From Octopus sinensis (Eukaryota): 64,000 nucleotides of DNA. Positions within the stretch are counted from its first letter, which is position 1; every line of letters begins with the position of its first letter. Shown here in pieces: positions 1 through 64,000 of the stretch. The notes under the pieces are model-generated. The model was not told the DNA's origin. It ran no database searches and worked only from the letters and a program-made list of their open reading frames with translations. The position numbers were made by a program, and so were the translations under genes. The stretch spans positions 135,470,001 through 135,534,000 of the forward strand of contig NC_042997.1 in the NCBI RefSeq assembly GCF_006345805.1, in the 5' to 3' direction.

Positions 1-685
1 CAAAAAGAGGAAAGAGAGGAAGAATGGAGAGTGGCAGAGGGAAAAAGGAAGAAGAGAAAAAGTGTAATGTGGAACCCCAAACCTTGGCCACCCACCCATA
101 ACATCTGAGACTCCCCCTCCCCCTATAGACACCGAACCCACCCATTCCACTCCTAAACATGCTAAAAAAAAGAATCGCAGAAACAACAAAGCACAAACAA
201 TTGCCTTCCCCATAAAGTTAACTACGCTTGCATGATATCGGACAAGGACAATAAGGGGCTAATCGGGATGGTAAAGGGTTGAAAGACAGCAAGATTGGTG
301 TGTACAGATGGATATCAGAACATAATATGGTGGAATATGTGTACGCTATTTTCAGAAGGACAGATGGAGCAATTGAAGAAATATAAAAAAAAGGTTTGAA
401 ATTTTGGGAAATATATACAGTCATTAAAGATGTACCAGATAATATACAATATGAAAAACTACTAGCGAAATATGGTATCGACGTGATAAAGGGACTCACA
501 AGGAAGTAAGTGTTGCTGCTCGACGTGGGGCGAGCAGCACATTTCTATATTTTCATTTTCGTTATTCATTTCATATAAGCATATAATTTTATTTGAATTT
601 TATTTATTTTTTTTTTGTTTTATATGTCCCCACATGTGCTTGTATTGTCACCTCTTTGTTGGCCTCTTGTGGGCAATAAAGAAAC
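1..685 (+). mobile_element. 3' end of an unclassified retroposon-like repeat
   Basis: Purine-rich decayed reading frame (~235-508, internal stops), then a T-rich 3' region ending TGTATTGTCACCTCTTTGTTGGCCTCTTGTGGGCAATAAAGAAA, which resembles the 3' tail of the SINEs at 21342 and 58606. Confidence 0.4.
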
Positions 686-1951
686 AGGTCCGGAGTCGAG
701 TGAAGTTCATGTTAGTTCGCAGTGAAATCGGATGGTGTCAGTTGGTTATCTCACAAGGAATATTGATTCTTGGTTCGTAAAGAGATTTGTTAGTTCGTTA
801 CATTGCTTTTGCTGTTGTCTGGCTATCATATTTATTGTACGTAACAAATTACGTTATACCAGTGGCGATAGTCATAGTTCGGACGAATTGGAGAAATAAG
901 CAGATCATTTCTGACTGGCGTCTGCGTTCCCAAGGCTTGAGATTGCCAGTGAGTATACAGTGGCGAGCTGTGACAGGGTACTTCTTTAGGGTATTGAAGA
1001 TAAAAAATAACAAGGGTGTCACCAAACTGAAACCCGTTGCATTTACCCATACATTCCTTAGAGAATCGCCTTCTTTCTTCCATCAGCAGAAGTCATCGTA
1101 AATAAAATAGATGTAGAATTTATGATGATTTTCATATCGAGGCCACCATTGGTAAATTTTCAACCAAAATCTAAAGCACTCAAGTGGCGTGGAATTTCAA
1201 TATCGATGTGCAGAAATCCACATTATTGATCTGGATGAAGCTGCAGACTCCCTTATATTTAATACGTAACATGGACAAATCACAGAAATGCAATTTATAT
1301 TTCCATTTATGCTTTAAATTTCAAATAAAACACGTTTCTAAAAACAGCTGTCATGAAAGGAGATTCCAAACAGAATATTGAGAAGGACAGAAGTAAGGTA
1401 ATAGATGAAGGAGAAAAAGGAAAACAATCAATTATCGATTATGGCTGTTTCTGAACTATAAAAGAAATATATTTCGTGTTGCCTGGTTACGCAGTCATGC
1501 AGTCGTTAGTTGTTAGCGGGATTTTCAGCTGGTGAGTCCCAAAAGACATTGAAGTCTTTAAAAAGTTTACTATGGACTGACCTGGCCACTAGTGATTTAG
1601 TCCATAGCAACGCTCACTCAAGGCTGACTTGACTATAAAGATACAGTGTTTAGGAGTGTCGTAGATCAGAGAAAGAGAGTTAGAGAGTAAATTTACAAAA
1701 TATTGAATATGCAATTCTTTACATAGAGATCTGTACATTTTTAATTTCTGCTTACAAATATTTCTTCCAATAATATTTCTAACATCGGTACGAACTGCAC
1801 AGTTTCACACGAACACACACACACACGAGTATATGAGCGTGAAAATGTGTGTACGCGTGTGAGTGCGCATGTGTATGTATTTGTGTGTCTGTGTGTGAAT
1901 GTGGGTGTATAGATATTATAGACATATTGCCATAGATGGATAAAATATATT

Positions 1952-2735
1952 CGAGAGGGTACCCAAAAGAAACCGGAATGATTTTATTCACTTAGTTTTT
2001 ACATGTTTACACATTTTCTCACCTTCAAAGTATTCTCCATTTGAAGCAACGCATCGGTCCATTGTTCTAAGCAGGGCTGGATCTCTTGCGAAGTGATGTC
2101 TTTTAACACGTCTGTCGTTTTTTCTTCATCTCTTCCACATCTCCAAATTCCGTAGCACAGCTTTCGTAACCAGAGATGACCTTCAGAAAAAGGTCCGGAT
2201 CAACTTCCGACTGTTCTTTCAGTTCATAACACGCATTCAGTTGTGACTGCTTTTTTCTTCCGTGAATGATTTTGCTGCAACACTTTTCATTCACAATTCC
2301 TCTCTCAAATTTCGTTGGGAGGCGGTCCAGGACACACAAGCCATATCAACAAGTTCGTCAATTGTTCGGTGATGATCCTTCAAGATCAGTTCAAACTTTT
2401 TGTAATGTTTTCATTCGTTCGGGTGGTCAATGGTGTCCTTGAACGAGGTTGTTCTTCAGGCAACGAGTCACCATTCCTAAAATGGTAAAACCACTCGTAA
2501 ACTTGTGTTTTGCTCATGGCAGCGTCCTTATAAGCTGTTTGAAGCTTGACAGCTGTTTTGTTGGCCGCTTTCCTCAGCAGAAAACAGAATTTCAGGGAAG
2601 GATGCTATTCCTTCGTTTCAGCCATCGCAAAAATCGACAGACAGAGGAGAACCACTACAAAACAATGACGTACCACGTGGCAGTACGACTTCAGCAGACG
2701 ACGCCGGTCGGTAGACTGATGCCTGACATTGTTAT
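1952..2735 (-). mobile_element. Degenerate, internally deleted mariner transposon
   Basis: Minus-strand translation from ATG at 2625 gives MAETKE*HPSLKFCFLLRKAANKTAVKLQTAYKDAAMSKTQVYEWF..PRSRTP (mariner HTH region). ORF 2103-2339 has LFLKVISGYES (ITGDESW-like). Mariner-like terminus CGAGAGGGTACCCAAAAGAAACCGGAAT at 1952. Confidence 0.8.
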
Positions 2736-3373
2736 TTGAAATAACAGGAAAAATATTTTTATCATATAATCCAATATTTACTTGGTAGCTATGTTTAATT
2801 CATGGAGAAAAAATTACCATACAGATAAGTTAACATTTCTTTTTACTAACTTTTCTTTTTCCTACTTTTATTCCACATTTCTGTTCATTATTTACTAACG
2901 TAAAATTATTTCAAAAACTTCTAGTTATATAATTTTAGTTTGTCATGTCTTAATATATGGTATAAATAGCAAAAGTTCATATAAGATAGACCTGAATATT
3001 GCCAACTTAATCGTTTTAATATGGTATTGTATAGAGACATTCTATTTCAGCAATATCGAGGAATATGTTGTCATCAGACGCGCGTAGTCTAAATAATGTT
3101 GCGTATAAGATTTGTAATAAGAATTGAAGGTATTAATTTTGATAATTTAGAATAAGAATTGTAGATATTAATTTTGATAAATTTAATATTTAGTCCTATA
3201 TGTACATATTGTGGATAATGTCATTCAATGATGATTGAGTTGCTTGAGGGTGATTCTGTCTCTTAAACCTATCTCTATATATATGTATATAATACAGTGA
3301 GTAATTCATTTTAGTACCACTAAATTAAACTTCTCTCCCCTGTGGACTCGGAAATAACTTCCCTAATATTAAT

Positions 3374-3378
<5 letters not shown>

Positions 3379-3445
<67 letters not shown>

Positions 3446-3520
3446 TACATACATATACATACATACACACATATACATACATACACACATATACATACAT
3501 ACACACATATACATACGTAC
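3379..3520. repeat. Compound microsatellite (AT)n-(AG)n-(ACAT/AC)n
   Basis: Directly visible. Confidence 0.95.
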
Positions 3521-3934
3521 ATTCTCATATTTAGTTTGTATATAAACACACTCCCTTCTGGTATTTTTCTCAAATAAAACGGTCATAGATTAGAAAGAAA
3601 GGATGGAAGGAGCATAAGCGCAATATTATTAGCGGAATTATGGTAACTTGGTACCATAGAAATGACGATATCTGAAGTCAGAAGGTTGAATTATAAGGCT
3701 ATAGAAGTGTTTAAGTACGTATATTCTGGCCGATAATTTATTTGAACTTAGTATGATGCATTTCCAAATATCCGAGAGGCTTTATCTGCATAAATGGACT
3801 GCAACAGTTGGAGATTCAAATAAAACTGTCATGGTTAGAAATTATGAAGTAAATCTTCTATATATGGTTATTAGAAATTAGAATATATTTAGTGCTAAGC
3901 TTAGGGTCGTGGGTATCGATTAGTCATCTCACTT

Positions 3935-4213
3935 AAAACAAATCGACCTCAGTACTTATTTTTTAATGCAAGCACTTATTGTATCGGTCTCTTTTTCAGA
4001 ACAGCTGAGTTATGGAGGCGTAAACAAACCAACACTGGTTTTCAAGTGACTGTGTGCAACAAACATAAACACAAACACACAAACACAAATGCGCGCGCAC
4101 ATTGACATATACATGCGGGTTTCTTTCCATTTCCGTCACAAGGCTTTGGTCGACCAGGGTCCTACAAAGTAAGACTGAACCTGGAATCGTGTGGTTGGAA
4201 GGCAAACTTCTTA
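3935..4213 (-). mobile_element. Decayed tRNA-derived SINE (family of the 39666-40058 copy)
   Basis: Shares CAAATCGACC..AGTACTTATT, CACAAGGCTTTGGTCG and GACTGAACC.GGAA..GTGTGGTTGG blocks with the 39.7-40.1 kb copy. Confidence 0.75.
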
Positions 4214-4975
4214 TTTCCATTTTCCTGTAACTATTAAAACCATACATGCCTTTGGTTTTATAATTAATGGCCAATATAATTTACATCAACACATAGAGAT
4301 AAAGACAATTTCCTGTTTGGGAATCGATCATGTTACCTTCAAATATTGATTTTCGCCTATAAATTGTTGTTCATATTGTTTCTACCCGTCAAATTCCAAC
4401 AGAGAAACTGTCACAGGCATTTAAACAGACTTATAAACCCGTGTGCAAGCAAACACTGAAGAAATGTAACTTCTTGAATGTTCTGAGTACCGTACTTCAA
4501 GTGTGGACGCCTTGTTTCTCCGAACAGGCACATGATACATATATCTTCTTCATATACTTGGCTTCTCAAAATCTTCCTTTTTACTATAGCACTGACACGT
4601 AAAGACATATATTTATACACATCGACACCGCACATGCACACAGTGACGCACAGAGGCACACACAATCACACATGTAAGTATAGTTAAGTAAATTGATTAT
4701 CATATGTTGGTTCTGTTGCTATCTTTGTTGTTTAGTTTCAGATTAATTCTGATTGAAGTTACGTATAATCAGATATGTTTTACCTACGATATCTCCGTTT
4801 ATTTATGACTACATTATCCATCATGGCTTTCCTTTTTTAAAGACTGCAGGAAGGATGTGAGGAATCCTTCAAAGGTATTTCCTGTGACGTACACAAAAAC
4901 AACTAGCATATTTATGTTTAAAATCGCATGACGAATAAATATGCAAATCAACGTTTACATATGTCTGTGAATGTA

Positions 4976-4997
4976 TTTGTGTGTGTGTGTAGTTGTG

Positions 4998-5028
<31 letters not shown>

Positions 5029-5036
5029 TGTGTGTG
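4976..5036. repeat. (GT)n microsatellite
   Basis: Directly visible. Confidence 0.95.
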
Positions 5037-5412
5037 ATATGGATAATATTGAGCTACTTCGAACTCAAAATTTGGATTTTTATTTGTGCTGTACTGTTGC
5101 GCTTTAGCATATAGCGTTTATGCTATCTATATGCACCTCAGGCCAGCGATTTGAATTTGTCTCGACGCCCATTCGAGTATACTGCATTAAGGAAATTCTG
5201 ATGTCTGTCGGTTTTGTTCCCCTTTTAGCCCATTCGCTTAGCCAAAATTTGAAATATACTGCTTTTTTTGCTTTTTTCTTTCACTCTACCTCGGTCTTTT
5301 CCTGACCAAAATACCACAGTAAAAATGCCTTTAATAACATATATTCACGAAGTAAGTGACATCGATAACGCACACATGTGCACTTCTACACACACATACA
5401 CACACATGTATG

Positions 5413-5530
<118 letters not shown>

Positions 5531-8500
5531 AATCTGTGGTAAATGCATTATATGAGCTGCTGCAAAATTAGTTTGAATTTGAAACCATATTTTTACAAAA
5601 AAAGTTCCTTAGTCACAACTTTTCTCAGCGAGTTATTCATGTGACCGTGTATATGTATGTGAACGTATGTGCGCATGTATACTTGTTTCAGTACATACAA
5701 TTCTTTGTGTGTTGTGTTTGTATATGTCTATGTATTTACAGGTGTGATGACTTGCGTCGGAAATTGAGAAAATCTTTACAATTCCTAATTGTACTATCTT
5801 CTTTTCAAATATTGATCATATAAAGACAGGTCACTACAAATATTTTATTCTTGACATCACACTTAACAGTATTACATTCGCATGTGCCTCCTTCCTGGTA
5901 AATAAATTCTATGAACCCTCTCCAAATTTTTCCTACTTGAAAGCTTCCTTTCATATGTAGAAAAAAAAATCTGTCAGAATATAAACGATTTATTGCAAAT
6001 GAGATGTTTCAACTACCTCACTCAATCAATGCCAAAATATATAATGTAGAAGACTTAGAAATAGACGCTCTGTGTGTCTGATACCACCGAGTATGTTATA
6101 TCGTACAATTCACCTCCGTGTACATTATACGTACAGCGACGATGTTTTTCTTTAAATTTCAATTCTGATTTCAGTTTTCTGGAACTGTCTGCAGTTTCGA
6201 ATCTCAGTATTATTTCAAGTTAACTAACTTCACTAAATTGATATTTACAGATTCAAGAAACATAGACAAGTCTAACTACACGCTGTTCTAATGTAATTAC
6301 AGTGTTTTAAGAGAAATTCCATTTAAGACAACAAGTAACAGAACATTAAATTTCTTCACCTCGAAAGTTAATAGAACAATCACGCGTTGAGAATATTTCT
6401 TAATGTTTCACCACCAGAACATATTTTTAGCTTTGCTCTTAAACAACTTCGGTGATATAATTATCACGAAGAATTGTAGTTTCTATCTACTTAGAAATCA
6501 TGTGAATCAAGTAGTTCCGAGATTCGACTGCTATAACTACACAACATTCCAAGACGTATATTTTCAAAATTGGTTTCGAGTGAGGTTAGTTACACATTCT
6601 TATCGTTAATAACTTATTCATTCGCACGTGCTATACCATGATAAATAAATTTGTTAATATTATTGTTATTTTTCGGACCCTCATAGATTTAACATACTTC
6701 AGAATAGAATATGTTCCAGCTGTTGTCATTTTGTATATCCAGCACAGTATTGTCCAACACAGCTGCCTTTTTGGCAGGCTATAGTGATGATTTGTGGTGA
6801 TTTGAAGGAAATTTGACAGCATCTTCTCTTCTAGCACATGGAACTCCTATTTGCAGCTGAAGAAATTATCTTACTGGTTAACGGATGACTCGCTAGCCGA
6901 TTTAGGTAAAGTAATTTTTAATCAGTTGATAATGAAAAGTTGTGTGTTATCACGTATAAACATGGAAATAAATCAATAAAAGATTTCCTGAAATATTTTT
7001 ACTGAAATATAATCAATAAAATATGAGGGAAATCGTGATGATCTCAATTATAACAGCTGTAAATGTTAGGTATTTTAGTGTTCTGCGAGAACAAAGGAGG
7101 AATGACAGAATTAGAATGGATAAATATGTTTTATATCTAAGATGAATATCAAACACAAATAATATAGATTTAAATGAACATCTAAGAAAAAGAATACGTA
7201 ACCAATCACCATTATGCCTTCTTACTTTCTTCAGTGTGATAGATCAGCGTAAGAGAATGTCACGGTATACTTTGTTAATCAAAACGATCACATAAGTTAG
7301 CCGAGGCAAGTCATCTTGTAAACTTCTATAGGGTTTCGTTTCGAATTTTAACTATTTTCGTTCTTTTGAATTTATATTTATACAACTTCACATTTCTCTT
7401 CCTTTTTATTACCCTGATGCCTCGTTAAAGTAAATAAATTGTTTACATATTTCAAAAACAAACATGATAAATAAAATTAGACACAAGCTTAATTTTCTTT
7501 CTTCCAAAACAATATTTGGAATTGAAATATTAGTATAAGAAATTGTATAAAGTATAATTTTCAAAATTGATTCATGTACATTAATTGAAACCGGCTCGCA
7601 GATTCAATTTCGCGGAGCTTCACGCAGCTACTGCAACCGATATTAACATTAATGCTGAAGAATAAAATTTCCTATTTGTTCAAAAAGTATGCTTCTTCTT
7701 CTTCTTAAGCCTAGTGAGACAGAAGCGATAAAAGATAAAGGCACAAGTATCGAATAACCAAAAGTTATAGGAACATATACACCAGGCTCTTTATGGTCTC
7801 AGCCAATTTTACTAGTTTCGAATTTTTCATTCACTTTCTTACTTAGTCATGTGATTAATGTATTGAAGAGATGTTTACAGTGTTCTTGGTTAATTTTAAT
7901 CTATTACAGGAAATAACTATATTGATTCAAGAAAAATGTATATAAAGACCACATAACGAGAACAGAATTTAAAACATTTTGGAGCGGAAATTCAATAGTG
8001 AAATACATTTAACGAATTTTAGGTATTTTAGATATCCACCCCTGGTTACTTAATTTCTATATCGTTTCAATCTCTATAGTTCAGTCTAGACTTATAACTA
8101 AGAATCAACATTCCCAACAATAGCATGTGACGAAGATATACAAAACAGCAGCATAATACTTAAATCTTATGAAAATTTCCTTTTAAACACTAGAGAAATG
8201 TTTTGCGATTTTATTAATTGTTATTCTAAACTGAAAGTCTATATTTAGTTCATAAAAAAAGGATCTGAAAACCGGCTTTGTACTGGTTCTTGTGCACTTT
8301 AGTTAACTGTGAAACTACATGAGAATACGGATGGTTGGAAGTGTCTGATAACCTCCGCTTCGAACTTCACATCTTCAGGATGAGAAGGCTGCAGGTTATC
8401 AACAAGCTTATATCAGAGCATTTAATTGAACTACAGACTCGCAACAATCTATAACTTCAGCTAATGTTACAGTTTATGAAATTAGCTATAACAGTAGTTG

Positions 8501-10330
8501 ATATGAGATCATCTGTCACTGGCACCCTGCAACCTATCTGTATTGCACTTTCTAAATCTAACAACAAAACATAAAATCAACGAATACGTCTCTGAATACG
8601 TATAACTAAGAAACAGCATTCCCAACAATGGTATGTGACGAAGATATACATGACAGCAGCAAACTTCAAATGTTTGCATTCCTTAGAAACTGTCCAAACT
8701 CCTCCATGAATGCGGAGTTAAGTATACATAGAACCGTCATATCATGCTACTGGAGGACTTTAAATAGCATAAGAAGATTATTTTAATTCTGATATTATCT
8801 GAAGTCAGAATTGAACGGTAGACTTCTATGAAACCAAGACCAGAAATATCGAATTCCAAATAAACAGATGCGAACCCATGTCATAGGAATATCTGATTCT
8901 CATTTTCCTCACTGAATCATTTATAGCCTACAGCAATAAAATACCTGACTACAGTGCAAAGAAGCTGCTGAAAGACTACCTAATGTCCACATTCAAAAGG
9001 AGCAATGCTAGTCTTTAAAAGAGGAATAACATATTGTGAACTGCTAGCTTTCGTATTTTCAGTGCAGGAATAAAAAAAACGAAAACCTGTGAAAAGATAC
9101 ATTGAGAATATGTGCATTGCCGTAACTGAACTCTTCTATTTAAACAGGTGCATGTCCTATTTGCGTTTAATACAGCACATCAAGCATAAGCGGTCAAATT
9201 TAAATATAGTCATCATCGATTAGTAATAAGCAACTCGAATTTAACAGAGTTTGAACGAGTGGAGTGTTTGTGAATATGTACGGATAGGAATGTATGCGTC
9301 GGAGAAAGAGTGAAGGTAAGATGAGAAAAACAGAGAGAAATAAGATAATCAATTTACCATTCTAAGTTTTTCTAAAGAAATTATTTAAATGATTTTTTTT
9401 TTGGAATGTAACATTACATTAACATTAGACTGACTTTATTAATTTTAAATGTTAACAAAGAAATAATAATTGAGAAAATATACGAAACAAAAGTGAAACT
9501 AGTTTTAATTGCATTTCTTTTTCATTCTCCTTTGTGTAAATTCAGAATACAAAGCGAATTTTTTTTTTAAAAAGTACATTTTATTGATCTTTCGCTGGAA
9601 GTTATAATGAATCACTCGTTAGAAATAATGCCGTCAACACCTGTATGATGAAGACCAGATATCGTATTTCGTATCGTAAATCTTTTTGTCTTGTCTGTAC
9701 TATTGCTGGTTTAAATACCACGCTGTCTACTGGAATGTTGTAGTTTGACGGGGCTTATATTTATAACCTTAGTAAAATGACTCACTGGTAGCTGTCTTGT
9801 ATAGATGCAGGGAGAGCAGTAATGTATATTTGATTTTTCAAGTTTCGAATTACCAACAGCTGATAAGTTTGTCTGGCACTGTTTGAAATCAATCTTCTCT
9901 GACAGTTTAATGCACAAAGTTCTTTGGAAAACACAAGAAAAACATACATTTGCTGCAAAACTGTAATCAACGGAGAAACTTAGTGCTAGATAACCTGATC
10001 AAAGTAATGAATACTGTGCTGTTTGTCAAACAGCAGGGAAGTACAAGAGACAACCAAAGCCTGGCAAGACTCACCGTCTCAAGTAAGTTTTGATACATGT
10101 AATAAATAATTAAAAAATATGTCGTCAGGCTACTCGAATAAATTTAAACCAGAGCTAGATTTGAAGCAAGATATCTCATATAGAAACAGCTATAACAGAT
10201 CTACATAATGAAGTTCACAAGAGCTCTGCGTAGAGTGCGCTGGGACAATAAGATGTATACACCTAAGCAATGACTCAAATACTCTCGAACAATAAATTGA
10301 ATAAACTCCAATAATTAATTGAATATGCTA

Positions 10331-10975
10331 TCCGGTCATCCGATAAGTTCTGTCCGGTTTTACGTTTTTAAAAACTGAATGAAATTTAATAGTATTTTAG
10401 AAGGTCTAATGGAATTAAAAATTATTTTTATGCATTTGTGTACATTTAAACTATTTTACAGAAGAACAGAATTAAAATTTCTTTGATTAAAACCCTTTCT
10501 AACATGGAAGTATCCAAAGAGCATTTGAGTACTAAAAAGGAATCTCTGCAGCCGAAGCGACTCGAAACATACACTCAGTTTATAGGAAAGAATGCTTGAA
10601 TGGAAGAATTTGTAAAAAATGGTTTAGAAAGTTCAGAAGTGGAGATTTCAGCCTTGAAGATGAAGATCGAACAGAACGTCCAGTTGGGTTTGATGATAAG
10701 CTGCTTGAGGCATCACTTGAAGAAGATCTTGCATTATCAGTTGAAGAATTGGCAATAAGTCTTAGTTCAAACCATACAACTGTTTAACGTCATCTTCAAT
10801 ACATTGGAAAATGGGTGCCCCATGAATTGTCCGAAAGCAACCGCAAATCCCGAGTTGACATCTGCTCTTCTCTCCATTCTCCCGAACTCATTTCACCCTT
10901 TTTGGATAGACTTGTGATTGGTGACGAAAAATGGATCTATCGAAATGTTAAACAGTGGCTTCGTAAAAGGGAAAT
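10331..10975 (+). mobile_element. Truncated mariner transposon (5' half)
   Basis: ORFs 10596-10787 (KWFRKFRSGDFSLEDEDR) and 10815- (KWVPHELS...FLDRLVIGDEKWIY) carry the WVPHEL motif and the first catalytic D. TA-preceded terminus at 10331. Confidence 0.88.
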
Positions 10976-12362
10976 AGTTTCAAATAAGGTCATTGAAATA
11001 GTAAGATACTCGAGTAAACGAACTTTCGTCAAATGTTTTGCCCATTCCACTACTGAAAACCTCAAGGAAAACTATCCTCAGGACCCATACGTCACTAATT
11101 ATATGAACCTTGTATAAACGTTCATTATCATAACTTGCTGGCTGAAAAATCTCTCAAATAGAAGTTGTAGCTGCAGGTCATACTGTAGCTCGTAGGCCAT
11201 GATATTCAAAATTCTTGCCAGCCATGGACCGTACAGTATTTTCAATAGAGATCAATTCTAGGTTTGAGCGGGTCAGAGGTAAATTTTAGGTGTGCCCTTT
11301 AACCTTGTTGTACATAGTATTCTAGTCTTATAAGTGATTGCACTTTTCAAAATGATTGAACAATAATTTCTAACGTTGCTACGAGTTAATCCAAATTATA
11401 AGTCGAGTATATTTAGTTGTAATCGACATCACCATGAAACTTAAAATTAATTTATCAATATTTATTGCATTCTTGAAATTGAAAAATGCTATTTATAGAT
11501 TCTAAAGAGAATTTGAAATAGACACGAAAAATACAGGTCATGTTTCATAATGCTCCGAAGCGTAGATTTATGTCTATATAGCATAGTAAAAGTCAGGCTG
11601 TTATCAGATACACATTGTATGGTGTGATGTGCATAAATTCATTTTCAGATTGTGGTTTATTTTAATTACATGTCAAAGAAGAATCGGTTTCGAAATTTCC
11701 TTGGATATTTGAAACAAATAAAAACGCAACAGGTATACAGTCCTCCATACATAAATACACATTATGATATTTTATTTGTTTGTATGATATCGCATTGACG
11801 ATACCGAATTTCTAGCAGACTAATCACTGGTTTGCAGCATTTATGACAGTGAATGTGACAAATGAGTATAACAAAAACCTGCTGATATCTATATCTTTCA
11901 CCAATATACATCGGCGTAAGATACAAATGAATAAATGCTTGTGTGAGCGTGAGTGTTTTAAACTTTTATATGGACTGCTAGAGTCAAACTTCACATCTAC
12001 TGTCTATCATATTACCGTGCTAAGCAGTAAACGAAGGCAACATAAAACCTTCACCTATTTAAATTACAGAACCTGAACCTTCCAAGCTGTATTCGACAAT
12101 TAAATGACCTGTCAACGGGCAACACAGTCCACACTATAATAAACTCTATTATTATATATGTATGTGTGTGTACGCGTGCGTGTCTCTGTGTGTCACATGT
12201 ACATATAACGTGTTCAGGTTATATTTAAAGGTGTTTCATGTTTAACTTTTTTAGGAACAGCTCTGTGTTTGGAGGACAGTCAACAGCGTTGGAGAGCATG
12301 AAGATTAAAATTGTTGTTGAGAAAAGGCTAGGTAACATGAAGGGCTGGAAGCCATATGAATA

Positions 12363-12470
12363 TTATTTTCTACTCTAGCCACAAGGCCCCAAATTTGGGG
12401 GAGGGGCCAGTCGATTAGATCGATCCCAGCACGCAACTGGTACTTAATTTATCGATCCCAAAAGGCTGAT
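12363..12470 (-). mobile_element. Partial SINE (3' half of the GGCGGCGAGCTGGCAGAA family, tail type 2)
   Basis: Reverse complement matches 22860-22970 (GATAAATTAAGTACC..GATCTAATCGACTG.CCCCTC..CCAAA). Confidence 0.75.
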
Positions 12471-12705
12471 TGCCAAGATCAAAGAGGTATTCGAAGATTC
12501 TCTAAGGGACGCAGAAATGAGCGCAAGCGCCAGGTTGCGGAGCTGCTTTGAGGACGTTGTAGCAGCAGAGGGTCAGCTAGTTTGAGTAAACTATTATCTC
12601 TGAGCCATAAACTTGTTGATATATTTTGATTTTTCAAATACTTTTATTTTTGCATGAGATAATGTTTTCATTTCTTTTTATGTAAAATGTTAATTTTAGC
12701 CCAAG
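12468..12705 (+). mobile_element. 3' fragment of a Tc1/maT-like transposon
   Basis: Translates LIAKIKEVFEDSLRDAEMSASARLRSCFEDVVAAEG, similar to the C-terminus of the 47.5 kb element (RFRSRLEAVVETNG). Confidence 0.55.
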
Positions 12706-12769
12706 TACCATGTAGTGATATCATTATTACGTACATATATACATGCATAACCACCCTACATATACACAG

Positions 12770-12828
12770 ATATACATACACACACATATATATATATATA
12801 TAATATATATATATAATATATATATATT

Positions 12829-12892
<64 letters not shown>

Positions 12893-12895
12893 CAT

Positions 12896-12939
<44 letters not shown>

Positions 12940-13134
12940 TATATATATATATAATATATATATTTATATATATATATTATATTATATATATTTTATATAT
13001 ATATATGTATTATATATATATATATTTTATATAATATATATATATTATATATATTATATATTACATATATATATATTTTATATATATATATATATATTAC
13101 ATATATATATATTTTATATATATATATATATATT

Positions 13135-13166
<32 letters not shown>

Positions 13167-13318
13167 TACATATATATATATATCATATATATATATATAT
13201 ATATTTTACATATATATATATTTTATATATATATATATATTTTATATATATATTATATATATATATTTTACATATATATATATTTTATATATATATATAT
13301 ATATGTACACATATATAT
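12770..13318. repeat. Long imperfect (AT)n tract
   Basis: Directly visible. Confidence 0.97.
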
Positions 13319-13637
13319 TTCGTAGAGGAAAGACGTGTTTGCTTTTGCTCTGTGAAAAAACAGAAAGGTTTGCATAAATCGACGAAATATTCTACTAAAA
13401 GTAACAAAAAGTAGAATTTGTTAACTCATAAAGTCTACTAAAATACTTTAATTGAAAATATATTATTTATAAACGTAATATATTTCTCTTGAAGCCATAT
13501 ATAATACAGTAAAGTTGTTTACGCATGTTAGAATATTCGCCGAAAAGCAAATTGTGACAAATCTTTTCGTGAAAGAAAATTTCTTCGTACAAGCACGTGG
13601 GTTTGGACTGTACCTTTCAAGATAAGTATCGCATGCA

Positions 13638-13846
13638 ATTGTCTGTTTATTAATTTTCTAGCTAACATCTCAGATACGATTGTTTGTTTAGTAATTTTTT
13701 AGGCTAACATCTCCAATACGATTGTTTGTTTATTAATTTTGTAGGCTAACATATCGGTTACGATTGTTTGTTTATTAATTTTTTAAGCTGACATCTCAGT
13801 TACGATTGTTTGTATATTAAATTTTTAAGCTAACATTTCAGTTACA
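13638..13846. repeat. ~42-bp minisatellite, ~5 copies
   Basis: Unit ATTGTTTGTTTATTAATTTTTTAGGCTAACATCTCAGTTACG repeated with variants. Confidence 0.9.
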
Positions 13847-13849
13847 TAT

Positions 13850-14370
13850 CTTACTCTTTTTCTCATCTCCCCTGCTCCCTTTCATATCCTCCTCTTCTCT
13901 CATTTCTCTTTCCTTTCCATCTTACATCTACCTCTCCTCTCGACACCTCACCCTCTCTCTCTTATATACTTCTCATCCGCCCATTCTTCTCACTCTGTCT
14001 CTCCCTCTCTCTCACATCCTTCATCTTGTCTCTCCTTCACTCTGTCTCTCTTTCTCTTGCTATCCTCTCCTCCCCTCTGTTTCTCTTTCTCTTCCCCTCC
14101 TCTCCTTCACTCTGCCTCTCTTTCTCTTCCCCTCTTCTCCTTCACTCTGTCTCTCCTTCTATTCCCTTCCTCTCCCCCTCCCCTACCTTCCTCTATCTTT
14201 TTAACACACCACACCCCCTTGCTTTCCTCCTATCACGCTCTCGATTTCTTTAATAGCACCTCTCTCTTTCCTTCCTATCTCCCTCTCTCTTTCCCTATTT
14301 CCCCCCTCTGTGTTTCTCCGTCTCTATCTCTTTCTATCCCTAATTACCCTTCTAGCCTCGACTCCCCCTC
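13850..14370 (+). repeat. Polypyrimidine (CT-rich) low-complexity tract immediately 5' of the LINE ORF1
   Basis: Directly visible. May be the LINE 5' UTR (inference). Confidence 0.8.
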
Positions 14371-17300
14371 TGGACCTCAAAACGAAGATGGCACCAAATT
14401 GTGAAAAGAAAGAGTTAAATCTTCCGCTGAGAGCATGGGCGATTGCTAGTGGCGATCCGCCGAACAACATCATCACTGCCGCGCTAAAAAACAATGGTTT
14501 TCATAAAACCATTGACCAGATAGAGCGGAAGAAAAATGAGTTTACCCGGTCTTACCACACATCAAAACACTGGACAACATAATTGAAAATTATTGTGGCA
14601 AAGCTGATGAGGATGAAGAGGACGAAAAAGAGAAGGAAGCCGGAAAAATCTGTGATCCAGGGGTTCCTCAGGAAAATGGATCACCCACCCCGGTGAACGA
14701 CCAAGAAGTAAAGGATAGGGGAGCCAAGGGAGCAGAAACCGGAAGCCCCCCTGTACCAGTGGTCCTACGAAAAAATGAAAAATTAGAAAAATTAGAAAAG
14801 CAGAAGAAAAAAAGGAAGGACCGAAAACAAAAATAAGGAGGGAAAAGGAAGAGAAGGCAAAACAACCAAAGCTGAAACCCCAACCCACCACACAAACAGC
14901 AGAGAACCCCATGGAGGATCCAATGCCACCCAGTACACTTCAGGAAAGAAGAAATCTGGAAGGCACCGAAGAGCCTGTAAGTTCTACCTGCGGGGCAGAT
15001 GTTGTCATGATGAGGACGGCAAGAACTGCCGGTTCGCCCACCCGACACCCCGCCAGAACTTCAGGTGACTCAAAGAGAAAAACTTTACCGAGGGAACACA
15101 AGAAATGTCTCCCAGGAAAACTTTCAAAAACGAAGTGCGCTCCTCAGCTGTTCTGCGCAACGCAGCAGCTGAGCCAAAGGCTTTTTTATGCATGGCGGAA
15201 ATAATTGTCCGTCAGCTAACCTGGCTACTCCAAGCACAGAGAAGGAACCCTGCCCACCACTATGCAAGACCACCACAGTCAACAGACACGGGATGGCCTC
15301 CCCTAACGCCTGCACAGCCGTCACCCCAATACTTTAACTAAATATTGGTGGCCTGTTGCATCAAAATAGAAACAAAATTTCTTTCGAGAGAGATCTTACT
15401 GCATGCAATCAAGCCCTATGCATAACACTTGTGGAAACTCACCTCAACCCTGATATAGAGGATGCAGAAGTACACATACCAAACTATGCCATACTGCGAA
15501 CAGACAGAAGGGAAAGGAGCCATGGTGGAGTTGCTGTAGACATCCGAGATGACCTCATACCCCAGGTCTTGATGACATACTCAAATTCGGTATGTGACAC
15601 CTTAATTGTATACATAAGACAACATAATATAGTCATATGCAATACATATTGCCCACCGGATGCCCCAAATCATATAGGCAAGTTTGAAGATTGCCTCACA
15701 AGAATTAAAGAAATCCTCATGAATCTGGAACACCACGTGACCATATTTCTTATGATTTTAACTTCCCCAACGTCAAATTGCCCGAAGGTCACATACTCTC
15801 AGGAATGAATCATTGCAAGCAAGTACAGGTGGAGTCCCTGCTCAACCTCACCAATGCCTTATTCATGGAGCAAGTTGTACTCAAGCCAACTAGGGCGAAT
15901 AACATTCTGGATCTCTGCTTCACGAACAATATGGACATCATTCATGATGTGAAAGTGAAACCGACATCAGTTTCGGATCACAACATAATAGAACTGTCTA
16001 TGTTTGGGCCGAAAGTAACCAGAGACATACAGCCTAAAGGAAGCACCCGAAATCTCTCCAATCTGAACTTCCACAAAGCAGATTGGAAATCGATCCTAAA
16101 AGAGATCCTTAGAGAGGACTGGCCGGAATGTCTCTCCACACCAGACATTGACATGAAACTAGAATGTTTCATGTCTTCTGTGCAAGCCGTATGCCAGAAA
16201 TATGTCCCAGAGCACAAGGCCAAAACAAATAGGAGCAAGATTCCAAGAGACAGGAAGATCCTCATGAGACGACGGACGAAGGTTGCAAATCGTCTCAACC
16301 AACATCCCAAAAGTAGCGAAACGTCCCGCCTAAAAACAACACTGATGGAGATCGAAAAAAGGCTGCAACAATCCTATGTGAAGGAGAAAGCAGACAAAGA
16401 AGCCTGGGTTATAAATAACATTAAATCAAACCCAAAGGCCTTCTTTCATTACGCGAAAGAAACAGTCTCAGTGCACTACAAGATAGGACCCCTCCTCCAA
16501 AAGGATGGCTCCCTCACAGACAGTCCAACTATGATCAGTGAGATGCTGAATGACCAGTTCAAAAGTGTCTTTACCACCCTGTTAGAACACAGACAAGTGA
16601 ACGAACCAGTGGACTTCTTTGCCGCCTCACCTATAACCAGCGAGGCGGTTACAATAGAATGTATTGACATTAGCGAAAAAGATGTCCTACTAGCCATAGA
16701 TGAAGTGGACACAAACTCAGCTGCTGGTCCAGACGGTTTCCAAGCCATCCTCCTGAAAGCGTGTAAGCATGCCCTGGCAAAACCCCTCAAGATTCTCTTC
16801 CAGAGCTTTCTTGCGAATGGCAAACTGCCAAGCAAGCTGAAGGAGGGTATAATATGCCCAATACATAAAGGGGGACGTAGAGCAGATGCCACAAAACTAT
16901 AGGCCTATCTCTCTGACTTCACACATCAGCAAAGTCATGGAACAGATAGTCAGAAAGAAACTAATCGCATTCCTTGAGGAGAATAACTTGCTGAGTAATA
17001 CCCAGCATGGTTTTCGACCAGGTAGGAGCTGCCTCACCCAGCTCTTACAGCATTATGACTGGGTGTTGAGGCAGTTTCTCAACAAATCAAATGTGGACGT
17101 AATCTACCTTGATTTTGCAAAAGCTTTTGACAAGGTGGATCATGGTATGATATGCCACAAACTACGTGACCTCGGCATAGCTGGAAAACTTGGAGTGTGG
17201 TTGCATGACTTCCTGAAAGATAGGAGTCAGGCAGTAGTGGTTAATGGAGCCACCTCTATGAACACACAAATAGTGAGCGGTGTTCCACAGAGCGGTGTTC

Positions 17301-18349
17301 CACAGGGCACTGTCTTGGGACCACTGCTTTTTATAGTGGCCCTCTCAAATGCCCGGGTAGCCACTCTGGCCAGCTATGCGGACGATACGAAAGTCTCGCA
17401 GAAAATACAGAACCCCAGCGATATTGCACACCTGCAGCAGGAGTTGGAGTCAATCTACAGATGCCCTGAGGATAATAATATGCAGTTTAATGCTGAAAAA
17501 TTCCAGGCTCTGCGCTACCAGCATCCAAAACTGAATATTAAACTTACAGGATACACCGGTCCACAGGGAATTTCAATCCCAGAGCCTAATTCTGTGGGGG
17601 ACCTGGGTATCGACATGAGTGATGATACCTCTTTCCAAGTGCACATTACCAGGATGGCGACAAAGTGCAGACGACTGGCTGGGTGAAATCCTAAGAACAT
17701 TCAGAACCAGAGATAAGGAAACCATGATGGTCCTCTGGCGGATATTCGTCCTCAGTCGCCTGGATTACTGCTCACAGCTATGGTCACCCACCAGTGTAAA
17801 ATTAACAGCGGACCTTGAAGCAATCCAGAGAATATTCACAAAGAAGATCGTCTATTTGCAACAGCTCAGCTACTGGGAAAGGTTGAAACAGCTAAGACTC
17901 TACTCCCTGGAGAGAAGACGGGAGAGGTATGCAGTAATATATGTCTGGAAGATCCTGGAAGGAATTGTACCAAATTTTGGCATTGTAAGCTACACCAATG
18001 CTAGAACGGGACGACACTGCATAGTGCCAAAGATCCCAGCAATGCCATCACGCTTCAGGACCAGCTTCTGCAACAGCCTGGGTTTCAAGGGCCCACAACT
18101 TTTTAATATTCTCCCAAAGAGTCTGAGGAACTTGCACAAAGTAGATGTAACGGTTTTTAAATCAAAGCTGGACATCTTCCTGTCAAGAGTCCCAGATGAA
18201 CCTACATTACAGCAAGAGGTGCAAATGAGAGTAGCTGTATCAAACTCCATTCTTCACCAAGTGCCACATATTAGACGAGGTTCGTCGTAATAACAGTGTA
18301 GCACAAAACGGCGGTGCATCAGCATGGCCGCAGCTCTGAGCTGAAACTA

Positions 18350-18352
<3 letters not shown>
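14370..18352 (+). mobile_element. Near-full-length CR1/L2-group non-LTR retrotransposon (disrupted ORF1 + APE-RT ORF2)
   Basis: ORF1 from ATG 14388. APE endonuclease motifs (LVETHL, RTDR..SHGGVA, PTRANNILDL, SDHN). RT motifs (NYRPISLTS, QHGFRPGRSC, YLDFAKAFDKVDH, SGVPQGTVLGPLLF, YADDTK). C-terminal LYSLERRRERY. 3' stem-loop tail at 18310-18352. Confidence 0.93.
15356..18290 (+). pseudogene. LINE ORF2 (apurinic endonuclease + reverse transcriptase), split by 3 frameshifts
   Basis: Overlapping ORFs 15356-15808, 15778-16902, 16886-17686 and 17619-18290 join into one EN-RT protein. In-frame 15-bp duplication (SGVPQSGVPQG) near 17276-17305. Confidence 0.92.
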
Positions 18353-18389
<37 letters not shown>

Positions 18390-18392
<3 letters not shown>

Positions 18393-18557
18393 CAATTAAG
18401 GAACGGCCATAATAGGCCATTCACCCACTAGAAATAACAGCCAAAGCTTCTACCGCAAATAAAGATTAATTCCGTAAACAGGAGAAAATTAAAAAAAACA
18501 TTTACCCTGTAATTTCTTGTACGGTATACCGTTTCATCCGCTATATTGATTAATTAT
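18390..18557 (-). mobile_element. Dispersed, diverged fragment of the 486-bp HHR repeat family
   Basis: Reverse complement reads GATGAAACGGTATACCGTACAAGAAATTACAGGGTAAATG...GGCCTATTATGGCCGTTCCTT, matching 26558-26700. Followed by an inverted CTATATTGATTAATTA. Confidence 0.9.
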
Positions 18558-18603
18558 ATATATATATATTATATTATATATATATATATATATAATATAT
18601 ATA

Positions 18604-18699
<96 letters not shown>

Positions 18700-18720
18700 A
18701 GAGGGATGGCCACCATGACG

Positions 18721-18793
18721 ATCATACCGAAGAGCTACGGAGAATTGCGTAAGTAAAACTGCGTAACTCTTGATAGCGAAACATGTCTGTGAT
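18721..18793 (+). ncRNA. Type I hammerhead-like motif (core CCGAAGA, U4C variant) in a solo pseudo-LTR-like element (~18690-19065)
   Basis: Stem I ATCATA/TGTGAT; core CCGAAGA; stem II GCTA...TAGC; GAAA; palindromic stem III ACATGT; cleavage triplet GUC. Confidence 0.7.
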
Positions 18794-19106
18794 TAATCTA
18801 TATTTTTGTTTCTTGTCATTTGCCTTGCTCTCTTACGTTCTGGCGTTTGCTAAATTCTCTTGAGACCATTCCTTTCATAGTGGTAAGACCATAACGGATC
18901 TACTTCTAACAAAAGGATTGTCCACGTAGTGGACATCCCTCTTATATGTATGTAATATAATTTTCTGAACCTTCAGATTTTAATATGCTTGACCACTGGT
19001 TTTAAATTGATATTAATCTAATTAATATTCAATTTTTTACCCTTATTATTTTAAATTTAAATTTATATGTATATATATATATATATAAATATATAAATAT
19101 ATATAA

Positions 19107-19141
<35 letters not shown>

Positions 19142-19465
19142 TGTATGTATGTATGTATGTATGTATCCTTTAAGATCGTTTACTGGAAACGTTTTTGAGT
19201 AGGCATATAAACGTTTCTATTTTATTATGTCGGCTACATCCTAGTGATACCAACTCCCAAAAGCAGTTTTATAGAGTTGTACCGTGCTGTGCCGATGTCA
19301 TATAGGATACATACTAAACAATAGGCGGAATTTATGAACACTTTAATGCATCGCTACGTGCGTTTCCACAAATCGCATGTCGCATGTTACTTAAATCATA
19401 GTGATGATGTTCGACTTGTTTTGATAATAGCAACACACTTATCTCCCTCTCTTTTTATCATTACC

Positions 19466-19505
<40 letters not shown>

Positions 19506-19631
19506 ATTATCTTCGACCGATTCCCACCAAATACATATAGAACTGGCCACATACAACCTTCAACCATTTCATTGCTGAAAATTGATAAACAGCCTTCAAT
19601 TATACATGCGTTGCTTCCGACGTTAATGCAA

Positions 19632-19768
19632 TATTGCCTGAGGAAGCGAACGGGTGGATTATGACCTGCCCGATGTCCATGGATACTATAGACTATATTG
19701 TAATCATCTTAGGAATACGGAATATGATCGTAAGAATTATGTGACTTGTGGAAACGCGCGTAGCGATA
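19632..19768 (+). ncRNA. Type I hammerhead-like motif with long stem II insertion
   Basis: Stem I TATTGC/GCGATA; core CTGAGGA; ~105-nt stem II region; GAAA; palindromic stem III ACGCGCGT; triplet GUA. Confidence 0.65.
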
Positions 19769-21341
19769 CATGAAAATGTTTATAGATTCCATCCATGGAT
19801 TATTATTATTTATTTGTAAAGGTTTATTTTTTTATTAAATGACCTTGTTATGTTTCCGATTCTATATGTGACTGTTTAATCCTGCCATGTACAAAAGAAG
19901 TCTTGGAACTGTCTGAATTTTAAAGTGACCGTATTGTGGCTCATTATGAATGTGGAGATAGCGTAAAATACAGCACATGGCAGAAATTGTACCCAAAATG
20001 CTAGTGAACGAAATTTTGTACATACCCAACTGAGATGCGTTTTCTAAGAAAAATATATCACAAATGTTTATCCAAATTTAAAATATCTATCACTCAGATG
20101 TTATGCGAAAAATGCAAATTATATATATGTTGTGTCTACAATAGATTAGTTTGCAATTTTATTGCGTAGCGAAATGGTTCCATAGTTTCATTGTGAAATA
20201 ATTGTATAGTTACTGTTGTCAAAGCGTTACATACATAGATCATATGCAGAAGAGTATAATGCTGAGTAGATGAGAGAAAATGAGATAGTCAAGTATAAGA
20301 TAATGATTGTGAGGGTGAAGAAGTAAGGAAATAATATTACAGTATTTTGTCTCTAAGAGAGGTTTCATTTCATGGTTATTTGGAAATTATATACACATCT
20401 CATTACTGTTTGCAACAGTGATATCCATTTGACATTTTCACTGTAAAGAGAATATGCTTATTTTGAATCACATGATTGCGGTTGCTATATACGTACCATT
20501 AGAAAGGATACTTAATGATTTTTTAAAGAATATATATTCATAACTGACATACTTTAAATATATGTTACTATAATAGGTGAATGAATATAGGAGAATTTTT
20601 CAGAATACAGAGTATTTGGGTTTTGAAATTAAGACAACGTCTAAACACTCAGCAAAATAATTAGTGTGTTAAAAGAATAGAGAAGATAGCAAATGCATAC
20701 AAAATATATTTACATATATGTATGATTTTATTTCAAAAATTTACTACATATATTTGGTATTATTTTTAACTGATGTTTCTAAGCCAGTGTCTTTCTAATA
20801 CTAAAGAAGAGAAAAGTTGCAAGGTTCCCTACAGAAATGAAATCTCATATCTGAACGAAGCCAAGTAGCAGTGTTATACGTCTTACATCAGCCCTACCTG
20901 TCAGGAAGGACCCCTTAAACCAATAAGTCCAATAATAATTGAGCCTGCACAGTTAGAAGATATAGTATTAAATGTATCTGATATAATAAAAAAAAATGTG
21001 TAACATTGCCTACACGATTCGAAACTCGTATCTGCTGTAAATCATATTGCAGTACTAATTGCTAATCTAACTTAACATCATTTTTTCAAGTCCAAATTAG
21101 AAACCTTAACCTTAAAAAATCTAGGATTCATCATACTAGCGGCGGTATGTTAAGGGGTAACTCAGTCTATACAATATCAAGGCATCATGAGAGGAAGGGG
21201 AAAAGTAAGCATTTAAATATATCACATCTATTTGGCGTAGTTATTATCACAGATAGTGATACGAAAACAGTAGTTCAAAATAATATATAGCGGCATTTCA
21301 GATAATACGCACAACAGATCATGGTATATAATCTGGTAGAA

Positions 21342-21570
21342 GGCGGCGAGCTGGCAGAAACGTTAGCACGCCGGGCAAGACGCTTAGCTGTATTTCGTCT
21401 ACTGTTACGTTCTGAGTTCAAATTCCGCCGAGGTCGACTTTCATCCTTTCGAGGTCGATTAAATAAGTACCAGTAATGCACTGGGGTCGATATAATCGAC
21501 TTAATCCGTTTGTCTGTCCTTGTTTGTCCCTTCTGTGTTTAGTCCCTTGTGGGTAGTAAAGAAATAGGTA
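21342..21570 (+). mobile_element. tRNA-derived SINE (family A, tail type 1)
   Basis: Head GGCGGCGAGCTGGCAGAAACGTTAG, B-box-like GAGTTCAAATTCC, central CATCCTTTCG..GTCGATTAAATAAGTACCAG, tail CTTGTGGGTAGTAAAGAAATA. Several copies in window. Confidence 0.9.
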
Positions 21571-22122
21571 TAAAATCTGGTAGTTGAGGTTATATAAATC
21601 AGTAGTTACTGTGTTAGAACGGAAGAACAAATTACACAAAAGTGTTCGTAAAATTGCATATATACAAATATTCTTGTATACATTTTTGTCCAATGCGTCA
21701 TGTACAGAGAATGTGTTAAGTAAAGTATATTTGAATTGTATTCCTTCCTTTTCGTAGCAGCACGAAAAGCAAGTTACCGTTTTCGGTAAAACTAGTTCTA
21801 CACATGTTTCATATTTAGAAATAGCTGAACCAACAGTTTCTTTCAACGGTGAGATTTTGTTTAATGGAGGACGTGTCACCATAAAGTGTGGTAGCTTATA
21901 GCTGCAATATCATAGTTGACATGTGAGCTGCATAACTGATATTTGCCATAATAACTCTTGTAATGTTAAGATGCAAAGGGAAGTGGACATTTCTTAAGCT
22001 GATGGTGAAAATTCCCTAATAGTAATTGAACTATCCGACTTGTAACCCACCAGGACAGTCTATGGAATAACAAGACTTCTAGGAATAGTATAGAGAAGCA
22101 AAAGATTCCTTTTCATATTATA

Positions 22123-22252
22123 CAGGGTGTCCCCAAAAAATGTATACACACGTTAAATAATTGTAAATTTGTTATTCTTTGTAAGCCTAGTACTTATTCT
22201 ATCGTTCTCTTTTGCCGAACCACTATGTGTATACATTTTTTGAGACACCCTG
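22123..22252. mobile_element. 130-bp Tc1/mariner-type MITE
   Basis: TIRs CAGGGTGTCCCCAAAAAATGTATACACA / TGTGTATACATTTTTTGAGACACCCTG flanked by TA on both sides. Confidence 0.88.
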
Positions 22253-22669
22253 TATACTGCACCTATAGCAGTTCATTGTTTGAGTCATTCCATTTTTCAT
22301 ATAATAGTGTCTATTACAGTGGTAGTACGGAATATTCAATCGAGAATATGGCTGGAGAGGATCTCTCCTGCGAAACGTCTTCGACATATAATTTTCTTTG
22401 AAAATAAAATATTTTTCATAGAAGTATAACTTTTCTCCTCAAGAAAGTGACAATGCCATTCTTCATCAGCATATTAACGGAAGTAATGCTGCTGGTAATT
22501 CGTGGTCAAAACGTAGGCCTGTTGTTGACGGTATACAAATTCAATTGTTAAATGAAATGTATGGATGCAAGTTCGTATCGTTTGCACGTTGCATATGTCG
22601 TTTTCCTTTAAATGTAAGCCAAAGTATCACTACTATTTCATTGGTATGACAATGTCTAGTATTTACTGA

Positions 22670-22738
22670 GGCGGCGAGCTGGCAGAAACGTTAGCGTCGA
22701 TCTAATCAATGGGCCTTGTACCTAGCGTAGAAAAGAAT
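22670..22738 (+). mobile_element. Internally deleted SINE family A (head fused to tail type 2)
   Basis: GGCGGCGAGCTGGCAGAAACGTTAG directly joined to GTCGATCTAATC..GGGCCTTGTACCTAG.GTAGAAAAGAA. Confidence 0.75.
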
Positions 22739-22754
22739 ATATTGTATCTACTAA

Positions 22755-22975
22755 GGCGTCGTGCTGGTAGAAACTTTAGGACGCCGGGCGAAATGCTTAG
22801 CGGTATTTCGTCTGTCTTTACGTTCTGAGTTCAAATTCCACCGAGGTCGACTTTGCCTTTCATCCTTTCGGAGTCGATAAATTAAGTACCTGCTGTGTAC
22901 TGGTGGTCGATCTAATCGACTGACCCCCTCCTCCAAAATTTCGGGCCATGTGCCTAGATTAGAAAAGAAAAGAAT
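22755..22975 (+). mobile_element. tRNA-derived SINE (family A, tail type 2)
   Basis: Same head and core as 21342, but 3' end CCCCTCCTCCAAAATTTCGGGCCATGTGCCTAGATTAGAAAAGAA. Confidence 0.88.
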
Positions 22976-24863
22976 ATCTTGTTTCTACCATCGAATACAT
23001 TAAAACATTCGGAAATCTATGAATGGTGGAACAGAATCATTTATTACCCGGAAGAGTAACCTGGTATTTCTACTACTACTACAACTACTCCCATTACTAC
23101 TAATACTACTTCGAATATATACAATAAACAGAATAAATCCTATCGTAAAAGACATTTTTGTCAAGGGCGCATTTTCCTATTTATGATTTTCTAACACTTA
23201 ACGTTACCAACTGAATGAAAATTTGGCAGACAATATACCAGTAGAAACTCCATTATCGTGAAAATCTAGTTCTACTGTTGCTCATCTCCAATGCCAAATT
23301 AGCTTATAGTGACTGGGTGAGAAGCTTAAAGCGGTTTGTGGTTAACATCATTACAATATGGAAGAAGAAAATAGCAAGAAAAAATGTTAGTATGCCTATG
23401 AAGAAAATATGTTAATTCTAACAACTTCTCGACAAAACCGGAACCTTCAATGAATACATTATAACCTGAGGTTGCGCAAACTTTGCTCCGAAAGTGAGTA
23501 ATGTCCTCGGCCAATATTTCAGCGTGCAATGTCCTGTCTGGCAGATATCCTGGACAGTATTTGTTATGGGCCCATGTCCAAGATTATGAATGCACTAAGA
23601 AAAAGGTTACTGGGTAAGTCTCGTCATAAATCTTGTGTCATACTTGATACTTTTGCGATAAACCCTGCTGCCAAACTGGTGTCAAATGCATCATTCTGCA
23701 CTTTTGTGTTTCAATACCAGTGAGGCAGACAGGAGAATTTTGATTACGCCTTCGTGAGATGACTTGAGTGTCACGGTTTTCGATGGACCAATAATGCAAC
23801 ACACCTTTGTTAATACCAAGGAAAAAGATAAACGTACTGACACTTTAAAAAGAATATTGTCTTACAGTGAACTTTAAGAACTTAAGATGGTATAAACCGT
23901 TAGCACTTTCCTATTTCATATATTTGCACGAACCAATAATGGACATACTACGTGGGTTTTCGAATTGCTAGAAGACGCTTTGTCATCTTTAAAAAACTAA
24001 TTACATATTGGATAATACATTTCAGAGAAACTATGTCCGAAAAGACTGGACGGCTTAGATACGATGCCTTTGTACTTGGTTACGTCCGACACTAGCTAAT
24101 ATGAGGTAAACCACTTACTTGATTATGACTTAATATTCTATGACGAAGATAGTCTACTGAGTGGGACGTCTGTATAATATTACTTTGCTATTGATTTGAA
24201 AGGGTGACGTCGTAATTAAATTATTTCGAAATATGCCGGTAAAATCATATTAATATGACGTGTTTAATCTTGTATTGTACTTGGACTACCTAAACCTATA
24301 ACTTTAGAGAAGTGATTAACAATAATTACGAGAAAAATTTAAAATAAATAAAATGACTTGTTTCAATTTGAAAGCTTTGACCACTGAATAATCTGTGCAA
24401 AATCTGTTCAAAATATGATTATGTAAAATACCCACGAAATTATGATAATTGCGGGGTATTTTACATAATCTAAGTACTACCCTATTATTACGAAGAATTA
24501 AAGGAGTACTGGCAAAAAATAACTGAGAAACGGAGAAAGAATAACAATATTGTTTACTAATGCGAGTTACGTAGTGCAATAATTTATAAATGATATATAA
24601 TCTTCAGGATCTGCATTAATGGATTCCTACTCCATGTCATTCTATTTTCTTTCTTTCAGATCAGTAACTCTTCATCTTTATGGGTATAACGGAAGCTAAG
24701 TACCACTTGACATTCATTTTTGTAAACTTTACAAATTGCGTAGTTTTAAAATATGATTATCATTCTGCAACATTAAATAGTCACTGAATCACAGAAAAAA
24801 ATTACTAGAAATTTTAAGTTTCATTACAAACCTTTTTCGAGTAACACGGAGTGCTGTCTAACA

Positions 24864-25040
<177 letters not shown>

Positions 25041-25119
25041 TTGTGTATAGAAGAATATATTAATAAAAGGGATTCCAACCTTGTCTGATTTTCACGTTTT
25101 ATTTACAATCTTATAATGA

Positions 25120-26312
25120 TATAATATAAGATAATATAATATAATAAAATAAAATAAAATAATAGAATGTTAAATGTTCATTCTGATTGAACTAGTACTT
25201 TCATGCATTAAATTCTGCAATCTTCAGGTTCATGTAGTAGTGGTGACAGTCATGCTTCACAATTTTTGACTGTAGCGAGATGAATAAAGCTGTGCCTTAA
25301 ATACAGCTGTGTAGGCTCCAGATTGCTAGGTTTTGCAAACTGTATTCTTACCAACCAGTGTGTAGTATCACTCAATTACTTAAGCTGATTGGTTGGTTGA
25401 GCTGATTGGTTTAGGCGTCACGCTTTGTTGAACATGTCAAGAGTCCTGTATCTTAACCCTGGCCGAGGCAGCAATTGTTGGGCTATTTTTAGAAATGTTG
25501 TAAATAGCCTTTGTCAGAGATTTTTATATTTTTATATTTCAATTGTCATCATCATCATTGTCAGCACTTTAATTATTGTTGCTAGTGTTGATGGTGGTGG
25601 CAATAGAACTTTTAACCCTAAATAAGATAATTTTCCTGCTATCTAAGTATTATTATTATTGCTTATTTAGCTTGGGTTCGAATTTATCAATAAAATTCTT
25701 TTCTCTGATTTTCCTCTCGATTTCACTTGAGCTGTGTAATTTGTAGAATGGAAATATTATATATATTTTCCGACCACATGTTGCTAGGTGGTTACTCAAA
25801 GGTATCTGACGGACCTCTGGGTCTCTAATCTGTTGTCGGTGTACACGTGAGCATTCTGATAGTGCATATATTTCTTCACAATTTGGGCATTTGATGCAGT
25901 AAATTAAATTTCTGCTTTTGCAGTTCATATTCGCGTTTGTGAATATTTTCCCGGTTTTTGTGTTTATATATTGGCCGGTATGTATGAATTGGCATGTGCC
26001 ACATCAGCTATCATTGCATTCAGATACAGTGAATGTTTGGTCTTTGTTGCTAAGGTCAAATTTTGCCTTTGTTAGTAATTTTTTCAAGTTTTTAGGCTGT
26101 CTTTTACTATCCGTGATTATGTCTTTTAATTCATTACTTTGAGCAATGATTGGTAGGTTTGCTTTGGAAATGTTGAAGATACTCTGGTGACATGGGTTGT
26201 GTGTCACTATGAATGGTATGACTTCTTCTTGTTTTCCTCTTCCTTGGGTTGTCCTCAGTTGTTGTATGGGTATTTTTATAGCCCGCTGTATGCCATTTTC
26301 TATAAGTAGAGA
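25120..26312 (-). mobile_element. 5'-truncated Penelope-like element (Neptune-type GIY-YIG endonuclease end plus 3' pseudo-LTR)
   Basis: Minus strand: LLIENGIQRAIKIP..IPFIVTHNP..SKRQPKNLKKLLTKAKF, then NCKSRNLIYCIKCPNCEEIY...HRQQIR...NHL..C...FPFYK...RKIREKNFIDKFEPKLN* (25656-25928). HHR downstream. Confidence 0.9.
25188..25232 (-). ncRNA. Minimal type I hammerhead ribozyme in PLE 3' pseudo-LTR
   Basis: Minus strand TGAAC-CTGAAGA-TTGCA gaatttaa TGCAT-GAAA-GTAC-TA-GTTCA: stem I, canonical core, stem II, palindromic stem III AGTACT. Confidence 0.82.
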
Positions 26313-26477
26313 TTTTCAAATCATCGCACTCGCGCCAAATTTATCGGCAGCAAATAAATATAAGCCGCCGATTCCATTACGGAATTAACCAGAAAATTCA
26401 TAATTAATCAATATAGGTCAGATATTGCCGAGGCAGGGACGGAAATGCCTCGTGAAAATATCTGTTCCGACTTGGCT

Positions 26478-26584
26478 ATTTCTTACTGGTGATTCTAAGG
26501 GCCTATGGAAGATTGGCCTGATTTAATTTAATCAGGTTAGTTTACCATTAAACAGTAGATGAAACGGTGCATCGTATAAGAAAT
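26478..26584 (+). ncRNA. Hammerhead motif, array unit 1 (core mutated CTGGTGA)
   Basis: Same fold as units 2-4 but A6->G, probably inactive. Confidence 0.7.
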
Positions 26585-26963
26585 TACAGGGTAAATGTTT
26601 TTTAATTTTCTCCTGGTTTACGGAATTGATGTTATTTTGCGGTTAAAGCTTTGGCTGTTATTTCTAGTGGGTGAATGGCCTATTATGGCCGTTCCTTGAT
26701 TGTGATGTTGAACTTAAAAATGGTCTATGACTATTTAATTTTTTCCCACTAGGCCGCTGGTGGCAAAAAAATTCTACAAAATTTTTTGCCACCCTATATT
26801 GATTAATTATGAATTTTCTGGTTAATTCCGTAATGGAATCGGCGGCTTATATTTATTTGCTGCCGATAAATTTGGCGCGAGTGCGATGATTGAAAATTTT
26901 AGGTCAGATATTGCCGAGGCAGGGACGGAAATGCCTCGTGAAAATATCTGTTCCGACTTGGCT

Positions 26964-27070
26964 ATTTCTTACTGATGATTCTAAGGGCCTATGGAAGATT
27001 GGCCTGATTTAATTTAATCAGGTTAGTTTACCATTTAACAGTAGATGAAACGGTGCATCGTATAAGAAAT
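26964..27070 (+). ncRNA. Type I hammerhead ribozyme, array unit 2
   Basis: Stem I ATTTCTTA/TAAGAAAT; core CTGATGA; stem II TCTA...TAGA enclosing sub-hairpins; GAAA; stem III CGGT-gc-ATCG; GUA cleavage predicted after 27062. Confidence 0.85.
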
Positions 27071-27449
27071 TACAGGGTAAATGTTTTTTAATTTTCTCCT
27101 GTTTACGGAATTGATGTTATTTTGCGGTTAAAGCTTTGGCTGTTATTTCTAGTGGGTGAATGGCCTATTATGGCCGTTCCTTGATTGTGATGTTGAACTT
27201 AAAAATGGTCTATGACTATTTAATTTTTTCCCACTAGGCCGCTGGTGGCAAAAAAATTCTACAAAATTTTTTGCCACCCTATATTGATTAATTATGAATT
27301 TTCTGGTTAATTCCGTAATGGAATCGGCGGCTTATATTTATTTGCTGCCGATAAATTTGGCGCGAGTGCGATGATTTGAAAATTTTAGGTCAGATATTGC
27401 CGAGGCAGGGACGGAAATGCCTCGTGAAAATATCTGTTCCGACTTGGCT

Positions 27450-27556
27450 ATTTCTTACTGATGATTCTAAGGGCCTACGGAAGATTGGCCTGATTTAATT
27501 TAATCAGGTTAGTTTACCATTAAACAGTAGATGAAACGGTGCATCGTATAAGAAAT
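27450..27556 (+). ncRNA. Type I hammerhead ribozyme, array unit 3
   Basis: As unit 2; predicted cleavage after 27548. Confidence 0.85.
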
Positions 27557-27936
27557 TACAGGGTAAATGTTTTTTAATTTTCTCCTGGTTTACGGAATTG
27601 ATGTTATTTTGCGGTTAAAGCTTTGGCTGTTATTTCTAGTGGGTGAATGGCCTATTATGGCCGTTCCTTGATTGTGGTGTTGAACTTAAAAATGGTCTAT
27701 GACTATTTAATTTTTTCCCACTAGGCCGCTGGTGGCAAAACAATTCTACAAAATTTTTTGCCACCCTATATTGATTAATTATGAATTTTCTGGTTAATTC
27801 CGTAATGGAATCGGCGGCTTATATTTATTTGCTGCCGATAAATTTGGCGCGAGTGTGATGATTTGAAAATTTTAGGTCAGATATTGCCGAGGCAGGGACG
27901 GAAATGCCTCGTGAAAATATCTGTTCCGACTTGGCT

Positions 27937-28043
27937 ATTTCTTACTGATGATTCTAAGGGCCTATGGAAGATTGGCCTGATTTAATTTAATCAGGTTAGT
28001 TTACCATTAAACAGTAGATGAAACGGTGCATCGTATAAGAAAT
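27937..28043 (+). ncRNA. Type I hammerhead ribozyme, array unit 4
   Basis: As unit 2; predicted cleavage after 28035. Confidence 0.85.
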
Positions 28044-28166
28044 TACAGGGTAAATGTTTTTTAATTTTCTCCTGGTTTACGGAATTGATGTTATTTTGCG
28101 GTTAAAGCTTTGGCTGTTATTTCTAGTGGGTGAATGGCCTATTATGGCCGTTCCTTGATTGTGATA

Positions 28167-28199
<33 letters not shown>

Positions 28200-28386
28200 C
28201 ATTATATATATATATACATATATATATACATATATATACATATATATATGTACATATTATATATATATATTATATATATATATATATTATATATATATAT
28301 ATATACAATTACAGCGTGGAAGGTGTTTATAAGCCATTTAAGAAACACACAAAAGCCGTTCGATTCACTTCAACATTTAAGTTTAA

Positions 28387-28436
28387 TTTGTCAAAATATT
28401 TTCTTCGCTAAAATCGGCGACCTGTTCACTGACAAA
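28387..28436 (-). ncRNA. Hammerhead-like motif with G3-C8 swapped core (GUGAACA), left arm
   Basis: Minus strand TTTGTCA-GTGAACA-G-GTCGC cgatttta GCGAA-GAAA-ATAT-TT-TGACAAA. Confidence 0.65.
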
Positions 28437-28454
28437 GTCCGATGCAGCACGGAC

Positions 28455-28504
28455 TTTGTCAGTGAACCGGTCGCGGATTTTAGCGACGAAAATATTTTGA
28501 CAAA
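28455..28504 (+). ncRNA. Hammerhead-like motif with G3-C8 swapped core (GUGAACC), right arm
   Basis: TTTGTCA-GTGAACC-G-GTCGC ggatttta GCGAC-GAAA-ATAT-TT-TGACAAA. Confidence 0.6.
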
Positions 28505-29184
28505 TTAAACTTAAATGTTGAAGTGAATCGAACGGCTTTTGTGTGTTTCTTAAATGGCTTATAAACACCTTCCACGCTGCAATTGTTTTCGTTTCAGCAC
28601 ACGATCTCAGATCAAATTACTTGCTATGCGAGTACATCTCCGTATATATATATATATATATATATATATGAAGAGCGAGAAAGAGTGAGACAGAGAGGCA
28701 CAAAGAGAGCAAGTTATAGTAGCCATTCCTCTGACTTCTTGCTCACTTCTGCATACACCAGTGACCATCCCATATCGTCTATATTTTTGCATGTGTAGCA
28801 CTAGGGACTACACATCTTCGAAGCATTTTTCAGTTTCTGCCGGAGTAGGAAACTGAGGTTTCCTCTCCTTGCGAGAAACACATTATTTATAAAAAAAATT
28901 ATTCCTCTTTCGGAGTATTTTCCCTCCTCACTAAGGCGCATAATACCTGGTTTCATAATGTCACTCTTGTATTTCAGAGCCTTAATTTTATTAGTCATCC
29001 ACTGAAAAAATAGCCCAATTGCTAACGACTTTAGAAAAGGAAGTAGCTTTGTTATTATTGCTGCTCCTGCTATTGTTGGTGGTGATGGTGGTGTCGTTGT
29101 CGTCGTCGCTGTTCTTTTCAATCGTATTGTTCATGTTACTTTCTTTGTTTTCGATTTTGTTCATCAATGTTGTTGATACATTTG

Positions 29185-30051
29185 CTGGGATCTTTTCTGT
29201 TTGATGGACGGAATTTTCTAGTTAACTAAACAATTTGAAACTTCGTATACTGGTAGAATGTGTCAAAAGAAAACATTATTGTAAGCAAAATTGAAAACAA
29301 AATTGTAATTCGTAACTTTAACGCAGTTTAATTCTACGAATTTTAACCAATGAAATTGCAGCATTCGAGCTCAAATTATTTGTTGCGTCTAAAAACTCAC
29401 ACGCACACGTCTTATTCATCCTTTCTCTCTCTTCTGTCTACATGTGCTAGAAATAACTGCTATATCTCTTAAATCGATGAATTTCGTCGCCCAATAAAAA
29501 TATTAACGATATATTTTGAATATTTCCTTAATTTTTTTTACCGAAAAGGCTTCTCCCATGGTTTTGAAGGGCCAGAAACAACAAAAACAAAACAATAATA
29601 TGCCTAAATCGGTCTAGAGTTTGCGCGTGGAGTGTGATTCGTATTATTTTTATTTTTTATTTTATCTAGTTTCAGCTCACGAGCTTTGGCCATTCTGGGG
29701 CACCGCCATTTGTAAAAATTTGCGAAATATTTTTTCATAAAAGGATGCCCCAGCTTGTCGGAAGCTGTGATATAAGTTGTGAAAAAAATCCTCGACACCA
29801 GTGCGTAATTGGTACTTAATTTATCGACCCCGAAACGATGAAACATTGACCCCCCCTTCTAGTTTATTTACTTTTTGTGTAAATCTGTTACGGCATGGGG
29901 CAACTCACGAATGTGTATGTATGCTTGTGTGCGTATGTGTGTGCATGTATATGTCCGTTTGTATGTGTGTGTACTCTTATATATTAATTACTATGTGCTT
30001 GTGCAAATGTATATGCATGTGTTTTAGAGAGAGAGAGAGAGAGAGAGAGTG

Positions 30052-30093
<42 letters not shown>

Positions 30094-30320
30094 GTGCGTC
30101 TGCTATATTTCTTTATCAATATCGATAACGCAGCAATGCTGGGGTTTTATTGGTTAAAATTCGTAAAATTAAACTACGTTTAAGTTATAAATTACAATTT
30201 TGTTTTCAATTTTGTTTACAATAATGTTTTTGTTTTTTTTGACACATTCTACCAGTATACGAAGTTTCAAATTTTTTAGTTAACTAGAAAATTCCGTCCA
30301 TCAAACAGAAAAGATCCCAG
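29185..30320. mobile_element. Non-autonomous DNA transposon with ~170-bp terminal inverted repeats
   Basis: CTGGGATCTTTTCTGTTTGATGGACGGAATTTTCTAGTTAACT... mirrored at 30147-30320. Possible 3-bp TSD TTG. No ORF. Confidence 0.88.
29644..29708 (-). mobile_element. Tail-only copy of the CR1/L2-group LINE 3' end
   Basis: Reverse complement TGGCGGTGCCCCAGAATGGCCAAAGCTCGTGAGCTGAAACTAGA + (TAAAA)n, matches 18310-18351. Confidence 0.8.
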
Positions 30321-30924
30321 TTGCTGTTATTGTTGTTATTTCTGTTGTTTGTGGTGGTGGTGGTGATGCTGCTGCTGCTAATGTAGTCTTCCTCATCAGT
30401 ATCTTTGCTGCTGGTACATTTGTTACTGACGTCATAGCAACAATGGGAAATTATATTTCTCTTTGTTGAGAAATTTATTTCACCTTCAGCTGCGTTTCTG
30501 TCCGAAATTATAACTGAACGCTGGTAGGAGTCAAAAGAACGGTGCAATAGAACGCTGGTAGGAGTCAATAGAAAGGTCAACAGAACTGTGCAAAATCTTA
30601 CCGCTACAATACGAACAATGCAAGCAAAATACTTGTTAAATAAAATTTTCAATAAACGTGTCTCAACCAGCTGAGATACTTGATTAAGCATTTACAAATA
30701 ACGGTGGTTCAACATCTATAATATAATGGAGAAAGCTAAAAGAAAGCAATTATTAATGGGTTGACCGTCTGCAAATATTTTTTTATAAATTCATGTTCTA
30801 AGAAATGTCCTATAATTTCGATTTCTCAAGTTTATTAAACTTTTTAGCTACAACTTCTCGCAAATTTAATATTCATTGCATTCGCTGCGTTCAATTTTCA
30901 CAAATTTAAATATTCATAGTATTC

Positions 30925-32020
30925 ACTGCAGAGTATTCAGAACATTCCATTCCAAGAAAGGCACTGATAGGTTGTACTTGTTCAGAAGAAAGGGTGGGAG
31001 AAGTTTGATCAGTTGCCAGGATTGTGTAGAAGCAGAAGAAAATAACTTAGCGTGATATGTAAAACATTGCTGAAACATGTAGGAGACCGGTATCATCAAA
31101 ATTGTTAATTGTGTAAAGACAGAACCAAAAGAGGAAAAAACTAAAAGAAAAAAAGGAACAAAAAAGAAATAGCACGGAAGGCAAAAGCATGTGTGATCAG
31201 TTAGCAAAAGATACGAACGCCAAGACAGATGCCTAAGACCGGTGGTTATGGATACAGAGTAGTGACCTGAAGATAGAAACAGAATCATTTATGAGTGCAG
31301 CACAAGAATAAGCATTATGGACGAACTATGTGAAGTGCAGAATTGACAACACAACTGAGAGCTACAAATACAGAATGTGTGTTCAGAGGAGTAAAACGGG
31401 ATGGCACATTGTTAGCGAATGCCCGAAATGGACACAACGAGATTATAAAAGATGACATGACAATGTATCAAGAATGATCCTTTCGGAGCTTTTTGGAAAT
31501 CACGGCCTACAAAGAACAAAACTGTAGATCACAGTGGTTAAGGAGAATGAATACTACAAAATTTTGTGGGAAGCAATGATTCAATGTGACCCTCAGATCA
31601 GATATCGGAAACCTGACATTGTTGTGGTGAACAAACAAAAATGCATGGTAATCGACATAGCATATACCGGGGACATTGAGATCAAAGAGAAAGCAAGAGG
31701 AAAAATTAAACGTCTATGACGATTTGAAGTGGACAATACGCAGGTTTTGGACAATGTAGTGACGTGATAGTAGTAAATGGCGCGCTTGGAAGAATCGGCA
31801 CCCAAAGACCAACATGGCTCAAAAAGATTGGCGCAAATGTAAAGACAGAACACCTACAAAATCATCATTGCTTGGAACTGCAAGAGTTCTCCGCAGAGTT
31901 CATGAAGCATGACCAGCAAACAAGTGTTACCTTAGTGTACTGGATGTGAACATCTGATACTTTCCATCATACCTAGGAAAATAAGCTGAGATACTTTTTT
32001 AATCAAATAATAATAAGAAT
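30925..32020 (+). mobile_element. Decayed 3' part of an R4/Dong-like RLE non-LTR retrotransposon
   Basis: Translates FHSKKGTDRLYLFRRKGGRSLI, AAQE.AL, YRMC...WHIVSEC..YKR.HDNV (CCHC-like), ILWEAMIQCD..RKPDIVVV...VIDIA (PD..D nuclease), IVVNGALG. Short (TAA)n tail. Confidence 0.85.
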
Positions 32021-32664
32021 GAAAATAATTTTGGAACAAGATCAGCAAATTTAGCGAAGATCAATTACATTGATCTACTGCTTCTCAACTATGATTATTT
32101 TATTGAATGGATGAAAGGCAAAGTTAACATCGGTGGGATATTGACTCTAAAAGTAAAGAGCCGTAAATAATTCTACCAACAAATTACAACACCAATAATG
32201 GGGACATTTAACACTAGGAATTGGTTCCAATCCCTGACAGGTATTATCAATGAAGGGAAATGAACACTCAATTACAAAGTGTAAACTTCCTAAACATATT
32301 TCTGTAGCCGTTTTTAATGTGAAGTAGTTACTAACATCTATCGATTCATGGAAAAACCACAGATGTTATTTAACTTTGAGATTCAAGGAACTAGAGATGA
32401 AAAAATAATAATTGCAAGCATAAAAACTGAGACATAGATGGACAAGTGATGTGCGCACATGAATTAGAAAAGCCTTATTGATTGGCAATCTAAAGAAAGC
32501 GCTTACGAAAAATCATGGACCAGATTAGCAAATCTGTCAACGAAATAATCCCTGTTCCCAATCACGAATGATTAGCATAAATTATTTAACGTAAAACAGT
32601 GTTAAATAGAAAATTCAAATAATCGTAGCTGTAAATGAAAATGTAAAAAGAGAAATTCTAAAGA

Positions 32665-32666
<2 letters not shown>

Positions 32667-32723
<57 letters not shown>

Positions 32724-32734
32724 TAATAATAATA
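32667..32734. repeat. (TAA)n microsatellite
   Basis: Directly visible. Confidence 0.95.
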
Positions 32735-33291
32735 CAATTTAATCTCTTTTACAAAGGAACACGACGAAAACTCAGTGTAAGACAACCACAACACAACGCA
32801 CGTTACAGCACAAGATCCCGTAGTAATTAAAAAAAAAGATGAAGAAACACAAGTCCTGGAATTCCAATGAGAACATAATCTGGTGTCGAAACAAGCAAAT
32901 GAATTATTTAAAAGGTATGATAGGGAAATCCGTGGAAAATATTGAGGAATTAAAATGTAAACTAAATTAAATGCATGTCTGACAAAAGATGCCCATACCT
33001 GCTTACTTTGAATAATAAATGAAGATGTGTCAGTGTCACTGTGTACTATCGCATCATCAGCCATAGTACGTCCTCCAAGGTGCAAATATTACTAAGCGGT
33101 AGAAATTTTATTAACGAATCCTGCTTGAAAATTGAAAGAGCAGATATTTCAATGCGGGTAAGTGAGATATGACTTTTATGTTGCAGTTGCTTAACCGTAA
33201 ATTACCTTGATATAAAAGAAAATTGTTAATGGTGTTCTATTCATGAGAACGATTTCTTATTTTTTAGAACTACATAAATCAATGAAGCATT

Positions 33292-33324
33292 TCTCTCCTT
33301 ATCTCTCTCTCTCTCTCTCTCCCT

Positions 33325-33406
<82 letters not shown>
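33292..33406. repeat. (CT)n microsatellite
   Basis: Directly visible. Confidence 0.95.
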
Positions 33407-33407
<1 letters not shown>

Positions 33408-33659
33408 ACAGTTAGAGCGACTGTGTAAAAGGTTCGTTGTTGGTTTAATGCTTGTTGACTTTGCTAACTGTGCTATTATTAGTGTTGCAAATGTTATATT
33501 GTTGTTGTTGTTGCGGCAGCTTTTTTATGGCTTTTCTTGAAGGTGATGATGTTGGTGGCTCTTCTTATTTCTGTTTTCTCTCTCCTACTAGTTATTTTGG
33601 GAATTCGTGAAGAGGTTGCATCTTTCGATGCGGTCACGTGTTCACGACTGATTTTGCTG

Positions 33660-34760
33660 TTCTAGTTTATATTTGGTGCTGAAGTAAAGTTCCAAATTCC
33701 ACTCTGATCCGGCAAGACTAAGCATTGCAACAAGGAGATAATGACTGCATTTAGCATATTGCGCACTAAAATATATTTGGCTAGTCCTGATTGAGATTTG
33801 TCTAGTTTGGTTTGTCTAATGTAGTTTTCGCTGCATTCATTGCATTTGATGATATATATTAAACTTTTTGAAAACAAGCGAACTGGTTGTTCACTATGAG
33901 AACTTGTCTCGAATTAAAATCTATGTTGTGTCCTCAATGAGTTTGGACCAAATTCCGCAGTTAAAGCGGCCATACCTTTTAACAGTTAGAGTTGAGTCTA
34001 TAGTTGGTAGTTTTGCCTTGAAACATTGTTTTTGTGGGCGTTTTATTTGGCTTTTGGCTTAATAGGTGTAGGTCATCCCATATGAAATATGTTATACATT
34101 TTACGAGAGAGTTTAACAGTATGTCAATGAAGTTTTCTAAGTCTGTGTTTCCCGGGCTGGGCTTGCCGCGATCGGCCAAATTTTGAGATCCTTCAGAAAT
34201 GGTATATTTATGCAAACGCTGGTTGATTCTTTGCAGGCATCGCTAATTGTTATATTTTTGTGCATTTTGGAAAGTAGTTAGTAGATGTTACTGGTTTTGG
34301 CAATTAAGTTCCTCAGATAATCAATTTCTTTATTAGTTAAGTCTCTTCGCTGTGGGTTTATGAGGATATTACCTCTCAGTATTGTTTTAGTTTGTTGATA
34401 GTTATTCACTATTTTATTTCTTGAAGTAGTGTTAATTCGGCATTTTTGTATTATCCCATATTCCTAACAACAGCATTTCCCTTATCCGCTTCTTTTATAC
34501 CAATATCATTATTGTCTTCAGGTGATATATAGTTTTCCATTCTGTTCACTTAGAGTTGGATTTCAGTATAAGTGGTAGAAGTTCGTTACATGAGGAAGTG
34601 GACATGAACTCAAAATTTGTCTAGTTTTTTGTTTCTCTTTATTGTTGGCTTGTTATATGTTTTACTTTGAAGAAAGGGTTGTCTACTGCTTTGTTCATCG
34701 AATATTTCTTCCATTAATCTTAATTTCTGCAAAACATTTAAATGTCATCTCGTACTACAG
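33660..34760 (-). mobile_element. Old, internally deleted Penelope-like element
   Basis: Minus strand shows frameshifted FCRKLRL-like sequence (~34730), IKEADKGNAVV (~34465-34500) and SKSLIYIIKCNECSENYIRQTK (GIY-YIG, 33662-33877). Confidence 0.78.
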
Positions 34761-36204
34761 TGAGGCTAGAATATCGTACAACTTTTATAAACGTTAATAA
34801 AGTTATGAAAAGCCCCAAGAAATACTAAGGCAGGAAGAAATAAACAGGTCAAAGATACAACATCGCATCCAACATCACCAAAGCGATAATTATAACAATA
34901 AAAGTAATAATTTACAGCAGAGAGAAATGGTTATAGTTATCAACTATCCGGTTGAAATATTTTCAGGAAAGTTTACAACTGAATAAATCAAATTTTTGGT
35001 CTATACCCCCACTTGACACAGGGTAAAATAAATCAAACATAAAAGGCATTTCATAAAATGGCGTTTGGACCCATTTTTCCATGAGCTTGTTCATTTTCAC
35101 ACCAACATGTAAATTTTGAAATAACACAGGCCATCTTCTTTCAGTTGGCAAACGTATAGGGACAGATTCATGCATAACTATTTTCTGAGTATTTAAACGA
35201 ATTTCAGAGCAAGTAAAATGTTCTTTTAAAATTGTTTCTGCTGATATGATGCATGTTTCATGTGTAGGGCTATTATCAACTCGGCATTGAATGTTAACCA
35301 GTAAAATGTAACCAACTGCCACCTGTCGTATGATCGGATCATCAGCGACTAAAACCTAACAAGCTTACCTAGTGAAAAGGGAGATTACTGAACACTAAAT
35401 ACTACACTCTGATGAAGCAGCTGCCATTAAGAGAGTTGCTAAAGTCTATACAATTACATTTAAGGTGAGTATAATTACATACAATTACCTTTAATGGCTT
35501 AAGGGAGTATTTTCACATTATATTGGTCAAATAACACGGGAAAGTCATTACAGGAAGAATAGTTAAATTTCAAGGTGGTTTTAGTTGAGTATCCTATAAT
35601 GCTTAGCTACCAATTATATATAAATCTACTATGTAGCGCCACAGTTTATCGACCCGCTAGTTCCAGTATATTTAATTTTTAATCTCATATTGTTCATAGA
35701 ACCAATTCATAATTTTTATGTAGGCTAGCATCACAGCTTGATAAATCCTTTATTACTACGTTTTCGTTTACAATACTTATTCAGATACACGAATAAATAC
35801 GAAACGAAGCTAAATAATCTGATCGCTGCATAGATTATTTTAAGCCTTCGTTACTATTGTCATAAAAATTGCAAATCTCTATCTTTTAATCACGCTCCAT
35901 GCTGGCGGCGAAGAATTTGGCTCTTCAAATTACCAATATCATCGGTTATCAACATTCCCTAAGTATCAAAATCGAAGACTGATACTAAAGGGAAAATAAC
36001 GTCCTGTGTAACATGACATTCATACAAACGCGCACACATAACGGAATACAAATTTTCCTCTCGTTTACATTTGCATATATGAGTGCTTTTGTATTTTGTA
36101 CATGAATGCATTAAAGCCCAACACAATATGAATTCAGAATTTGTGATGTAAATATTTTTAGCACAAACCAGACTGTCTTATACATAATTACATATGTGCA
36201 TGTG

Positions 36205-36206
36205 TT

Positions 36207-36265
<59 letters not shown>

Positions 36266-36385
36266 ATCTATCTATCTATCTATCTATCTCTAAATGTATA
36301 TATATATATAATAAATATATATATATACATATATATGTATATATATACATACATGCATACATACATACATACATACATACATACA

Positions 36386-36460
<75 letters not shown>

Positions 36461-36482
36461 TATATACACATATATATATATA
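36205..36482. repeat. Compound (TCTA)n/(AT)n/(TACA)n microsatellite
   Basis: Directly visible. Confidence 0.95.
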
Positions 36483-39169
36483 CATTATTGCTTTCAAAAT
36501 CTTTATATAGTAACAAGTATTGAGAATAATACGTAATGGTATAAATCTATGTTATAGTTCCCTTTTCGTAAGAAAATATGCATATGAATGGCTGGTTAGG
36601 AGAATCAACATCCGTGAATGAATTATCAGTCGTTTCTCAGTTCATTTCCTCCCCAGAGTCGAAAAGAATGGAAATAACTACAGTCGCCATTCTATGGTTT
36701 CTACATTGCACTAGCTTGAAGCCATATTCTTACAATATGTTTTTCATTCTGTTAACTCTTGCGCAGTATTGAAATGGGGGACATTAAGCTCTTCTGATAT
36801 GAAGGTCTTATTCTGGCCCTTGGCTCGATAGTCGGTCGATATTAGAAATACATAAATAAATCGATATTTGATATATATGTTCTTAATCTCCATCTAGATT
36901 TAGATAAATAAGATAGTTAAACATATCCTTCATGACCATGTTTTCATATTTGATATACAAATAAGACAGATCGAAATAAATTATATGAATAATGCTTACA
37001 TTATTTTTAATATGTCTTTGCTGGCAACACCAAAATTTTAAATCAATAACTTTTAATCACATTCCTTACTGACGAAAATTAACGTTCTCTAATTTTTCAG
37101 AATTATCGGTGTTTATTTAGTAGGTTTTGTGAGTACATAAATAATTTCCCAATATACTTATAAAAATCGGCGACTGACACTAGAGATTAATTATCTCTTA
37201 TGCGCCATTCCTCTCATACAGATGCAGACGCAAATGGGCATATCAATCCAACCAACGAACCACCCAACTATGTGTGTGTTTATGTATATATATATATGTG
37301 TGTATCTAAATATATATTATAGAGAGAGACAGACAGACAGACAGACTGACAGACAGACAGACAAACAGACAAGCAGACAGATACATACATACATACATAC
37401 ATACATACACTAGCATAAAAAATGTGGCTGCAGGAATGATAACATTCATAATCAATTAAATCAGGAAACGTGCAGAAGAAAAAGAAGTGGATGATTGAAA
37501 ATATTGCAGCTGAAGTGGAAAATTGAATTTGAATAATAGTCTTTTTATTTTTTACTTTCGTAAGGAAGGGGTTTCAAAGGGCAAAAATTGGGGGAAAATA
37601 TTAAAGAGAAAACTAGTGATTTGATTAACTTTGAAAGATCATTTTCTTCCACTGTTGAACCCTCTCATGTACACTGCGAATTGGGTTCATACGCAACGGT
37701 TTACGCTTATCTGAGACCGATGAAATAAATGTAGTATCATTTGATGAAAGGATATTTGTCGGTCAAGTTTTGTAGAAAACAGTTTCTGAGTATCTTGTGC
37801 CCAAATCTTTTGGATTTTCTAATAGCGATGAACGTTAACTCATTCAATGGGTAAAACCTCAATTGAATACCACATAATTCTTCCCACCTTATTGTGTACT
37901 GAAAAATTGTTACTGGGGGAATTTAAGTGTATTCCTGCTCTCTACCTGAACTCGTATTTCCGTAATTCTAAGTGTAAGCTCAGCTATATTTATAAAATCG
38001 TGAGAAAAATGTGTTTTAGTCTGCAGAAAGTAAATATGTGACGTTCTATCTCGAATTTTCTTTGCATAGGGTTTAGAATGTAAAGAGAAATTACATTTTT
38101 ATATTTAAATGAAACTAAATATATTTCTGTTTATTTCAATTCCAAATTTAGCCGCCAAATTTTTAAGCTTACACTTTTTGTACTGTTTAAATATTACACT
38201 TTCCCCGTATTTTCCCTGCTATTTCACACTCTTTTTATAAGCAACGCTAAATAGAGATAAATATTTACAGTTATTGAGACAAAACAAAATTATAAAAGAT
38301 AGAATAAATGAATTTTCTCAAAATGTTCAAACTGTAGTAAAAGAAAAAGGAAATTACCGAATTATGCCAGTGAGGGATCTGAGAAGGAGAAAATACAAAT
38401 ATAGCAGTAGTAGATATATGATATGATGCCTATCAGAAAGTACCACAGGTAATATAATTCAATCAGTTTGAAGCAAAAGGGATCTGAACACGTTCACAAT
38501 CTTGAGAAGACCGCAGAGTGAGCTAACAGTACTGAATCTCATTGGTCAAAAGAATATTGGTGGAACGTCGAATTAAAACAGCTACCACAAAACAAACAGT
38601 TTTATTGTGTGTAAACACATTAAAAAGATATACTCTGTTGTGGAATCGGATACAAAAAGGATCAGAAAAATGCATGAGAAAGAGGACACTTGTGAATCAT
38701 TGATAAGCAATTTGCAAATCCATTATCCAAGATGCGCCTTCTGTTTCATTCCTTCATATTTATTGGAGCAACAGGATATGTATGACTGAATTTGGGGAAG
38801 AAATGCAACTCGTTAGTTCATACGCTACCAATACAAACCTTCAAGGCCTTGTTAAAATTTAAAGGATTATGAGCAAAGCAAGATGATTTCCCACACAATG
38901 TTGCTAGAATGCAGGCGACCCGTCTAAATTAACTACATGTCAAATGAAATTATACATTCTTGTGTTATGCTTTTCGATTCTCAAAAAATATGCACATCAG
39001 TGGCTATTCTGATTATTAATCACCGCGGTACGAACTATTATTAAATATTAAATCTCTTCTTTACCTGTCATCATAGCGACTAGAAATAATTTTTGATATG
39101 AAAGGCTTAATGGAGATCACCTCAAAAGTTAGTCGATATTAGAATCACACAGAATATATATATATATTA

Positions 39170-39209
<40 letters not shown>

Positions 39210-39251
39210 GTTCCACGTGTTGTTGTTTTTCTGTTTTCCCGTTTGGATTAA

Positions 39252-39284
<33 letters not shown>

Positions 39285-39289
<5 letters not shown>

Positions 39290-39575
39290 TTTAAAAATTG
39301 AGGGAGATAAATTAATATTAATTTTAATATCAATTAAAACCAGTAGTCCAGCATTCAAAAAATCTGAGGAGTCAGAGAATTCAAATATATGTGTATATTG
39401 GCAGGGCTGGCCAGCTAGGTAGCCGGCCAGAATGCTAGAAAAAGATCATCAACGATCAAACTACAAGGGAAATTCTCTAGAGGAAGAATTCAGCGAACAC
39501 CAGAACCAACTTTGGCGGGCAGGACATATGAAAAATTATATAAATAACAGACTTAAATGCATACCTCGGTTTCTT
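39285..39575 (-). mobile_element. Solo pseudo-LTR-like element related to the 18690-19065 element, with 3' half of an HHR
   Basis: Reverse complement shares GTTCTGG.GTT.GCT.AATTCT and CAGATTTT..ATGCT.GAC.ACTGGTTTTAA.TTGATATTAA with 18837-19030. Begins GAAA-CCGAGG-TA. Flanked by (AT)n. Confidence 0.6.
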
Positions 39576-39630
39576 GTATACATACATATATATATACATA
39601 TATAAATACATATATATACACACACACACG

Positions 39631-39665
<35 letters not shown>

Positions 39666-39666
<1 letters not shown>

Positions 39667-40058
39667 CTCTTGACTTGTTTCAGTCATTTGACTGCGGCCA
39701 TGCTGGAGCACCGCCTTTAGTCGAGCAAATCGACCCCGGGACTTATTCTTTGTAAGCCCAGTACTTATTCTATCGGTATTTTTTGCCGAATCGCTAAGTA
39801 ACGGGGACATAAACACACCAGCATCAGTTGTCAAGCAATGCTAGGGGGACAAACACAGACACACAAACATACACACACATATATATATACATATATACGA
39901 CAGGATTCTTTCAGTTTCCGTCTACCAAATCCACTCACAAGGCTTTGGTCGGCCCGAGGCTATAGCAGAAGACACTTGCCCAAGATGCCACGCAGTGGGA
40001 CTGAACCCGGAACCATGTGGTTGGTTAGCAAGCTACTTACCACACAGCCACTCCTGCG
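39666..40058 (-). mobile_element. Full-length tRNA-derived SINE (family B)
   Basis: Minus strand starts CGCAGGAGTGGCTGTGTGGTAAG (A box), GGTTCAGTCCC (B box), internal (GT/AT) microsatellite, 3' tail GGCGGTGCTCCAGCATGGCCGCAGTCAAATGACTGAAACAAG. Confidence 0.92.
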
Positions 40059-41643
40059 ATATTTGTAGGATATCTACTTATTAATTTCAGTTTGATAATG
40101 GAATTGATCGAAACTTTTTTATATAGGCAACTAGATTAAGATTAGCATTACATTTTGCCACATCATGATTATTGCGCGACCGTTAACTATGTTTTATTTT
40201 GACAAACAAATAAATAGGACATAAAGCCAGATTAATTTTCCCATTGTTATTTAGAATATTTTAAAGGTTTCAGTACTACCACCATTAAATTGTAAATCTA
40301 CAAGTTTTATTTACATTACATACAGGCACAATAATCAATCTTATTAAAGTTGTCTGACTTTTAGAATCATTGGTAAGTTATTGGGTTGTTTTTTGTTTTG
40401 TTTTTTTCTAGGCAAACAGATCAATTTCCAATGTACTTATCAGATTCGGTTCATACTTCAGAAAAACCACGCCATACGGATCTTTAGATACTTGTATTCA
40501 TGCTACATTCTTTCTATATGTAATTACCCTTCCTTCATTTTTCATTATTTACCCGTCTTTATTAATGTCTCAAGTAACCAATCCCCTTTTGTTATCCGTT
40601 AAAATACACTTATCTGTTCTTCTCGTCTGATTTTTCTCCCTTCATGAGTACCATACATAAATGCTTCACTTTCTTCACAATAGATAAGTAGTAGTTACGG
40701 TAGTTTTTATGGATAAAATCTTTTGTGTATGACTCTTCTAGATATAACAAATCAACTGAGGTAAATAGTGTTCAAATATTTGAATAGAATAGAGTGTTTC
40801 TGAATTTTATTTATTGTTTTTTCTATATTTTCTGGAAGCCGACACTTTCTAGCATATCTCTTGGAACATTTTGTAGAATATCACCATATTACAAATTTTA
40901 TTGTTTATAGTATATCTCCAGGAATATTTATAGTATATCTCCATGTCACAAACACTATGAAAACGTTTATGCACTTGGCTTTTAACAAGCATTTGTATTC
41001 TCTGTACGTTAACATGATTGCTTCTCAGAACGAAAATCGAATAACCGTCTTTCTCATTCAGCACCATAATTTCAATAAGTCAAAATTTGGAGAGCTCAGA
41101 TAATTGCTTCAAATAAGATTGTGATGTCTGGCATACTGAATGTTAGTCGTATGTCTTGAATTATACTTCTTAATTAGTAGATTTTCTTTAAAGTAGCTTT
41201 TGTAAAATGTATGATTCCCTAAGCTGCACCTATATGAAGATTATGATTCAGGAATTTAACATCGAAATTCACATTAATTTCACGAAATATTCAATCTGAT
41301 AACTGTGTCCCGCGGCATATTACGGTAACAATTTGCAGCTGTGATAATATGAGAGAGGAGTAACAAGTTATTCGTGTATATTTTCATCCTGAAGCTAAAA
41401 GGTAGTAATTTTCTAAAATCATACATCAACACACATAAGAGGGTGAAATATATATATTTTTTTAATTAATAAAAAATCGGTTGAGGTAAATCTATAAATA
41501 GGAGACGTTTATATATCATTTGATGAACACACTGAAAGGTATTCAAATATTTGATTAAATAAATGAACATTTTTTCGTCATAGATACTCACACCACGTTC
41601 ACGCACACACACATACACACATATACACACATACACACAAATA

Positions 41644-41704
<61 letters not shown>

Positions 41705-41779
41705 GTATAAATGAATGTAAATACATACATGCACACACACACTCACACAGACACATTATTTATAGGTCACGATACATGA

Positions 41780-42310
41780 ATTAAAGCGCTACCTAATAAT
41801 GTTGAGAGAACTCAAACATAATTCTTCAGGCGCAAACCACATATCATAACGAACCTAAAAAATGAATAAATAGAAGAAAAGTGATGACGCTGAGAAAGCA
41901 GCATATAGAAAACGCGGACAGCATACAACGGGAACCGAAAAACGGAAAATGTTACTTTGCTGGAAGGAGGCTGTGTGATTAGCATAGCGATTTTAAAATT
42001 CTTCTTCACATAATCCAGTATAGGTCTTCTGATTATTTGTATTATTCTTTAGGGTTGCAGTAGCTTCTGCCTCATATATGATAGATTTAATTTTACAACG
42101 TTGGTCAAGTGGACAAGATCTTGGGTGGCGACATTTGCAGCTGGATTCAGGTTCTTGGTGTTGACCACGTGTAATGTTACTCTTCATATTTGAGCAGCAG
42201 CTATATGATAATTCACAGAATGCCTATTGACTACTTTCTGTATCTGTGAGTAGCTGGAAAGTGTTTGTCTAGAAGTGACAGGGAACTTTTACCAATGTTA
42301 GTTTTTTTTA
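41780..42310 (-). mobile_element. Fragment of a second PLE clade (CxC..CPL..C linker, tentatively Nematis-like) with degenerate HHR
   Basis: TNIGKSSLSLLDKHFPATHRYRK, SCCSNMKSNI, CKCRHPRSCPLDQRCKIKSIIYEAEA...KTYTGLCEEEF. Downstream GCGC-CTGAAGA-hairpin-(GAAA lost)-GTA-GCGC at 41786-41833. Confidence 0.78.
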
Positions 42311-42759
42311 AGAGAAAAGAGAGAGGCGAACCAAATAATTTTCCCTCCCATATTTTTTGGTTATCCTGATTAATACTAGTGTGGTTAGGAACCACTTTAT
42401 CTCTGATGCCACTATATCGATTATTGTGAGTAAACCGAAAGTAATTGAGAAATCCATAGCTTATGTGAATGGATCGAATAAGTGTAGGCTTTAGTTGACT
42501 GAAAGGGCGCAGATCCTGTTCAGATCTAAGATCCCTCACTCTCTGTTGAACTCCAGGTCAGAAATTTCCATTGGTTGCATGCATATGTATAAATATATTC
42601 TGAAGAATTGGAAAAACCTGTCTATTCCTGGCTGACTTAATATCTTTTCAACCTTATCATTTAAGGCCTAAGGAAGATAGCGCATTTTACCTTTTAACAG
42701 TTTCTTTTCGTTTTCCCGTTTTTATTTTCCGTTGTTTACTGTCTGCGTTTTCTATACCA

Positions 42760-45390
42760 CCCAAGGAAGAGAAGGTGCTGAGAATCACTGGGTCCGGACA
42801 AGCTGCTACTGGAATATGAAAGCTGAAACGTACAATAAAATAATCATCTCATATATCCGGTCTTGAGGAATAGTTTTCAAAGATCAAATTTCATTTAATC
42901 GGAATGATATATATGAGAAGCCAAGGAGAAGGATGCATCATGCTCAATAATAGCGGTTACAAATTATACTACAAGGATGAAGTCACATCCAACAGGTGAG
43001 TTAGTTTCCTGGTTCCCAAATATATCACTGGCAATGTTACAAACTTCTGGAGCAAGTCATATAGACTGGTGCAACTCACCTTGAAGATCAATGGTAAGTA
43101 TCACTTCAGAACCATTCAAGAATATCTGCCAAAAACCAGTCATATGCATGAAGTAATCGAGGTTGTGTTTGAGAACATCGGCAACAAATAACTATCATGA
43201 ACGTGTTCTTCAAGAAGAAAATATGCAAACGATTAACATGGATCTCGCCCAATGGTAGTCAGAAGAATATGATCGATTACATCCTAATAGACAAGCCGCA
43301 GATATTTCAAGATGTCTCAGACGTTAACCGTTTCAATACTGGCAGCGATCATCGCTTACTACGTGCATAAATCACCATTAACACAAAGCTAGGACTAGCT
43401 AGACTAACGAAACGTCCAAAGAAGCCAAACTCTACGGTGCTATCAACAAAGGAGACACAATTGCAACTACTAATTAGCAATATGTTTGAAACCTTGGAAC
43501 AACATCACACAGACGATAGAGTTAGCTCCTATTCAGAGAATATTAGACCACTTTGATGAATAAAGCTGTAATTAGAGCCGGAAGTAATAAACCACTCATA
43601 ATGGACAAGCGTTCTACAGAAACCAAGCAACTCAAAGAGAAGTGATGGCAGATGAAGAGGAGGAAGACAAGTATTCAGAACATCGAATACATTGAAACCT
43701 GCAAAATAATCAGCCTTCGCATGAAAGAAGATATCAGAAAATATAATCACAATGAACAGCTGAAAGCTCCCAAAAAGAACAAAAGTCTGGAGACTGTCAC
43801 GAGAAAGAAATGCTTGGAGAAAGATATCAGCGCCGTCAGAAGTAAACTTAACAGGCTTATCATACGATGTGAGGAATTCTATAGTAAATTGCATTGCACC
43901 AGACGATCTGAAGATTCCATTCTCCAACGACACAAATCCAACCCAACATCCTATTCCCATTATAACTTTAGAGATGTCAGCGAGCATAAAACGACTCAAG
44001 AAAGACAAGACACCGGGCGAGAACAACATCTCATATATCATTTTCAAGGAAGATGGAGGACCCATAGGGACGATGCTCACCACGCTCATCAGCAGATTCT
44101 AAGAAGGAAAAGTCCGTAATAGTTGGGAAAATACAGTAGAGATCATCTTGCTTTACAAGAAAGGTGGTAAAGCGATCTTGAAGAACTACCGTCCCATCAA
44201 TCTCTTGTCCATCATCTACAAGGCGTTTTCCTAAATTATGATTAGAAGAATGATCAGCAACTTGGATATCTATAAACCAAAAGAAAAAGTTTAAGATAGG
44301 CTTTTGTACTGTTGATTTCATTCATGTTGTCAATCAACTGCAAGGGAAAGCGAACGAAGACAACATCCCACTGTGCCTTGCCATCTTTAACTATGAGAAG
44401 GCCTTCGACTCCAAAGAAATCACACTGTTCTTTACAGCTCTCAAAAGCCAAGGAGCGGGCCCCGACTACATTGCAATACTGAAAGATCTTTACAGCGGTA
44501 TAACATCGACCCACAGGCTACACCAGGAAGTGATAAGATCAATTTGGAGAGAGGAGCAATGTAAGGTGATATCTTACCGAAGTTGTTTACATCGTGACTG
44601 CAAGACGCTGTCATCAACAAAATCCACTGGGTCGAGAAAAGCATCAACATTGGACGCGAACAACTACACCACCTGGATTTTGCAGATGTCATCTTGACAG
44701 CGCATACACCTAAGGAACTGGAAGAAACGCTCACCGATATCTACACTACAAGTCAACCTGTCAGCCTCAACATGAACCTTGGAAAATCCCGCCCTGATAA
44801 ACTGCAAGGTTATAGAAGAGACAGAGAACTACGTTTACCCGAGAAAGATGGTAACAAAAGACGGAAATCTTCGCCACGTGATAAAGGGAAGAGTAGCGCT
44901 TGGGTGAGAGGCTTTTGAGAGGTCCCAAGACTTCCATGAAAATTAAAAGTAAGATCTTCAACAGATTTCTGTCAGTGATGATTTACAGCAGTGGAACAAG
45001 GGCTCTGAACACTACAATCATGAATTTCCTCATTGTAGCCCAACGGAAAATGGAACGAAACATGCTCGCCATCACATTACAGGACAAGAAACCAACGATT
45101 GGATTCGACACCACACGTGAGTCAACGACATCATAAGAATGACCATGGGCAACTAATATAGACGGGCTGGCCACATCACGTGACTGAAGGACAACAGATA
45201 CACAATCAGGGTGACGGAATGGACGACAAAACAATTGAGAAGATCAACAATTCGACCAAAGACAAGATAACGAGATGCTCTCACCCTCTACCTGAGGTCT
45301 ACATGGAGATGGCTGGCCAGAGATAGACAACGGGAAAAGAAGTCCAAGGATGAGTTCCTCCTTCCGAACTGATGAAGCCCTGGAAAAGTA
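42760..45390 (+). mobile_element. Heavily decayed RTE-clade LINE
   Basis: Fragments TWISPNG..KNMIDYIL, GSDHRLLRA, KKDKTPGENNI, KNYRPINLLSIIYK, NYEKAFDS, HLDFADV, VAQRKMERNML, AGHIT..DNRYT.RVTEW. Many stops and frameshifts. Confidence 0.87.
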
Positions 45391-45485
45391 AATATACACA
45401 CGCTCATATGTTTGTGTGTTTATATATATGCATGTATGTGTATATGAATGAATATATATATTAATGTGTGTGTGTACATATGTGT

Positions 45486-45542
<57 letters not shown>

Positions 45543-46626
45543 TGAATATATACATAAATGTGTGTGTGTGTACATATGTGTAAATGAATATATATATATA
45601 GATATATATATATATTCATTTACACATATGTACACACACACACATTTATATATATACTAGCATTATATGCTAGTTTGGTATAAATAGTGCTTGTTTGGTA
45701 TAAATTTGTTAAATTAAAAATTTGGGGTAATAAAACATACAATGACATTAAAAAGACGAATTAAAATTCCAAAGAAAAATACATAGAAGATAAATATACA
45801 AATTTACAAAAATACATAAAAGTTCATCGGAGATGCATCAATTAATATGAAACATATTATATATTTAAAATTGACACTCCCCTCGTCAGGATGTTTTTTA
45901 CACACAACACATAGTACACGGAAACAAATGCAATTACATACCTGCTACATGCGAAAGACCAGACATTACGTACTCCAAATATTCTCCTAGATACTGAATG
46001 CTACTTTATAAGCATATAATTCAATCTAGCAGCTATAGTAAATGGTATGAGCACATCTCCATCTGAACTATTTCACTTCTGCACTCAATTAAATTTTTCA
46101 TCTTTTAATTTCTCCCATTCATGCAAAGCCACATATTCGAGTTCAAGTCCTTGATACATTTTATACTAATTGCTATTTTTCTTTTAATTGTTATATAACG
46201 ATTTACTTACCATTTTAATAAAATAAAATATATTTAATTACTACTTACTATATTTACTATATTTAATTCAATTGTTATTATTACCTCTAACTTTTATTGT
46301 AATTTTTATTTCTAAATTTCTTATGGAACGTCGAGTGGATCTTATGCGTACAATATATTTTTATATGATGTTCATATATTTATATATTACTATATATTTC
46401 TAAACGTCGGGCTTTATGTCTGTTCTGTAGATATAAATGAATATATGAATATATGTATGTGTTTGATCTTTCTGTAGATTTTGTAGTGCTTCTGTAGTTG
46501 CTGCTCGCATTGCCTCTCCTCGGATTAAAAAGTGTATACAGCTCATTTGAGCACTACTATTCCAGTCTGTTATATAATTTGAGCGTTGTTGTCACTAACG
46601 ATCTCAAGATATAACCTTATATTTTG

Positions 46627-46665
<39 letters not shown>

Positions 46666-47156
46666 CATATACATACAATAGAAAGATGTTTTTGTTTCAC
46701 TTTTAACACGTAATATTGAAATGGTGGAGTGGGGAAAAAATATGATACTGCTGTGGGCTCGCTCTAGGCAAGAAGTTAAACATTTTTGCCCATGATACTA
46801 CATGGACCCTAAGTAAGGCATGTGCAAAATTTGAATGAAACTGGTTCTGTAGTTCTCAAGTTTTAGGGAATCACAGTGGAGAAGATATGATATTACTGTG
46901 GGCTCGCCCAAGGCAAAAAGTTTTAAAAATTTTGCCGATGACACTCCCCGGACCCTAAGTAAGGTATGTGTGAAATTTGAATGAAATTGGTTGCGTAGTT
47001 ATCAAGTTTTAGGGAAACACACACACAGACAGATAGACAGACAGACAGACACGCATTCTCAGTTTTATATATAGAGAGATTCATTCATATATATATATAT
47101 ATATAATATATATATATAACATATATGTGTGCGTTTGTGTACATATGTGTAAATGA

Positions 47157-47187
<31 letters not shown>

Positions 47188-47248
47188 TCATTCATATATA
47201 TAAATAAATATATATGAACACACACAAAGATATGAGTGTGTGTATATT
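45391..47248. repeat. Microsatellite-rich foldback element with ~40-bp inverted ends, interrupted by the Helentron-like element
   Basis: AATATACACACGCTCATATGTTTGTGTG (45391) versus CACACAAAGATATGAGTGTGTGTATATT (47248). Internal hairpin ~45557-45646. Confidence 0.55.
45656..47080 (+). mobile_element. Non-autonomous Helitron/Helentron-like (DINE-1-like) element
   Basis: Starts ACTAGC, ends (CAGA)n...TTTTATATATAGAGAGAT, inserted at T|T with no TSD. Two tandem ~150-bp core repeats at ~46725-47020. Confidence 0.65.
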
Positions 47249-47282
47249 CCTTTATATATATATATAATATATATATATATTA

Positions 47283-47326
<44 letters not shown>

Positions 47327-47342
47327 ATATATATATTATATA

Positions 47343-47384
<42 letters not shown>

Positions 47385-47394
47385 ATATATATAT

Positions 47395-47424
47395 ATGGCC
47401 TTTGAAGCCGTTCCTCAATTGTTG

Positions 47425-47430
<6 letters not shown>
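47395..47430 (+). mobile_element. Tiny 3'-end fragment of the 486-bp HHR repeat family inside (AT)n
   Basis: ATGGCCTTTGAAGCCGTTCCTCAATTGTTGTTGAA resembles ATGGCCTATTATGGCCGTTCCTTGATTGTGATGTTGAA. Confidence 0.6.
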
Positions 47431-47481
<51 letters not shown>

Positions 47482-47484
<3 letters not shown>

Positions 47485-48339
47485 GGCGCGGTGAATAAAC
47501 TTACGCAAACATGAAAATAAGACTGACATCAAATTTTAACAGAGATATTTAGCAAAATTACATAAAAATATTTTGAAATACTTAAGAGTAAATCTATTCA
47601 ATAAAAATAGCCATTGGTTTCAACCACGGCCTCCAGACGACTTCGGAATCTCCTATAACTTTTCTGGGCGGTCTCCTTGCTTAAACTCGTGAATGCTATC
47701 ATAATTTTGCCTTCAGTTCATCTTTAGTGTTGTTAGGAGTTTTGTTGCTCTCTCGTTCAACAGCGCCCTACACATAATAATTAAGGAGGTTGCAGTCTGG
47801 GGAGTTAGGTGGCCAGCTGTTTGGGGTGATGTGGTTGCAGAAATTTTATGACAGCCATGACTCGGTTTTCCCGCTTGTTTGCCGTAGTACAGAGTCCTGT
47901 AGCCAGACATTGGATTTTCCAGCAGCCAAACTTTTGACCCAGCAGCAGCACTACCTCCTCCAGACACTTGATGTGGCCTCTGTGTTGAGTCTGGGGCTGT
48001 GTAGGAAGATGAATGGAGGCATAACGTTGCCATCACTAGTGATCACTCCAAACATCATGATGTTGACTGGATGTTTGATTTTATTCCTCTCGGTACATGT
48101 CCTCAGATTCACACCCAAATGCTCTGAAATGTTCGTATTGGAGTTTCTGGCTTGAATGCCCAGCAGTATGTCGTTTCCAAATTTCTGGCAGTGTGAATTG
48201 TGTGATGGTGCTGCTTTTCTCACAGACGGTGCCCATCCGACCCTACTATACTGTGTAGTTGACAAAATCAAAAAAACAAACACTGCGCATGCGCGAAATT
48301 AAAACTATAAAATGGCAACAATTTATCAATCGCAACCTG
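47482..48339 (-). mobile_element. Internally deleted maT/Tc1-like transposon (DD37D-type motifs)
   Basis: KHPVNIMMFGVITSDGNVMPPFIF; PPNSPDCNLLNYY; RFRSRLEAVVETNG. Imperfect CAGG.. TIRs with TA flanks. Confidence 0.82.
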
Positions 48340-48342
48340 TAT

Positions 48343-48343
<1 letters not shown>

Positions 48344-48425
<82 letters not shown>
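48344..48425. repeat. (AGAT)n microsatellite
   Basis: Directly visible. Confidence 0.95.
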
Positions 48426-48467
48426 TTAACAACCGTAATAATTTATACATACATACATGCAAACAAA

Positions 48468-48960
48468 TTAGCTGCCAACCGGATGTTAACCTAAAACTGA
48501 AGATCAGTAAAAGAGAGAACATCTACGCTGAACTATTGAGTGATCTACATTTACTCTATCCAGTTTACAAGTTCAGGTTTATACCTGTAATTATTGGGGC
48601 CCTGGGATATGTAACACACTGCCTAAATACCAATCTTGTGAGATTAGGCTTCTCAAAACCAGAAAGGAGAAAGCTGATTCGAAGTGATGTATCCAATCCA
48701 TCACTGTAACTGTAAAAATCTGTAAAGCTTTCCAGAAGTTTATCATTTAAATATATATGAGCATGTCTAGATATGTAACTCTATGCATGAGAATACATAC
48801 ATAAAACATACAAATCTTCACATACGTACATACATACATATATACATACACACAAAAATACCTGCTGTTGATGTTGAAATTCCAATGGAGCAACCATGGA
48901 TCAAGGTTAGAAATCGGTTCTTTCTCTATTGGCAAGAAATGTTGAAATAACTGAATAATG
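48468..48960 (+). mobile_element. 3' end of a second RLE (R4/Dong-like) non-LTR family
   Basis: Translates SCQPDVNLKLKISKRENIYAELL..LYPVYKFRFIPVIIGALGYV...KICKAFQKFII* followed by a 3' UTR. Confidence 0.7.
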
Positions 48961-48962
48961 AC

Positions 48963-49026
<64 letters not shown>

Positions 49027-50295
49027 CGAGGGGCGTTCAATAAGTAATGCCCCTGACCCACTTGCAGTTGTTTGATCTTGCTGACATTTTGCATGTGCAC
49101 TTATTTATACCTCTATAGATTAAGTGGCGAATTACAACTCTGAATTAATTGTGCTTTCTGATTTACAGGTGTTTGAACTGAGTCAAGTATGAAATGGAGC
49201 CTGTTGAGTGTCGAGCAGTGATCTGGATTTTGTATTTGAAAGGACGCACACCACGGGAGACTTTTGATGAAATGAAAGTAACTTATGGTGATGATGCCCC
49301 ATCATATGACCTTGTAAAACGCTGGCATTGTGAATTCAAACATGGTCGGAACTCTGTGGAAACAGCTCCCAAATCTAGTCGCCCCCTTCTGCCGTTGATG
49401 AGACGTCTGTCCGTCAAGTTGAGGCTGCCATTTTGGAAGGTCAACGCATAACTATTCGCCAAATAGCCCATAAGGTCAAGATTAGTACCGAGTCTGTGCA
49501 AACTATCATTCATTACCATTTGCATATGCAAAAGGTGTCTGCCAGATGGATTTCCAGGTTGCTCACACCTTTCCAGAAGCAAGAACGCGTTGAGTGCTCG
49601 AGGGTGAATTTGGAGATGTGCCAAGAAGATGAGTCAAAATTTTTCAAAAGACTGATCACACAGGATAAAACCTGGGTCCATCACTTTGATCCATAGACCA
49701 AAGCCCAGTCAATGCAGTGAAAGCACCGTGACTCACCTCCTCCAAAGAAGGCAAGGGTGCAGCCCTCCGCTGACAAGGTTATGCTCACAGTCTTCTGGGA
49801 CCAGGACGGAGTAGTGATGACAGATTTCCTGGCAAAGGGTACCACAATCACAGGAGCCTATTATGCTTCACTTTTGAGGAAATTAAGAGAAGCTATCAAA
49901 ATCAAGAGGCGGGGCAAGATCAGCAAAGGCATCCTCCTCCTGCAGGACAACGCTCCGTCCACAACTCGCGTGTCGCCAGATCAGAAGCACAGGCGTGCAG
50001 CTATGAACTCCTCCCCTTGCACCCTCTGATTTTCACCTCTTCCCAGCCATGAAGTTGATTTTGAAAGGAAAGCGTTTCCCAGATGATGCAGCCTTGATTT
50101 CTGAAGTCACGTGGTTGGAGGACCAAGCTGGGGTCTTCTACAAAAACGGTCTCCAGAGCTGTATCAAACGATGGGAAGAAATGCATAACTCTGGGTAGTT
50201 CCTATGTAGGAAAAGACTAATAACTGTGCCAAGTGTCGTTGCTCTACTACTGCTATGGGAAGTGGGTCAGGGGCATTACTTATTGAACGCCCCTC

Positions 50296-50296
<1 letters not shown>
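49027..50296 (+). mobile_element. Full-length (1270 bp) mariner DD34D transposon, transposase inactivated
   Basis: Perfect 37-bp TIRs CGAGGGGCGTTCAATAAGTAATGCCCCTGACCCACTT, TA TSD in (TA)n. Transposase 49194-~50220 with ARWISRLL, ITQDKTWVHHFDP, KVMLTVFWD, LLQDNAP, PSDFHLF; frameshifts and stops. Confidence 0.95.
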
Positions 50297-50341
<45 letters not shown>

Positions 50342-50423
50342 AAGGGTGAAAAGGAACACACGAGTTGATATATATGAAAAAACAAGTAAAAAAGAAAATG
50401 CTAAAATAATTTTATAGTGAACA

Positions 50424-50467
50424 TTTCAGTACCGGTTTCGGTCATTTTGAGACCTTTTCAACTGTAA
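50424..50467 (-). ncRNA. Minimal hammerhead with U3-A8 core (inverted pseudo-LTR copy)
   Basis: Minus strand TTACAG-TTGAAAA-GGTC tcaaaat GACC-GAAA-CCGG-TA-CTGAAA. Confidence 0.75.
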
Positions 50468-52268
50468 CGATTAAATAATTAAATTTAGAAAAATTAGAAG
50501 AAAAGTTTTTTTAAAAGAATATTTCTATAGTAGTGTTCAGATTTAAGTGGCATTCTGCCTTCTCTGACTCCCTTGTTTGCACTTGTGTGTCGAGGTAGTT
50601 GTGAGTTCTTGGTAAGGTAGTAGAGGGAAGGCTGGTGAGGAAAGGGGGGTGGGAGAATCTGGGAGTGCCCTGATGGTCGTATTTTGAATGGTCAGTGGCG
50701 GCTGGCAGTCTCAGTTCAATTCAGGAGAATATTTATATTGACAGGCTTGTTTATAGAATTAGCGTAGGTGTTATACTAAAAAACATTAGTGACAAACTTA
50801 AGGGGTAGGGGGTGGAGAGAAGAAGAAGAAGAAGAGAAGAAGAAGAAGAAGAAGAAGAAGAAGGAGAGGAGAAGATGATGGTGATGATGATTATGACGAC
50901 GATGATGATTAACGATGATGATGAAAAGAAGGAGGAGAAGGAGAAGATGGTGGTGATGATGGTGGCGATGATGATGACGCCGATGATGATGATAACGATG
51001 ATGATGAAGAAGAAGAGAGAAGAAGAAGAAGAAAGAAACAGAGAAGGGAGAATATGAATGGGTGTAAATATAGCTATGAAGGGGCTGATTATATGGATTC
51101 TATGGAGTGTAGTATTTGTGTGTGTATATATATTTTTTTCTTTTATTCTAAAGTTGAGGTATATTAATTGTTTGTCGTAGACCCGTTAAGAAGTGGCTTG
51201 TATTTTGTATAAAGAGAGATTTTCTTTACTTATTCTTTGTCTCGAGGTTGTATCGTCCCTAAATTGGTAGAGGGGGAAAATTCTGAAGTTGGGTGTTTTT
51301 TTGTTGGCGCAAGTATCTATGTGTGGCTAAAAGCTATTTTTCTGTTTTGGGGAATTTTTATCTGGGATCTGTGCAGGGCCATTCGTTTACGCAAACCATT
51401 TTTTGTTTGGCCTATGTACTGCTCTTGACACCCGGAGCAGGTTAGTGAGTATATTAGGTTCTCCGAAGCACATGTGAAGTTGCTTTCACTGAAAACCGTT
51501 GTCCCTGTTTGAAGGAGAACTCAGAACCCTCGATTAGATAGTCGCATATCCGCAATTGGGTCTTCCACATTTTTTTACTGTCGGCTTCTGTGTTGAAGAG
51601 TGAATTCGGGCTTGTGTAAGGAGACTTTTCATGGATCTAGGCTGTCTTTTGCTTTTTATGATCGTGTGTGTTTGGAGGATTGTGTTCATTCTGTGGTCTT
51701 TTTTTAGGAGGGGTATGTTGTGGAGGATGGTGTCGAAGGCTTCGTTATTGAGAGGGTTGTGTGTGAGATGTATGGTAAGGCTTTTGGTTGTAAGTTTTTT
51801 CTTTGATTTGGATGTCTCAGTTCCTTGATGTTAAGTTGAAGGGCACGTTGAATGCACTTGTCAATAAGTGAAGGTGGATAGTTCCTGGTGATTAGGGTAT
51901 CTTTTAGTTCTTGTAGTCGTGTGTCTCTGGTGTTTGCGTTAGAGACTATAGTGCATATCCTTTTTGCTAGATTGAAGGGGATATTCATCCTGGTGTGTCT
52001 GGGGTGGCATGAATTGAATGGAAGATATTGCTTAGAGTCTGTAGGCTTATAGTATATGTCTGTTTCTATTTTATTATTAGCTTTCTTATGAGGATATCAC
52101 CAGCCTTCCTCTAACTACCTACCAAGAACTCACAACTACCTCGAACACACAGTGCAAACAAGGGAGTCAGAGAAAGGCAGAATGCCACTTAAATCTGAAC
52201 ACTACTATAGAAATATTCTTTTAAAAAAAACTTTTCTTCTAATTTTTCTAAATTTAATTATTTAATCG

Positions 52269-52312
52269 TTACAGTGAAAAGGGTCTCAAAATGACCGAAA
52301 CCGGTACTGAAA
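52269..52312 (+). ncRNA. Minimal hammerhead copy in 5' pseudo-LTR (1-nt indels in core)
   Basis: TTACAG-TGAAAA-GGGTC tcaaaat GACC-GAAA-CCGG-TA-CTGAAA. Confidence 0.6.
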
Positions 52313-52429
52313 TGTTCACTATAAAATTATTTTAGCATTTTCTATTTTTTCTTGTTTTTTTCATATATATCAACTCGTGTGTTCCTTTTCACCCTTATAC
52401 ATATCATTAACCCACACGAGATACAGAAA

Positions 52430-55400
52430 ATGCCGACAAAAACAACACAATCACCTCCATAAACGAAGAAATACTGAAAGAACTCAGAAAATCAACACAA
52501 ATTTGTCAACTTTTTTGAACAAATTCGACTCGACACTTCAACCAATCGAGAGAACAATGAAGAAACAGATACGAAAAATACAACCTCGAAATTGTCGAAA
52601 ACCTTGGAAACTTATGCGAAACAATTAGAACATTTTTCTCTAACAACGCTAACCAAGGACCTCCAAACGCGTCAATATATGGGATCAATACTCTAACAAC
52701 ATACCAATGAAACACCACATAATACCACAATGGAACAAATTACTCAGAGATATAGAAGTTCGCCTTTTGGAAGATGATCCAAACACAACAACAAAGCGGA
52801 TATATACGAAAAATGGCTCAACCGGACCCCGTTAATCCTCCCACGTAATTTCCAGTTCAAAGCATTACAGAAGAACCTGAAACACAAAGACACCTCAGGA
52901 GAGAAATGGCACTGGAAAAATGAAAATGGAAATAGAACTTCTGAAATTGAGGGCCCAAACGAATGAGGATAAAATAAAATCCACCGATGAAGATATCAAC
53001 GAAGAAATTCGCAAAATGACCCAAGGCCCAGATCAAGAGAAGTTCTCCAAACTATGAAAGAGGACTGTGAAAAGAAGAACTAAAATCTCTCCAACGCTGG
53101 GAGAAAAGCGCCACTTGGTTCTCAGCTATGAAGCCGTCTTTCAAACAGAGCACGCTCCAACACCCTTTCCAGAAAATAAGAAAACCAAAACAACACCCAA
53201 ACACCGATACAACACCTGTCTAAAAATCGGAACCTTCACTACTATCAAAAAAGAATACAGGACCTAACCCTAACTCTGTAAGCAGCCAGCGATACAATAT
53301 CAGGAATACCCCCACTTCAACAGAGAAAGGATAAATCAACACCCAGCATAGACCTGCAACCTCATCCCCACCCAAGGAGTTACCAACGAATCTTCGTCCC
53401 ATTACCGGTTAAAAACAACCATGCACAACAACCCACACCACTTGCAATGATTACCAACGAAGGCCTCCTAGAACACACCCCCGAATATGGGATATCGGGA
53501 TGCTCTCCTCAATACTGCTCCAAGAACACACACCATAAATCACAACAGGAGACCCCTAATCAAAAGAACAACTATATACTAGCTACCGTCCCAACCACCG
53601 CATTCATTTTTTAGACCCATACGCAAACACAGAGACACAAGATAGCACCAAAAGCAGGAGGAACCAAAAGTAATAAAAATTATTAATCTAACTCACAAGG
53701 ACTACAAAGCAAAACCAAATAAACATACTTTCCAAAGGACTCAAGTTTACACCCACCCACAACACCCCAACTACCATGAAATGAAAGAAGACAATCGCAG
53801 AATTCTGCAGAAAATTAAGACTTACTGAGGAGCTATACGATAAATACAACGAGGACGAATCGTTAGCCAGAAATAGGAGTAACTACACCCCCTCGAAAGG
53901 TAAGAATAAAACACTTGATGTTTCTGTGACCACATATCAAATTACCCATATCAACATATGCACAAACACAAACACAAACCAAACTTCAGCAAAAAGAATG
54001 AGCTGAGTTGAACAAATTAAAACTAGATAAAACAATAACATCAAAGAGGCCGATAAAGGGAGTGCTGTTGTCTTAATGGATACGACATTTTACATAACTT
54101 TGGTACTTTCTATGCTGGAAGACACAACATACTATGAAAAGGCACAAAACTACAGTCAACAAAAAATATGAGGGAACTAAAATCCATATTAAACCCATAC
54201 AAAGCAGGGCTCACCGACAAAGAATATGATTATATGACCAATTCACAAGTAAAACTAGCCAATTCTACGGTATCCTAAGATCCACAAAAGTGAAAAAATA
54301 AGCAACGCATGCAAGATAGCTACAGACAAAATAATTAAAGTCCCTAATCCTAATGACCTCAAATTGAGACCCATAAGCAGGTCCGCATGCGAAACCCCAC
54401 GCCTCAGTAACTTTTTAGACACCTGTTAAAACCACTCCTCAAACATGTCAAAAACTATATAAGGGAACGACTTAGATATGCTCAATCACCTACCGAATAC
54501 TATAAACAAAAACACCATACCTGGTATCCTTCGATGTAGTCAACCTCTACTCCAATATCCCCCACAACCTAGGACTAGAGGCAATCCAATTCTGGCTAGA
54601 GAATCACGCCAACGAACTACCACACCGCATCAAAAAAGAATTTGTGATAGAAGGGGTTAAATTCATCCTGGAAAATAACTTCTTCGCCATCAATGACAAC
54701 TTCTACCGACAAAAATCGGGGACTGCGATGGGTACACGAATGGCCCCCTCCTTTGCCAACCTAGTCATAGGATACCTAGAGATCATCTGTATCGTAAGGT
54801 TCTAGAAAGATATGGCAGCCCTTCTCCATCTACATAGAAAACAACTGGAAGAGATATCTAGATGACTGTTTCATCCTTTGGCATAAAAATATAGAAAAAC
54901 TCATAGAATTCCAGAAAATTTTAAACGGACTGGACGTAAACATCCAATTCACGATGGAATATAGCCAACAACAACTCCCCTTCCTCGATATCCTCATTAA
55001 GAAAGCTAATAATATAATAGAAACAGACATATACTATAAGCCTACACGACTCTAAGCAATATCTTCCATTCAATTCATGCCACCCCAGACACACCAGGAT
55101 GAATATCCCCTTCAATCTAGCAAAAGGATATGCACTATAGTCTCTAACGCAAACACCAGAGACACACGACTACAAGAACTAAAAGATACCCTAATCACAG
55201 GAACTATCCACCTCACTTATTGACAAGTGCATTCAACGTGCCCTTCAACTTAACATCAAGGAACTGAGACATCCCAAATCAAAGAAAAACTTACAACCAA
55301 AAGCCTTACCATACATCTCCACACACAACCCCCTCTCAATAACGAAGCCTTCGACACCATCCTCCACAACATACCCCTCCTAAAAAAAGACCACAGAATG

Positions 55401-55927
55401 ACACACAATCCTCCAAACACACACGATCATAAAAAGCAAAAGACAGCCTAGATCCATGAAAAGTCTCCTTACACAAGCCCGAATTCACTCTTCAACACAG
55501 AAGCCGACAGTAAAAAAATGTGGAAGACCCAATTGCGGGATATGCGACTATCTAATCGAGGGTTCTGAGTTCTCCTTCAAACAGGGACAAAACGGTTTTC
55601 AGTGAAAAGCAACTTCACATGTGCTTCGGAGAACCTAATATACTCACTAACCTGCTCCGGGTGTCAAGAGCAGTACATAGGCCAAACAAAAAATGGTTTG
55701 CGTAAACGAATGGCCCTGCACAGATCCCAGATAAAAATTCCCCAAAACAGAAAAATAGCTTTTAGCCAACACATAGATACTTGCGCCAACAAAAAAACAC
55801 CAAACTTCAGAATTTCCCCCTCTACCAATTTAGGGACGATACAACCTCGAGACAAAGAATAAGTAAAGAAAATCTCTTTATTACAAAATACAAGCCACTT
55901 CTTAACGGGTCTACGACAAACAATTAA
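52430..55927 (+). pseudogene. PLE polyprotein (reverse transcriptase + GIY-YIG endonuclease), many single-base frameshifts
   Basis: FCRKLRL, IKEADKGSAVV, PKIHK, SFDVVNLYSNIPH, YRQKSGTAMGTRMAPSFANL, WKRYLDDCF, LPFLDI, TDIYYKPT, CGRPNCGIC, FTCASENLIYSLTCSGCQEQYIGQT. Confidence 0.92.
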
Positions 55928-56639
55928 TATACCTCAACTTTAGAATAAAAGAAAAAAATATATATACACACACAAATACTACACTCCATAGAATCCATTA
56001 CTAATCAGCCCCTTCATAGCTATATTTACACCCATTCATATTCTCCCTTCTCTGTTTCTTTCTTCTTCTTCTTCTTCCTCTTCTTCTTCATCATCATCGT
56101 TATCATCATCATCGGCGTCATCATCATCGCCACCATCATCACCACCATCTTCTCCTCTTCCTCCTTCTTCTTCATCATCATCGTTATCATCATCATCGTC
56201 GTCAATAATCATCATCACCATCATCTTCTCCTTCTCCTTCTCCTTCTTCTTCTTCTTCTTCTTCTTCTTCTTCTTCTTCTTCTTCTCTCTCCACCCCCTA
56301 CCCCTTAAGTTTGTCACTAATGTTTTTTTAGTATAACACCTACGCTAATTCTATAAACAAGCCTGTCAATATAAATATTCTCCTGAATTGAACTGAGACT
56401 GCCAGCCGCCCTGACCATTCAAAATACGACCATCAGGGCACTCCCAGATTCTCCCACCCCCCTTTCCTCACCAGCCTTCCCTCTACTACCTTACCAAGAA
56501 CTCACAACTACCTCGAACACACAGTGCAAACAAGGGAGTCAGAGAAAGGCAGAATGCCACTTAAATCTGAACACTACTATAGAAATATTCTTTTAAAAAA
56601 ACTTTTCTTCTAATTTTTCTAAATTTAATTATTTAATCG

Positions 56640-56683
56640 TTACAGTTGAAAAGGTCTCAAAATGACCGAAACCGGTACTGAAA
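56640..56683 (+). ncRNA. Minimal hammerhead with U3-A8 core (3' pseudo-LTR)
   Basis: TTACAG-TTGAAAA-GGTC tcaaaat GACC-GAAA-CCGG-TA-CTGAAA; palindromic stem III ACCGGT; GUA triplet. Confidence 0.78.
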
Positions 56684-56727
56684 TTTCACTATAAAATATT
56701 TTAGCATTTTCTATTTTTTACTTGTTT

Positions 56728-56766
<39 letters not shown>

Positions 56767-58605
56767 TGTATGTAAGTATGTATGAACCTGTGTATATATG
56801 TAGCTGTGTATAAATTATTAATGTGGTTATTCGCATATCGATATATATATATATAGCTATAAATAAAGGCATATGGATGTATGTATATAACAACACCGTC
56901 CCTAGAATCGGTTTCCAAAGTAAAGAATTGCGTTTGACGTAGGCCTTGAAACCAGAGTGTAGCTGAACAACGAACCAACAAATTTAGGTGGACATTCTGA
57001 CGTTTCCAATTTTCTCAGCAGTTCATTTCTGTTTAGCATGTGAAATGCTTTCACTGGTTATTAAGAGCTTTGTCTTTTCAATCCTTAATACATACATAGG
57101 TTTGGAAAAATGCTAGAAACATCAGTATGGAGAATTAAACTACAGAAATATTTGATCCATATAGTTTATCGTTTTCTATTTGTGCTTTTATTTTGCTGAG
57201 TGATTTAAAGTGTAGTATGAACAATGTGCAACTGATCTTTTATTCTGTAACTAGATTATTCATTAGGCGTTGTTCTGAAACGCTAAGTCAATTGTATTTC
57301 AGTATAGTGTTCGTCTTATAGCAACTATTATGAAGTGGCTAATTTATCTGTTGTCGCAAATAGAAAAGAAAGCGACGCATCATTTATTGTGGTTTTGTAG
57401 AATTATATAATTACACAAGCGTACACACGCAGATGATAATATATATATAAGAGTTGACTCCGATTTAAAGTATTTTAAGTCTCGTGGGCGTTTATGAGCG
57501 CGTATATCCTCAGATGTTCAGAGTGAAAGTGAGCCACACTGCTTAGTTCAGCTCACGTTAGTAGTTCGAAAAACGGGTGGTACCAGATAACTTCATATAT
57601 GCTTCTTCGTGGTAGAAGAGACAGCTGTTCGGGGTCAGTTTTTCCGTGACGTCACGTACATATGGCGAGTTAAGCAGAGTTGTAGTATTAAGTAATGCAT
57701 CAATTTGCATGCCAGACAATAACTATGTGTTGTAATTTTGTCGGGTGACGGAGAGCCAAGTATGTATGCAAAAAGAAGTTAATGTCATTACAGGAAAACA
57801 TAGATTGCATAATCATTAAAGCTGTTTTTAATGGTTTGAATTTCATTAAGTAGCCATATCGTTACTGACAACAGATGCATAAATCTACAGATCGTTGCTG
57901 GATATGCAGTTTATTACAGAGGTAGATCATTAATACGTACATACATGCATGCATACATTAATACATGTACATTTTCATACATACATATATACACATGCAT
58001 GTGCGTACTTAATAGACACATACATTAAAGTACCAATGAATATATACATTCATTCATGCATGCATTATAGACAAACTGATATATAGACGACTTTCCCGCT
58101 GTAGAAACTGAATATACTGCAACTGGGCCTTCTTGCAGTGTTCATCCTACAAATTTCACTCTCAACACGTTGACCAACCGAAACTACAGTTTCTGCAGAT
58201 ACCAAAAGTTTCGCAATGTGGGAATGAACGCAGAAGCACGTGTTTGCAAACTAGCACTGTGAAACCCAAGAAATTAGAAATCAATCACCTCATCCACTTA
58301 CTCACGTCATCAATTATTCTTATAGTGTAAGAATGCTTGTGTCTTAACTAATTACATTGGTATCATTTAACATGTATTCTTCATTAAAGATTTAAATTAA
58401 CAGAAGATATTTTCCAAGATATTAGTACATATTACCCCTGCTGTAACATGATAACACATAAGTCATCAGACTAAAAATAAGGCAGACACAAAGAAATTAC
58501 TTTAAATTAATGTTCATCTAAATCGCTTTCTGTTTAAGAACACAAAAGAATAGAATCAAATATCATAATGACGATAATCGCCATCATAACGTTTCTGCCA
58601 TCACC

Positions 58606-58825
58606 GGCGAGCTGGCAGAAACGTTAGCACGCCGGGCGAAATGCTTAGCAGTATTTCGTCTGCCGCTACGTTCTGAGTTCAAATTCCGCCGAGGTCGACT
58701 TTGCTTTTCATCCTTTCGGGGTCGATTAAATAGGTACCAGTTACGCACTGGGGTCGATGTAATCGACTTAATCCGTTTGTTTGTCTTCTCTGTGTTTAGC
58801 CCCTTGTGGGTAGTAAAGAAATAGA
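58606..58825 (+). mobile_element. tRNA-derived SINE (family A, tail type 1)
   Basis: Colinear with 21342-21570. Confidence 0.9.
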
Positions 58826-60549
58826 TAATCACCATCAAAATGGCGATAATCGCCATCATCATCATCATCATCACCACCACCACCACCACCATCATCATCA
58901 TTTTTAGAGCAGTAGTAGTCGTAGCGAAACTGCAACAGCAATAGCCACGTGGTCATCCTCATCACTACCGTCCTCGTTATCAAGGCAACTATTTAAATGT
59001 TACAGATTTTTTAAGTGGCCTTTGTATTACAACAGGATTGAATAAAGCATTTCAGGAATATTTTGTTTGATGATCTCTCTCAAGGTGTATGCTGTCTTCA
59101 TTTTCTCTAAATGTTTGCTGACTGTTGGAATTTATACTATGAAGATATTTATCATGTCCTGAAGAAGAAACTTGTGATCAAATGTATTGTTATTGTTGGT
59201 TATCTGTTGTTCATTTCTATTCAAACATACATCATCCCAAATATGCTTCTCAGCAATCTTCTTTTCTTTACTTCATATGAATGAATGTATTGAATTCGAG
59301 TATAGAACAAATAATTCAAGTCATTCTATTTGACACTTTAATGCATCTGAGAACGGACGGTATCGTGGCATTCTATGGCCACGGGCGGTAGAGCAATCAT
59401 ACTGCACATGATAGTATCTTGCGGGACTTCACGGTGTTTACGATTCCAAAGGATGGTTCAATCAGTATAATAAACCTCTTCCAATACGAGAACAATGAAA
59501 ATTCTACTTCTCTTTCTTGTTCTGCCTGGTGGCTCCTTGACCAGAGCACTGCTCTGTCCAGTATAATCTGGAACACTCTTGTGTCTGACAACCGCTAGTA
59601 ACTTCGCATATCTCAAAAGCCTGCTGCATTGCTTAAGAAGAAAAGTGAATGACTATTTTACTGCCGTTATTTTCATGTTAGCTATTTCTAATCCATTAGA
59701 CGTTAATACAACTCTTAAAAGTTTCTGAAATTTTAAAGTTCACAGGAAATTGTGAGGAAAGTAAGGACGACTATTCTTACTTTTCATTGAACTGTGGTTG
59801 TCAAACATCCTCATGGTAACTCCGCTGTGTGGTTACAATGAACTAACGGAAATCAATTCTCTTCTCAATCCAGTGGATATTAACGTTGGTTAGAAGATAC
59901 AATCGCCTTATTCAAAATTAAATTGCCGATGGTCTTTTGATGCTGTTACACTTCAAGAAATGCATTCACAGATCGAAATGCTAAAAATATATTTTTTACT
60001 CAACGACCTGTGAGAACTTCACTTTTCTATTGCTTGCTGTGAAAACACATTAAGTTAATAGTTATCATTTTTCTCTGACGCGGGAAACAGAATATAAAAT
60101 CAGGAGGTATTTGTTATCGATACTCAAGAATGGGCAATGGTTTCAAGAGATAAAAAATACGTTGTTCAAATAATTTCCAAACTCGGCAGAGGAGAATCGT
60201 ATCTTTCAACAGTGTACATAAGCTTTTGTATTTTATATTTCATAAGCATCCAAAAACCTCAACAAGTTATACATAGTCGCAACTATATCAAGTATTCTGA
60301 GAAATGATATGATAAAAGATATGGTAAAATATGAAAATAGATACTTACAGAATTGTAAATATATAGAACGAATGGGAAAGAAAATAGAGGAGAATACTTC
60401 TGGGCCTGAAGAATTATTAAGGTGTCTGATAATTTTTCTATATGTGTACCTGTGTAACTACCATTAGATAATGAAACATACACAGCGGAGAATGAATAAT
60501 ACCAGAATTATCTTCAGTCTTCAGTTTTGATATATATATATATATATAA

Positions 60550-60757
60550 TGTGACCGCGTGGGTACCGTTGGCGATTTTTTTCGTCCGTCTTCCCTTCTT
60601 TGGATCTTTCCTTTTCCTATGTTTCTGACGAAGAGCTCCGCTCGAAACGTTAGACCCTCCTTCTTTCCTTCTTTCCTGAGCGTCCAATAATACTATACTT
60701 GTTCCACGTCCTCGCGTTGTTGTGCTTTCTCTTTGTGTTTTCATGTTTGGATTAACA

Positions 60758-60758
<1 letters not shown>
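60550..60758 (+). mobile_element. Solo HHR-bearing pseudo-LTR-like element between (AT)n tracts
   Basis: ~210-bp unique insert. Its 3' end TTGTTCCACGT..GTTGTTGT..GTTTGGATTAAC recurs at 39208-39252, also within (AT)n. Confidence 0.75.
60621..60655 (+). ncRNA. Ultra-minimal type I hammerhead
   Basis: GTTT-CTGACGA-A-GAGC tcc GCTC-GAAA-CG-TT-AGAC; palindromic stem III AACGTT. Confidence 0.75.
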
Positions 60759-60799
<41 letters not shown>

Positions 60800-61599
60800 G
60801 CAGGTATGTGTGTGTTATCTACGTAACGGTTAATAAGTATATACTTATGATGTCCATAACTGCAATAATATTTACTATCTCTTCCCGCTACCTACTCTTC
60901 TTGACTGACAGCTCTGCGACACGCACACGCACACACAGACAAACAAACACACACACACACACTTACGAGCGCGTAGTTTAAACCTGTATTCTGGTTAGAA
61001 ATTTCACTTGTTGATAGTACTGTGGATTAAACAAGTCGTTGCTCACGTGTTTAAATGGTTGCGTGAAAACTTTAGGAATTACATAATGTAGTTTTTAATC
61101 TAGATTAATTTGTATTACGCTTAAGACAAAAAACACTTAAGCAATTGTAGCGACTCTTCAAAACAAATTCGTCTGTTTTTATTATCTTTTCACCCCACAC
61201 ATAAGGTTTCACTTTCGTTGGAGACTTTGGAATACAATTTCAATTACCTAATACCAATGACTTTACTTCATCGGTACTTTCTGTGCATGAGTAATTGATT
61301 ATTTCCCTGTCTACTCTGCGTGATTCTGTCCTTCTAACTAGTGTCATGCTTCACTTTTATGTACACGATCCTCTGTGAATTTATTGCAATCAATATTATC
61401 TAGTATATATAAATCACAGAATGCGTGCATGTATTGACTAACGAATACATTTCCACAATTCTCAACTGATTTTCACCAACCTTTACACACACATTACTTA
61501 TGTCCCAAGGATAGTTATGCACTATAATATTTGCCCAGAGCTCCCGCATAAATGGTCAAACCGGGAAAAACTTTGGTTTACGCGGATTTTTCTCTAATT

Positions 61600-62656
61600 T
61601 GTTATATAAACATATTGTTTCTATGTTACATCTTCCATACATTTTTAATCTATAATATCGTATATTGGCATTAAAGAAAAATTTTAGCGGTTTTCCCATT
61701 TTTTAAATTTATTATTTATTCATAAGTTGTAATTGTGTATTATTACTTGGTTAAAGATTATTATAAAAGTGAAAGGATTTTGTCTATTTATTTATTTTCA
61801 CTGTCCACCTGCGACAGTGATTAAAGTGACTAGGAACACTGTACGCGACGAATATCCAATAGCAAACAACCTTAATATCCATAATTAAACTGCATTAGAC
61901 TTTGGTAAGCTTACCTTTAACTGTTCTGAATTACTTGGAAGGTGATGTCTTCTTCTCTCTCTTCTGTTTGTTGACACCTTTGCTTAGCTATCAGTCCATT
62001 GTTTCAGTTTAAGGATGCATATTTACCCACCCATTATGATATTTCGCGAACGCGACATCTGTCACTGAGAACCGCTAAAGATCCAAAGCAGTATTCGTGA
62101 ACTGAAGTCAAACTCTTCATGTCTTCATTTTTCGTTACCTAAAGTCAATTTCAGAGTGGTCATACACTGTGAGCACATAGCAAATACATTCCTTCAACTA
62201 TACTTTTTCAAGTAGGTATTATATTGCCATTTTTGAAAATACCAATAATACTTCTCTCCGATAAAATAACCCTCTTTGCTGTTGGATAAAATAAATTCGC
62301 AGAGGGGAAGTTTCAATGTCTTCATTCAATTTCCATACACCATATATGTGACTGTTTCTGACAAGAGATTTCACTTCCATGTAAAACAACTACATTTTGT
62401 AGTTATTATCCGTAATCTACTCCCAAAACACCTCAGTAGCTCTATTTGCATAGCTTGCAAACTTATATGTTCCATGATAATTATAGTGCAATGATCTCCA
62501 CAATAACCAGCCTTCAGTTTGGTTTTCTGTTCCTAGGTTAATCGGAAACATAGATTGCCGTGCTACTCATAAAACTTCTCGATAGTTCAATTATTTGCTG
62601 AAAAAATACCACCAAAGCAAATTAAACCGTTCAAAGGACGCGTTCGTGTGCTAGTA
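61600..62656 (-). mobile_element. Possible non-autonomous Helitron-like element (5' end at ~62655)
   Basis: Minus strand starts ACTAGCACACGAACGCGTCCTTTGAACGG next to (AT)n, like the ACTAG start at 45656. 3' boundary not resolved. Confidence 0.3.
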
Positions 62657-62858
62657 TATATATATTTTTACCATGATGTAAACTAAAAATGCATCAATAA
62701 CATGCTGCCGTAACAAGTGCTGTTCATTTTGTAAACCACTTGTAAACTTCTTTTATACATTCACTACACTTGGAACAATCCCTGGTTGGATCTGCAGTTT
62801 ATACTGGGTTGAGTACCTACGCATCTATGTATCTATGTTTGTGTGTGTGTGAATGTAT

Positions 62859-62918
62859 GATTGATTGATTGATTCTAGTTTCAGCTCACGAGCTGTGGCC
62901 ATGCTGGGGCACCGCCAT
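62859..62918 (-). mobile_element. Tail-only copy of the CR1/L2-group LINE 3' end
   Basis: Reverse complement ATGGCGGTGCCCCAGCATGGCCACAGCTCGTGAGCTGAAACTAGAA + (TCAA)n. Confidence 0.82.
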
Positions 62919-62975
62919 GTATATATATATATATATATGTGTGTATGTGTGTGTGTCTGTGTGGGTGTAAGTATG

Positions 62976-63025
<50 letters not shown>

Positions 63026-63035
63026 ATAGATATAT

Positions 63036-63088
<53 letters not shown>

Positions 63089-63089
63089 C

Positions 63090-63122
<33 letters not shown>

Positions 63123-63131
63123 ATATATATC

Positions 63132-63163
<32 letters not shown>

Positions 63164-63164
63164 A

Positions 63165-63236
<72 letters not shown>

Positions 63237-63260
63237 CATATATATATATATATATTATAT

Positions 63261-63304
<44 letters not shown>

Positions 63305-63330
63305 ATATATATATATGTATAGAGAGAGAA
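62919..63330. repeat. Long (AT)n/(GT)n tract
   Basis: Directly visible. Confidence 0.96.
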
Positions 63331-64000
63331 ATGATGAGAAAGATGTGTGAATATATATATACTTACAGTATACTGCCAATGAACGAAAACTAAGAACTGC
63401 ATTAACGTACAGTAGGCTCAATACTAAGTAGCCAGCGCAATTTTTGTTGAAAAATTGTAGATTTTAATGAATCCAGCAACTCATCCATAGACATAAATGT
63501 TTGTATGTATGTGTGTGTGTATGTGTGTATGTACATACAGAGAGAGAGAGAGAAAATTGGGAGAGAGAAGAGTATATTTGGTAAGTGTGAGTATGCAGGT
63601 AAGTGTATCAACTACCCAACTTTAACGTAGACGATAACAGGCAAACGACTAATTATGTTGACAACATGCTGAGTTGTTTTGCACCCTAAAATGCTTGGCT
63701 AAACACTTTCTCTTATAGTAACTCTCTAACCGTAATCACTATTTATGATCTTTTTCTTTCTACTTTTTACTTGTTTTTCCTTTATCTTATGACGAATATA
63801 AAATGTGCTCCAATTTGATGACAATTTTTTCTTTAATTAATTAATGTGACGGAGTTCATTATATAAGTACGCCAACTAATACTTGTTTATCAATGAAAAA
63901 TACCTAAGATTCTTTAGATAAGTATAGCTTAATATTTCTATAGTTTATTTTGATTTATGTGTGTATATACACATGTTTGTGTGTATACGTATGTATACGT

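Follow-up and report, generated by a model that had tools for sequence, protein, structure and literature searches.

The terminal repeat of an abundant Penelope-like element (PLE) of Octopus sinensis, called here family A, plausibly carries a minimal type I hammerhead whose core pairs G3 with C8. Intact copies would self-cleave slowly, either as dimers or with the help of a protein; the copy found in the window, i.e. the whole stretch of 64,000 nucleotides that was analysed, would be inert. A probability of about 0.6 is attributed to this reading, and measurable cleavage by the intact motif is likewise probable. G3-C8 is the natural majority state of the family-A core, and the repeat is the pLTR end, together with the ORF start, of a PLE encoding RT and GIY-YIG domains.

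The element and its insertion in the window

A DNA search of the 2.7-Gb Octopus genome with the repeat returned 735 first-look candidates, and a 23-base motif from its 3' part occurs 9,080 times in the genome. Upstream continuation into a shared 3' region was found at 10 of 30 loci. An ORF with RT-thumb and GIY-YIG sequences resides in sense orientation at L005, L012, L014, L023 and L026, and inverted at L009 and L010; in several loci its GIY-YIG end lies about 1 kb ahead of the motif. The 3' repeat is about 1 kb long. Near-full ORFs were identified at L087-L090 (open frames of 793-1,042 codons), and include RT motifs, a CX3CxxC linker and a CCHH endonuclease. At L089 the repeat continues into the ORF, and the start codon assigned to the window copy (Table 1) follows from this continuity; the motif is located 56 nt upstream of the presumed ORF start. 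Among 38 aligned homologues, Pfam recognized RVT_1 in seven and GIY-YIG in three, and in the PDB the homologue profile found only two weak RT matches. The family-A protein alone gave no significant Pfam or PDB match, and no relatives were found in viral and prokaryote collections. Family A displays the features of EN+ PLEs, namely a single ORF in which RT is followed by GIY-YIG with CCHH, a pLTR extending over the ORF start, a tail and an inverted truncated copy.

An unbiased sample of 76 copies was picked by the 3' motif alone. The 3' end is short in 35 of them and about 55 nt longer in 41, and an inverted partner was flagged, by a crude test, in 34. The commonest form of family A is a pLTR end fragment of about 200 nt with tail, and copies are flanked by a (TA)n target. 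Many copies have their start some 20 nt ahead of G3, and a G is often added there (L088 6978-7002, plus strand; window 28441-28449). Ten of 27 5' ends read GAG, and 9 read TCAG or TTAG, a hint that the G may be cap-derived. In the longer repeat an acceptor-like or initiator-like sequence is found where many copies begin; the acceptor-like sequence lies just upstream of the motif, and no splice joint was seen in the contigs of four presumed RNA runs, in which repeats are skipped. Pieces of a different element with RT and GIY-YIG adjoin a family-A copy at L037 (~6200-9000, minus strand).

The first-pass annotation had described in the window a hairpin with 137-bp arms, each carrying a hammerhead-like motif. 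The hairpin is present, with four mismatches (Table 1), and the 7-bp stem I, the 5-bp stem II and the extra G before stem II were located in both arms. Read 5' to 3' outward from the centre, each arm consists of stem I, GUGAACN, the extra G, stem II, GAA, AAUAUU and U17. The cores are, as had been reported, GUGAACA in the left arm (minus strand) and GUGAACC in the right arm; G3 and C8 are found in both, C9 in the right arm only. The palindromic stem III had to be redrawn: the palindrome exists, but in the hammerhead register the helix is AAUAUU only, and the 10-nt palindrome is made up of AAUAUU plus A13, A14, U17 and U1.1. Each arm bears a different single lesion, as had been noted, loss of the G10.1-C11.1 pair on the left and A9C on the right.

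Table 1. Features of the hairpin locus (window positions)
Feature	Positions	Strand	Detail or basis
(TA)n microsatellite, left insertion flank	28164..28305	.	sequence
Inverted arms of the hairpin	28305..28441 / 28450..28586		137 nt, 97% complementary
Family-A PLE pLTR fragment, inverted, 5'-truncated, short 3' end without tail	28305..28441	-	
Hammerhead motif, left arm	28387..28436	-	G3 28429, C8 28424, A9 unaltered; G10.1-C11.1 broken by A in place of C11.1 (28404)
pLTR end fragment with tail, ~200 nt	28442..28643	+	
Hammerhead motif, right arm	28455..28504	+	G3 28462, C8 28467, A9C lesion 28468, extra G 28469; stem I 28455-28461/28498-28504; stem II (5 bp) 28470-28474/28483-28487; G12 28488, U17 28497; predicted cut between 28497/28498
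Element ORF, first 30 codons, inferred start ATG	28554..28643	+	L089 sequence runs on into RT ORF
Tail extension, ~55 nt, on one arm only	28587..28643	+	arm comparison
(TA)n microsatellite, right insertion flank	28643..28669	.	sequence

The fold of the right-arm motif has a z score of -3.08 (1 of 200 shuffles as good), that of the damaged left-arm motif a z score of -1.59; the motif score of an intact copy was matched in none of 200 shuffles of its 1.3-kb region. In read-through RNA of either strand the arms are predicted to pair with each other, as a 137-bp duplex, with a probability >0.99, and the window motif could therefore not fold. Because of this duplex, and of the core lesion in each arm, the window copy is predicted to be inactive, and the locus is likely a dead insertion. 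The hairpin is a routine by-product of insertion, since pLTR, tail and inverted truncated copy match the anatomy of PLEs (PMC8557442; PMC11167929); this, and the assignment of the repeat to a PLE pLTR end, are points beyond the first-pass annotation. Being on opposite strands, the two arms are ruled out as a ribozyme dimer within one RNA. A search of Rfam gave no hammerhead match at E up to 10, and 24 weak matches, all under the gathering score; the miRNA precursor reading was rejected, all miRNA-type hairpin matches being below threshold. No host gene was identified at the insertion site, where only repeat-like ORFs are listed.

Other repeats are found nearby. A 487-bp tandem repeat (3.6 copies, 99% identity) covers window positions 26312-28165; at the left end of the array lies a 106-nt copy in inverted orientation, each unit contains a 35-nt palindrome, and a related inverted repeat spans positions 29185-30320. 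Frameshifted ORF pieces at 15709-18290 (plus strand) belong, presumably, to a LINE-type reverse transcriptase, to which they were assigned from motifs.

Core state in family A and in its relatives

From the two differently lesioned arms a lesion-free consensus had been predicted, and GUGAACA was indeed found in 28 of the 30 best-matching loci, the other two being L012 and the copy in the window. The genome-wide check of core conservation had the same outcome. Keeping the stems fixed and the core free, 4,129 genomic matches were found, against none in the control, and reversed-pattern controls also gave none genome-wide. In the best 100 of the 4,129, counted by eye, G3 occurs in 99, C8 in 98 and both in 97, the latter having, at positions 3 and 8, the bases of GUGANCA rather than of the consensus CUGANGA; position 7, left free, is variable in 7 of the 100 matches listed, and loop II is of at least five types. 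Similarly, among 100 matches listed for an older loop type, 89 have G3 and 87 C8.

The whole core is kept in 63 copies of the unbiased sample. All 63 have G3; C8 is found in 58, G8 in 4 and U8 in one. U4 is found in 61, G5 in 60, A6 and A9 in 63, and the extra nucleotide after A9 is G in 59. Family A has U4 G5 A6, A9, G12 A13 A14 and A15.1-U16.1, stems I and II with G10.1-C11.1, and the short palindromic helix III AAUAUU; the window departs from this pattern at C9 in the right arm and at G10.1-C11.1 in the left. U17 is present in all 69 sampled copies that cover the site; genome-wide, another base is found in just 37 copies, 23 of which have C17. With G3 fixed, 5,921 of 6,298 genomic matches carry C8, 206 G8, and 171 U8 or A8 together. 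A C3-G8 subfamily inside family A was looked for and not found, none of 19 double variants having C3-G8 (three of the 19 represent unrelated sequence). Subfamilies differ in loop II and in the 3' flank, but not in the core. In four public runs no variant of 3% or more was found in the 5' strand of stem I, in the core or in the 5' strand of stem II, in contigs that drop rare variants; the sole common stem variant keeps a G.U pair, and several flank positions vary by 50-60%. The four runs bear four organism labels and have near-identical variant profiles, so that they add little depth.

The number of G3.G8 copies, larger than that of U8 and A8 copies combined, suggests that an unpaired lineage probably spread too. 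These copies are more diverged (8.3% vs 3.8%). In a DNA tree built from 75 copies resolution is poor; G3.G8 copies are scattered, and the tree gives no order of G3.G8 and G3-C8. The absence of core variation in this tree results from the way its copies were selected, and carries no weight.

The sister family B, found in the same genome, has 55% protein identity to family A. The product of its ORF matches a protein labelled Octopus vulgaris at 98.5% identity; the first ~149 residues of an annotated Octopus vulgaris protein (P0114) are 98% identical to the same ORF, and this start may be an exonised fragment or an artefact of the gene model. The family-B motif occupies the same place in the 3' repeat, and 2,907 matches were found (as an example, L091 ~5862-5912, plus strand). 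Among the best 100 of these, C3 is found in 95 and G8 in 100; position 9 is C in 92 and A in 7, several of the A9 motifs being fully canonical CUGAUGA. The A9 minority has another loop II. C17 is found in three of eight family-B copies. Fifteen metagenome loci with related ORFs were also examined, five of the 15 having little or no flank. The motif adjoins the ORF in five, with C3-G8 at L107 and L108 and U3-A8 at L110, L112 and L113; L110 carries C9 together with U3-A8. The L107 hammerhead (4964-5017, plus strand) has U15.1-A16.1 in place of A-U. No motif was found in the 54-883 nt of flank behind the ORF at L109, L111, L114, L115 and L116. Counted by family, relatives of family A have C3-G8 in three cases and U3-A8 in three, and a Watson-Crick 3-8 pair is retained in all seven families with a motif. 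A canonical C3-G8 hammerhead with an extra A and a longer helix III was noticed in another element (L093 ~7350-7402, minus strand).

The covariation alignment comprises seven rows from five families; L112 and L113 were omitted, as MAFFT misaligned them, and stems I and III of L108 are out of register. Pairs form in 90.5% of its cells, against 25-46% in slid controls. Eleven of 12 pairs exhibit double changes, a value reached in 0 of 500 shuffles, which is not to be taken as a probability, the seven rows being related. The 3-8 pair is CG in four rows, GC in two and UA in one. In a FastTree phylogeny of 25 proteins, families A and B are sister groups (SH 97) nested in a clade whose motifs have C-G or U-A, and G3-C8 is therefore most simply derived. 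Copy counts and covariation with homologous elements both favour a natural G3-C8 hammerhead family, as the first-pass annotation had proposed, and the family-A motif is very probably a true hammerhead homologue.

Known hammerheads and related elements

Family A recalls the minimal type I hammerheads of metazoan PLE pLTRs (PMC4209133; Cervera and de la Pena 2014) in the pLTR location, the extra nucleotide that separates position 9 from 10.1, the G10.1-C11.1 pair, the short palindromic helix III, the NUH site, and the thousands of dispersed truncated copies, with pairs on opposite strands. In contrast, the extra nucleotide is G in family A and H in the consensus of PMC4209133, and stem I is longer in family A (7 bp). 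Among the 56 motifs of Fig. S3 in that paper, 53 have C3-G8, two U3-A8, one U3.G8 and none the G3-C8 of family A. There is no octopus entry among these motifs, and the descriptors of that study could not have found G3-C8. The claim that standard searches would miss the family fits the descriptors used, which either required C3-G8 or U3-A8 (PMC4209133) or barred core changes (PMC3088659).

Natural covariation of the 3-8 pair is in print as U3-A8 (PMC3088659; PMC4209133), a compensatory replacement comparable to G3-C8 that occurs in three relatives as well. Yet, U3-A8 keeps a pyrimidine at position 3 and a purine at position 8, whereas two transversions are required for G3-C8, in which the general-acid residue becomes a pyrimidine. 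In the full-text literature covered, G3-C8 was found only as an engineered mutant; Lunse et al. 2017, Przybilski and Hammann 2007 and some supplements fall outside this coverage, and may bear on the claim.

The Anolis Poseidon element PAc (PMC11167929) resembles family A in having a hammerhead near the ORF start, AT-rich targets, and a tail between two reverse-transcription starts. G3-C8 was engineered in PAc (C3G/G8C), where it partly cleaves with protein help, and is the natural majority in family A. The presumed start codon is downstream of the motif in family A, inside it in PAc, and the tail measures about 55 nt in the former vs 30-40 in the latter. EN+ PLEs of the Neptune/Nematis type (PMC8557442) share with family A an RT followed by a C-terminal GIY-YIG with CCHH, a CX3CxxC linker (CX2-5CxxC class), a microsatellite bias and an inverted truncated partner, a likeness by features; for family A, no splice joint of a pLTR intron was seen in the run contigs covered. 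Non-LTR retrozymes, which derive from PLE pLTRs, also have a type I hammerhead (10.64898/2026.07.22.740005). They are defined by head-to-tail tandem units, each with a hammerhead and without a coding link, whereas family-A copies are dispersed or head-to-head and the longer ones are contiguous with the ORF, which sets family A outside this group.

With the G3-C8 family, a third 3-8 pair would be added to those of natural hammerhead cores. In a single genome, descriptors with a fixed core overlook about 6,000 motifs, and calls of 'no hammerhead' in PLEs therefore need relaxed cores. One clade provides a natural series (C3-G8, U3-A8, G3-C8, G3.G8, C9, U15.1-A16.1) suited to asking whether it is cleavage, or the fold alone, for which the motifs are retained. 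The chemistry itself is unsurprising, because the C3G/G8C double mutant works in vitro.

Cleavage and competing readings

In the model proposed, G3 and C8 would form the tertiary pair placing the 2'-OH of residue 8, and the AAUAUU palindrome would complete stem III between two RNAs. U17 would permit G3, because a C17 would pair with G3, and the intact motif would cleave slowly after U17. Most genomic copies would be reverse transcripts of uncut RNA, with reverse transcription starting at two internal sites and using nicked AT-rich DNA for priming, and template switching would give rise to the inverted arm. Published data provide the background. C3 pairs with G8 in the active fold, and C3G/G8C partly restores cleavage in a protein-dependent PLE hammerhead (PMC11167929); in a saturation screen, rescue within the CUGA turn came from the same double change alone (PMC9901934). 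PLE hammerheads of the minimal kind cleave weakly and as dimers (PMC4209133), and a G3-C8 variant was reported, data not shown, to have lower activity when residue 17 is C rather than G (PMC3884650).

It is possible, though we do not favour it, that the motif derives from a hammerhead and has no useful cleavage, its fold being kept for binding or folding in an RNA-protein particle, or drifting, and G3-C8 having been fixed in a master lineage partly by luck. The 63 copies with a whole core, the part that cleavage would remove, point to uncut RNA as the source of most copies. A cleavage footprint was sought in the genomic 5' ends, which show no clear peak at the predicted cut: one of the 76 unbiased copies starts there, and so do 16 of 100 truncated copies listed (5 explained by stem-I homology), vs about 10 four bases upstream. 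The excess and the older age of G3.G8 copies, and the amplification of family B despite C9, are in line with little cleavage. The same holds for predicted misfolds, since G3.U17 pairing (with a monomer probability of 0.66) and the longer register of the 10-nt palindrome (-3.8 kcal/mol, vs -0.2 for the 6-nt active register) would compete with the active fold. According to PMC11167929, PLE insertion in vitro proceeded unimpaired with mutant hammerheads, and RNA-seq of the anole element was without cut ends. Against this, two changes among 11 core positions would hit paired sites and restore the pair with a prior of only about 0.006 (a post hoc figure), a Watson-Crick 3-8 pair recurs in every family with a motif, and the core is constant where loop II and 3' flank change. 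Slow cleavage by intact G3-C8 copies is the reading that we prefer; the extra G, at a place where the consensus has H, and the five related ORFs with no motif found in their flank speak against it. A bolder version of the preferred reading is tentative and rather unlikely: an active natural hammerhead with a cytidine at the general-acid position, in a genome preserving the steps of the swap, i.e. the C3-G8 sister, the older G3.G8, and the compensated G3-C8 majority, enabled by U17. If true, the genome would retain the traces of a fitness valley being crossed by the catalytic core of a ribozyme, within a clade that uses three different 3-8 pairs.

We give next to no credit to a chance likeness in an AT-rich repeat or MITE. 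Rfam lacks a hammerhead match, and the relaxed scanner attains the scores of homologues in up to 12 of 200 shuffles; yet the motif has the same position in homologues, with canonical CUGANGA in L107, L108 and the family-B minority, stems covary across the aligned motifs, and the repeat is contiguous with the RT ORF. Very improbable, too, is a function of the window hairpin itself, either as an antisense lock on the ribozyme or as a source of dsRNA for editing or small RNAs. The near-certain pairing of the arms in read-through RNA would suit it, as would the A>G and T>C differences that three out of four runs, presumed to be RNA, display. Inverted partners, however, are routine in the unbiased sample and described for PLEs (PMC8557442), the arms carry independent lesions, and only repeat-like ORFs accompany the site.

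The A>G and T>C differences reside at L088, positions 7073, 7092, 7112 and 7131, and are not listed in the four runs used for core variants. They reach up to 20% of depth, and look like A-to-I editing of fold-back transcripts.
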